From contig OZ024740.1 in NCBI GenBank assembly GCA_964016885.1, forward strand, positions 358,236,001 through 358,300,000: a stretch of DNA of 64,000 bases, in the 5' to 3' direction. Numbering within the stretch: the stretch's first letter is position 1; each line of letters begins with the position of its first letter. Under the pieces are notes generated by a model. It was not told the DNA's origin. It ran no database searches and saw nothing but the letters and a program-made list of their open reading frames with translations. Source of the DNA: Eledone cirrhosa (taxonomy: Eukaryota). The position numbers were made by a program, and so were the translations under genes. Shown piece by piece: positions 1-64,000 of the stretch.

Positions 1-164
1 AGCTACTGTCGCTCAGAGAGTGGGATTGGCTCAGTGCACAGTCTTTCCTCACTTTAAAAAAAATCTTCATGCACAGGCATTGCATGATAGCATTAATTAA
101 TAATTATTAACAATGTTATATCGTGCAATGGCCATGCTCGATAACAAGGGGGCAGCCATCATGT

Positions 165-450
165 ATGTACCTCGTTTTTGTATTTGTTTTGCAAGATATT
201 TTTTTATTTGTTGTAACAGATATTGTTGTACTTTGGGAGGGTCATGCTGCCAATAAAAACACACGCACCTGTTGGTTTTCACTTCAATTTATTATTATAA
301 TTTCCCCGTCGTTCGGTTTAATGACCGTGTGGTTGTTTATTTGTTGATTGTCAACGCCCTTTCATCACACATTCTGTGACCTCCTCAGTGACTACATTTG
401 TTGTTACTTGTGTCTCTTATTTGTTGTTTTACATCACTTTGTCTTTGTGA
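165..450 (-). mobile_element. Diverged solo pseudo-LTR/3' tail of the PLE family at 16480-25008
   Basis: Matches 16483-16760 (atattgttgtactttgggagggtcatgctgccaataaaaacacacgcacc; cacacattctgtgacctcctcagtgact). Translation QIKKYLAKQIQKR vs QIKNLAKQIQKR in the young element. Carries a degenerate HHR at 350-393. Confidence 0.85.
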
Positions 451-1363
451 AGTCATATTTTCTAATTATAAAGAAATAACATTTTCTAAAAATGTGTTCA
501 TTAGCTGCCTCAGTTTATAAACGGGGTTTTGATTTTCCTTATTTGTCCCTTACACTTTGCAGTTGATTATCGCTTTTTTTTACACCAAAGTGGGGCATTT
601 TCATATCAAAGAGGTGGGAGGCATAATCATTTTTGAGATGTTGAGGTGGGGCATGGTGCACAAAAGGCTGGGAACCACTGATTTAAACAGCATCGCTTTT
701 ATTCTACTGACAAAGAATAGTGGTATTTCGGGCATCCCCTTATCTTCTACAACAACCATCTGATGTCTTGAAAGTAGAGAAAGTTTGATGAATTGAAATA
801 TCTTTTGTTAAATATTGTTCTGATAACGATTTGATGTCTATAAAGTAGAAAAGTTTCGATGAATTGACCAGAGAATTTGTGTTAAAAGTATTGTTCTTGA
901 ATGTTTAAAGAGGACATCTTGTAGAGAGTCTCAGGTCACATCTACTTTAATAGGCCCCACCCAGCGCCGATAGGGCTCCAAGCTGATGGGAGGCATGGGG
1001 GAAAATGCCCCATCTGCCCTGCTATAAAGGCACAAACCACTTTAGTTCGATGCATAGATTTGTAGCCACTCACTGATAATAAACTCATACGTGCAAGCGC
1101 GTGTATTTTATCACTTGTCGTTCAGGTCAAGACAAACTAAAAACGTTAATAATTATATAGAACCATTGATGCTTACAAAATGAAAGTATTTTTTCTCTGT
1201 AGTAATCTCCTTAATAATTACAAAGAGAATTTAATAGCAAATACTAGACAGTTAATCTACTTAAATACCATTTCTATTCGGATACTGTAAAATAATGACA
1301 GATGAAAGAAACCACACACATACACGCACACACATATATATATATATACATGTGTGTGTGTGT

Positions 1364-1417
<54 letters not shown>

Positions 1418-1420
<3 letters not shown>

Positions 1421-1977
1421 TATGTATACGTATATGTATACAGACGTACAGTAGTATGTATATATATATACATACATGCACACATATATATATGTACGTA
1501 TGGATTCACCAAACATTTATTATAATGCTCGGTGTGTTTGTAAACAAACATCCCGTATTAAGCCGTAGTGTCTAGCAACTACCGTTGCTCGTTTGTTCAA
1601 CACTGACAAAAGAACGCTGTACTAATTTCAAGCTTGTTAGCTATCGTCAGCAAAGTATACCTTCCTGCCAGAAAGTATATACTTTCCTTATGCATATTAA
1701 CGGCTGAGTAGCCCAATTTGCATATCGAGTGGGTTAATCGGCCGGGTGCACCGAAAACGATAAACGGAAAAAATGAAACGAAATTTCATTTCCCACTCTT
1801 AGTACGGCTGTTACTTAAATATAAGTATGTATACGTACATACATATATGTATACAGACGTACAGTAGTTTGTATATATATACATACATGCACACATATAT
1901 ATATATGTACGTATGGATTCACCAAACATTTATTATAATGCTCGGTGTGTTTGTAAACAAACATCCCGTATTAAGCC

Positions 1978-1980
<3 letters not shown>
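1418..1980 (-). mobile_element. (TA)n-flanked ~1.4-mer tandem element (~405-bp unit) with degenerate hammerhead; retrozyme/pLTR-like
   Basis: Direct repeat 1418-1567 / 1823-1980. Minus strand 1657-1615 reads tactttg CTGACGA tagct aaca agctt GAAA ttag TA cag. Confidence 0.55.
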
Positions 1981-2039
<59 letters not shown>

Positions 2040-2269
2040 ATATTTATATATGTATACAGTGTTGCACCCACACACACTTATATCAACATATATAAAGACA
2101 AACAGACTGTCCTACTTCCTACAAGTTATTTCTTTGTCAACAATATTATGAAAACTACTTCTATTTCCAGTCATTTATATACAAGTCACTTCAAAATTAT
2201 ATATATAACTTATAATATATAATTTCTCTCTCTACCTTTGTACTGTATTCGCTGCTAAATGGTTAGGGA

Positions 2270-2392
2270 ATGTGTATCGCAGGTACATGGTTCTGGGTTT
2301 AATCTCACCGAGTATCACCTTGAGTAAGTGTCTTCTACTATAACTTAGGGTTGACCAATACATTGAGTGGAATTTGATAGAGGGAAACCTGT
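2270..2392 (+). mobile_element. SINE remnant, family 2 (caccttgagtaagtgtcttctactata core)
   Basis: B-box-like ggttctgggtttaatctc followed by a core also seen inverted at 14780-14920 and 48810-48925. Confidence 0.6.
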
Positions 2393-2685
2393 GAGAGTGA
2401 TATAGAGAGTGAGAGATCGAAAAAAAGTGAGTGAGCGAGAGAAAGAGGGAGAAAGGGAAAGAGAAAGAAAGAAAGAGAGAGAAAGTGAGAGAGTGAGAGA
2501 GAGAGAGAGTGAGTGAGAGAGAGAGAAAGAGTAAGAGACTGAAGTGATAGAAAAAGTAAGAACAAAACAGAGTAGAGTACGGTATAAATTGGGAATATTA
2601 GTTTAACGCTCAGTTACAAGTTAAAATCAGTACATAAAGTTTCGACCCACGGCCTTCATTAGATATGGTAGTAAGAGGAAGAAAA

Positions 2686-2873
2686 TGTAGGAAAAGATCA
2701 AGGAAAGCAGTGCTCAACATATTGCCAGAAAGCTTATTTAGTATAAGCAAAGTTTCATACACTTAACATAACATGTATGTACACATACATGTTAAGTGTA
2801 TGAAACTTTGCTTATACTTAATAAACTTTCTGGCAATATGTTGAGCACTGCTTTCCTTGATCTTTCATCTACA
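2686..2873. repeat. ~90-bp-arm fold-back hairpin next to (TA)n
   Basis: aagatcaaggaaagcagtgctcaacatattgccagaaag... pairs with ...ctttctggcaatatgttgagcactgctttccttgatctt; centre ~2780. Confidence 0.9.
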
Positions 2874-2888
2874 GATTTAAACCCCTTC

Positions 2889-2925
<37 letters not shown>

Positions 2926-2929
<4 letters not shown>

Positions 2930-3114
2930 AAAAAGTATGACCCCGACGGCAGAGATCAAGCCGTTTCGACAGCTATTTCTGGACTAAATAGCCGTCGAAA
3001 CGGCTTGAGCTCTGCCGTCGGGGTCATACTTTTTCCTATACCCACTCTACTACCCTAAGTATTGATTACTCTGGTGCGTTATGGTCCATCTGGTTCCTTA
3101 CCACAATTCCTTCG

Positions 3115-3117
<3 letters not shown>
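2926..3117 (+). mobile_element. ~190-bp hairpin-headed element, copy 1 of 3
   Basis: ~55-bp-arm palindrome (2926-3040) plus ~75-bp tail ending ccttcgtta; (TA)n on both sides; homologous to 4043-4240 and 52251-52450. Confidence 0.85.
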
Positions 3118-3161
<44 letters not shown>

Positions 3162-3294
3162 GTAACGGAATTATCGGATAAAATATAACATCTAGTGCAA
3201 ATCCAAATAGATGTGTGTTTTGGTAGTTTAGGGAGAAAAACATTAGGAGGAAGGAAGCATGACCCCCCCCCCCCTGCCCACCAGTTCCACCGCT

Positions 3295-3339
<45 letters not shown>

Positions 3340-3995
3340 GAGGTATCGTTTGAGGTTATCCAATGAGAGGTAATGAGTAATCTGTACCGTAAAGGATTTT
3401 AACGTCCGGCGTTGGTTGACTCAACAAGATGTTTAGCAAAACACTGTTTTCATAATTTGCCTGGTATAAACAGTATTTAAAACCGAATTTCACAATCACA
3501 TTGTAGATAGCGATTTTAAGACGCAATCGATTACATACTAGGCAATGAAACATATGTTAATGCTTGAAATAAAAACCCTATTTATCCATGTTAATCTTCA
3601 TTCATCCTATAATAAATATTTGCTCTACGGTTCTTATATATTTGATATATATTTATCCTTATCGAGCCCTCTTTGGATTTTAGTCTTCAAATTTATTATT
3701 ATTACTATATATATATATATATATGGCTATTGGTGAGCTTGTTTACTCTAAAGTTTCACCTGTGCACTCACAGGATCTTGTATGATGATCCACCAAACTC
3801 TTATCCTCTCCATGTCTATCATACAAAACTCTTTTTTAATCCACCTCTCTGTATCTACTAAAACCAAACTCTCACCCGCTCTATATCTATATATATCTCT
3901 CCCATATGTCTCTACATAACATGTACATACATTGTAGCGCATATACAAATAGATGTTTTGCTAGTTTGGGGAGAAAAATAAAATTATTGGCCTTC

Positions 3996-4042
<47 letters not shown>

Positions 4043-4046
<4 letters not shown>

Positions 4047-4234
4047 CGAAGGAAATGTTGTAAGGAACCAGGTGGACCATAACGCACCAAAGTACTCAAT
4101 ACTTAGGGTAGTAGAGTGGGTAATAGGAACGAGTAGGACCCCGACGGCTGAGCTCAAGCCGTTTCGACGGCTAATTCTGGACCAGAATTAGCCGTCGAAA
4201 CAGCTTGAGTTCAGTCGTCGGGGTCCTACTCGTT

Positions 4235-4240
<6 letters not shown>
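4043..4240 (-). mobile_element. ~190-bp hairpin-headed element, copy 2 of 3
   Basis: Reverse complement of the 2926-3117 family; (TA)n on both sides. Confidence 0.85.
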
Positions 4241-4271
<31 letters not shown>

Positions 4272-4277
4272 AAAGTA

Positions 4278-4768
4278 TTGGACATCCTGCAGGACTAAAA
4301 ACAAAACCTGTCAAAGAGTAAAGGAGCTCTTAAGAGTCAATGGCCATCCAAAATCACCGGGAGAGATGACCCCTTAGCCTTTGTCAAGGCAGAATTCTAG
4401 GAGAAGGAAAACTCTGATATAACACCTGCAACTCTGATGGTATCCAATGATGTTGACTTGTTCTTCTTTTTGGTAAATATCATCTTGGTTAAGAGAGTGG
4501 GACTGGCTTTGTGCAGTGCCTTTGCTCACTATAAAAGCTTCACGGCACAGGCATTGCTTTATATCTGGAGATCTCTCTGCACTTATCGTCACACGGTACC
4601 ATGGGCCCAGCACTATGTGTCAATAATTGTCACAAGTGTAGTGTTTGTACCAGAGTTTTCAAGTCGCTGGCTGGACTAAAAAGTCACACTCGTTCAGCGC
4701 ATTGGTAGGAGTTCTCCTACATGGATATAAAGTAGTGGCCGTACTCGAAAACGAGTTGGCAGCCACCA
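4278..4768 (+). mobile_element. 5'-truncated copy of a ~610-bp non-autonomous retroelement
   Basis: Near-identical to 25156-25645; ends gagttggcagccacca-(TA)n. A diverged relative lies at 1-95. Confidence 0.85.
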
Positions 4769-4946
4769 TATATATATATATATAATGAAAAGAAATAATG
4801 CAACTGGACTCTTTTAAGAATATTTATATTTATTTAATTTACCGGTCTCACAGTTCTTTTGATTTTCAAAAGTAAAATTGAGATGGAGGATTTTTGTTTC
4901 TGCTGTGGTGTGTCTAAAACCTTACTTTCTCATATATATATGTATA

Positions 4947-5325
4947 TATATTAATAAAAGGAATTCCAACTTTGTCTGATTTACTCGTTTTATTTACAAT
5001 CCTTTAAAATTATAATGATATTATAATGAAATAGTATGGTAGAATATTAAATGTCAAGTGTTAATTGAACAAGTACTTTCGCAATCTTCAGGTTCATATT
5101 CTGTGGTGACAGTCAAGTTTGTAATTTTCACAGTTGAAAATTGCAAACTTGACTGTCACCACAGAATATGAACCTGAAGATTGCGAAAGCATGAAAGTAC
5201 TTGTTCAATTAACGCTTAACATTTAATATTCTACCAAACTATTTCATTATTATATCATTATAATTTTAAAGGATTGTAAATAAAACAAGTAAATCAGACA
5301 AAGTTGGATTCCTTTTATTAATATA
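4947..5325. mobile_element. ~185-bp-arm fold-back element carrying a hammerhead ribozyme
   Basis: Near-perfect palindrome centred on ttttca-cagt-tgaaaa (5131-5134); TA-rich flanks; intact HHR in the right arm, internally deleted copy in the left arm. Confidence 0.9.
5169..5207 (+). ncRNA. Minimal type I hammerhead ribozyme
   Basis: tgaac CUGAAGA ttgc gaaa gcat GAAA gtac UU gttca: stem I tgaac/gttca, GNRA-capped stem II, palindromic stem III AGUACU. Confidence 0.9.
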
Positions 5326-5337
5326 TCATACACACCC

Positions 5338-5387
<50 letters not shown>

Positions 5388-5391
<4 letters not shown>

Positions 5392-6418
5392 TAGAAAAAT
5401 GCGTACAGCAAAAAAAAGTAATATTGTTGGAATATAAACCTTTAAAAAGACAGGACAAGAAACTAAAATAAAACTTTAAAAGAATAGGACAAGAAACTAA
5501 GATAAAACTTTAAAGAATTGGACAAGAAATAAAAACATTTTACAATAATATTAGTGGCAACATTTTTATTTGTAAAAAATCGAGTTCCACATTCATAGGC
5601 TCTGGGTTCCACATTCAGAGGTCGTCGTCAGACCGGGGGAATCATTTGATCCTGGTTTGAACACCAATTGGGCCATAACCATACCCCTATTTCATCATTC
5701 GGCGACACACCTCATGTGTCATGCATAATGTGAATGGACCCATGAGCACAGATCTTGAGCAGCAGCGGACGGTCTTGTCGTCCCGCTCATCCTTCTCCCG
5801 TCCATCTTCTCCTTGCATCTTGTCCTTGAGTTCAAGTCCGGCAGTCCAGATGAATGCGTGCCACAGCTTTCTGGTACAGGAAGGGGGAGCAGGAGGACTG
5901 GAGGGATGACGGGACAGAGGGAGGGAGGATCGGTGGTTGAGGGAGGTGTCGTAGTCGGTGGTCAGAGTCGACATCTTGTCCCGGTCATCTTCGTCTGGTG
6001 TTGCGGGACCAGAAGTGCATTCTTGGAGGAGACCTGCAGCTGCATCGGCCAATTCTTCTTGCAATGGTCATTCTGACGGAGCAGAACTGCTCAGCCAACC
6101 AACCCCAACCAGAACCAACCGCTCAGGGGCAACGCACAATGAAAGCATGACAATTATTATGCACTAATCAAGAAGATACTGGGGCATAGCACAGGAAACG
6201 AATAAAAAAATTTTGCCACTAATATTATTGTAAAATTTTTTATTTCTTGTCCAATTCTTTAAAGTTTTATCTTAGTTTCTTGTCCTATTCTTTTAAAGTT
6301 TTATCTTAGTTTCTTGTCCTATTCTTTTAAAGTTTTATTTTAGTTTCTTGTCCTGTATTTTTAAAGGTTTATATTCCAACAATATTACTTTTTTTTGCTG
6401 TACGCATTTTTCTATCTG
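5388..6418. repeat. Long inverted repeat (~185/215 bp) with ~31-bp internal subrepeats around a GC-rich core
   Basis: 5388-5570 (cagatagaaaaatgcgtacagc...) is the reverse complement of 6204-6418; the subunit taggacaagaaactaagataaaactttaaaagaa has one extra copy in the right arm. Confidence 0.9.
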
Positions 6419-6693
6419 GTCTACTATTTTTTAAGGCAATGCAAGCAACAACTATCTAATAATTAAATGATCATAGTGAATTACTGACAAGTGATTGACA
6501 TTTTAAAGTTCTTTTGAGTATAATTGCAATCTAGTTGAGGCAACTGGCTTAATGACAAAGCTAGTAAATCATGAATGCATTTGAGATGATTAGTGCATAA
6601 TAGTGAATTGGTGAAACTTGTGCATTTCAATGGTGTTACAACAATAGATGTAAGTTATATAGTAGTAATACTTTATCATTTTAACTTTTTAGA

Positions 6694-7053
6694 ATGGACA
6701 AAAACCCATGCAAAGAAATGACTTTGACTGCAGTGATTCTCTCCAATTTACTTACAAAGCAAAACGTGGTCAAATACCTTATCATCTCTGATAAAATGCC
6801 CATTGAATCACTGAAAATCGGATGCATGGAATTCCTCATAAAATGCACCTATGAATCGGAAGCCATCACATATATCAATGGATATAGGGAGTTGTTCACA
6901 CTGGAAGACCATCACATCATTTGTGACTTCATCAGTTATCTCCACGATTATCTCAGACACCCAATGCCATTGATGAGAGGTGATCCAATGTGTGAGCATG
7001 TAACTAATCTTATAGAAGTTGTTATCGACCACCTGGCTTTTAGAGACATTTGA
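6694..7053 (+). CDS. Hypothetical 119-aa protein or terminal exon, probably TE cargo
   Basis: Non-repetitive ORF with protein-like composition; immediately preceded by ttttaactttttag (acceptor-like); flanked by ~85-bp direct repeats. No recognisable motif. Confidence 0.35.
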   Translation: MDKNPCKEMTLTAVILSNLLTKQNVVKYLIISDKMPIESLKIGCMEFLIKCTYESEAITYINGYRELFTLEDHHIICDFISYLHDYLRHPMPLMRGDPMCEHVTNLIEVVIDHLAFRDI

Positions 7054-7774
7054 CTGATTTGACTGATAATGATGTATTTTAAAAAAGTATGTGTACATTC
7101 TTGTTACTATTTTAAGGCAATGCAAGCAACAACTATTTAATCAAATTTAAATTTAAAAATGACCATTGTGCATTACTAGTATGATGACATTTTATTAAGT
7201 CACAAAATTAGTCAGTCAGCCATAGAACAAGGATCAGGTGGCAAAAACATTGGCAAAAATTTGTGTCAATTTAAGATTCCCAACATTGTTCAAATGAATC
7301 ATATCTGGTTTGAAGTCAGATTTGTCAAATTTTGACCAATTTTCAATGTTATGAAGATTGAGCAAGTTCAATTTTTGAATCATTTCTTTCATGCAGTAAT
7401 TAAACTTTTCCAAACGTCGTCATTTCTGGATTACCTCCCCTAGCATCACGCTTACTACTGACTCACTTGAACACAAGATTTATCAGCAAACTTTGATTAT
7501 AAACTTTTTCCCGCTGGACCAAATTTCTAGATTTTTAAGCCAAAAGATGCGTAATGATCTACTGTTCATGCTCATATAAGTGTTATCTCAGTTAAATAAA
7601 GTAGAGCCGCGCTGTACTGTCGTAAACAGACGATTGCCAACGAAAACACGACCACAACAATATTACTAAACGGACTACCGTCCGTTTAGGATATATATAT
7701 ATATATATATATATACTTCTTTATTCTTTTACCTGTTCCAGCCATCCGGCTGAGGCCATGCTGGGGCACCGCCC

Positions 7775-8095
7775 TTGTTGCTACACATCTATCTCCAGCC
7801 TGTGTTGGCTGGCCATTGGTGTAAGAGGGAGTTCGTTGCTGCTGCCCTTAGGTTTACCTTCGTACCGTGGTGTGGGCTTATCCAGGATCATTGATAGCAG
7901 AGTGTCAAGATGTTTCTTGAAAACATCCACGTCTACATCATGCAGATCTCTCAAATTTCTTGGCAGCTTGTTGATGAGTTAAGGGCCTTTGAACCTCAGG
8001 CTATTGCAATATCTGCTGCTTATTCTAGATGGGAAAACGGGACCTTAGGCACCACACAGTGACGTCCTGTTCGGGGGTTGGTCCAGCTCTCAATA
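7775..8095 (-). mobile_element. CR1/L2-like LINE 3' remnant
   Basis: Minus translation YCNSLRFKGP*LINKLPRNLRDLHDVDVDVFKKHLDTLL resembles the CR1-group ORF2 C-terminus. A short repeat fragment (gccatgctggggcaccgcc) is adjacent at 7716-7775. Confidence 0.65.
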
Positions 8096-10019
8096 TATAT
8101 ACATAAAGAAACAAAGGGGGAGAGAGCGATAGAGATAATGATAGAGTGAGGGTGAGATTCTTATTTTCTGTTTGTTTCTCTTTCTTTCGTCTTCATCTTC
8201 TTTTTTCTCATTCTTCCCCTCAACAACATTTCGCAAGGGGCTTTAGCGATTTCTTTCAAATTCATACGCTAGTGGAAGGGGGAGGGGGGATTTGTTAACA
8301 TTCTGAAAAAAATAGTGCTAAAATTCCAAACCATGATTATGTGGATAAGTGGGGGTTATCTGTATTTCTAATGCGGTGGGCGGGGATGGAAACGGAGAAC
8401 AAAGTTTATTTTCATCTGCATTAGAAATATACACATACATATGCGATGGAGTTTCGCACCCACTCACTCTTATATATATATATAAACACACACACACACT
8501 CACTCTTTTACACATATAAAAATAAAATAAATAAATAACTCATATGTCGATCCCGGCATATTTGAATTCAAATTAAGTAAATATGTTAACTGTGGCAAAT
8601 GTCAATCCAAAATCTAAATCTAATAATACTGGTTTCTATGTTAGGCACTAGGCCAGCCATTTTTTAGGGTTGGGATAAATCGATTATATCGATCCAGTAC
8701 TTTATCGGTACTATATTGTATAGACCCGGGAAGAATGGTAAGGTCTACCTCAACAACTCTAAAGCATTTTTTTCGATAGGTTCTACCAACCTATCGACTT
8801 TAAAGTCTGATAAATAACATAAAGCGTTTGATCTTGTCTAACTATCTATTGCGGTCAAAAGAGAAAGAGAATGCAAGTAATGTCACATAAGGCATTAAAT
8901 AGATTGCTACTGTCTAAATGACATTTAAAATAGCTATGATGTCAGATATTTTGCTGGAAAATGTAATGTTATCAAAGTATTTATTCCTTTATGCTCTTAA
9001 CAAGTGCATTAGCAAAGAAGTGGAGCGCGGTTGCGGACTCAGCGCTTAGGTTAATAACAGTTAGTATGTTTATTTTTTTCTTTATCTATTCATTTTTAGA
9101 TTGGGAACAAAATCGTTTTTGTTGTTGGGAATATAGTCATTCGAATCACTGCTGTTATTGCTTAGACGAATATTTACCCTGATCGGGATAGTAAGGTGCA
9201 GTGTATTCCTCGGACATTATAATAAACGTGCTTCATAAAAATAATGAGCATGTTCTAAGTAAAAAAAACAACAACGACGAAAAAACAACAAAGAAAACTA
9301 TCAGTAGCTAAACTAGATACAAACACCTATATTTGCTATACATTAAAGAACCAAATAAATCGCTATCTGTGTATTCCACGTACTATGCGATGAATTAATT
9401 ACTTGAGAATTTTTGAACGGAATTATCTCTAAATAGTGACCTGATTGATTTGCCAGTTTGGCTCTAGGTTTCTCTCCCACCGAAAAGTTTCTTGGACTAA
9501 GAGAAGATTGATTTTAATACAACTCACCATCTTTTTATCAGGCTTTCGTTTCTTTTGCTTTTTAAACGGAAACAAACCAACTTTCGTCATTTAAACTCCT
9601 GATTGTGGAAACGATAGTTTTTTTAAAGTCTTCTGTTTAAATATTTAGTGAAGTAATCCAAACATTGTTATCTCAGTGTACATGAATTTAGTGGAATGAT
9701 TGTGTTAGGAGGTGTAAAATACATTCGAATTATATTTGTATTGAGTATACAGTCTCATGTATTAAGTGAACCTGAATTAACTGTCGCCTTCAGTTTTCCT
9801 TAATTCAGCTGTAATGTTCTTTTGTTAACAGTTAATTATCCTAACACAATTTACATCATTTCCATTTCTGTTTATCTGATCTATATCTGTAGTGATTTCA
9901 CAAGCCCCACGCTCTTCCAAATTCTCTTTCTTTACACTCTTCTGATCACTGTACTTCTACAGACAAACGCGTAGCTGGCCACATACGTAGACTTACAAAC
10001 ATAGCTATTTACACACATT

Positions 10020-10174
<155 letters not shown>

Positions 10175-11139
10175 TAAATATAGACTCAAATATAATTAGG
10201 AAAATAGATAATTGTATAAGTAATAGTAAATATACAGATAGATAGATGAGTAGAGAGTTAGACAGGTAGGTAGATATGTAGGTAGATTGTTAAACTCCAT
10301 ACAGACGTTTCGTTGTTCTATTATAACGTTTGAACTCTGATCAAAATTAGGAAGGTACAATTTTCTTGCTACCCATCGTAATTATAACCTGTCGCTCATT
10401 CTCCTGTTTCAGTTCTAATGATATAGCTAACTGAATACTCTGAAATTAAACACATGACACAAGTGGTTGTGACTCAAACAAAAATATATAGCATAAAATA
10501 AAAACTAAATATTCCTTGCGCCTTACACGACACTTTGTTTATGAATTTTGTTAAAACTTTTTTTTCTATTCGTGATACCTAAATTAAAATTTATGTCTAA
10601 CCTTAAATTAATTGATATAGAGAATAGAAATTAATTTAATTGAAATGAAAAGTAGGTAGGCAGCGTTTATCCAGTTTCCAAAGCAATGGATAAAAAAAAA
10701 CTTGCTTTTCGTTTTGTTTTAAGTGCATATCTAAATGAAGTATGTGTCTTTTGGTGAAGTCTAAACTCGTGTTTATACCTAGGGAAGCAGAACGGTAGAA
10801 AGAGCTGTTTTGTGGTGATGTCTATCTAATTAGTGTTGATACTGTAGTTGCTGCTGTTGCTGTTTCTGAGGACATACTGTTGTAACATTTGGGACTTGAA
10901 CAGTTAGTCTTCTCAGAGTCGGCGTAAATATTAGGCCAACTAGGCTGATGCCTAGTGCAGGTTTCAGAGAGGCGCATCACTGAATCTTAAAGACTCACAG
11001 TTTTATACCAATTTGTATAATTAACTTAAATATATAATAATTTCTTGCGACCAATAAATAAATAATTAAACATCATTGCTCCGTAACAGCGTTGTGAAAA
11101 TATCCAAGATGGTGGTGGTGGGGGTGGGGTGGGGTGTGT

Positions 11140-11170
<31 letters not shown>

Positions 11171-11553
11171 GGCTGTTATATGGTGTTATGACCTATAATA
11201 TAATTTGGCATGTGCGAGGGCTGGGTGTGTAGTAGAAAATGTAGGCTTAGTAGTTTTTAGTGTTGTCAGGGTAAGAAATGTTAAAACCTAGGTTGGTCAG
11301 CTTGCCAAATTGTAAGGTGAAATTATTTTTTCTGGGTGTAGAGAGGGCATAACGCCTAGGACGTTTAAATATGCAGGCGCCGGTCCTGTATCTTCCTCTA
11401 TATTCTAAACACGGTCGGGTATTTATCAAAAGAAATTTGATCATGTTAGGCGACCATGTAAAATCTTGGCTTGTTGGCTAATCTAATTGTCATTGATATT
11501 AGCTACTGTTGTTGATTAATCCCGATTCTACATGTGACTTTGCTTGCAAATAT

Positions 11554-11650
11554 TAATTGTTTCTACTTTTGGCACAAGGCCAGTACATTACTGGTACTTT
11601 ATTTTATCGACCCCGTAAGGATGAAAGGCAAAGTTAACCTCAACGGGATT
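11554..11650 (-). mobile_element. SINE family 1 fragment
   Basis: Shared core actggtactttattttatcgaccccgtaaggatgaaaggcaaagt. Confidence 0.85.
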
Positions 11651-13258
11651 GCAAATATTAATGTAATCATTTCATGTACACGCGACATTAAAGAGGACAT
11701 AAGCTTAACTCCCAATTTCTGTAACTTTATACGAATGAGAGTTAAATCTTCCACATAAACAAGATAATAATCCATTGCGTGAGAAAACGAGAGAGCCTCT
11801 ATGTGATCATTCAATCTGCTAGAAATAGCAGTAAAATCTTCGCCAAATCACACCCATCAAGCTTAATCAAAGAATGATACATCAGATAAGGTAGTCCAAG
11901 GAATGCCAAATTAAGAGTGGGGTGGTCACGATGAGAATGTATATGATCATGGTTGACCTGGGATAAAATCTATAGTCTGTCTCAAGCCTGGCAGCTCATC
12001 AGACCTGTGTTTAGACCAGTTTCCGTGGCATTAAGCGACTTAGAGTACATGACTCCCCTCTGGTCCATCACAGGGTTAAACCATCAACTATTGTTGGTAC
12101 TCAGTTTCAGCTGAGTATACATGAGCAATGTAAAATGAAGTGTTTTGCTCAAGAACACATCATACAACCCAGTCCAGGAATCGAATCTAAGACATTATGA
12201 TCGTAAGCCCAACACATTTACCACTAGGCCACGCGCCTTCACGACCTTCATAGTCTTGGGCTAAGCAATAGCATAATTAGTCCATTGGGAATAAATTTCG
12301 CAGCTGTTCCACCGTTTATTCAAGATACATGGAGACAGGGCCTCCAAGAGAAATTTTGCAAGGCGGTACAAAACCCATTTGGGGCCCGAAATAGGCAAAG
12401 ATTTTTCTCAAAATGGATGTTGCATGGTTGTTAAGGCGCCTTCTTGGCTCTTGGGCCCCGCAACAAAGTGCCGACTGGATCCCCGTCACATAGACCCTGC
12501 ATGGAGACAATAAAATGTTTGATACAAAGACTTGACAACACGATTAAAATATATTTGAACTTAATAAATAGATGATTATTCTGCACTATATTCATGTAGT
12601 CAATTATAGCCAATTGCTGTTTATGTACAGAAAAAAAAGAGCATATCTCTTTATTTAGTGTTTAACTTTAAGTTGATAAAAACAGCTGATAACCAAGTCA
12701 GTTCTTTCCTACACACATATATCGTGAATGTGTCCAGAGTCAGAATGCTTTATCTTTGATTTGCAGATTAAAATTTAACATTAAGTGCTTAATTTGACTG
12801 CACATACTTACACACTCACATGTGAGTCAGAATACTTTCTAATTAACAGTCATACGCTGTTTAATTAAAAAGAATTATACTAGTTGTGTATCGTCACATT
12901 TTTAATGGAACAAAATTATGTTGCTTTCTTTGAAAAGCTGAAAGAACTGGCATAGAACGCCGGATTACCCAGTACTAGATTTAGACCTTGTGGGGCCCGG
13001 GGCAGTTCAGGTTATGTGGCCTCTCATATTACAACACACAGACACAGATACACACACATACACGCACACACATGCGTGAAGAAGCAGGAAGAGAGAGAGA
13101 AAGGATAGATAGATAGAGAGGAAGAGAGCGAGAGAGAGAGAGAGAGACTGCAGAGACTGAATAGAGAGGAAAAATTTCAATTTCTTAAAATAAATACATC
13201 AGCCCACTACCAGATATGAGGTCAAATAATGGAAGTAGCAAAAGAATGGCTATTTTAT

Positions 13259-13364
<106 letters not shown>

Positions 13365-15341
13365 ATACACATACATAAACATAAATATATATACACATCA
13401 AGCATCATCATTGATAAACTATGCATGCACTCAAACACATGCTATATACAGCAGCTCCCTCTACTTTCACCAACTGGTGTCGTTAAAGTAAAAAAACAAA
13501 ACATTATAAATTAGCTCAAAGCGACATCAATTACATTTTTAAAAGCATACTCTCTAACAGATACAATTATATTTATGATCAGGGCCCCATTCTTAAAAGG
13601 TCGCAGGAGCTCTGATTGAAGTGGAGGCCCTGCTCGAAGAAGTATCCCTGTTCGAAGAGGAGAACCCTGTTTGATTGGGGGTGGGGCCTGGGCATTGCCC
13701 CTATCCCGATAAATCTGAACCTGGAACTACTTATCAGCCGAAGAGAAACTGATCAGTTACTACTCTTCCGCTGCATTCCTGCTAAAAACACCTAATTTAT
13801 GTATATTAAGTTTAACAAAATAAATAGGTACCATGGATAGGTAAATTTAATTGCGGTAAGCAGTGGGACAAAAAAAATCTGTTAATCAGCGAATGTTTCA
13901 TTAGGTTTCTGTAGTAAAGTTAAATCCGTCTATAGGTAATGCTAAAAAGAGTTTGTCTCGCATTTAGTGGATAGTTCTACATATTGTTGGTGGTGCTGTG
14001 TAGTCCCAGATCAGTTATCATCGAGCTGTCATATGACTAAAAGCATTTCAGCAGTGAGCATACTATCTTTTGTCAGACATAATTATCTAAGACTGCATTG
14101 CGTATTGTATACTTCCCTTTTTAAAACAATACTGAGTAATTTGAAGGAGATTAGGATGTTACTTCTAGCAGCATGAATAATCATCTAGAAACCACTCATT
14201 GATTCGCACATATTGTTTAGGAACTGTAATATCATAGCTCTTCTATATTTTCTTTTCTAATGATTTGCAATCATTCTTTTCTTTTTATTGCAGTTATTCT
14301 GCCAACGATAGATCACTCCCAGAAATCCTCTTGCCTCACATTTTCCCACTTAGCCACCGTTTTGTTTAATTTCTTAATTTTCAATTCCTACATTAAATTT
14401 GAACTCTCTAATCATCTCTTTCTGTACCTAATCCTCAGTTACCTTACTCTCGTTTTAAATAAATCTTAATCCTTCATCTATTTAAAAAGTAGCAGTATCA
14501 GCAATGTCTAGTATGGTTCATTTAACTGACTGTTTCATCTCACAAAATGAATGTAGTCTTGTGTTTATGCCATTTTTTCATGGCGTGGTTAAAGGCGGAA
14601 AGGCAGCAACTATGATATTCTTCGGGGCTTCTGACATAGGCGGAATACTTACAAACCATTGCAGACCAATGACATAGGTGGAATACTTACCAAAAAATCA
14701 ATTCCTTTAAATGCACAAAAGGGCCAGTTGGGAATGTTAGGCTAGGTAATGGATTAAGTCTACCATCCCTGCTGCACAGTTTTAATCTACCAAATTTCCT
14801 TTACAGGATTTTGGTCGATATTAGTTTATGGTAGAAGACACTTGCCAGTAGTACCGCGCAGTGGGATTGAACCCGAAACGATACGGAAACGAAGCAAATT
14901 TCTTAACCACACAGCCCATTATATACAGAAAGTAAAGTTAAGCGTTTTAGTTTACTGTGAGTAGAGGAAATATATATGTCAAGTCGTGCTATTGTCCAAA
15001 GAAAAGTCCTTCTACACAAATAAGTATTACTTCATATTTGACGGCATCCTTCTGACTCATCACACTTCGAACCATTTCAAACCAAGCAACCCACTTTAGT
15101 GACTATCCTTGAAATTATACACAAAATCAACATCAACAAGACTAACGTCAACAACTTCAATAGACCCACTCAGTATTTTAACTGCACTGACTAATAGACA
15201 TAAACGAACACCTACGAGAATTTAAATTGTTTTGCGAAAATCATGAGATAAGGGCATTGGCAACTGCCCTTCGAAATTAGGAGGAAATTCCGGTAGAGCA
15301 AGAAAGAAAAAAAAACACGCAAAGAAATCGAAAAAAACCCA

Positions 15342-16140
15342 TTCTTCTTCTTCTTCTTCTTCTTCTTCTTCTTCTTCTTCTTCTTCTTCTTCTTCTTCTT
15401 CTTCTTCTTCTTCTTCTTCTTCTTCTTCTTCTTCTTCTTCTTCTTCTTCACCGATCTCATGGGTGTCATCCAACCAACTTGCTTGTGGTCTACTCCTGGA
15501 TCACATGTTAGTTGGTTTTGCTCGTAAAATTTGTCCATTGATTTATTCCTTAGACCTTGTAACCATATATCCATATTACCCGAGCTGTAATCTCTCAATT
15601 CAGAGAAGTAGTGGCTCTACCCGGAGTGACCATCTCATCTCCGAGCTACACACCATCGATAACATTACTCCAAAGACCCTTTATAGGAACCGCATTTCGG
15701 CCGCTTGTATTCGCGATCCTATCCGTTCGGTCATTACCCAAGATTCTTGACCAGAAGTAAGAGTAGGTACGATTTCAACTGCTTTATGGATTTCGAATTG
15801 ATCTCCATAATATGAATTATACTCTTATGTTACATGTCCTCATGTCAAAGCTAGAACATATTTTTTTCACTAAATACTAGCTGACAACCAACTGAGCACA
15901 TGGATGTTGACTTTCTAACCACATATCCATAGTACCAGAGAGGCAGCGGCTCTGCCCAGAGCGACTCCCTCATCTCCAAGCTATGCACCCTAACGAGTAA
16001 CGTTACTCCAAAAACGCTTCGAAGGGACCTCATTTCGGCCACTTCTATTCACAATCGTATCTTTTCGGTCATTATCCAAGATTCATGACCAGGGCTAAGA
16101 GTAGGGACGATCACCAACTTTAGGATAGCGAATTTGGCTT
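15342..16140 (-). mobile_element. RTE-type LINE 3' remnants (two partial copies) with (GAA)n tail
   Basis: (TTC)n 15342-15449 is the tail; minus-strand peptides such as AEMRSLRSVFGVTLLVRVHSLEMRESL resemble the RTE ORF C-terminus; related to 58610-59220. Confidence 0.75.
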
Positions 16141-16187
16141 TTACACCTACTTTTACTTCCTCTGAAGATTGAGTTCTGAAGTAACAA

Positions 16188-16352
16188 CAATTGTTTCTAC
16201 TTTTGGCACAAGGCCAGCAATTACCCCCCAGTGCATTACTGGCGCTTGATTTTAGGCAAAGTTGACCTTGGTTGGATTTGAACTCAGAACGTAAAGGAGC
16301 ATAACTCTATGCTGAAAAGCAAGGTGTCTGACGCTCTACCGATACTGCCAAT
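16188..16352 (-). mobile_element. SINE family 1 copy
   Basis: ggatttgaactcagaacg (reverse B box) plus aattgtttctacttttggcacaaggccag tail. Confidence 0.8.
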
Positions 16353-16430
16353 AATGGTTAGTTAATAGCCGGGCAATAACAGAGTATATAATAAGCAGTG
16401 CATGATATTATTATATTTGTTTATTTATTT

Positions 16431-16483
<53 letters not shown>

Positions 16484-16706
16484 TTCGTTTCTGAATTTGT
16501 TTAGCAAGATTCTTTATCTGAAATCGTGTGTTGAAACCGATATTGTTATACTTTGGGAGGGTCATGTTGCCAATAAGAAACACACGCACCAGTTGCTTTC
16601 ACTTCAATTTAATTTATTATATATTTATAAATTTACAAATTTATAAATTTATAAATTTCTGGTTGGTTGGTTGGTTCCACAACCAGATAGTTGTTTATAT
16701 ATATAT

Positions 16707-16751
16707 AGTCATAGTTCTTTCGTCACACACTCTGTGACCTCTTCAGTGACT
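16707..16751 (-). ncRNA. Minimal type I hammerhead ribozyme (inverted pLTR copy)
   Basis: Reverse complement of 20422-20466. Confidence 0.85.
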
Positions 16752-17064
16752 GGGGATTTCTTTCTTCGTTTCTGTGCCTTTCCTTTCTTCTATCCTACGC
16801 CATTTTGTTTGTGTGTGGGTTGCGTGCTCAGTTTGCGCATGCGCCACATCCGGGTGTCTGTGTGTGTTTGTGTTCATTTTTCTATTTTTCTATTTTTCTA
16901 TTTATATTTGTTTGTTTATTTATTTATTTATTGTTGGTTGGTTGTTTGTTCTATGTGTGTGTGTGTTTTCATTTTTTCATTTTGTCTTGTGTGTGTTTTC
17001 ATTTTGTGTGTGTTTTCAATTGTAAGTTGTTTGTTCTATGTGTGTGTGTGTTTTCATTTTGTCC

Positions 17065-19475
17065 TTAATTGTAAGTTGTGATGTTGCTGTTCCACTCATA
17101 TTTTCTATTTAATTTTGGTTTTAATTCTTTTATGCTTACTGCCTCTGTAATTTGCCTAAACATTGCGTCTTTCTTGTGTGTGGATTCTATTTTTATTTCT
17201 ATGCTCTCTAATTTACCCCTGTGTTCTATCTTAGCATGTTGGTAGAGCACAGATGATTCTTTACTATCTTGGAGGTCTCGCCAGTGTTCATTTATTCGTT
17301 CCCCTATACTACGAGCTGTCTCACCTATGTACACTATATTTTTGTTTCTACATTGTCCTTCAGTACATCTTATGCTATATACTACATTTCTAGTTTTACA
17401 GTTAATATGGGGGCTTATTTTACAGGTTATACATTTCTTATCTATACATGAGGGTCTTTGGAACGGGTATGTCTTGCTAATAAGTGTTTTTACGGAGGTA
17501 CCAGGTCTTTCTACTATCTTAATATTGAGATTATGTTTCTTTAGGGCCCTTCTAAATTTGTAGGCTAGTTCGCCTCTAGGGGTTGTATTGATGAACATTA
17601 CACTCTGGTATTTATTGCTATCATACCATGAGTTTATTCTATTGGCCTTGTTCTTAGTTCTTTCTATTCTATTCCAAAATTTGCTCCTATACAAGGGGCA
17701 GGTCCCATTTATGTCATTATTTACCATTTTTTCCCATTTGGTTCTGGCTCCTTTATACACTCTGATTCTATCTCTCTGATTGTAGCCAGAGAACTGCATA
17801 CGGTGGATGAAGTGTTGTATGTGTCTCTCTAGTTCTTCGGGGTTGCACATGCGGGACACATTTCTCATCACCCGTACCAAATCCGCAATCAGTATGTTGA
17901 TTTTGGTATGGTCCGAAATGGCCGAGTTTCGGTGGATCAGATGTTTGGAAGTCATGGGTTTGGCATAATGGGAATGGAGGATTTGTTTTTGGTTGTTAAT
18001 AGTATCTAACCAGAGCTCTGTGTCTAGTACAGGTAATCGATGGTTGGGGTGTCTACTTGGGTAGTCTATAGTAACTCTAATGCTCTGGTGGATGGAGTTT
18101 GCTATTTGCTGGATGCTTTCCATTGTGTTTTTCTCTGGTTCCTGACTGTTCTTTAGTGGGGGTGTCTTAACTACGATGTTTATATCATCTACGTAGCGGG
18201 AGTACATTATCAGGGTTAAGCTGTCTTCTAATTGTTCATTAAGTTTTTGTTTAAGTCTACTGTCCCACCATACCATGAATAAGTTAGCTATGTCGCCTGC
18301 AATGCTAACACCAATGGCTGCTCCTTCCTCTTGGGCATATGTTTTACCATTAAATTTGAACATATGTTCCTTAAGGGTTAATTTTATGCTGGCCCCTACC
18401 GCATGTGCAATCATTTTCTTCAGTTCATCGTGGTTTTCGGGTGTCCGTATGGCTCTGGTCCACCCATTCCATCTATCTGTGTGGGTTTTCTTGGGCATTG
18501 AGGTAATGGTAGGTGGTCTGCCTCTTGCTGGTCTTGTAGGGCACAGGTTGCTAAGGTCGTAAGTGTCTAGGTAACTATTGCTATGGGTAAGCTTAAGTAG
18601 AAGTCCCAGCTCACTGGTATCAATCCCACGGAACTCAACCTTGCTCTCGCTGATCATTTCGACGCATTTCTCCACAGCAAAATCCACGTCAATAGATGGA
18701 TACAGGGACACAACATCCATACTGCCTATTATGCAGTTTGTTAGGTCCCCAGATCGGTTGCCCGCGCCGATTCTGCTGAGGAGGTCCTCGGTGCTGTCAC
18801 ACACATCTGGGGACATCTCAATGATGGGGCGTATGATCAGGGAGAGGAAGTAGGACAGTCTGTAGTTACTAGCAATGTTAGCCCCACAGACTGGCCGTGT
18901 TGGTGGTCCCGCGACAGGGTCCCAGCCCGTTTTATGGTCTTTTCGAAGCCCATACAACGCCGGCACGTCATTGTTCCAGGCCTGGAAGTTGTTGGCAGTC
19001 CTTTTGTTGGGCTGCATTATATTTGTCCACATCACCATATGGGCATTGAGGGTTTTTTCTCTATCCTCATGCTCCTGTGGTGTTACCTCTCTTGTGTTAG
19101 TGATGTGGGGTTGCATTGCCTGGATGTAGTTTGGCAGGCTGTCAACCGACATTCTGCCAGACTTGTCTGTTGGAAAGCATGCTATCTCTCCATTACGCGA
19201 GCGCTGCATGAGCTTACGCAAGCCATTTGCAGATTCTTCTCCCAGTTGCTGGGCCTCTATTCTATTATGCTTCTTGCTATACTGTTCTATAATATTTCTA
19301 AGTTCGGATTTAGCTATACTAAATTGTGCTTCTGTTTGTTCATCGACCTGCGACGGCAACTGCGTGCGTTTGTTAAATGGCAAAGTCGTGGCGTGGACTC
19401 GTCGTAGGTCGAATGATTTATCGGAGGGGTTATAAAACGGAGAGTTCCAGGCTGCTGCTTTATGTGTACTAGTGC
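17065..19475 (-). pseudogene. 5'-truncated inverted copy of the PLE ORF; RT and GIY-YIG remain open
   Basis: 772-aa ORF identical to the C-terminal part of 20608-24483 except LPVLD vs LHVLD. Confidence 0.9.
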
Positions 19476-20108
19476 CCCTTGTACAGGAGCAAATTTTGGA
19501 ATAGAATAGAAAGAACTAAGAACAAGGCCAATAGAATAAACTCATGGTATGATAGCAATAAATACCAGAGTGTAATGTTCATCAATACAACCCCTAGAGG
19601 CGAACTAGCCTACAAATTTAGAAGGGCCCTAAAGAAACATAATCTCAATATTAAGATAGTAGAAAGACCTGGTACCTCCGTAAAAACACTTATTAGCAAG
19701 ACATACCCGTTCCAAAGACCCTCATGTATAGATAAGAAATGTATAACCTGTAAAATAAGCCCCCATATTAACTGTAAAACTAGAAATGTAGTATATAGCA
19801 TAAGATGTACTGAAGGACAATGTAGAAACAAAAATATAGTGTACATAGGTGAGACAGCTCGTAGTATAGGGGAACGAATAAATGAACACTGGCGAGACCT
19901 CCAAGATAGTAAAGAATCATCTGTGCTCTACCAACATGCTAAGATAGAACACAGGGGTAAATTAGAGAGCATAGAAATAAAAATAGAATCCACACACAAG
20001 AAAGACGCAATGTTTAGGCAAATTACAGAGGCAGTAAGCATAAAAGAATTAAAACCAAAATTAAATAGAAAATATGAGTGGAACAGCAACATCACAACTT
20101 ACAATTAA
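19473..20108 (+). pseudogene. GIY-YIG-coding segment in the upstream partial direct repeat
   Basis: Translation matches the last ~209 aa of the full ORF; begins at the inversion junction, so it has no true start. Confidence 0.9.
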
Positions 20109-20421
20109 GGACAAAATGAAAACACACACACACATAGAACAAACAACTTACAATTGAAAACACACACAAAATGAAAACACACACAAGACAAAATGAAAAA
20201 ATGAAAACACACACACACATAGAACAAACAACCAACCAACAATAAATAAATAAATAAACAAACAAATATAAATAGAAAAATAGAAAAATAGAAAAATGAA
20301 CACAAACACACACAGACACCCGGATGTGGCGCATACGCAAACTGAGCACGCAACCCACACACAAACAAAATGGCGTAGGATAGAAGAAAGGAAAGGCACA
20401 GAAACGAAGAAAGAAATCCCC

Positions 20422-20466
20422 AGTCACTGAAGAGGTCACAGAGTGTGTGACGAAAGAACTATGACT
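20422..20466 (+). ncRNA. Minimal type I hammerhead ribozyme in the 5' pLTR
   Basis: agtca CUGAAGA ggtcaca gagtg tgtgac GAAA gaac UA tgact; predicted cleavage after A20461. Confidence 0.88.
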
Positions 20467-20607
20467 ATATATATATAAACAACTATCTGGTTGTGGAACC
20501 AACCAACCAACCAGAAATTTATAAATTTATAAATTTGTAAATTTATAAATATATAATAAATTAAATTGAAGTGAAAGCAACTGGTGCGTGTGTTTCTTAT
20601 TGGCAAC

Positions 20608-23600
20608 ATGACCCTCCCAAAGTATAACAATATCGGTTTCAACACACGATTTCAGATAAAGAATCTTGCTAAACAAATTCAGAAACGAAATATCGTAAGC
20701 CTTAGCCAGGCTAACAAGATACTGAAAACCACCATGTTCTGTTGTCTACGAAAAACCATAACATCTCGACAACTACACTTCATAAAACTGTGCACCACTT
20801 CTAGAATCTACACCAACACCATCAATACCGACGTTAGAAGATTACAACTCACCAAAAAACAAGCAGATAGGCTAAAACGAACTTTAATTCTAAACATAAA
20901 AAAGAAGATCTATAGAGAATTAAGTCATCAAGAAAAACTAAAGCGTAACCTAATAGATGAAATATCTAAAATCACCACACCAGCAGAAAAACTAACATTT
21001 ATAAGCCTTATACGCCCCGAAGAACAGTACATTACTCAAGAATGTAATAAGCACTTTAACAGAAAATTAAAGTGGCTTAAACAGGCAAAGCTAAATCGGG
21101 ATACTATAGAGTATACCAATAGATATCCCGACAAAATTGACGGTATCAACATGGCCGACACCTCATTATCTGAAGAGTTCAACAATGAAAATACCAACAT
21201 TTATGGAAACACGGAAATAGATAATAATGAAATGTCTGTGTTACGTCTGCCACCCAAATTTGCGACATTCAAGAAGGTAAATATGATTAGTTGTCTGTCA
21301 GAAATAGAAAAATCATTTACGAAACTACGCTGGAGCATCAAAAACAAAAACAAAAGCAACAATATACGCACACACATATACAACACACATCCCAACAACA
21401 ACAGACACACAGACACAAACAACAATAACAACAACAATAGCAACATACCCAGATACAACAACAACAATAGCAACATACCCAGATACAACAACAACAATAG
21501 CAACATACCCAGATACAACAACAACAATAGCAACATACCCAGATACAACAGACACGCAGACACAAACAACAATAACAACACACACGGAGACAACAATAAC
21601 AACAACACACACATCAACAACAACAACAATAGCAACATACCCAGATACAACAACAACAGACACGCAAACACAAACAACAATAACACACACAACAACGATA
21701 ACACACACACACACGGAGACAACAACAACACACATCAACAACAACACACATCAACAACAACACACACGCATTCAATGCCTCTCACCACCACCACAATCTT
21801 AACAAACACACAGACACAGAAAACAAGTAATGACAGTAGCACAGAAATCAGAGAAATAAGAGAAAGTAATAGGATTAAAAGGAAAAGGAGATGGGAGACT
21901 AAGGACAAAGAGAATAACCAAGACGAACACACAGACACACAAAATAGGGTAGATAACAACATTGAGCCAGTGGAAAGAGACAGGAGTAATTATGAGAGAC
22001 ATAGAAATAACCATGAAGCTGAGGCTGCTGCTGTTGGTGGAAATAGAAACAACACAACTAACAATAACAATAGCACTAGTACACATAAAGCAGCAGCCTG
22101 GAACTCTCCGTTTTATAACCCCTCCGATAAATCATTCGACCTACGACGAGTCCACGCCACGACTTTGCCATTTAACAAACGCACGCAGTTGCCGTCGCAG
22201 GTCGATGAACAAACAGAAGCACAATTTAGTATAGCTAAATCCGAACTTAGAAATATTATAGAACAGTATAGCAAGAAGCATAATAGAATAGAGGCCCAGC
22301 AACTGGGAGAAGAATCTGCAAATGGCTTGCGTAAGCTCATGCAGCGCTCGCGTAATGGAGAGATAGCATGCTTTCCAACAGACAAGTCTGGCAGAATGTC
22401 GGTTGACAGCCTGCCAAACTACATCCAGGCAATGCAACCCCACATCACTAACACAAGAGAGGTAACACCACAGGAGCATGAGGATAGAGAAAAAACCCTC
22501 AATGCCCATATGGTGATGTGGACAAATATAATGCAGCCCAACAAAAGGACTGCCAACAACTTCCAGGCCTGGAACAATGACGTACCGGCGTTGTATGGGC
22601 TTCGAAAAGACCATAAAACGGGCTGGGACCCTGTCGCGGGACCACCAACACGGCCAGTCTGTGGGGCTAACATTGCTAGTAACTACAGACTGTCCTACTT
22701 CCTCTCCCTGATCATACGCCCCATCATTGAGATGTCTCCAGATGTGTGTGACAGCACCGAGGACCTCCTCAGCAGAATCGGCGCGGGTAACCGATCTGGG
22801 GACCTAACAAACTGCATAATAGGCAGTATGGATGTTGTGTCCCTGTATCCATCTATTGACGTGGATTTTGCTGTGGAGAAATGCGTCGAAATGATCAGCG
22901 AGAGCAAGGTTGAGTTCCGTGGGATTGATACCAGTGAGCTGGGACTTCTACTTAAGCTTACCCATAGCAATAGTTACCTAGACACTTACGACCTTAGCAA
23001 CCTGTGCCCTACAAGACCAGCAAGAGGCAGACCACCTACCATTACCTCAATGCCCAAGAAAACCCACACAGATAGATGGAATGGGTGGACCAGAGCCATA
23101 CGGACACCCGAAAACCACGATGAACTGAAGAAAATGATTGCACATGCGGTAGGGGCCAGCATAAAATTAACCCTTAAGGAACATATGTTCAAATTTAATG
23201 GTAAAACATATGCCCAAGAGGAAGGAGCAGCCATTGGTGTTAGCATTGCAGGCGACATAGCTAACTTATTCATGGTATGGTGGGACAGTAGACTTAAACA
23301 AAAACTTAATGAACAATTAGAAGACAGCTTAACCCTGATAATGTACTCCCGCTACGTAGATGATATAAACATCGTAGTTAAGACACCCCCACTAAAGAAC
23401 AGTCAGGAACCAGAGAAAAACACAATGGAAAGCATCCAGCAAATAGCAAACTCCATCCACCAGAGCATTAGAGTTACTATAGACTACCCAAGTAGACACC
23501 CCAACCATCGATTACATGTACTAGACACAGAGCTCTGGTTAGATACTATTAACAACCAAAAACAAATCCTCCATTCCCATTATGCCAAACCCATGACTTC

Positions 23601-24483
23601 CAAACATCTGATCCACCGAAACTCGGCCATTTCGGACCATACCAAAATCAACATACTGATTGCGGATTTGGTACGGGTGATGAGAAATGTGTCCCGCATG
23701 TGCAACCCCGAAGAACTAGAGAGACACATACAACACTTCATCCACCGTATGCAGTTCTCTGGCTACAATCAGAGAGATAGAATCAGAGTGTATAAAGGAG
23801 CCAGAACCAAATGGGAAAAAATGGTAAATAATGACATAAATGGGACCTGCCCCTTGTATAGGAGCAAATTTTGGAATAGAATAGAAAGAACTAAGAACAA
23901 GGCCAATAGAATAAACTCATGGTATGATAGCAATAAATACCAGAGTGTAATGTTCATCAATACAACCCCTAGAGGCGAACTAGCCTACAAATTTAGAAGG
24001 GCCCTAAAGAAACATAATCTCAATATTAAGATAGTAGAAAGACCTGGTACCTCCGTAAAAACACTTATTAGCAAGACATACCCGTTCCAAAGACCCTCAT
24101 GTATAGATAAGAAATGTATAACCTGTAAAATAAGCCCCCATATTAACTGTAAAACTAGAAATGTAGTATATAGCATAAGATGTACTGAAGGACAATGTAG
24201 AAACAAAAATATAGTGTACATAGGTGAGACAGCTCGTAGTATAGGGGAACGAATAAATGAACACTGGCGAGACCTCCAAGATAGTAAAGAATCATCTGTG
24301 CTCTACCAACATGCTAAGATAGAACACAGGGGTAAATTAGAGAGCATAGAAATAAAAATAGAATCCACACACAAGAAAGACGCAATGTTTAGGCAAATTA
24401 CAGAGGCAGTAAGCATAAAAGAATTAAAACCAAAATTAAATAGAAAATATGAGTGGAACAGCAACATCACAACTTACAATTAA
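20608..24483 (+). CDS. Penelope-like polyprotein: N-terminal domain, Asn-rich insert, reverse transcriptase, Cys-rich linker, GIY-YIG endonuclease (1291 aa from first ATG)
   Basis: Motifs TDKSG, LYGLRKDHK, TRPVC, SMDVVSLYPSID, QEEGAAIG, SRYVDD, SGY; linker CIDKKCITCKISPHINC; NVVYSIRC...YIGETARSIGERINEH; EAVSI...LN. Confidence 0.97.
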   Translation: MTLPKYNNIGFNTRFQIKNLAKQIQKRNIVSLSQANKILKTTMFCCLRKTITSRQLHFIKLCTTSRIYTNTINTDVRRLQLTKKQADRLKRTLILNIKKKIYRELSHQEKLKRNLIDEISKITTPAEKLTFISLIRPEEQYITQECNKHFNRKLKWLKQAKLNRDTIEYTNRYPDKIDGINMADTSLSEEFNNENTNIYGNTEIDNNEMSVLRLPPKFATFKKVNMISCLSEIEKSFTKLRWSIKNKNKSNNIRTHIYNTHPNNNRHTDTNNNNNNNSNIPRYNNNNSNIPRYNNNNSNIPRYNNNNSNIPRYNRHADTNNNNNTHGDNNNNNTHINNNNNSNIPRYNNNRHANTNNNNTHNNDNTHTHGDNNNTHQQQHTSTTTHTHSMPLTTTTILTNTQTQKTSNDSSTEIREIRESNRIKRKRRWETKDKENNQDEHTDTQNRVDNNIEPVERDRSNYERHRNNHEAEAAAVGGNRNNTTNNNNSTSTHKAAAWNSPFYNPSDKSFDLRRVHATTLPFNKRTQLPSQVDEQTEAQFSIAKSELRNIIEQYSKKHNRIEAQQLGEESANGLRKLMQRSRNGEIACFPTDKSGRMSVDSLPNYIQAMQPHITNTREVTPQEHEDREKTLNAHMVMWTNIMQPNKRTANNFQAWNNDVPALYGLRKDHKTGWDPVAGPPTRPVCGANIASNYRLSYFLSLIIRPIIEMSPDVCDSTEDLLSRIGAGNRSGDLTNCIIGSMDVVSLYPSIDVDFAVEKCVEMISESKVEFRGIDTSELGLLLKLTHSNSYLDTYDLSNLCPTRPARGRPPTITSMPKKTHTDRWNGWTRAIRTPENHDELKKMIAHAVGASIKLTLKEHMFKFNGKTYAQEEGAAIGVSIAGDIANLFMVWWDSRLKQKLNEQLEDSLTLIMYSRYVDDINIVVKTPPLKNSQEPEKNTMESIQQIANSIHQSIRVTIDYPSRHPNHRLHVLDTELWLDTINNQKQILHSHYAKPMTSKHLIHRNSAISDHTKINILIADLVRVMRNVSRMCNPEELERHIQHFIHRMQFSGYNQRDRIRVYKGARTKWEKMVNNDINGTCPLYRSKFWNRIERTKNKANRINSWYDSNKYQSVMFINTTPRGELAYKFRRALKKHNLNIKIVERPGTSVKTLISKTYPFQRPSCIDKKCITCKISPHINCKTRNVVYSIRCTEGQCRNKNIVYIGETARSIGERINEHWRDLQDSKESSVLYQHAKIEHRGKLESIEIKIESTHKKDAMFRQITEAVSIKELKPKLNRKYEWNSNITTYN
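21340..21800 (+). repeat. In-frame AAC/AC-rich low-complexity region with 30-bp tandem repeat (NNNNSNIPRY)
   Basis: aacaacaatagcaacatacccagatacaac x4 at ~21431-21550, plus a fifth copy near 21622-21651. Confidence 0.95.
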
Positions 24484-24796
24484 GGACAAAATGAAAACAC
24501 ACACACACATAGAACAAACAACTTACAATTGAAAACACACACAAAATGAAAACACACACAAGACAAAATGAAAAAATGAAAACACACACACACATAGAAC
24601 AAACAACCAACCAACAATAAATAAATAAATAAACAAACAAATATAAATAGAAAAATAGAAAAATAGAAAAATGAACACAAACACACACAGACACCCGGAT
24701 GTGGCGCATGCGCAAACTGAGCACGCAACCCACACACAAACAAAATGGCGTAGGATAGAAGAAAGGTAAGGCACAGAAACGAAGAAAGAAATCCCC

Positions 24797-24841
24797 AGTC
24801 ACTGAAGAGGTCACAGAGTGTGTGACGAAAGAACTATGACT
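24797..24841 (+). ncRNA. Minimal type I hammerhead ribozyme in the 3' pLTR
   Basis: Identical to 20422-20466, 4375 bp downstream. Confidence 0.88.
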
Positions 24842-25000
24842 ATATATATATAAACAACTATCTGGTTGTGGAACCAACCAACCAACCAGAAATTTATAAA
24901 TTCATAAATTTGTAAATTTATAAATATATAATAAATTAAATTAAAGTGAAAGCAACTGGTGCGTGTGTTTCTTATTGGCAACATGACCCTCCCAAAGTAT

Positions 25001-25036
<36 letters not shown>

Positions 25037-25039
<3 letters not shown>

Positions 25040-25644
25040 AGGTCACCAGTTGGTGCTACTGGTAACATGTATCCCAGTACAACCTGTCTCATGGTCGGGT
25101 CGTTGGCGACTAAACTGGCAACCCCACCAAGGTTTCTTGGTGAGGAGGGTGACTTTGGACATCCTGCAGGACTAAAAACAAAACCTGTCAAAGGGCAAAG
25201 GAGCTCTTAAGAGTCAATGGCCATCCAAAATCACCGGGAGAGATGACCCCTTAGCCTTTGTCAAGGCAGAATTCTAGGAGAAGGAAAACTCTGATATAAC
25301 ACCTGCAACCCTGATGGTATCCAATGATGTTGACTTGTTCTTCTTTTTGGTAAATATCATCTTGGTTAAGAGAGTGGGACTGGCTTTGTGCAGTGCCTTT
25401 GCTCACTATAAAAGCTTCACGGCACAGGCATTGCTTTATATCTGGAGATCTCTCTGCACTTGTCGTCACATGGTACCATGGGCCCAGCACTATGTGTCAG
25501 TAATTGTCACAAGTGTAGTGTTTGTACCAGAGTTTTCAAGTCGCTGGCTGGACTAAAAAGTCACACTCGTACAGCGCATCGGTAGGGGTTCTCCTACATG
25601 GATATAAAGTAGTGGCCGTACTCGAAAACGAGTTGGCAGCCACC

Positions 25645-25645
<1 letters not shown>
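25037..25645 (+). mobile_element. ~610-bp non-autonomous retroelement, longest copy; RTE-like 5' region
   Basis: Three near-identical copies (4278-4768, here, 38722-39013) share the 3' end ccacca-(TA)n and differ at the 5' end. The RTE assignment is by resemblance only. Confidence 0.75.
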
Positions 25646-25687
<42 letters not shown>

Positions 25688-26829
25688 GACTACACCTAAG
25701 TGGACTACCTATAACAATAATCAGTTATCCCGTATATATATATATATATATACCTACACGTGCATCATTATGTACTACTGGGTACCCGTGGTTAATCCTT
25801 AGGTAGTCCACAGCGAACATGTATTCAGTTTAATCAGTTTTATAGTAAAACTATAGGAGGCGAATTGAACATTGGATAGAATGCTTTATGATATTCGTTC
25901 CGGGTCTCTGCTCTCTGAGTCCAAATCCCACCGAGGTCAAATTTGCTTTTCATCCTTTCGAGGTCAATAAAAAAAGAACCAATCTAGTACCAATCGATTC
26001 TTCCTCTATATCTCTTTCTCATTTCCTCTCTGTACTCAGATCCTGGAGAGGATCCATCCATACATACATACATAGTAAAACTGCAGTGCCTGTGTGCCGA
26101 ATATATATATTTTAGTAAATTGAAATGAAAAGTGTTTGGAAATGCGTCAAAAATTTAGGCTAAACTATGAAAGAAATCATACAAGGCACATAATTCTCAT
26201 TCAAAGAAGCATGATATTTCATCGATTGCAAGCCTCGATTTGGTGAATCAGCAACTGAAGTGCTCCAGAATCAACTGCCAAAGCCTGGCTTCGCATAACT
26301 ATTTTTCAATCTGGATGAAGTCGTTGCGGAAATGAAATCACAATTTGATAATAACCAAGATATATTTTGTGCACTCGGCTATATTATCCTCAATATTGAT
26401 GTATCAGATGATTCAGATGACTACTGTCAACTTGGTATTGATTTGGATCTCTTAAAGGTGGAAAAAAAATCTTCACAAAGTTTATGACGGACTGTATACA
26501 TCTATCGGGTTCGCAAACAACTGCTACCGATGTTGTTAAAACTGTTTACAAGAACGGTCATCATATTGTACTGCCAGTCAGAACAAAATCACCGATATCT
26601 TTGTCACCATTCGTGCTCCATCGGGTTTTGTAGTACACTCCATCACCAGTTCGGGATTAATGAAGCTATATATGAGGAGTACAATGTGTTAAACACACCT
26701 AAACGGTATAACAATACTAAATATTGAGGGAAAGAATGCCAACATGTCTATTGACAAAAATGGTGATAAAATAATTAATACTTCAGCTGTTAAGAAAGCC
26801 AGAAAACAGTATTTATTTTAAATAATGTC

Positions 26830-27040
26830 TAGAGCTGTGGGTTGGTCGTGTCGGTAGGGCGTCAGACAATATGCTTTGCGGCATAGTGTTACGGACGTTT
26901 ACGTTCTGAGTTCAAATCCCATCGAGGTTAGCTTTGTCTTTCATCCTTACGGGGTCGATAAAATAAAGTACCAGTAATGTACTGGGGGGTGATTTAGTCA
27001 ACTTTCCCTTTCTCATCAAATCGTTGGCGGTACTTAAATT
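26830..27040 (+). mobile_element. SINE family 1 copy
   Basis: gttctgagttcaaatccc B box plus tttcatccttacggggtcgataaaataaagtaccag core. Confidence 0.85.
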
Positions 27041-27539
27041 TAAAACTGTGTCTTGTGTGACGTCCGCTAATTGTGTATCGTCGAATGATAAAAAGACATT
27101 TTAAAAAAAATTGGTATGTGTGTATTTATCTACGAAAATATGAGGCAAATCAACTTCTCTGCCCACGTTAACTAAAACACCCCGTACACCCATGGTGGCT
27201 ACTATAATGTTTGTTGTGTATACGAACAACTCATCGAAAATTATATTTTTTCAGGAAATCCTGTTTATTAACTATTATGGTAATAGGTCAAATTTCTATA
27301 GTAGCGCCGCCATCGTCTTTTGTTTTGTTATCCACCAAAACATTTATCAATATTGATTTACAGTGACTCATATCTTCCCGACAAAGTTTTTTTTTTTCCA
27401 AGAAAGTATTGTTTTCTTTTACTGGTTTCCAGTCATGCAACAGTCCTATAATAGAGTCTTCTTTAAGTTAACTGATAGAGACAGCGTAGGATGTCCACAA
27501 TTTAATCTGACGGGTTACACAAACCACAAATTTGTGATT

Positions 27540-29200
27540 TTCGTGGTCCACATAAATAGAACACTGAGATAGGGGCACAGAGTAAACAGCTATTTTGTAT
27601 TGAGCAATCGATTCGTCAGAGATGTTCTTTTATATCTCTTCTGTATGTGCTGGCTCTCGAGCGAGCCACATTTGCGGAAGCTAAGACTGTTGATGGGACT
27701 AGGCTTTCGAACTACATGTGAGAACAGTGTTGGCATGTGAAAATGACGTCACCGTTATGGCGTCAGACACCACGGAGTCGGGGGTGGTCAGTAACGCTGT
27801 AAAGGAATATAATGTGGTGAAGGAAGTAAATATTAACCACAGACAAGTTTGTGGGAATGCGGCTCAGCACCTGGAGAGGCAAGTACATGATGTCGGACAA
27901 TGTCGTGAGGCACTGGATCGATAAACCAGTTAAACTGATTAGACTCTGGTTTGGTACAGACCTCCTAGTAGACAGAAACTGGGATAAGGTTACGAACAGG
28001 GTGGTTTTACTTACATAGAAATAGACCGGGAGGAATCTGTCCTTCAAAGATCGAGCAGAGGTGGAAAATATTTACATCACCTCTGCCGTCATTTACCATT
28101 TGATCGTGCTCTCTTGTGGAAAAGCTGAATTTTACTTATCAAATGGTCTACCTGTTGCCAATACTCCCTGTACAGGCGACTCAGCATGTCATTGCTATTG
28201 ATGTACAGGCATGCGATGGGGCTACATCATTTGCAGTGATTCCTGGACAGGGAATGTGTGTAGCAGCTTTATTTTCAGAAAAGACCAAGGCAGGGCGCCT
28301 GACATCAGAAATAATTGTCAAGGTGCTTACAGCTTTCTATCAGTCGGGCAAGACAATTAATGGAAGTTCCACATTAGCTATATATATATATAGAGAGAGA
28401 GAGAGAGAATTAGTATATTTACCAACATATGCGTACAGATGTACACTAATGCTAGCAAATACATAAGTTATGTCATAGTTTGTCATTATACCACCCCACT
28501 CCTTCTGACTAGCCCCAGTGTCACGTGATTGATTCTTTAGAATCTGCCATTTGACCAGAGACAGTGAACTTTTTCAGTGCTATGGAATTTAGTCCCCGCT
28601 AGCTGTTCCATCCACCGAATTATTATTTTTATATGAGTCCCTAGTGTCCGCGCATTGCCTGGAGACTTAGCTGAGAATAGACTCCCTGATGACGTAATGA
28701 ATTCTCGATGGTTACATTGCGTAACTATCTTTATCCCATTACAGAAACTAATTAGTTGGAGTGAACATTTTAGTAAGTAAGTTAATTTTTAATTTTTAAA
28801 ATTTTCTTATTTTACCTCTTTCATATATATATATATAGGTAGTTTCCCGAAATCTGTAGTTTCCTGCAATGCTGCCGGTTCAAAATAAACTCTATAGGCA
28901 TGCAAGTGATGTCAGATCAGCCCGTTCGAGATGCGTGCAGAGTGATGGAACTGCTCTGCGTGCACTCGTTCAATGCTCCTGTATTGTGGATTTATGTTGA
29001 AAAATTGTTGTTGCATGTAGGACGGATACGACTAAATCCATCATGAAGATCACCCCGCTGCCTACCTTTAACAGTTTTCCTATGTTTGGTGGCTATGGTG
29101 AAAGAGGTTGTGTAATGGACAAAACTGAAAGAACTGTAGACAGACACATTCTTCTCCAGTCAAGTTCTCACCGTCTGTTTTGAAGTTTCACTTGTAAAGG
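27540..29200 (+). mobile_element. Decayed Tx1/L1-like LINE ORF2, interrupted at ~28380-28838
   Basis: Peptides SIRQRCSFISLLYVLALE and PVKLIRLWFGTDLLVDRNW; after the interruption LPVQNKLYRHA...RCVQSD, homologous to 33570-33680. Confidence 0.7.
28681..28762 (+). ncRNA. Type I hammerhead ribozyme with enlarged loop 2
   Basis: actcc CUGAUGA c gtaatg...cattac a GAAA ctaattag UU ggagt; palindromic stem III ACUAAUUAGU; (TA)n ~60 bp downstream. Confidence 0.88.
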
Positions 29201-29289
29201 AAGGTGAGGGTGGTGAGGGGGTGCTACTTCAGTGAATTTATCAAAAATTGCAAAAGTAACAATAAAATAAAAAAAAAGGAAAGAGTAAA

Positions 29290-30740
29290 TGAGTCTACAC
29301 TCAGTATGTGTCTGAGGGTCGGACAATGACATTTGGGAGAGGACATTCGCCCTTAGTGGTCAGGAGGGTTGTGTCTCTATAATGGAGACGGATTTAAGAA
29401 GAAAACAAAACCATATCATTTTAAATACTATGGTTTTAAACGCACAAAAGAATATAAGAAACACATCCAACAAGAATAACAACAGTAACAACAATAACAA
29501 TGAAAACGAAAAAAAACAACAGCAGCAAGAAGAACAACGATAAAATCGAAAAGGACAATAACAATGGAAACAACAACAGCAACAGCAGCAACAACAATAA
29601 CAGCAACAAAAACGAACCAACGAACAAACCAGCTAATAGTACTGCCAAAGCTTCTTTTGCTAGAGACATCGAGTCGTCTTTCAGGAAAATAAGCTTTTCT
29701 GGAGATGAAGAAGCCAATAACCTTGTAGAAATGATTGGTTATATCGTCAGCCACAAGAACCACGCCGAAACAATTCAAAAAACGATACATCACACAGTGA
29801 CATATCGTGTTATTGGGTTAAAAACGAGGAAGGTAGATAGAGCCACAGAGTCTCAAATTCAGAATCCTTTGGATTCTGTATAGAACCTAAAACCTATATA
29901 CAAAGAGGTAGGTGTTTTGGCACAGTGGAGGTGAGATTTGCTACGGAGGAAAAAGCAAGACCTCATTCCTTGAAGCTCCTACAGAGTACGAGATCCTGCT
30001 CGTCCCAATATAATGTGGAATGATACTAGTAAGGATCCGAATTTCACAAATTCCACCGCAAATAGCCATTTCTTGGCTAATAGCAGCAATCATGGTAGGC
30101 ATTAAGGAAAATTCCAAAATCCTCGAGGTCTACCAAACAAACCCTGATGGGACAAACTCTACAGGCATGGATGTGCCGTCAGTCGGGCCTGCTCGAGATG
30201 CGCACAGAGCGACGAAACCGTCCTGCGCGCACTCGTATAGTGTCCGAGCAATGGTGACCTCTGGATTTATGCCGGACACCTGCTATCGCGTGTAGGATAA
30301 ATCCAGCTATCAGCTGAGTCCATTGTGAAGATTGCCTCACCGCCTTCCTTTAGTCACAAAGGACAAGCTGCTTTTATGTGTCTGGTGGCAATAGCGAAAG
30401 AGGTTGTATGGTGGATACATTTAAAAGGGTTAAAGACCAGCATTTTCTTCTTCAGTGATGCCCTGATTAACGTTTTCAGGTTTCACTTTAAGAGAAAAAT
30501 CAGAATAGAGAGGGCAGTGTTGCCTTTGAAGCAGTTTCTTGTAGGGTTGGTGAAAGAGGCGAGCGTGGCCGAAGTGAATGGATCCACTCTGAATGAGCGT
30601 TTGTAGATTGGAGGAGGACAACTAGGACAGGGCATTTGCCCTAGAGGTCAGAACATGCGTAGTTTTATGGAGATATTTCTACGTCTCCTCTCTATTGAGA
30701 ATTCCCTTTGTTTAATTTTATTGTTACCTTCCTTTTTCAT
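29290..30740 (+). mobile_element. Internally deleted Tx1/L1-like element (putative ORF1 remnant fused to ORF2 3' end)
   Basis: 30150-30620 is homologous to 33580-34040 (IAKEVVWWIHLKGLKT vs VVKEVVWWTRLKGLKT). The upstream ORF1 assignment is inferred from position. Confidence 0.6.
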
Positions 30741-30811
30741 TTTTCACTATTATTAAATCTGTTTACACGCAAAACCCACAAACCAGCACACACATACACG
30801 CGCGCGCACGT

Positions 30812-30897
<86 letters not shown>

Positions 30898-30899
30898 TC

Positions 30900-33800
30900 T
30901 ATGTTTTCATCCTGTGCAGATCAGGCCCGAGGATGTAAAAAGAATCCCAGACCACACCCGTCTCTAGAACGGGAAGGTATTACATATAATGACTGTGGGC
31001 AAAAGGCCGCATTGTTTCGTTTGCGCAGAAATAACCCATTTGCAAGCCTTCTGCCCTTAAATGCTGAAAGGTGCAAGGGGTCGAATGTCTGCGCTGCTCT
31101 CGGCACCGGGGCGAGGACCACCACCAACACCAGAACCGGCAAAACCACCAGCAACAACACCAACGAAAACGCCACCACGAACATTGGTCAACAGGGCTCT
31201 CCCATTCCCTTTCCACCCCAAAATACACACATGAACAAAAACACAAACACACAGACAGACACAGACAGACTTACAGCCATCTTCCAGTAGTGAAGATAAG
31301 GAAAAACCCAAATCCCCCCAAAAGCAAAAAACAAACAAAACACACAAAGAAAAAAACTCCACAAATCCACAAAGCACAAAAACGCGCACGGTAAAAAATG
31401 CAGACCCCCCCCCCCACGCAAACATTTCCCCAACAATACCAATACCAACACCAATACCACAAACACCATCACCATCACCATAATCCCACAAACGCAAACA
31501 ACCTAAACAGACAGAAGAACAAACACACACACACGCAAACATCTAAAACCGCACACATCGCACCCACAGCAAATACAAACACAACCCAAACAACACCAAC
31601 AAAACTATCACGTAAACAAATGAAACCGCGCCAACAAAACATACAAACATTTCTAATACACGCGCACTAGCCCCCATTTTCGACGGCTATCAGATCTTCG
31701 CATCTGTTAGTAGGCCGGGAATGGGAGATGCGGTGGCAGTGCTGTTTAGGAAAGGCCTGGATCTTGAGGTAAGGTCGATCTTCCGGGACCCGGATGGTAA
31801 GTTGGTGGTCCTGGACGTGAACAATAGTGAAGGTGGTGCCTTTAGACTGGTGGTCGTCTACGCCTCTACCGGGGCCGGACGGCCGGACATCTTTAGACGC
31901 CTGGAAGCCATCTGGGTACGTCTCGCCTTTTACTGTTAGCGGGGGACTGGAACGGCATCTTAGACGCACGCTGGGGTTGTGTGGGAGTAGCCGATAGGAG
32001 CGAGGGTGCAAAAACCTCAAAGACCTGATCAGCCTGTTCCAACTGTCTGACAGATACCGACCAGATTTCCTTAATGCGCCAGTGTGGACCTGGACCAACC
32101 GTATAGGGTCATCTAGATCGTATATAGACAGGACTTTCATTAGGAAAATAGATAGAAATAGTGTAAGCTGTCCACGTTTTAAAACGGTCACCTATTCAGA
32201 TCACAAGTTTGTGATCTGTATGGTCGACATAGATAAGACGCGTAGGTTAGCACCTGGTTACTGGAAGCTGAACATGTCGTTTCCGGCACGTAAGGCTTAC
32301 AGAGACCGAGTCAACAATTTAGTTAAGCAAAAGTTGAGAGGGGGGTGTCGTCAACAACAGGTGGTGGGGGGCTCTCAAAAGAGAGATTAGAAAATTTCGA
32401 TAGGGTTTAGCAAAAAAGTAGCGTTAGAGAAAAATAGAAAGAAGGGGGAACTGGTAGCTAAGTTAGACTAGGCTATTTGAGGTGGCATTGCAACTGACGT
32501 GCTAATGGCGAGAATAGCATTAGACCATTTCTTCAATGCGAAACATGAAGGTTGCATTTTCAGAGCTAATGCGCTTTCTCTGAGGAACGAAGGAACCAAA
32601 GCTGTTGGATGGGGTCGCGTGGAAGAGGCGCAGCGTGGTAATAAAACCACAATTCGGTCTTTGACGAACCGAGACATACACGAGCTGAGCAATTCCAGGC
32701 GGATACGTGAGGCCTTTTGTCAGCACGTTGCTCGGTTGTTCGGGGGAAATTGCTGCGCCTCTCGACGGCCAACTCTGAGCGCTGCGAAAAGCCGGTAACT
32801 TTAGCCGAAATTCAGGATGTCCTTGTCGGCTGCACGAGGCACAAGTCACCCGGTTTGGATGGTCTACCCTATGAGATTTACGTTAATAGGCCAGACTTGT
32901 TCTCCAATCTTCTCGAAGCGCTCTACTGCAACTGCAACAGAACGGGAGTATTCCCAGTTCTGTGAGGCGGGAGTAGTGAGCTGATAAGGAAAGACGAGAA
33001 CAAGAGGGACACATTAGATAACTTCAGGCCCATAACTCTGCTCAACACAGAGTTTAAGATTTTGGCCAAGGTGTTAGCGAAAAGGTTGGCACTTGTCGAA
33101 GATTTGGTTAGGGAGGCACAAACTTGCGCAATCCCGACCAGGTCTATACACGACAACCTCCACCTCCTGCGGTAAGAGAGGGTAGGGTGTGAACCTGGCT
33201 TCGGTGGGGCTCTGATTAATTTAGATCAATCGAAAGCATTCGATAGGGTCGACCATCGGTACCTGGAAGCTGTCCTCGAGGCAGCTGGCTTCGGCCCCGT
33301 CTTCAGAAGTTGGATCGTTGCAATGCACTGCGGCATCTGCTCGGTGGTCAAAGCTAATGGCCACCTCTCGGAACCGTTTCAGATCTCCCGATCGGTCCAT
33401 CAGGGGTACCCACTCTATAGAGGATTAGTTGCGGGCAAGTGCGACGACGCATTCGGAGAGGTTCTCGCCGTCGACGAAGTCGAACGACCAGTCTGTTCTG
33501 GAGGACTTTCGAGCCGGGGACGTTGGATAACTTCCAGAAATCCCTCGCTTCGCAGTGCTACCGGGGTACACTGCCGGTTCGAGATAAAGTCTACAGGCAT
33601 GGAAGTGCTGTCAGACGGACCTGCCCAAGATGCGCGCAGAGCGACGAAACCGTTCTGCACACACTCGTCCAGTGTTCGCGCGTTACTGACTTGTGGAGTT
33701 ATGTCGAACAGCTGTTGTAACGTGTAGAACAGATCCGGCTATCGGCCGAGTTCATAGTGAAGATCGACCCGCCGCCTTCTTTGGACAGGAAGGGCAAGCA

Positions 33801-34290
33801 ATTTTCCTCTGTCTGGTGGCAGTAGTGAAAGAGGTTGTATGGTGGACCAGATTGAAAGGACTGAAGACAAATACTTTTCTCTTCGGCCAATCCCTCATCA
33901 ACCTTTTCAAATTTCACTTAGAAAGGAATGTGAGGGTGGGGTGAGAAGTGCTGCCCCCCAGTACATTTGCTGAAAGGTTGGTGAATGTGGCCAGAATGGC
34001 CCGTGTGAGTGGGCCTAGTCTGATCATGTGCCTGTAGGCTGTTGAATTTGAGGAGGAGAGGGGTGCCCTTCCTGGGTGCCATCTAAGCGCCGGGTCGTTC
34101 AGGATTGGTGGGGTACCTGAGTCAACCATGGGTGGTTATCCCCCCTATTGGGGAATTTTCGTTGTTGTATTTTTCTTGTTTCTTATTATTGTTTTCCTAT
34201 TTTTGACTCGATTTTTATGTAAAACTCCTACTGTCCCCATCTGTTGTATTGTCCCCTATATGTTGGCCCTTGTGGCCAATAAAAGAAACC
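30900..34290 (+). mobile_element. Decayed Tx1/L1-like LINE (APE endonuclease, RT N-half, zinc-binding C-terminus, 3' UTR)
   Basis: DPDGKLVVLDV, WTWTNRIGSSRSYIDR, YSDHK, PGYWKLN, KSPGLDGLPYE, FRPITLLNTEFKILAKV, LDQSKAFDRVDH, CPRCAQSDETVLHTLVQC; frameshifts; deletion at ~33410; AATAAA at 34278. Confidence 0.9.
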
Positions 34291-34292
34291 AT

Positions 34293-34529
34293 TATTAGGT
34301 TGACTTTGCCTTTCATCCTTACGGGGTCGATAAAATAAAGTACCAGTAATGCACTGGGTAATTGCTGGCCTTGTGCTAAAAGTAGAAACAATTATTAGTA
34401 GTAGTCCCTTTATGATCTGAGTTCAAATCCCGCCGAGGTTAACTTTGCCTTTCATCCATACGGGGTCGATAAAATAAAGTACCAGTAATGTACTGGGTAA
34501 TTTCTGGCCTTGTGCCAAAAGTAGAAACA

Positions 34530-34532
<3 letters not shown>
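34293..34532 (+). mobile_element. Two truncated SINE family 1 copies followed by (ATT)n(AGT)n
   Basis: Shared core present twice; triplet repeats at 34530-34612. Confidence 0.85.
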
Positions 34533-34611
<79 letters not shown>

Positions 34612-34769
34612 TGATGATGAAGATGATAATTTCAATTTATCTTTTTACTTCCTGTAGACAAGGACCCAAACTATGGGCCTAAGACACTACTGGAAAAAAT
34701 CGACACTTGATTGACAGTACTCACTATAGTAAACAGCTTATTTTCAGTAGGGTGATCTTCTGGACTGTA

Positions 34770-34980
34770 TATGAGGGGGTGCTGAAAAATTCATGGCTTT
34801 AAGGGTATCGCGAATGGATAAAGCTGTTACTTTTACAGGGGAAGTAGGACTGCTGTAATAAGTGAAAGAATCTCAGAAAGAATATGTTGAATAAAATCAT
34901 AATTAACTGATCCTCGTGTATCTTTTTTTAACTGATCCTCCTGCAACCCAATACCAGGGACTTTTCGCCATCCCTTCGTA
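34770..34980. mobile_element. Mariner-type MITE
   Basis: ta-tgagggggtgctgaaaaattcatgg ... ccagggacttttcgccatcccttcg-ta: degenerate TIRs with TA TSD. Confidence 0.65.
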
Positions 34981-35039
34981 GACGTTGATGTTGCCTTAGA
35001 TACGATTAATAAACGTTTCGACTCCCTTCGTAACGTGTC

Positions 35040-35185
35040 TTAGATCTCCGAAAACTACTGGAATTATTTCTGTCTTCATGTTCCACAACTTGTTGATTTC
35101 TATCTCGAGATTTTTGTACTTGGATTGTTTCTCTGTGACTCTCCCACAGATATTCCTTTAGATGGCATTGCTATATCCAATGTTC
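35040..35185 (-). mobile_element. REL-endonuclease non-LTR element (R4/NeSL-like) C-terminal remnant
   Basis: Minus peptide DIAMPS...EKQSKYKNLEIEINKLWNMKTEIIPVVFG fits the D-x(n)-K-x2-KY restriction-like endonuclease end. Confidence 0.7.
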
Positions 35186-35792
35186 TCAAATAAACAACGT
35201 TACACTTGATAAAGAAGCATTTTATGAAACTTTATTTGAGAAGCATTTTCATTTATTTCAAAGTAAATTTGTAAAAGCACAAACGATGACATCGAATCTA
35301 TGCTCTCTTATAGTCTTTCGTGGAGCAACATAAAGATTAGCTCGCATACACATACTCCTGATTTCTTTCACTCCTGATCACTTATTCACACACACACACG
35401 AGAATATTATGTAAAACAACATACATGGTATGAATTACGTAATTCAATACAAGTGTTTATCTTTTAACATTGTTCAACAATATTTCTAGGACTAGTGTAC
35501 CTACGCTGTCAGTAATGACGGTAAATAAATTTAACGTATTTAAATATTTAATTAAATAAATCACAAAATTAAATATTCCTGTGCAATTTCTTTCTGATAG
35601 TTTGTCACGCATGTGTGTATAGTGTATACATGTTTGAATGATAAACAGATAGGCAGAGAGGAGGGGGTGGGGGTGAGAGAGAGAGAGAAAGATATTTAGC
35701 AATGTTAGAGATTTATAATTAGACTTTCACCTCAATTATTATATTGCTTTTCACTCACTCATGCTCTGTTGGTGAATTGATCACATCATTAT

Positions 35793-35828
<36 letters not shown>

Positions 35829-35831
<3 letters not shown>

Positions 35832-35907
35832 CTGTCCCCTAAAAATGTATACACATTTCAACAGCATTCTAATAAAAGTGTGCATACATTCTTTTTGGGA
35901 CACCCTG
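35829..35907. mobile_element. 79-bp Tc1/mariner-type MITE
   Basis: TA-cagctgtcccctaaaaatgtatacacattt...aaagtgtgcatacattctttttgggacaccctg-TA. Confidence 0.7.
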
Positions 35908-37156
35908 TATTTATGTATATGTAGTGATGGGGGTCACCATTATGTAGTGAATATGTGCGTTCTTTGCAGGATGAATGATAAAAAGTATGATGCCAGAATT
36001 GTCATGTTGTCAATGTTTATTTTACAATAACAAAATTCGCTTGTTGGTACATCGAATATCGAGTAATAAAATCATGACAGCAATTATCACTACATTAGTT
36101 TCTTACTAGCTTCTTCGAGCTAGCGTAAATGCATGTATCACAAAAACGATATAGTAAAAGTTGTGTTGAATTTTACAGTCGTACAAAAAATGACAGGAAG
36201 ACGCAAGAATAGATCAAGCGTAGAAGTGAACAATATAATGTAACCTACTGTGTATGTGTGTGTGTCTATCCTTAGTATACGTTGTTCGTGTAGTAGTAGT
36301 CAATCTGTCGAGCTGGTATGAAATGTGAGAGCATAATAAACAAACTGGTATTCATGAAGAGACATTACACAGTGTTAGCAGAACTTTTTTCTCTCGTCTG
36401 TGTTATCACTATGTCTGCTTCCTTTCTCGAAGCCATTGTATTTATAATACCACTATAGCTAGAAGGATGTGGGTTGATTAGTAGCAGACATGTGTGTTTC
36501 ATCTGTCAAGTACCTGGGGAACTTGAAAAGGAAAAGACCCACATTTTTTATCAAGTGGTTTATACGTTTATCAGAGTTGTCTCTTGACAGGACAATAGTG
36601 GGAAATCCCAACAATAGGTGGTTTTAGAGGCGAGAAATTTTAGATTCGGTTTCGAATCTTCACCAGGTAAAACATAGTCGAATTCTGTTATATATATATA
36701 TATGTGTGGGGGGGGGGGGGGTGTACACATCCCAACCTACCACAGTAGTCAGCTCCTTCAACCCCCAACCCCCTTTTGAACTATTGACCACTAGATTAAA
36801 CAAAACAGTCACAACACATTCCTCACACCAACAAAACAACTTGGTCTCATTACCTGCCAACTTTTCAGAAGGCATGATGGAAGAAATTTTACTCAAACAT
36901 TCGTTTTTGATTTTAATTTTAAACCCTTTTTTAAACTCCCTTTTTAATTTGACAAGATGGATCTTAATACATCGAAACCGGTAATTTTCTGATACACTTT
37001 ATATACTTCATAAAAATTTTTCAAAAAAGAATTGTCCCTCTCTTTTTTTAATAACATTATCTTTTTAATAACACTATCTTTTCAATAATGTCACTTTGAC
37101 GAATCAAAAAAGGAAAACAGACCCTTAAATATATCTCCCATGCTATTTCCAACTTC

Positions 37157-37213
<57 letters not shown>

Positions 37214-38690
37214 GAAAATCATAAGTGATTTATAATCCCTAGGTTAACAGCTGAAACAACGTGAATAAATAAGACAGATCTAGATAGAAAATGTGGGTCT
37301 TTTGTCTTTAATCCGAAGCATGGGAAGAGCTCATGTCTTTCGCAGTCCCTTCGTGACTTGTGACATTGATACGGTTTGAGTTCAATTCGAACATCCGAGA
37401 GTTGATGTTTGTGAGAAAACACGTAGACATCTCAACAGTGGGTTGGGATAAAAACAACAACTTTATACTGGTCTTGTGAGAGAGTTGGATCATTGTATTC
37501 AGCGAGACGGATTTGTTGGGAGATCTTCGGCGGAATTAGTATACAATTAATTAGTTTAGAGAAACAAAGAGAATTTTAGTAGCGATCAGGGTATTAACTG
37601 GGATGTAAACATTATCGCTAAGAGGGTGTGTGTGGTTCTGTTTACATCACTTAAAGTGCGATTATTCACTTTATGTTCCCTATGTTCTTCATTTAAATTA
37701 TAATTACAAAGTTACACTCACGTACACACATACACATACATACTTTCATACATACATACATATACACAAACACACATACATACACAAACACACAAACATA
37801 CACACACACATGCATACATACACACAGATACATACATACATACATACATACAAGAAAGACATGAAATAAAAGATGGCATTGATCTCTTTCTGAAGAACAA
37901 TCGAAAATCCTACTTAACACAAGAACGAAATGGGTACTTGAAATGGGTACTTGAAATGAAACACACAGATCATAGGTGGAAATAACCCCTCTAAGAATCT
38001 GGTAGGCAGTACCAACACCTTACGTTGAAGGGTACTTCCAAACAATCCACCAAGTACTTTTGGAATGCAGATTATGCCAATTGTGAATGCCTTATCGATG
38101 ATATCTTTCCATAAAGCATAAAACATCTACAGGCACTCACCTGCTACATATACCTCCTCCCCACACACATATATACACACCAGTCTTGCATCACTGATGT
38201 TGTTGGGTGTGAAATGACCTTTTTTGATACGGCACGTGACAGGAGTTGTCTTACCTTGTCCTAACTCTCTACTGCAAAAATTACAACAATTTGGAATAGA
38301 GTTCGAAAGAAAAATAGCAATAATAAAAGATTAACATGTTGAATCTGGTGGCTCAATCTTACGAATAGAGACATAACGAACCTAATATTGTTGCTTGGAA
38401 CGAAAATAAAGACATGCCCTGTGAGGGCAAGTTAATTGCTTACTTATCAATGTGACAAGAATAATAAAGGAGAAAGAAGACATTTATGGGCTATTGATGT
38501 TGGGTCTGCAAATCCAGTACCTATAATGTTAGCTTTGGTCAAAATAAGCTTTAAATATTCAGTCAGAAAGAGAAATCATCTAGCTTTCAATCAATCTATC
38601 AACCCATCCATCAATCCATCCATCCATACACACATACATGCATACATACATCCACGCACACATACATACATACATACATACATACATACA

Positions 38691-38721
<31 letters not shown>

Positions 38722-38723
<2 letters not shown>

Positions 38724-39013
38724 GGTGGCTGCCAACTCGTTTTCGAGAACGGCCACTACTTTATATCCATGTAGGAGAACCCCTACCGATGCGTTGAACA
38801 AGTGTGACTTTTTAGTCCAGCCAGCGACTTGAAAACTCTGGTACAAACACTACACTTGTGACAATTATTGTCTCATGGTCGGGTCGTTGGCGACTAAACT
38901 GGCAACCCCACCAAGGTTTCTTGGTGAGGAGGGTGACTTTGGACATCCTACAGGACTAAAAACAAAACCTGTCAAAGGGCAAAGGGGCTCTTAAGAGTCA
39001 ATGGCCATCCAAA
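38722..39013 (-). mobile_element. Copy of the ~610-bp retroelement with 5' inversion/deletion
   Basis: 38722-38870 is the 3' end on minus; 38869-39013 is the 5' region on plus; sits in a (TACA)n tract. Confidence 0.85.
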
Positions 39014-39334
39014 CATACATATATACATACATACATTCATACATACACACATATATACATACATATATACATACATATATACTTACATACATACATACAC
39101 ATATATACGGTTAGATAAATTACACAAGCGGGTTTTTAAAACCCTAAAAGAGTGAATATTATTGATTGTCTGTTGGATTGCAACCAACCAACCTACCAGC
39201 CAACCATTCAGCTTTCGTTCAATATTTCCCTAATGTAAAAATCTCTGATCTAAACGCACGTATCTGAATGGCAAACTACAGAACAGTCATTTGTCATTTG
39301 GCAAATTCATCCCATTACCAAATAATTAAATGTG

Positions 39335-39340
39335 TTTATT
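39335..39340 (-). promoter_or_regulatory. Candidate polyadenylation signal of the ankyrin gene
   Basis: AATAAA on minus, ~130 nt after the stop codon. Confidence 0.4.
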
Positions 39341-39472
39341 AAGGGCGTATGCACATAGTTATTTATGTATATATCACGTGATTGTATCTACAGACACATG
39401 CAAATATGTTTCAAAGTGTTCTGGAAGATTTCTTAATTTTTACGTCGCATATTACTAAAATGTTTGTTACGT

Positions 39473-40364
39473 TTATGTGACGATTACGTGGGGATTATTT
39501 GTTGTTTGAACGATCACTATTTCATCTTCTTTAATATCTTCTGATGCTTCTTGCAATACAAGCCAGCATTCTCGATGTCCGTTGACACTTGCGTAGTCTT
39601 CAGCCGTAAAATTTCGTAGTTTGTCACGATTTTTAACATCAGCATTTCGACTTAGAAGAAATCTGACAACTTCTACATGTCCATATTTAGCTGCGGTAAT
39701 CAGAGGTGTTGAGCCATCATATTGGTCACGTGCATTAGGATTTACATGTCCCTTGCCACATAACAATTCGACAAAATCTAATTGACCATTCTGACATGAC
39801 TGCATCAAAGCGTGATGTCCCCAAGAGCCAGCTTTTTTATCACGAAGGTAAACACTCAAGAGATATTCTGCTACATGGTCCTGCGAGTTGTCCCATGCCA
39901 ACATTAACGGAGTGATGTTATTTGCATCATGAACATCAACATTAGCTCCGTAATGAATTAACAGTTTCACACTTGTTAAGTAACCGCATGCCGCAGCAAA
40001 ATGCAAAGCTGTTCTTTTAGCTGGAATAGAAGCATTGCCTTTGGCTGTTCGATTGATATCGGACCCGAATTCTAAAAGCAATTCGAGAATCTCTGGATTT
40101 TTACAAGCTAAAATTATAGGTGTATTATCTGGTGTTGTTCCTATATCGGGGGAAGCACCACCTATTAAATGCTTCATTACGCATGCGTGGTGACACTTTT
40201 CAATGGCAGACAACAGTCCCTGGTCTTCACACGAGTCTGCACATGGTCGTATGGTTTGTCTAAGTCGAGGACCAGTAAGGACACGTTTAGATGATGGTCG
40301 ACGAAGAACTGAAGAAATTCGATTCGCTGTTCGACTTGTATTGATAGTCAGCCTCCTTTTCAAG
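39473..40364 (-). CDS. Ankyrin-repeat protein, terminal coding exon
   Basis: Ankyrin motifs TPIILAC, TALHFAAACGYLTSVKLLIHYGANVD, TPLMLA, GSTPLITAAKYGHVEVVRFLLSRNADV; no ATG start; acceptor ttttttttattttcag|c at 40365/40364. Confidence 0.92.
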
Positions 40365-40921
40365 CTGAAAATAAAAAAAAATGTAATAATATATTATGTC
40401 CACTATATGACCATGTTGGTAGGTTCAGATGGTTAACATTAATATTTTGGCAACAAACGTAGTTTTCCCCTTAAGCCGACTAATTGAATGCATAAAAATG
40501 ATAGAAACTATTACCAGGAATATTGTACAAGTAAATCTCCTAACAAGATCCTCGGTTATATCAGAGAGTCAGATATAAATCATAACACAGAGTAGCATAA
40601 TTTATCTCCGTAAGCAGCGGTAGCTACAGCAACAGCAACGTTGTAAAATTGAGGAGCATTTCGTTATATTTTAGTGGTGAATTATATGCTTATTATGAGA
40701 GAGGAATCTCATTTTCAGAAGATAGTTTGTGTACTAGACAAAGATTCACCTCCTTACACATAATAGCATAAGATATAACAGGTTTTTTTTTTTACAGTTT
40801 AATCATACGAGAAATGGCAGTGTATTCGCAGGAGTCCCATGACATGGGCGGAAACCACGACTTTTGGCAGTAGTGAATATAAGGCAATACATCAAGATAT
40901 AATTGTTTCTCTATTTTCTAT

Positions 40922-41312
40922 ATAATTGTTTCTACTTTAGGCACAAGGCCAGTAATCACCCAGTGCATTACTGGTACTTTATTTTATCGACCCCGTAAGG
41001 ATGAAAGGCAAAGTCAATCTCGGCGGGATTTGAACTCAGATCGTAAAGGGACGTAACTATGCTGGAAAGCATGGCGTCCGACCCTCTACCGATACTGCCA
41101 ATCCACCGCTGAAAATAATTGTTTCTATTTTAGGCACAAGGCCAGCAATTACCCAGTGCATTACTGGTACTTTATTTTATCGACCCCGTAAGGATGAAAA
41201 GCAAAGTCAACCTCGGCGGGATTTGAACTCAGATCGTAAAGGGACATAACTATGCTGGAAAGCATGGCGTCCGACCCTCTACCGATACTGCCAATCCACC
41301 GCTGAAAATAAT
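40922..41312 (-). mobile_element. Tandem pair of near-full-length tRNA-type SINE family 1
   Basis: Two ~193-bp near-identical units; A box tggcagtatcggtagag and B box gagttcaaatccc on minus. Confidence 0.92.
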
Positions 41313-41404
41313 GATATATAGTTACCCTCAGCCTGGTGACCAAGTCTGAATGTTAACAACAAAATGGATTCCACAAAATTTTGTAAGTATTCCTTAAGAT
41401 ATAT

Positions 41405-41760
41405 TTCTATTTATTGTCACGAGGGCGCAAAAGAAGGGGACAAATACAGGGGGGGGGGGGGGGGTTACACATAAAGGCGAGTAAAGAAAACAAATAACAA
41501 ATATAAAATTAACAATAAAGTCCTCAATAGGGAGGAGGCGTTTTGGGGGGGTTGCACACACCCCTGAAAAAAGTGTGCAACCCTTCTCAGGAGCACAGAG
41601 AGAGGGTGCTCCCTCGTTCCTTCATCTTTTCCATCTACAGGCTGATGTAGAGAGAAGGCCCATTCACAGGGGCCATTCTCGCCACTTTCACCCACCTTTC
41701 ATAAAAACGACTGGGGTGGAACACCTTTCTCTCCATCCAGATCCTTCTTCCGATTCCTTA
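41405..41760 (-). mobile_element. Tx1/L1-like 3' end remnant
   Basis: Resembles 33930-34290 inverted (gtcccc...ccct.gtg.caataaa). Confidence 0.55.
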
Positions 41761-42573
41761 AGATATCCTTGAAATCAGAGAGGTCCAATAGATACACACT
41801 CAGAGTTCATAATAAGCTTCCCGATGGGAAAACCTGCGTTTCGTATCGTAAGGTAAGGAACTACTAATGAGTTATATAATACTTTTACTCTAGCTTTTAT
41901 AAAAAAAACTGCTACTCTCTAGGATATCTATTTATTATTAATAATAAATTAGTACAATGCTAATGTAGAGATAGAGACTGCTATCCTACTTGCTGGCAGT
42001 CCAGCATTCTATCGATTTCTTCATTATCCATTCTCCGTCGAAAATGTTTTATATATACCCTGTATATCTAATTCTGTTAATATTGCACCTCTACTGTCTG
42101 CAAAAAAGAACATATTGGATAATGTGGCTTAGAGTTCACTATACAACAACAACAATAATAATAAAAGGCATGATGACCATGGCTGGAATGCCATTGATTA
42201 TAGGCCTACTATGTCGGGGAAGTGTGTGTGTGTGGGGGGTAGAACAACCAAACTAGTGTGTGTAACTGATCGACACGATGTTATTTGACCTAGACGAACG
42301 TTGAATATTTATATATTCCTTGTCAAGTACAAGTACAATATATATATATATATATATATAAGATACAATACCATTGTCTGAGACGTTGTGTATTCATTTT
42401 CTCACGACCCGATACAAACAATACTCAACCAGAATTATATATTTTTCTCTGGCCTATTTTGGTGACACAGAGTTTTACTAGTTTCTTCGAAATTGGGAAC
42501 TAATATATTTTTGTTTAGTTAACTAATAATACAAATGCATGACTACGGAATATTTTAAAACATTATAATTATT

Positions 42574-42693
<120 letters not shown>

Positions 42694-43174
42694 TATATAT
42701 ATAATAGTAATGAATATAGTCGAAGATGCAGCTGCAAGTAGCAGATTCGCATCAGATTGGTTTTCGAAGTCTGTCACAAAGCACTCAAAGATAAAGTAAT
42801 TTATAAATTGCTCCTCAGAGAGAACACAAGAAGTTAGGTAATAGTAACACAATAAATAATGCGGCCAGAGGCATGTTGTCACAGTAATACTACAACAACG
42901 AAAAATACAGACATGTAAGAGACGAATCTGGACCTGATCTATAGATATTAATCGATAAATATCTTCCTTGGGTTTCTGGGAATCCGAAAGTTACAAGTCA
43001 GTAATATATCCTAAGATGGAATAGGGATATATATATATATATATACAGATAAATCTACCACCCAATGGTAGGGTCTAAACCGTATAAAGAACTGAATGTA
43101 ATCCGTATGTAGAAGATTTTGTGAAGCAAAGTTTAAAATACAAAAATTTTATCAACGATATAAGTCAAAATAGT

Positions 43175-47034
<3,860 letters not shown>

Positions 47035-47104
47035 TCTGAATGCATGCCTGTTGCGCCAGAGTTACTAAACACGTACAAAAACAACACAAACAATACCACA
47101 AAAT

Positions 47105-47495
47105 TATTAGGCTGTATCTGTAGAGCGTCGGAATCATGCTTCGCAGCATAGAGTTACGCTCCTTTACGGTATGAGTTCAAATCCCGCTGAGGTTAGCTTT
47201 ACCTTTCATCCTTACGGGGTCGATAAAATAAAGCACCAGTAATTCACTGGGGTCGGTTTAATTGACTTTCCCCTCCCCCAAATTTTGCCTAAAATAGAAA
47301 CAATTATCATTATTGGCAGTATCAGTAGAGGGTCGGACGCCATGCTTTCCAGCATAGTTACGTCCCTTTACGATCTGAGTTCAAACCCCGCCGAGGTTGA
47401 CTTTGCCTTTCAACCTTACGGGGTCGATAAAATAAAGTACCAGTAATGCACTGGGTAATTGCTGGCCTTGTGCCTAAAGTAGAAACAATTATTGT
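47105..47495 (+). mobile_element. Two SINE family 1 copies in tandem
   Basis: B box and core present twice (47105-47305, 47313-47495). Confidence 0.88.
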
Positions 47496-48134
47496 TAGGG
47501 ATCCCCGACTTTGTAAGCTGTGCCCAAATTTCCACCATCCCTAGCGCTGCCAGAATCATACACGACATATTGAGCCTCTAAGATCAGAGACTGATCTGAG
47601 GCCAATTAATACCCTTCACCTAGCAACTGATTGGTAGAGAAACCTTACAAAAGAAAAATAAATCATTATTGAGTTCGATTACCATTACATTCTACTCTGC
47701 CTTTCATCCTTCTAAAGTAAAGTGCCAGTCAAGTATAATTGGCTCACCCCCCCCCCCCCACACACACATTGTTGGCATTGTGTCTAAATCAGAAACCATT
47801 ATTATTCACCATTTCTGATTGAAGAATTCTATATTATTTATACACCACCAATCTGTTTCAGTTTAAAGTTCAAATAATCGTATACATGTAAAGTATGCCC
47901 CCAAATCTATTAATGCTCCAAATTATGTACGCTGCCCATTCACACTATTCCTTACCATTTACCCCGACTACATTAATTTCAAATGACGCTTTCAGTTTCG
48001 CTCGATATTTAGAATATATATCTTTCTCATATCTTCTTTGAAAAGCACTCTTTAAAGACCTCCATGAAGAAGGATGCTATATAAGCTAACAGTTAAACAC
48101 TTAGTAGAATTTAATTTTTACTAGAAATTGAGAG

Positions 48135-48810
48135 ATAATCCCAATTTTGAAAAAGTGAGACATGAGAGATTATTCCAATTACTGAGGGATCTCCTTGTTA
48201 AGCCTCCCCGGTAAAGTCTATGCTAAGTGTCTAGCAAAGAGATGTAGGGAGATTGTCGAGTCCAAGTTAGCTGATAAATAGTGTGGTTTTCGCCCCGGAC
48301 GCAACACAGCCGACCAAATATTCACACTGCGGCAAGTCTTCGAGAAATTGTGGGAATATAGCCAAGAGGTATATTCTTGTTTTGTAGACCTCGAAAAGGC
48401 ATATGACCGCGTTCCTTGTGACTTGCTGTGGAATATTCTGCAGGAGTATGGGATCGATGGTGAACTTCTTGCTGCCCTGATGTTTCTATACGTATGCCCG
48501 AGTATTAGTGTTCGGATAAATGGTGTTAAATCGAAACCATTTAATGTGGGATTCGGCCTTCACTAAAGGTGTGTACTGTCACCTCTCCTGTTTATTATTT
48601 TCATAAACAAGATTGACATGAGCAGCCGGGTTGGAAGTGGTATCACGACTGGCGGGTGTAAAATCAGTAGGGTGAAATTTGCAGACGATATGATGTTACT
48701 TAACTCAACAGAAGGTGATCTCCGACTTGCCTTTGATAGGCTTGATGCCGAGTGCTGCATGGCTAGAATGAAAATTAGTGTTGCGTAAACTGAGACACTC
48801 GTCCTCACAA
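48135..48810 (+). mobile_element. RTE-clade RT fragment with stop codons
   Basis: GISLLSLPGKVYAKC, CGFRPGRNTADQIFTLRQ, FVDLEKAYDRV, CVLSPLLF, FADD. Confidence 0.92.
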
Positions 48811-49727
48811 ATTTCACTGACAAGGCATTGGTCAACTCAAAGCTATAGTAACAGACACTTGCCCAAGGTGTCACGCAGTGGAAGTGAACCAAAATTCACA
48901 TGTTTGCGAAACTAACTTCTTAACCTGCATTATTTAATCACACATCTATATATGGTAATTCGACTTGATGAAATCGGAACCAAATCTGTCCCACAAATCA
49001 TGCTGGATAATGTAGTCATTGATATGCTGTCTGAAAAAGAAAAGTGTAAAAGCTACACTACCAGTGATTGATGATGATACTTTCTTTGTTTATTACAGTG
49101 TCACAGTATACATGGTTTATTACGCAAATATGTTACATACCTCCCTGGTGTTTTGTAAATATATGTAATTTTTATTCAAATACTTTCTGTTTGACTCAGC
49201 TTTATAAGTGGTTATGTAATTTTATTTGCCTGACATCAATATATATATTTGATACTCCTCGTGTATTTACATATCTTTCACATTTAATTTATTTACTTAC
49301 CTTAACATTTGCAACTTCCAGTTCAAAGCGTTTAACTTATCTCTATATATAAAACTGTTATTGTCTGTGTGTGTGTGTCCTCATTGTTGCAAAGTCTATA
49401 CAAATCCACATTTCTACTCCGATTGACTTTAAACTTGCATTTATATATGCCCTGCGGTCTAAAGATATTAACTGCAGCTTTTATTTTTCAATTTTCTGTT
49501 GTTAAAGGGGTGTTAGGCGCCGGTTATCCATCTCCATCACGCTCTTATAATATCTGTCTGTATGCCTGCCTGTCTGCATTACGACATTCTGATGAACACG
49601 TCATTGCTGACGTATTATCTTCGCTACATTCACACACACACACACACATACATATATACTTATATATACATATATATATACACACACATATACATATATA
49701 TAAATATACACATAAAAATATATGTAT

Positions 49728-49829
<102 letters not shown>

Positions 49830-49830
49830 A

Positions 49831-49903
<73 letters not shown>

Positions 49904-49909
<6 letters not shown>

Positions 49910-50073
49910 ATGAATGGCGCACAAAGGGTTAATGTTTATTGGCAAGAAGTTTTTTGAATAATAAAAGACGGGTTAAAGCGACCTACAATGTATTTGTGTA
50001 TATATATATAAATATATATTCAAAAAACTTCTTGCCAATAAACATTAACCCTTTGTGCGCCATTCATCTAACT
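49904..50073. repeat. 57-bp perfect inverted repeat abutting (TA)n
   Basis: agttagatgaatggcgcacaaagggttaatgtttattggcaagaagttttttgaata and its reverse complement at 50017-50073. Confidence 0.92.
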
Positions 50074-50715
50074 GTAGGCGAACAAATACCAAGTAAACGG
50101 AGCGTTGACAAAAACGATGGTGAATGAATCTTCGATGTAAGCAATTTCCTCCCGAGCTGTTAGTTCACGCGCGATTCTCTGCTACACCTTTTCGTAATAA
50201 TTGTTTCTACTTTAGGCACAAGGCCAGCAATTACCCAGTGCATTACTGGTACTTTATTTTATACTGAACAACGTACTGCTGGTCACTCCTTCCTCCAAAA
50301 GCCGTACAAAGCGGACATGTGCATCGGGTAGATGGATCGAGTGCAACTCTACACCAGGCCTACGCGAGAAATTCGCAGGGGACTGCACCGAGAGGGATAG
50401 AGAGAAAGAGTAACTTAGTGGAAAGAGGGCGAATGAACTCTTGAGGTAAGTAGCCTACGCCTTACTGCTATTACACTGGAACCTTCTGCCAACTTAACCT
50501 GTGACTTTCTCTTTCACATTTACTCCAAAAGGCAAAAACAGAGGTGTATGAAAAGAATATTTCTTTGAACAATGCACGTAGACAGCTAAACTGTACTTTC
50601 AACTTCTTAGTTTTCTCCAAATAAAACAAGTTTCCTGTCGGTATATTTTCGTGAGTTTTTAACAGGCACTCACAAATAAACGTTTTTCATTGGAAGTGCT
50701 ATTACCAATGTTCTT

Positions 50716-50744
50716 ACCCGTGCAACGCCGGGATACACTACTAG
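50716..50744 (+). mobile_element. Helitron 3' terminus
   Basis: GC-rich hairpin cccg-tgcaacgc-cggg, 8-nt spacer, CTAG followed by T. Confidence 0.65.
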
Positions 50745-50899
50745 TCTACTATAAACCTGAAGTTCTGGTGGTTATTTAGCGTCATTTAGCTCTGACTGAG
50801 TATATCAGTGCTAAACTTTCTTGCTTTGGCGTACAGTTGTGTCACCCAATGCTATGATATTGCCTCTGACAAGAACAGAAACATCACTGATTTTCAATA

Positions 50900-52050
50900 A
50901 AAGCCGCGTTTCGTTGTTATTTGTATTATCTCTACTTCTCTAGTCATGAACTCAACCTAGTAGTATGAGACTGTATAAAAATTAAGTTTGCAGCAACTCT
51001 TCCATTTCATGGCTTAGTCCACTCTGTATTCGTACTTCAGGCAATTACAGAAAAAATGGGCGGATTGCCAGTGGAACTGAAAAGTTTCTACAATACACAT
51101 TGGATTTGTCAGTATTCATCTTGACACGCAGTGTATTGCACGCTTCCATTTATTTTGGGTATACTCAATTGTATTTTAAAGGGAAACATCAATAATTAAA
51201 GATAGAACACTTCTATCACTTCAATCTGCAAACTTTTGTGTTCTCTTTGTTCTTTTTAAACAAGTAATGCTACGAATAAAGCCTCTGGCAAAGATGCTGC
51301 AATCTACTTAACTGGATATAAATGCAGCAACCGAATTGATAACTAGTGCATTGATGATCTTGAATACAAGCGAAACAAGATAGTCGACGACCGTATGTAG
51401 CATATGGTTAACTCGCAAGTCATGGAATCTATAATATACAACTATTTGGATTAGGAGATGTCAACATATGGAGACATTTAGAGTTATCGGTAACCGGCGA
51501 GATTGTTAAAAACCAGCTGGCATGTAGTGGAGATCCCACCGATTTCCATCTTAAGAAACTAATCCCTGATTTGAAATGGATTTGTTTAGAGTTCCCACAT
51601 TGCTTTGCAGTTAAAAATTGTAATATTATGAAGTGCCTTTCTCGTCTTAAGGCCAAAAGTGACCAGTTTCTAAACATTAATGAATTGAAATTCTTAACAG
51701 AGACATAACTGAACCTGGGAAACCTGAAGACAGATTATCGTAGTGCAAAGAGTCTCAACGAACGGACAGTTTTTGTACCCCTACAGTGATGCCGCTTTTA
51801 AACAGTTCAAACTACTGTAAATTGCTGTAATAATGTCTGAAAGCAGTGTGGGTTGTGAACACAGATTGTCGAATCCACAGATAATCAAGAATATCAGCAG
51901 AATATCTCGATAGACAACATTCTGGTAAATATAAGTAATATTACAATGGATAGACGACGTGATGAAAAGCAGAATTTTGAAGAAACCGTCCTTCGTTTCA
52001 CAGTAAAACACTCAAACAAGAGAAGTGTCGTTACAAAGTTTGTATCTGTT
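50900..52050 (+). pseudogene. Highly decayed hAT transposase remnant
   Basis: 51790-51910 translates AFKQFKLL*IAVIMSESSVGCEHRLSNPQIIKN, resembling the hAT dimerisation domain. Extent uncertain. Confidence 0.5.
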
Positions 52051-52218
52051 AATCGTAATAGATATAACCACCTTTCATGTCTCACTTTTTTTTTTATAAC
52101 GCAACATTTTCTTTGAAAAGTGACTTTGAATTAGATTTATCATATGAAAACTCATTCATATTTTGTCTGCTATATATATATATATCCGTGCTCGCGTTGA
52201 AAAATGGACGTTAAATAA

Positions 52219-52600
<382 letters not shown>

Positions 52601-52628
52601 TTATATAAATATATATATATATATATAT

Positions 52629-52932
52629 AAAATAAAGTTAAATAAAAAGTCAAATGTTTAAAATTTAGCTTCGTTTATTACTGCTATATATATTTCAGTG
52701 ACATTTTTGGAATCATATGATTGCAGTTCCTCAGAGAAATAACAACCTAACCAGGAACTGGACATATAAGAGTATTGACAAAATTATACACCTCAACAAC
52801 ATATGTACTTGTCTATACCACACTAATTCGGACTGCCTGAAGAGGTCACAGCCAAAGATGGCTGTCACTGAAATATATATAGCAGTAATAAACGAAGCTA
52901 AATTTAAAACATTTAACTTTTTATTTAACTTT

Positions 52933-52936
<4 letters not shown>
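52629..52936 (+). mobile_element. (TA)n-flanked element with 75-bp inverted ends and a hammerhead
   Basis: 52629-52703 is the reverse complement of 52863-52936. Confidence 0.88.
52832..52886 (+). ncRNA. Type I hammerhead ribozyme
   Basis: actgc CUGAAGA ggtcacagcca aaga tggctgtcact GAAA tatata UA gcagt; stem III AUAUAUAU is palindromic. Confidence 0.88.
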
Positions 52937-53013
<77 letters not shown>

Positions 53014-53149
53014 CTGTGTGTGTGTGTGTGGGTGTGTGTTTGTGTTCAGTAAAAGTTATTTTGGTAAAAAATAGGAGTAAATAGGAGAAAGCTGTGCATT
53101 CCTCAAAGTTACGTTTGACGTCGTATTTATACTTGCATCAAATAGTAAT

Positions 53150-53690
53150 GTAAACCTAGAAACTTTAGCACCTCTTTAGTTAATTCCACCACTCCTGATC
53201 CTAATATAATTACTCCTGGACCACTTGCCAATAACTCTGTAAATAATCTTAATCGTAAATGCAACTGCCCTATTAGAACTAATTGTCCTCTTAGTAATTT
53301 CTGTCTCGATAAAAACCTAGTATACGAATGTAAAGTGGTAACTAGTACCAATTCCTATACCTACATTGGCTCTACTTCTACCTCCTTTAAAGCAAGATTC
53401 TATAATCATTCTTCTACATTTAAATCTCCACTTAAAAGGACCAGCACCGCACTATCAGAACTTATTTAGTCCTTAAAAGACAAAAACATAAATTACGAAA
53501 TTTCTTGGCGTAAAATCTACAACGCATCTCCATACTCCAATGCTTCCATATTTAGTGTTTGTAATTTATGTCTAGTTGAAAAATTTACCATCATCTCGAA
53601 TTTCAACACAATAATAAATCGAAGAACCGATTTATTTGGACTTTGTAATCATAAATCCTACAAGACCTTTCACAAAGTATATAGCTGATG
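53150..53690 (+). pseudogene. PLE GIY-YIG C-terminal fragment, same type as 43175-46997
   Basis: CNCPIRTNCPLSNFCLDKNLVYECKV...YIGSTSTSFKARFYNH...CNLCLVEK...INRRTDLFGLCNHK with one internal stop; not in the ORF track. Confidence 0.88.
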
Positions 53691-53941
53691 TCCTATAACA
53701 TATTCCACGAGTCACTGTTATCTTTACACATCTTTCAGTATATTCTACAATGTATTATTTTGGTTTTCTCATTATATATTAAGCCTTTGATCTTCTTTTC
53801 TTTGCTCCTTCTACCTGGAGTTGCAACCGATAGATAGTACTAGCAACTGGAAAGACCAACGGAAACATTGTTTCCTCGGTCCGATTTGATGAATGTCGAT
53901 CGATCCTTAAAAATATATATGTGTGTGTGTGTGTATATATT

Positions 53942-54034
<93 letters not shown>

Positions 54035-54087
54035 GTGTGTGTGTGAGTGTGTGTGTTTCTGAATGTGTCTGTTGACATGTGGAATAT

Positions 54088-54415
54088 AGCTTAAGAGAAA
54101 CTTGAAGATAATAGTATGATAGGCACTCAATATTTTGAACTGGTCTATAGAATTCTCTAGGCCTTTGTCACTCTAAGTAGAATCTTAAAGAATTAGCTTT
54201 TAAAGAATTTCCCTTTTCTTTAAATCCATCAACCATGACTGACCCCCAACGATCTTATAGACACCTGAAATATAGGCATTGTTAGCTTAAGAGAAACTTA
54301 AAAATAAGGAGTGGCACCCCATTCTGAACTTCTTTATAGAATTCTTTCTGCCTTTGTTACTCTAAATATAAATATTAGCTTTTAATGAATTCCCTTTTCT
54401 ATCAACCAATGACCT
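54088..54415 (+). repeat. Diverged ~197-bp-period duplication upstream of a degenerate hammerhead (54490-54530)
   Basis: agcttaagagaaactt...attagctttta...cccttttct...atcaacca occurs at 54088 and 54285. Confidence 0.7.
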
Positions 54416-54574
54416 CTACCCATCCCACCCCCTACCCTCTCCTACCATCTGAAGAGTCATATAAATACCTTATTTATTTTTTGATACCCAGATTTCTGAT
54501 GATTTCTAAAGAATGAAACAGTTCTAGTCCTGTAGAATCTCATCTATATTAAAACTATATATATATATATATGC

Positions 54575-54606
<32 letters not shown>

Positions 54607-54622
54607 ATATATGTATATATGT

Positions 54623-54694
<72 letters not shown>

Positions 54695-56371
54695 CTTTTG
54701 CCTCACCTTGCTCGGACTGATAACATAAAAACTTGTAGTGGCACTTGGTACTATTAACACCGGGGCATTATGAAGCTTTAACTATAATTGTTTCTACTTT
54801 TGGCACAAGGTCAGCCATTAACCCAGTGCATTACTGGTACTTTATTTTATCGACCCCGTAAGGATAAGAAGCGGGCGGAATGCAAAGGCGGAATTTAAAA
54901 TGTAATGGCTGATAGTAAAGTGGTAAAATTGTGTAAAGCTAACAATATTAATGTAGAGAGTGAGAAATAAACACCTAGTAACTCGGAGCGGATTGGCTCC
55001 CCGTAGGTGCGAGCCCCACGAGGTAGAGTGGCTGCTCCAGTGCGTCTCTCTAGTCGTCTTCCGGGTCAGTTTCTTCTCCATCCTGTCAGCCGGGACCGCG
55101 AGGCGAACGATATATTGGGTAGGAGTAGAGAGGCAGTTTTCAGACGAAAGTGTTAATAATGGTGAAACACACACACTCACACTTTATAGTATCATATATA
55201 CCTCACCTAGCTAACACTCACATGAATTAAATAGTTTTGTGCCAAGCATATATTAGAACCATCTCTTACTAGAAACAGTATTGTACCTGTCAAATGCTTT
55301 GAAATATGGAATTGAGTCACTTCCCGTCAACAAAAGAATTTCTATGTTGTCTGGCTAAATTATATTTTAACGGTCTGAGGAAGAAGGAAAGCAAGGATTA
55401 TTTTAGTTATGAACCTCTCCATGTTTCAGCCATTTTGCTTTTCTCCAAAATAGCAAACTATCACAAAAAGTCTTTGTTCCTCTTTTTTTTAATATATACT
55501 TCTTTTTCATAGATGAAAACATACTGAAATTTCGACTATGGCAATAAATAAATAAATAAATAAATGAATAAATAAATAAATGAATAAATAAATGAATGAC
55601 TGAATAAATAAATAAATAATTAAATAAAAATGAAAAATAAGTCAAAGGAAATATGACAATGAACATTTTAAGTCGCTAAAGTATATTTTGTCCCATGGAC
55701 ATGTTTGAATTCAGCACCACGAGATGATGAATCGATCGCCAAGAACTCTACCTAATGGAGTTGTACGGTACATGATGTCTACAGCCGACTGATGTAGTCG
55801 GTTTAAGGGTTATACATTTTGGATATGGATTGACAGAACACTGTTGACACAATAGAAACCTGCTTCCAGTGCCGGGTTTAGAACAAATGAAGCCCTGCGC
55901 TAGTTAAGTTATGAGGCCCCTTACTTGGGTCCTGAAGGAGGTAAAACTTCTTTTGACCGGAAGATTGCTCCCCGCTGGCCAACGAGGTCCTGTGCTTAAG
56001 CACACCGGAGCACCCGGCACTGCCTGCTTCTGTTAGACATCTTATCGGGCCTCTAATAAAGAAATTACCGAACAAAAACAAGCAGATAACATTACAATAG
56101 AAATATCAATCGATACTTTATTTCTATTATACTTAAAGTTTCTGTTTTATTTTGTTGATTTTCTTTTCAAATTACATATATTTATTGTTATGTATTTTTT
56201 TTCAAACCAACATTCTCTTCCGCCTTATTCTCCTTTTCCTTCTGTTAATCAACACCACCAACATCATCGCCATTACCATCTCATCATTATAATCAATACC
56301 AAGATTTAGTTTGCCTGTTTCAACTAAACTGGGATCAAGGAAAGAAAAACAAACATTACATCACAATTTAC

Positions 56372-56444
<73 letters not shown>

Positions 56445-56602
56445 ATACATAATGTATAATATATATATAATATATATATAATATATATATATAATATATA
56501 TATATATAATATACAATATATATATATGTATATATACAGTATGTTATGTGTATATACATAACATGTATATACACATAACATACTATATAATATACATATA
56601 TG

Positions 56603-56673
<71 letters not shown>

Positions 56674-56768
56674 AACGACAATAATAAACAACACCGTTAT
56701 TTAAGAATAAATAATGATACATTAAATAAACAACAGGTGAAGAAAGCATAAAAAAGGCGAATAAATAC

Positions 56769-56821
56769 CTAGATTTTGGTTCTGCTTCCACTTCATCAGT
56801 TTTTGATGAATTTGCTCCCAT
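56769..56821 (-). CDS. Ankyrin-repeat protein, first coding exon ([17 protein letters not shown]+AG)
   Basis: gacATGG start context; 53 nt ending AG|GTATTT; phase 2 matches the acceptor at 40364 (AG+C = Ser, then LKRRLT). Confidence 0.8.
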
Positions 56822-58609
56822 GTCTTTCGATTGTGTAGAAACCTCCCTCTATTGAATTTACCTTTGACGTTCGGGCTGTGTTTATGTGCTGTACTTGCTG
56901 CTTACTGCACGACCTCGTAAATACTAGTAAATATTATTTGCAGCAAAAGATAAATTCCTTAACAGATCTCAGTATTTGTCGACAGCAAATAGAAAGAAGA
57001 ACCTGTTTGTTGGACGGCGTGTGATTGTCTAACATCCGGGCGAATGAGTCAAATGTAAGTACCGGTAGATCAAGTTTGTTGACCACTCCACCACCTGATA
57101 CTCACTAATACCACTTAACCTCTTGCGACTTAAATTATTAAGACTAGCTTCGGTTTAATCCGTGTATGTTTGTCTCTGATTGTGGTCACTGCTTTTGTTA
57201 CCGTTATGTTTGCTATTGTCTAGAAACATTCATTACCTTTAATTCAGAAATACTATGAGATGAAATGCAAAACAGCCGAAAGCAGAAAGTTTTTTTTATC
57301 AAATTCATATGTAGAGAGTTCAAATTCGGTTTGAGCATTTTATTATTTTTCGAGGCAACTAACTTAATTCCATAATTATCCGAGTATACAGCTGCTAAAA
57401 GGGATAAAAGCCTTGTTATTTGGTGGTGGTGGGTGTTCCTGTGACAGAATAGCGTCCGATCAAGGGAAATTTAATCTCTCGATCATTAAAGATTACGGCA
57501 ATTGGGGTTGTAAACAGGTCGCAATAATTAATGAGCTGAAAAGGGGTTAATTTCTGTGAGAAGCATAAGAGGACCATTGTATTAACTGCCAAGATTAAAG
57601 CAGTAACAATGAAAGACGATTTTTTTTCTTTTAACCCCTGGTGTTGATATGCAAATTTGCCAAGTAAATAAGGTACTGAACCGTTAAAGCTTATTTGTTT
57701 AGTATCTGGTAGGATAAGTAACCAGGTGCCAAGTTGGTTTTGGAAAGTTGCCTTCATTAAACTTAATTACTGTCCAGGAGATGACTTGTTTCTGATCTAC
57801 GTAGACAATGGAACTGAGCACTCGTATAATAGTTATTGACTGTTATGATTCGAAAGGGCTTTCTAAAAACTTCATTTAGACTGGCGAATGACGTTTAGAA
57901 ATGACTGGATGCATTATTGTAGTTGCCGAGTGATTTTCTTCAATTTTTTAAGCAAAGCAATTTGCCTCTGAATAGATTAACAGATGTATAACGCCTTCAA
58001 ACACCTCTTACCTTTATAAAAGGTAATGTAAGACTTCACGCACCTACACAAACACACTCAAACACTATATAAGAGGTTACATGGATAGACAGGTTTAGAA
58101 AAGGAGAGTAATAAAGAAAAAAAATGGTTGAAGAAATAATGAGGGGTATGACAATAACAAAGTAAAGTGACGGTCTGTAAGAATATTTCTCCGTGATTGA
58201 ATAGCTAACATATTTTTACGAAGGCCTTGATAATCCCTAATAATATAATGGCAATAGTCAGAAGAAGCTGAAGTATGTTGCCGGCAAAATTTTTGGAATT
58301 TTGTAAACATTGCAATTTATTACAACTTAGTGTAAAAGAATTACGCTATTTAGATTTTTCTTTCATGTCTTCCGAGGCCATATTTGCCTTTTATTTCTCC
58401 GGGTGCAGTAATTTAAGTACCAATACAAATACCAATATACAATTGACTTCTACTAATTAGTTAGGCAAATATTCTAAATAAATAAATAAATAAATAAGGA
58501 TGAAAAATCATTATTATCCAACTGCTGAAACTAAAGGAAGTTTGGGTGAAGAAATATTTTAAGGATTTTTGTTACCAGGAAGATGAGGCAGGTTCTCTCT
58601 TCCACAAAG

Positions 58610-59222
58610 ACATCCAATATTTCTTCTTCTTCTTCTTCTTCTTCTTCTTCTTCTTCTTCTTCTTCTTCTACATATTCCTGTGAATTTATGGGGGAGAATC
58701 CTCAGACGCGATTTCCAGAGAGTCCTATCAGAAGAAACCATTTCCAACGGATCTGGTTTGATCCTCAAACGAAACCAACCGAGCACAGAAGCTGGTGTAG
58801 TAATGAACCATCCTTAGTAGTCGGTCATCAGAGGAAGGGGGGGGGGGGGGGGTAGGGGGATAGGAGTAAAAGCCAAACTCGTTACCCTCGTGCCTACTCT
58901 TACCTCTGGTCATAAATTGTGGATAAAAACCGAAAGGGTATGATCGTGAATACAAACGGCTGAAATAGGGCTCCTTCGAAGGGTCTTTGGAGTAATGTTA
59001 CTCGTTAGGATGCATAGCTTGGAAATGAGGGAGTCGCTCCTGATAGAGTCGCTGCTTCTCGGCATCGTGAGATGACAGCTCTGATACTATGGATATTTGG
59101 TTAGAAAGTCAAAGGAAAGGATCCATGGACAGATTTTACGGGCAAAGCCAACCAAAAGGTGATCCAGAGGTAGACCACGAGTTAGATGGCTGGATAACAT
59201 CCATGAGCTCAGTTTGCCTCTC
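58610..59222. mobile_element. RTE-type 3' remnants in both orientations; one has a (GAA)n tail
   Basis: 58610-58810 on minus (WLG...RTLWKSRLRILP); 58950-59220 on plus, homologous to 15460-16050. Confidence 0.7.
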
Positions 59223-62200
59223 ACCTAGTATTTAGTGATAAAAAATATTTTCTAACTTTGGCATGAGGACAAAAATTTGTAACATAAGAGTATAATTCAT
59301 ATTATGGAGATCAATTCGAAATCCATAAAGCAGTTGAAATTGCCTGAATAAATTTAAGTTGTTTTTTTTGTTTAACCAACACTCTATACTCATTGCTCTC
59401 ACACAATCCTAAGAATCATCCAAGCCGATATTCTGATCCATCAATAATAACAATGAATGGTTTATTCCCAGGAGTATTTCTAGATACCTAAATAACTCTG
59501 TCGTGCGTAAACGGTAGGATTCATATGAACAATTTGACTGCTATTTCTAGTAAGTCATGTAACCCACGCATGGGTGTCTTCATTGGCTCGTTTGTAGAGG
59601 GAATTTTCTGATTAACTCGCCTAACTTATTCAGGTTCTCTTATGAATTTTACCTTGTTCTTTAAAATTGAAGACGTTGGGGTATCGGATTAAAAAATGCC
59701 CCGGTATTTATTCCTGCTCTCTACGTTCAAATCCCGTCGAGGCCAACTTTCAAGTTTGATAAATTAAGTACCAGTACTGGCATTGATTCTTCTTCTATTT
59801 TCTCTCCTCTCTTTGTTTTTCTCTGGAAGACATCGGCTACAACCTGGATGGGGATGGGCACCACTAGGTTTAAACTGCCTACGACACGCCGTATGTTTGG
59901 ACGGTATCCCTACAATTATATCAGAAACTAAGAGTCCATTATGTTACTTTAGAATCCCAGGGAATTTCAGAAAGCACGGTACTTCTGATTTTAAGTACTA
60001 AAACACTTCTTTTCCTAAAAAATGCTCTTTCTTTTCCCTCTTTACTGTTTGAAAAATACGCTTCGACGACTTTGTTTCTTTTTCATTGGTGCAGAACGAA
60101 GTATTGAGATCAACCTTCGAGTTGATCCGAGGGAGAAGCCACAGAGCACCTGGGTTTCCTTCATTCTCTCAATCAACGTCATCATTAATTCCCTGCTAGC
60201 CATGTAGAAGGAATAAAAATCACTGTTAAATTCATCTGCATCGGACAAGCAAACAATAGGTGGGACTAGTCAATAACTAGGTTCAATTGTCAGGTAAACC
60301 ATCACACTTCACATTCATTGCTAATTAGCTGTTTTACTGTTATTCTTTAAATATAGGTCATCCCTTCTCAAGCAGATCTTCAGATCTTCAAGACGCTTCT
60401 ATCACAACTATTTCATCGTTTTGTGCATCCAGGACTATATTTTCCAATATGTTCCTACTTTGTTACGACGGTAAAATTTGATATAAAATGGGTTGGTTGG
60501 TATTTGTAGCAAGTCGAGCAACCACGTAAGAACTCTTCTGAGATTTTGTTGGCAACCACAGAAGAATCCAGGGCGTTACGGTTGTTGGTCTCTACATTTT
60601 TTAATGGCGGTGTCCATGCTAGAAGAGTGTCCAAGTCTAATGAGACTATTAATGTTTCAGTTATTTCTATATGTGTTTTTCTATATTGTTTACGTCTGGG
60701 TTGAGTTGAAGGGATAGTAGTTTTAGTTGACTGTTCTAGTTATATATGTGTCCGAGAGTTTGGTGGTGATCTTTCATGTAGGAGCAGGTCATTGAGGGTT
60801 GTGGTTTACAGCTACATCAACCTGTGTCCCTCGCATGATCAGGTGCTTTTCATTTTTTGTAGATTATGGGTTCTACCGAAATAGATGAAATTAGCAATAC
60901 TCATATATTAGATTCGATTAAAATCCGCCCATATAATTTGTAACTCAATGCCTCGTTCCCCAACATCACCCACAAAAAGGGCAATAAATAGAGAAAAAGG
61001 AAGCACACTTTAAGAATCCTTTTCAGTCTATCCATGACTGAAAAGTTCTTTGGGATAACTAGGTGAGGTATTTCCTCTATGTTCAGCCTGTTTGGAAGAA
61101 ATTTCATACGGGATTTCATACTTCGATCAAAATCTTAAATTAACCTGGTGGGAGAGAGTATAAAATGCAAAGGGGTATAAAAAGATGGGTATTAAATGCA
61201 AAGTAAGTTTAAGGGATACGGCTGATATATTTGTACTGAGTTAACAAAAGCCGTTTTTATGTCAACAAGTATGACAAATAAAAAAAAAGGTGTTTTAAGA
61301 GGTTTTAATTGGAATAAATGCACATAGCCTATATCCGCGAAGCAGAATTCCTGTCTAAAACCCAATATTTCTTTCCGCTACCTCTGATCACTAATCTCTT
61401 GGATGAAAGAGTTTAATAACAATCTCTTCAGGCAAAATATCGATCTCTGTTTTGGTTTTGCATATTTATTTAGGCAAGGTGTAGAGTTGATCAACTTGAC
61501 CTAGATCTAAAAAGAACAAAGGACGAATAGACTTGTGCAAGATTGTAAATTAGACTGCAGAGAAAGGAAATTATGACAAAACGCCGTTCTGTCCGCCACA
61601 CTTTCTACCAGTTCAATATTTTACACAACTGCTTTAAACTTTCAGCTCGATGTAACGGATATATGCCTTACATTTCTTGATTATTTGGATAACATTAACT
61701 GGTTATTGCATATTACTCTCATTAAGCATTATTAAATTACGTTACCACTGCGATCATAACACAATTAATGCAAACGAAATATTTAGTAAAAGCCATTACA
61801 AATCATGGAATCAAGATAACACATATCAGCAAATAGCTATTGGTCTATTGTCCATATGTATTCGATAATTAATTAATTTGTTTTCAGTTGGAATGTTAGA
61901 AATGTAACAGAAAGTTGTTTAGTTCAATCCTCGCTCCGAAAAGCATGAACAACAGCTCCGATGTAAACTTGTCGGGTATTTTTTATTAGCGTATATAAGT
62001 TAACATTCTCTTGGATAGGAAAGCTACTTGCGACTAACTAGCACGCTTTCCAAGAAGATATTTTTCTCTCAATAACCTACAGCTATAGCCACAGAAGTGA
62101 GGTGTGAACCCGGCGAACACAAATGATAAAACTTACATTAAAGGGTTAAATCAAGGTTGCTATTTTTGCTGCAACTTGAATCATTTATAATAAGTGAAAA

Positions 62201-63102
62201 TATATCATATGTGGAAGTATAAATAATCATTACATTTTATTCTAAATAAAATATGTGAAACACTGATTGAAGGAGGCGTTATAGCTATAAAGAGGGCCGA
62301 CGATAGATTTCTTAGAGAAGGAACTTTAATATATGATAATAAAATGTCCATGTGTGGGATTGCTGATAACCAGTTTGGATAATTCCCATGAGATTTTGTT
62401 CGTAGTCAAGTCATCAAAATTTATACTGGTATATATTTACGTAAAACTTAAACAAAAGCTGAATGCAGTCATAACGCCTCTTATTTGATCTTACACGAGA
62501 AGATTATCCAGCTTCATATACTGTTGTGGTGTATGAAGACGACTAACCTAGACAAGCCAAGGTCATCTTAGTGCTAGGACAAGTACACGAATTTCACTAA
62601 CACGTGTATTCTAAATTTCTCAAAAGGTAACAGGTTTCAAATTAATCAAGCCTATTTACATAAATTTCATCAAGTTTATTTACATAAATGTGACATTTTA
62701 AGATAATTTCAAATGTTTATGAAATGAATATCAAATGGCAAAATATATAAAAGTAATAGGCGCCATTGGATATAACCCTTTAATGTTCAAACCGGCTAAA
62801 ACCGGCCAGAATTCTCTACCTTTTTCTGTTGAAACTGGCTGTAAATGGTCGCTCAAACTGATGTTAAGGTATTGTTCTCAAAATAAATACTTTCAAAATC
62901 TCATAGATTCGATATTATGTGAGATAATTATGCGAAGTAAAGCCTTTACCATGAAAATATAATAGTATATATAGAGAAATGTGAATGCTAAAGGGATAAC
63001 AGACGACATACTATTGGAGTTTGCCAAGTTTAATTTATATGAAGTGTTATAACGTTGAATGTTGATACTATACATTCAAACAAAAACTGGCAATATATAA
63101 CT

Positions 63103-63210
63103 AAGAAGATTTTAGCAGATGCAAGCATATCTATGCTTATGTTTGTACATATATACATATATAAGTACAAACATAGGCATAGATATGCTTGCATCTGCTA
63201 AAATCTTCTT
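63103..63210. repeat. ~45-bp-arm hairpin with TA-rich loop
   Basis: aagaagattttagcagatgcaagcatatctatgcttatgtttgtac / gtacaaacataggcatagatatgcttgcatctgctaaaatcttctt. Confidence 0.92.
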
Positions 63211-63284
63211 TTACACACACACAAACACGCACATTCACACCCACACACACACATCTATGTAGAAATACCCACAATTTGTATAAT

Positions 63285-63510
63285 AGAATTGTTTCTACTT
63301 TAGGCACAAGGCCAACAATTTGAAGGGGAAGGTAAAAGTCGATTAAATCGATCCCAGTGCATTACCGGTACTTTATTTTATCGACCCCGTAAGGATGAAA
63401 AGCAAAGCTAAGCTCAGTGAGATTTGAACTCAGAACGTAAAAGTCCGAAACCCAATGTCACAAAGCATGTTGTCCGACGCCCTACCGACATTGCCAATGC
63501 ATCACCCTTC
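63285..63510 (-). mobile_element. SINE family 1 copy
   Basis: Core plus reverse B box. Further fragments at 8628-8750, 25880-25990, 50195-50262, 54784-54865 and 59720-59780. Confidence 0.85.
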
Positions 63511-63656
63511 AATTTGTATAATATAATATAAACAATACAAACCATGCATACCAGACGTTGGCATTACAGATTACACCAAAGTGTCTCTGAACGTCTGAGT
63601 GTAAGAAATTGGCATGTGTGTGTGTGTGTGTGGTTTTTTTTTCCGCCTCACACACA

Positions 63657-63698
<42 letters not shown>

Positions 63699-63845
63699 TC
63701 CATAAAACTATATTCCAATAATAGAATTTCTCTTACACTCCTGCTGCTGCCATAGAATTTACCTCTAGCCCATACCCTTTTGAACTCTTGACCAGTCAAT
63801 TAACACAATCAGATATACACACACATATTTATAGGATGTCGTCCC

Positions 63846-63876
<31 letters not shown>

Positions 63877-64000
63877 ACAACAACAACTTTGTTCTGTGAA
63901 GAAACACAGCTGCTGCTATCTTCACTACCACCTCTCTATTAACAAGAACTCATTCTCCAGCCCAATTTTGAGCAAGAAAGATGGGAAAAAAACTTACTCC

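Follow-up and report, generated by a model that had tools for sequence, protein, structure and literature searches.

Mirrored inserts in (TA)n repeats of Eledone cirrhosa

Three inserts of ~190 bp in a 64,000-nt stretch of Eledone cirrhosa DNA (hereafter the window) each consist of two arms that mirror one another, which raises the question of how both arms of a single insert come to carry the same sequence variants. The inserts lie at 2925-3118 (+), 4043-4239 (-) and 52253-52450 (+), are flanked on both sides by (TA)n, and share 87-91% identity in pairwise comparisons. Folding produced one long hairpin per copy, with minimum free energies (MFE) of -97 to -108 kcal/mol. The initial annotation had placed mirrored-arm elements at 2930, 4128 and 52260 and described a common ending that runs into (TA)n; the words it quoted do start at these positions, within copies sitting in (TA)n, and the tail CCTTCGTTA was observed as the terminus of all three copies. 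No fourth copy was found by blastn of the 64-kb window, and Rfam returned no match for it. The features are listed below in parent numbering, where +1 is the A of a TTAGTC motif in loop II.

2891..2927, no strand: (TA)n target, left of copy 1
2925..2985, - strand: copy 1 tail-less arm, inverted, parent +1 to +61; the TAT at its outer end is common with the target
2981..2989, no strand: head-to-head join of the copy 1 arms, readable as blunt (+1/+8) or as -3/+8 through a 4-nt microhomology
2986..3039, + strand: paired portion of the copy 1 tailed arm, +8 to +61
2989..3024, + strand: copy 1 type I hammerhead 3' half, without the 5' half (based on aligning it with long parents and on counts of paired bases)
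2989-2996 and 2997-2999, + strand: copy 1 stem II 3' strand, and GAA
3000-3004/3014-3018, + strand: copy 1 stem III; cleavage predicted 3' of C3019; 3' strand of stem I at 3020-3024
3040..3118, + strand: copy 1 tail, present on one arm only, +62 to about +143; its final TAT is common with the target
3116..3159, no strand: (TA)n target, right of copy 1
4043..4239, - strand: copy 2, second subfamily (long parents L155 and L233), junction near 4176-4186
52253..52450, + strand: copy 3, third subfamily (long parent L173), junction +2/+5

Several other features of the window were noted. An unrelated fold-back palindrome beside copy 1 (2693-2865) has a GAAAC motif in one arm and is possibly a stub of another Penelope-like element (PLE) family; further unrelated palindromes occur at 4941-5332, which has a hammerhead-like CUGAAGA...GAAA core in one arm, and at 43172-43427, 49901-50076 and 63103-63210. 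A large inverted and tandem unit at 16480-25008, with arms of up to 2,936 nt reported as 100% complementary, a 1,302-aa open frame with Asn-rich repeats (20575-24480) and hammerhead-like cores at 20427 and 24802 (+) and 16746 (-), resembles a young PLE from a different clade. Relatives of the Hydra-type ORF described below, broken and 38-57% identical piecewise, lie at 43658-46104 and 53233-53670. A hammerhead-like core whose stem II has 7 bp and which is unrelated to the stub family occurs at 52837-52880, and a 306-aa ankyrin-repeat-like open frame, perhaps an exon of a host gene or a retrocopy, at 40393-39476 (-).

Abundance and parent element

An exact hairpin-core pattern matched 13,756 sites in the genome and its reversed control matched none; the mirrored hairpins are therefore not chance. 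The tail runs directly into (TA)n at 28,802 sites. In 600 kb sampled from the three largest contigs as 60 evenly spaced pieces of 10 kb, 16 tail ends were counted, which extrapolates to roughly 80,000 copies in the 3.0-Gb genome if this sample is representative. Contigs from other sequencing runs, the best of which may be the assembly's own sample, contain (TA)n ends and fold-back joints of the same kind, which are thus no quirk of one assembly. At L140, L228, L185 and L329, stubs are found inside the (TA)n flank of older stubs, creating mixed-subfamily clusters.

Upstream sequence was obtained from a longer palindrome (L028) and matched many identical copies, among them inverted pairs and tandems 3,531 bp apart, with partial tandems at L061 and L064. 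The parent is a 3.53-kb PLE, represented by a 3,531-bp tandem unit encoding a 717-aa ORF with reverse transcriptase (RT) and GIY-YIG endonuclease (EN) parts; together with the long copies, this unit provides the non-palindromic parent for which the initial annotation had suggested a search. A long non-palindromic copy exists for the subfamily of each window copy.

The motifs FDIESYY, MGATDS, YRDD and VIY...YIG of the 717-aa ORF are kept across 19 homologs, and 2,049 homologs of the ORF were counted among 7,996 scored. Pfam and PDB searches with the ORF gave no match, and Pfam GIY-YIG matched one of five homologs scanned. Alignment of the homologs identified RW[K/R], DKT, a CxCX5C linker and CxxC plus CxH around a conserved E and N, with CCHH absent; the parent itself has SDKTGN and RWR at the RWK position, where homologs have either RWK or RWR. 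As described by Craig et al. (2021, PMC8557442), the Hydra clade is characterized by RWK, DKT in place of DKG, the CxCX5C linker, CxxC/CxH, lack of CCHH and a (TA)n target. On these motifs the parent is assigned to the EN+ PLEs as a member of the Hydra clade, and its family is a new member of this known clade; a Neptune-type reading of the linker was dropped because the motifs fit the Hydra description in PMC8557442. Both partial tandems and inverted 5'-truncated copies with a tail at one end, features of EN+ PLEs, are present, and the window elements are almost certainly PLE insertions.

The parent also agrees with the Hydra clade as described in PMC8557442 in the order of RT and GIY-YIG, in the (TA)n target and in a hammerhead near the 3' end. 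Its unit is 3.5 kb, whereas most Hydra elements are given there as smaller than 3 kb, and, as a further difference, most copies of the E. cirrhosa family are ~190-bp stubs.

Hammerhead motifs of long copies and stubs

The hammerhead of long copies is a complete type I motif, made up of stem I, a YUGANAA core, an extra G, a stem II closing a ~35-nt loop, GAA, GUC and a 5-bp stem III under a palindromic or near-palindromic loop III. Among 15 long copies, pairing was found in 89.7% of cells, A8 in all 15, U3 in 10 and C3 in 4. Two-sided changes affect three pairs, all in stem II and all from three copies of one older subfamily, and may represent few events. The MFE structure of the full motif is the three-way fold, but its energy is unremarkable (z = -0.42), and Rfam did not match a hammerhead in the parent.

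All three window copies retain the 3' half only. The resemblance of the right arm to a hammerhead 3' half, as initially annotated, is borne out by alignment to the long parents; the accompanying reading of the loop is not, as loop III starts with the UU that follows CGGC, and the triplet predicted for cleavage is GUC (3017-3019). The upstream core expected at that time, CUGANGA, also differs from the actual YUGANAA core (U3-A8), so a search for it would fail. A C3 opposite A8, predicted to break the 3-8 pair, was noted at L155:1333-1436, L233:5352-5455 and L131:1889-1993; the four long copies with C3-A8 belong to the subfamily of window copy 2, an abundant one, or close to it. This combination would probably impair cleavage. 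Because stub arms pass through the predicted cleavage site, the hammerhead is read as uncut in stub templates. This agrees with in vitro work in which uncleaved RNA served as template and hammerhead cleavage was not needed (Frangieh et al. 2024, PMC11167929).

The hammerheads of the Schistosoma PLE Cercyon (Cervera and De la Peña 2014, PMC4209133) are similar in having U3-A8, a covariation known from Schistosoma PLEs, an extra nucleotide after A9 and a palindromic loop III, and include opposite-strand motif pairs 100-700 bp apart; the parent differs from them by a longer stem III and loop II and, in one subfamily, by C3 opposite A8. Its combination of a U3-A8 core, ~35-nt loop II and 5-bp stem III is absent from the Hydra hammerheads given in File S2 of PMC8557442, and the hammerhead of Hydra-1_Obim, a cephalopod Hydra-clade member listed in the same paper, has a different sequence. 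A non-LTR retrozyme, described as head-to-tail units each with a complete hammerhead (bioRxiv 10.64898/2026.07.22.740005), was considered and rejected, the stubs being dispersed, head-to-head and equipped with half motifs.

Outer ends and the one-sided tail

Of 108 copies with two arms, 78 have a tail-less arm that terminates at +61, whereas tailed arms terminate at about +141/143. Long two-arm copies follow the same rule, with ends at +61 and +141 in 13 of 15. Both outer ends sit on a TAT that matches the target. One-tail hairpins outnumber both-tail hairpins by 15,251 to 158 (counted with similar, not identical, patterns), such that about 99% have exactly one tail. A small bulged hairpin is predicted past the tail end (z -2.1), and a similar one just 3' of the +61 end, where it scores z -1.8 in the tail of copy 2 and the other three segments prefer another fold; the tail of copy 1 is predicted to form a small bulged hairpin resembling the one directly past the tail end in the parent.

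For the Poseidon element from Anolis (PAc), RT has been reported to start in vitro at two sites bounding the tail, with both target strands extended (PMC11167929). By analogy with these two tail-bounding starts, we infer that the outer ends at +61 and +141/143 are RT start sites and that both target strands prime.

Inner boundary and junctions

The inner ends are variable within a strict limit. Among 118 hairpins, 79 distinct centres were found, joined through microhomologies of 1-6 nt, blunt joins or short insertions that are often locally templated; microhomology of 1-6 nt was present at the junction in 10 of 14 long copies. None of 236 arms extends beyond -6 in a search permitting a 60-nt centre, defining a hard inner boundary from -6 to +2. 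It coincides with a TYAGTY motif (-2 to +4) that is kept in 15 long copies while the surrounding loop II diverges, and older-subfamily hairpins, judged by eye, stop there too. The motif resembles the insect initiator consensus. Internal promoters with an initiator have been described for Penelope repeats (PMC2377424, PMC3846280), and by this analogy +1 is the predicted transcription start and RNA 5' end. A splice acceptor at the boundary was considered and dropped, as a recurrent upstream exon was not found.

The boundary may instead be a site in loop II where RT stalls or where the RNA is processed, with priming still two-sided. Such a site would sit well with the solo copies, in which the base before +1 was G in 6, C in 9 and T in 85 of the first 100 of 425, thus without a cap-like G excess, and with starts scattered from -3 to +2 and extra A/T runs at some junctions; a single extra junction base was a cap-like C in 7 of 14 hairpin junctions. 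We regard stalling or processing as improbable, given that the boundary follows TYAGTY across diverged subfamilies, that initiator-containing internal promoters are on record for Penelope repeats, that no fixed upstream exon follows the boundary and that long copies read through it.

Concordance of arms within copies

Arm comparisons were made on 56 one-tail copies (window copies 1 and 2, and a further 54 made up of window copy 3 and members of the random, tail-selected and core-pattern sets). Within a single copy the arms show 1.77 differences over 43 columns, compared with 5.32 (left-left), 5.34 (right-right) and 5.32 (left versus another copy's right) for arms of different copies. In a tree of arms, the left/right label required 31 changes compared to 26.2 in shuffles, with 499 of 500 shuffles as low, although few columns and rough support underlie this tree. 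Left and right arms form no separate groups and arms cluster by copy, the outcome expected initially. The mirroring of variants was equally well observed, but their description as copy-specific was too strong, since most are subfamily markers common to many copies. A variant confined to left arms in the first 30 loci was an effect of using copy 1 as query, and the 56 copies show no left/right bias.

In 50 copies of four subfamilies, 66 changes affect one arm only and 5 are private and mirrored; arms have therefore undergone little homogenisation after insertion. When 14 long copies were compared to the reference over 12.5 kb, 27 differences were mirrored and 7 were in one arm, and none of these 7 recurs in another copy. 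Overall, the two arms of a copy usually seem to have a common source. Both-tail hairpins, which need two primings per site, are also mostly concordant: arms were identical in 21 of 38 both-tail and 72 of 98 one-tail copies (P = 0.063, within a range of 0.047-0.063 for the sample), and discordance genome-wide was 3 of at most 235 both-tail versus 35 of 6,807 one-tail hairpins. Concordance therefore fits one RNA as well as two RNAs of one source.

Two cDNAs or a folded-back copy

One explanation of concordance, put forward in the initial annotation, is that one arm is re-templated from the other: a cDNA snaps back at hammerhead stem II, or at microhomology, and copies itself into the second arm. 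Near-universal agreement between arms (158 sites discordant at one marker versus 13,756) and the junction microhomology of long copies would be natural products of such folding. A fold at stem II, whose 5' strand lies near -40 to -30, should leave the ~35-nt loop II at the centre of the hairpin, and yet all 236 arms stop at or before -6. Moreover, a folded-back arm cannot exceed its template, whereas 5 of 15 long copies have a tail-less arm longer than the tailed one; in three of them, whose identity to the young reference is 98.5-99.8%, the excess is 1,296, 955 and 275 nt. Shorter copies behave similarly: in 23 of 72 with one tail and two arms, the tail-less arm outreaches the tailed one by 10 nt or more, and in 12 of the 23 the arms do not overlap (random and tail-selected sets, five of 28 rows dropped as internally deleted, misparsed or symmetric; a very short second arm is scored as solo, which biases this count). 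As tailed and tail-less arms each hold sequence that is absent from the other, neither was copied from the other.

Additionally, 39 one-tail hairpins join two subfamilies at at least two linked sites (~0.6% relative to 6,807 under a similar pattern), contrary to copying of one arm from its partner; they indicate either two templates at times or conversion. Some asymmetric or chimeric copies could also have arisen by later apex deletion or ectopic conversion. Taken together, we consider snap-back quite unlikely, and the proposal of a fold at stem II is not upheld.

Self-priming of an antisense transcript, a route put forward for rotifer Penelope (PMC3846280) in which the palindrome already exists when the element integrates, is given the same low probability. 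It would account for the head-to-head geometry and for arm identity, leaving the tail side free, but predicts neither two fixed, TAT-matched outer ends nor a sense-strand boundary at an initiator-like motif, nor the 12 copies with non-overlapping arms and the two-subfamily hairpins. A MITE- or Helitron-like non-autonomous unit, with selection or post-insertion gene conversion preserving the likeness of its arms, would fit the very high copy number, stereotyped size and lack of a visible target duplication, but is very improbable in view of the many distinct centres, the absence of separate left and right lineages, the long non-palindromic parent of each main subfamily and the excess of one-arm over private mirrored changes.

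A model of two-sided priming

We consider it probable that both nicked target strands prime RT, at +61 and at +141/143, and that the resulting cDNAs are end-joined, mostly after run-off at the predicted +1. The endonuclease would nick both (TA)n strands, and the 3' end of each nicked strand would pair with a UAU of the RNA, one located at +61 and the other at +143. Both cDNAs would then extend toward the RNA 5' end; on a promoter-proximal RNA, they would reach +1 and run off with lengths of 60 and 140 nt, and their 3' ends would be fused head to head by end-joining. A read-through RNA primed at the downstream repeat would give rise to long inverted copies by the same steps. In this two-primed reading, the arms mirror each other because their template is common to both, and the evidence suggests that a single RNA, or a single source locus, usually supplies both. 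Arm overlaps reach 2.6 kb, which requires either strand displacement or two RNAs.

A more specific version, which we put forward as a tentative possibility, is that the main PLE product is a strong-stop-like stub, made by a dimeric RT-endonuclease on one RNA with two hairpin-marked starts near its 5' end, the second RT displacing the first cDNA before the run-off cDNAs are end-joined.

Relation to known systems

L1 twin priming yields an inverted and a forward part joined by microhomology, and the 12 non-overlapping copies have this form. The present inserts differ in that the second primer acts at a fixed site and in that the arms usually cover the sequence twice, resulting in a hairpin.

The canonical PLE insertion is an inverted 5'-truncated copy with an optional tail of 30-40 bp (PMC8557442, PMC3846280). 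The stubs share its head-to-head arms and the tail on one arm, and are distinguished by a tail of ~80 nt and by junctions piled at one site. PAc resembles them in its two tail-bounding internal starts, in the cutting and extension of both strands, in its AT-rich target, its predicted dimer and its independence from hammerhead cleavage (PMC11167929). It belongs to another clade and its starts lack homology to the cut DNA, whereas stub ends match (TA)n by TAT; the inverted arm is not traced to the two starts in the parts of that study considered here. On the mechanism, the PLE papers either come to no decision or suggest self-priming of an antisense transcript (PMC8557442, PMC3846280). Inverted copies with a one-sided tail are known PLE architecture, and a literature search that covered largely open-access papers returned none in which the inverted arms of PLEs are explained by priming from two sides.

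Implications

The origin of the inverted ends and one-sided tail of PLEs is named as an open question in PMC8557442. The E. cirrhosa family offers tens of thousands of natural events, partly very young, that discriminate between models; it argues against snap-back and ties the two RT start sites defined in vitro to the two arms. The model predicts RT starts at +61 and +141/143 and an RNA 5' end at -3/+1. For genome annotation, stubs resemble MITEs but are retrotransposition products. If the stub is indeed the main product, a single reaction would explain the inverted pLTR and one-sided tail of PLEs generally, and stubs would chart the transcription start in DNA.

Follow-up and report, generated by a model that had tools for sequence, protein, structure and literature searches.

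The element type of the locus described here, its overhang or 'tail', the bracketing hammerheads and the proposal of an RNA circle are all already published. For Penelope-like elements (PLEs), bracketing hammerheads were described and the idea of a circle was proposed in 2014 (PMC4209133); cleavage, ligation and reverse transcription over more than one unit were set out in words there and in a review (PMC6765202). The minimal metazoan PLE hammerheads of these two papers share with those found here a short stem I, an additional base in front of stem II and a nearly absent stem III, and are described as poor cutters (PMC4209133). As presented in the 2014 paper, the circle came without a genomic or RNA test; a further difference is that loop III of the present motif is not palindromic.

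The Neptune and Nematis groups of endonuclease-containing (EN+) PLEs (PMC8557442, PMC3846280) are described with the same single ORF carrying a reverse transcriptase (RT), a Cys linker and, at the C terminus, a GIY-YIG endonuclease, and with the same partial tandem beside an inverted 5'-truncated copy, a tail on one side, a hammerhead inside the pseudo-LTR and a microsatellite as target; Asn-rich coding inserts likewise occur, in rotifer. The tail is 60 nt here as against 30–40 nt in those groups, and thousands of very young copies of the present family permit a pass-by-pass comparison. The same partial tandems are reported for Naiads without a canonical hammerhead (PMC8557442). Poseidon of Anolis carolinensis, studied in vitro (PMC11167929), likewise has two internal RT start sites in the start of the ORF that define the tail; both strands of an AT-rich target are cut and extended, and the hammerhead is crossed intact. 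According to that report, insertion proceeds normally with hammerhead mutants, the main substrate is uncut RNA, and RNA-seq reads starting at the cut are absent. The Poseidon cut lies inside the ORF, whereas the cut predicted here lies 146 nt upstream of it, and its authors propose a linear multi-copy mRNA, whereas the copies analysed here argue for one unit being re-read. Metazoan non-LTR retrozymes (PMC7229834; bioRxiv 10.64898/2026.07.22.740005) also combine a type I hammerhead with tandem copies; circular RNA has been shown for them, and PLE enzymes were proposed as their movers. Those units are 170–400 nt long and non-coding with canonical ribozymes, while the present one is 4.4 kb long and autonomous with a minimal ribozyme and a circle that is predicted only.

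Organization of the insertion

In the window (the whole 64,000-nucleotide stretch of DNA analysed), the following features were assigned. Unit positions (u) are counted from u1 = 20462.

about 16463-16479: (TA)n run, left flank
16480..25008: whole insertion, two back-to-back arms; one copy of a young, abundant Penelope-type family
16480..19475, minus strand: inverted 5'-truncated arm, u1612-4375 then u1-232; outer end 232 nt beyond the cut
16480..16539, minus strand: 60-nt 'tail' (u173-232), at the end of the inverted arm only, between two putative RT start sites
16707..16751, minus strand: third minimal hammerhead, in the inverted arm, identical to the plus-strand pair; predicted cut after 16712
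19473..19475, no strand: head-to-head arm junction, 3-nt overlap
19473..20633, plus strand: 5' direct repeat (pseudo-LTR), a partial second pass, u3387-4375 and u1-172
20422..20466, plus strand: upstream minimal type I hammerhead; predicted cut after A20461
20462..24836, plus strand: cut-to-cut unit, 4375 nt (4250–4460 nt in other long copies)
20462..20607, plus strand: leader, 146 nt
20608..24483, plus strand: open ORF, 1291 aa; N-terminal region, Asn/Thr/His-rich repeat block, RT, Cys linker, GIY-YIG endonuclease
21340..21780, plus strand: Asn-rich coding repeat block, length highly variable between insertions
23125..23388, plus strand: RT core, Pfam RVT_1, YVDD motif
24163..24438, plus strand: GIY-YIG endonuclease, Pfam PF01541
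24484..24836, plus strand: 3' UTR, 353 nt
23848..25008, plus strand: 3' direct repeat, outer end 172 nt beyond the cut
24797..24841, plus strand: downstream minimal type I hammerhead; predicted cut after A24836
25009..25035, no strand: (TA)n target run, right end

The two direct repeats (19473-20633 and 23848-25008) align without gaps over 1161 nt with five mismatches, and the inverted arm is 99.76% identical to 22073-25008 and 99.84% identical to 19473-20693. The initial annotation had described a 4375-nt unit bracketed by two hammerheads and containing a 146-nt leader, the whole ORF and the 3' UTR, with ends reaching 170–230 nt beyond the hammerhead site. This layout was borne out: the predicted cuts are 4375 nt apart, the ORF and the 353-nt 3' UTR fall between them, and the overhangs measure 172 nt (plus-strand arm, end 25008) and 232 nt (inverted arm, end 16480). 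The 'exact' bracketing is automatic, however, because both motifs are the same spot of the 1161-nt direct repeat, any feature of which recurs at 4375 nt.

Encoded protein and classification

A Pfam search with the whole ORF gave nothing significant, and the domains emerged only with C-terminal parts: GIY-YIG scored 25.2 bits (PF01541, cut-off 22.6), and RVT_1 matched with an E value of 2.6e-4, below its curated cut-off, with the YVDD and DKS motifs visible in the alignment. The domain search found no RNase H domain in the element protein. A PDB sequence search returned a single weak match (E 0.17), to an intron endonuclease, and the nearest named protein is a hypothetical RT of Octopus vulgaris (68%). 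The linker between RT and endonuclease carries C-x4-C-x2-C followed by another C, kept in all seven aligned proteins; such a zinc-finger-like motif at this position is described as a feature of Neptune and Nematis (PMC8557442). The Asn-rich block falls into 33 length classes in 67 loci.

The single ORF with RT and C-terminal GIY-YIG, the pseudo-LTR with an adjacent inverted truncated copy, the optional 60-nt tail at one end and the hammerhead motif in the pseudo-LTR are all features of EN+ PLEs. The element is classified as an ordinary PLE, probably of the Neptune type. Membership in the Naiad/Chlamys clade was rejected since the endonuclease is C-terminal here (that clade has an N-terminal one and no canonical hammerhead), and membership in the non-LTR retrozymes since the unit is a coding one of 4.4 kb, not a short non-coding tandem unit.

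Hammerhead motifs

The motif comprises stem I (AGUCA/UGACU), the core CUGAAGA, one extra G, a 5-bp stem II, GAAA, GAAC and UA, and the predicted cut lies directly 3' of the CUA triplet; the core boxes, stems I and II, the extra base before stem II and the NUH triplet are those of a minimal type I hammerhead. A strict descriptor gave three matches in the window and none in 200 shuffles, and the 46-nt motif occurs exactly 3819 times genome-wide (control, 0). Chance occurrence of the window motifs is ruled out. Subfamilies differ at N7, in the loops, at the outer pair of stem I and at the cut base, which is A or U; the core is spared. Self-cleavage after A20461 and A24836 is predicted. Stem III comprises no more than 2 bp and a loop of 2 nt, and the stability of the fold was not above that of shuffles (z −0.8 to −1.3). 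No Rfam hammerhead family matched at E ≤ 1, the 116 matches being nearly all simple-repeat hairpins. Loop III does not provide a palindrome for dimer pairing: the AGAACU self-duplex has two pairs per end and a central mismatch (+1.4 kcal/mol).

Arm ends and passage across the predicted cut

Among 83 unselected arms, 82 have their ends no more than 9 nt away from u172 or u232, 73 of them exactly there, and the ends are exact across chromosomes. One end of each type was found in 40 of 42 two-ended insertions; the longer arm carries either type equally often (21:21). The 172- and 232-nt overhangs are thus fixed ends of the whole family, in agreement with the two internal RT start sites reported in vitro (PMC11167929). 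The fold of the RT-start region was not better than that of shuffles (z 0.06). Fold-back of the cDNA, considered as a source of the inverted arm, is impossible in 17 of the 42 insertions, including that in the window.

On the first crossing, 67 of the 69 arms that reach the cut run through it, as do 47 of 71 passes on the second crossing; on each occasion two end within 10 nt of the cut. No insertion or deletion was seen at any of the 91 junctions listed for the family. These counts support the statement of the initial annotation that a cleaved linear monomer could not template both ends in one pass. The 5' ends did not accumulate at the cut, and neither crossing showed a wall at a fixed position. 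Second passes are scattered in length without an upper wall, and the longest arms reach 2.83 units. On the second crossing the stop rate is about 2 per kb in u116-u1 and about 0.8 further upstream; the rise looks sequence-dependent, because it also occurs on the first crossing. At −183, 19 5' ends seemed to accumulate, but this was an alignment break inside a repeat that disappeared after chaining. Pattern counts were rejected as a survival curve since the word at u560 is subfamily-specific (124 copies, as against 356 at u233).

Comparison of successive passes

Homogeneity was examined in 65 insertions, 59 of which have repeated passes. The long insertions were picked by similarity to the window copy and therefore represent the youngest subfamily. 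Successive passes differ by 0.07% and the two arms by 0.09%, compared with 0.67% between insertions. Counted over pairs that are not independent, there were 76 differences in 94,738 positions between next passes of the same arm, 27 in 48,586 between other passes of opposite arms and 54 in 62,693 between the same pass of opposite arms. At three-way sites the odd one out was the next pass in 9 cases, the opposite arm in 13 and the same arm in 10, as symmetry predicts. Variants present in all passes (202 shared and 21 private) exceed the 87 discordant calls, the divergent locus C2a being left out, and variants in u1-232 are likewise concordant. The fast-changing 3' UTR block gave 1.43 events/kb between inner and outer copies, 1.34 between outer copies and 14.3 between insertions. 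The repeated ends therefore match within an insertion and differ between insertions, so a single RNA unit is likely copied repeatedly by the enzyme.

The 63 near-full passes comprise 53 haplotypes, and 143 pairs of related insertions have none of 186 discordant sites in common. Twelve of the 87 discordant alleles are shared, in unrelated haplotypes or at CpG, apart from a single sister pair (u763), where one insertion is discordant and its partner uniform. A nearest-neighbour test by rates, in which the stretches compared differ, gave 19 own, 16 ties and 26 other. The low difference between passes, the lack of shared discordance, the arms of up to 2.8 units and the absence of a 5'-end pile-up at the cut make it likely that each transposition cycle, or nearly each, rebuilds the 5' repeat from a single unit. 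Thus, although the element is ordinary, its young family appears to show a repeat being remade from a single unit, which argues against plain copying of tandem parents and leaves a circle or a homology-guided jump. A search of the main texts of open papers found no pass-by-pass test for an autonomous PLE.

Two loci depart from this uniformity. At C4:116.26-116.28 Mb, one arm has an 18-nt duplication and a substitution in its passes 1 and 2; the duplication is absent from pass 3 and from the opposite arm. One template per arm does not account for this locus (C4:116.27 Mb), and the pattern points to a template switch or to a unit duplicated at the DNA level. At L238, a private A-to-G tract crosses one arm's outer junction and the other arm's inner junction, and the long arm with the tract in its inner junction has an unedited outer junction of another subfamily. 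The tract was rejected as a barcode of one molecule read twice, being ambiguous and found at this locus only; the pattern at L238 is explained equally well by a linear RNA whose two junctions differ.

Proposed template for repeated reverse transcription

The initial annotation had offered a circularised monomer or an uncleaved tandem RNA as the template. Re-reading of one unit is favoured by our comparison, while the homogenisation of the repeats within each single insertion speaks against plain copying of uncleaved tandem RNA; the two-way choice also omitted a homology-guided jump on linear RNA. We consider a covalent circle, closed after hammerhead cleavage, to be the likeliest template, with about an even chance of being correct. 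A copy with more than one unit would be transcribed across both hammerheads, and the two minimal ribozymes would cut, probably as a dimer or with help from the protein, the cut ends then being ligated into a 4.3–4.4-kb circle. The endonuclease would nick a (TA)n run on both strands, the resulting 3' ends each priming reverse transcription at one of the two fixed sites inside the start of the ORF; the footprint of this step is seen in the copies, and its chemistry is taken from the anole element in vitro. Both cDNAs would traverse the intact junction backwards and halt randomly, about once per kb and sometimes after more than two laps, before being joined at their 5' ends through microhomology, again as the footprint indicates. 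The pseudo-LTR would be the start of the second lap, remade at each transposition. The full picture, to which we give evenly balanced confidence, is of an autonomous animal retrotransposon with a 4.4-kb protein-coding RNA circle as intermediate, which is cleaved and sealed at its own hammerhead and copied into cDNA lap by lap from the two strands of one break, the pseudo-LTR recording the lap count instead of an inherited repeat.

Several points count against the circle: a seamless junction cannot reveal the position of the seam, very young parents would also leave little discordance, and C4:116.26-116.28 Mb and L238 fit other routes. The normal insertion of Poseidon hammerhead mutants (PMC11167929), the poor cutting by minimal hammerheads (PMC4209133), the unstable self-duplex of loop III and the partial tandems that Naiads make without a canonical hammerhead (PMC8557442) also weigh against it. 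An alternative, rather unlikely in our estimation, is that on linear uncut RNA with repeated ends the enzyme jumps by homology from the 5' end to the 3' repeat copy of the same RNA or of a dimer partner, as LTR elements do, re-reading one unit with neither circle nor cleavage. This would yield the same homogeneity and seamless junctions, is in accordance with the cleavage reported as dispensable in vitro (PMC11167929) and with the hammerhead-less Naiads (PMC8557442), and could account for the subfamily switch within one arm of L238. The raised stop rate on the second crossing also speaks for such a jump, but the rate is raised on the first crossing too, neither crossing has a wall at a fixed position, and the u1-232 variants are concordant as well. 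The jump offers no reason for keeping the ribozyme core. Strand transfer usually requires RNase H, of which no domain was found in the element protein.

Plain read-through of tandem parents, kept uniform by DNA events (unequal exchange between repeats or gene conversion) or by insertion beside an element's own copy, is improbable. Tandem insertion is the older published view (PMC2377424), C4:116.27 Mb resembles a unit duplicated in DNA, L238 is compatible with one linear RNA, and inverted copies lying next to each other differ slightly less than other pairs do (0.056%). However, read-through requires a fresh uniform multimer parent for most of the 53 haplotypes, and it predicts discordance common to sister insertions, which was seen at none of the 186 sites, and an excess of next-pass differences, which made up only 9 of 32. 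Tandem insertions made independently would bring together haplotypes differing by 0.67%, whereas 0.07% was seen. The scattered lengths of second passes, which have no upper wall, also speak against read-through. Blunt end-to-end jumps linking hammerhead-cut linear monomers during synthesis would place the unit boundary at the cut and would homogenise by re-reading; they would be needed for every arm longer than 172 or 232 nt, yet 67 of 69 arms pass and the listed junctions lack indels, which makes this route very improbable. That assembly or polishing made the repeats alike is hardly credible. The comparisons were made on assembled sequence, and a 130-kb contig (C1526) has four near-identical units with two 172 ends, but the shared variants are private to each locus and not the family majority, the passes retain private differences, and the ends stay exact from chromosome to chromosome.

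Structure and family of the element

The insertion lies in a (TA)n run and consists of two back-to-back arms, whose head-to-head junction overlaps by 3 nt. The 4375-nt unit between the predicted hammerhead cleavage sites (cuts) is numbered from u1.

19473-25008, + strand: + arm, u3387-4375, then u1-4375, then u1-172
19475 to 16480, - strand: inverted arm, u1612-4375, then u1-232
20462 and 24836: unit ends, u1 and u4375

Every u4375|u1 crossing in the insertion is an identical minimal type I hammerhead (n = 3), and the arms end at u172 and u232, confirming the initial annotation of hammerheads around the ORF and overhangs past the cut. In the ORF product (1291 aa), a Cys linker lies between an RT core and a GIY-YIG domain; among named relatives, an Octopus vulgaris protein is the closest (68%). 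The layout matches the textbook arrangement of endonuclease-bearing Penelope-like elements (PMC8557442), and the element class, hammerheads, tail, and circle proposal are already known. The 5' repeat (pseudo-LTR) differs from the inverted arm at 2/1221 sites and from the 3' repeat at 5/1161, and the inverted arm differs from the + arm at 7/2936. A private substitution in the + arm, at 23516, falls on a proline kept in the inverted arm and all aligned relatives.

Exact genome matches numbered 3819 for the hammerhead stretch and 13,920 for the leader word (several subfamilies). Among 83 leader matches examined from the first 84 listed, the outer end was at u232 in 39, at u172 in 34, and at most 9 nt off in 9, and one was an inner pass (lap through the unit). 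Both ends could be seen in 42 long insertions, of which 40 had one end of each kind. Because the ends cluster in this way, the overhangs reflect fixed start points, not random lengths. By analogy with the anole element, whose tail is set by two internal RT start sites and in which both strands undergo extension (PMC11167929), u172 and u232 are probably RT start sites too. Fold-back of a single cDNA as the origin of the second arm is impossible for 17 of the 42 insertions.

Three loci (L244, L284, and L288) have leaders that differ in the AT-rich palindrome, a small lineage marker; L244 is 16 nt shorter there in 3/3 copies. L260 (G000:C3:173.63 Mb) and L261 (173.82 Mb) are one insertion with the same inner junction present twice by local segmental duplication, and L090 was grouped with them as locally duplicated. 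L271-L279 (G000:C1, 36-83 Mb) are a different family with unrelated flanks, having the hammerhead core and stem II in common.

Template of the arms

The claim that a cleaved linear monomer could not template these ends in one pass held: as a one-pass template it is ruled out by arms running through the cut, which was passed by 67/69 arms at the first crossing and by 47/71 passes at the second (71 of the first 74 listed, 3 being omitted as known beforehand to cross), with 5' ends scattered to >2 kb. Ends within 10 nt of the cut (2 on each crossing) match the local stop rate. A listing of 100 junctions, in which gaps of 0-10 nt were permitted, contained 90 canonical ones, 1 with a cut-base substitution, and 9 from another family; none had an indel at the junction, under a pattern requiring exact flanks.

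[quoted passage not shown] Different passes within an insertion differed at 103/143,324 sites (0.072%) and the same pass on opposite arms at 54/62,693 (0.086%; p 0.30, with non-independent pairs); restricting the comparison to the repeat zone gave 0.090% and 0.047% against 0.074%. Three-way patterns were balanced (9:13:10). Simple copying of an uncut tandem transcript, in which the 5' and 3' repeats are two separate lineages, would bring pass-to-pass divergence near the between-insertion level, which is 0.67%. It would also confine new variants to one repeat, but all passes of an insertion agreed for 46 lineage-level variants (202 cases) and for 21 private ones (16 insertions). Of the 87 discordant calls between passes, 75 were private, and mismatches common to sister insertions, as tandem copying predicts, were seen at 0/186 discordant sites across 143 related insertion pairs. 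A microsatellite-rich 3' UTR block and an Asn block differ in nearly every insertion but are alike within insertions; comparisons were identical in 9/11 cases in the same arm versus 29/2211 between insertions. The homogeneous passes, unshared discordance, and matching variable blocks thus suggest that the repeats are rebuilt from one unit about every cycle; tandem copying is disfavoured, and to judge from the sequences a single unit is probably re-read during transposition. The longest arm reaches 2.83 units. No earlier report of pass-by-pass homogeneity for an autonomous Penelope-like family was found in the literature searched.

The original inference of an uncleaved tandem RNA or a circularised monomer as template is supported in part: the former fares poorly, and the latter would be the likeliest way of re-reading one unit. 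A ligated circle, already proposed in 2014 (PMC4209133), would with one assumption account for the seamless crossings, the lack of a wall, the laps, and the retained ribozyme core. A homology jump on linear RNA would account for most of the same observations, and the position of the seam leaves no trace in DNA copies; we regard this jump as rather unlikely. Against the circle count the dispensability of cleavage in vitro (PMC11167929) and the Naiads, which do without the hammerhead motif (PMC8557442). We give a covalent circle closed at the hammerhead about an even chance.

Two loci sit awkwardly with the circle.

G000:C4:116262000-116283000: L231-L233, the largest insertion seen, 2.0 + 2.8 units
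G000:C1:2083700-2090100: L238, insertion with a private A-to-G tract of ~170 nt across the hammerhead

At the former (C4:116.27 Mb), a private 18-nt duplication occurs in two adjacent passes, whereas pass three and the opposite arm lack it. The L238 tract, with 18 A-to-G calls in u4282-4364, runs on past the cut, cut base included. Two of the three junctions carry it, and it was found nowhere else in the genome; the remaining junction shows no editing and belongs to a different subfamily, and the long arm switches subfamily near u3300. Adenosine editing of RNA is strong in cephalopods, and the tract resembles such editing of the template RNA. The pattern fits a two-RNA switch, later conversion, or a single linear RNA with two junctions; L238 may preserve a fossil trace of template switching and edited RNA. 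Numerous A-to-G changes also mark another short arm, separate from L238 (L251/L252, G000:C2:177130500-177131000), where they fall in the 3' UTR, hammerhead, and leader.

Other features of the window

180-400, - strand: a Penelope stub, related and older, that matches the leader and the start of the ORF at 83%, carries a decayed hammerhead, and ends near the u232 position
39473-40393, - strand: stop-free frame of 306 codons
43243-43356, 49915-50062, and 63103-63210: near-perfect hairpins scoring under the cut-offs of miRNA models, probably MITE-like inverted repeats
25897-25975 and 26888-26966: a short interspersed repeat in two copies that have diverged to 76%
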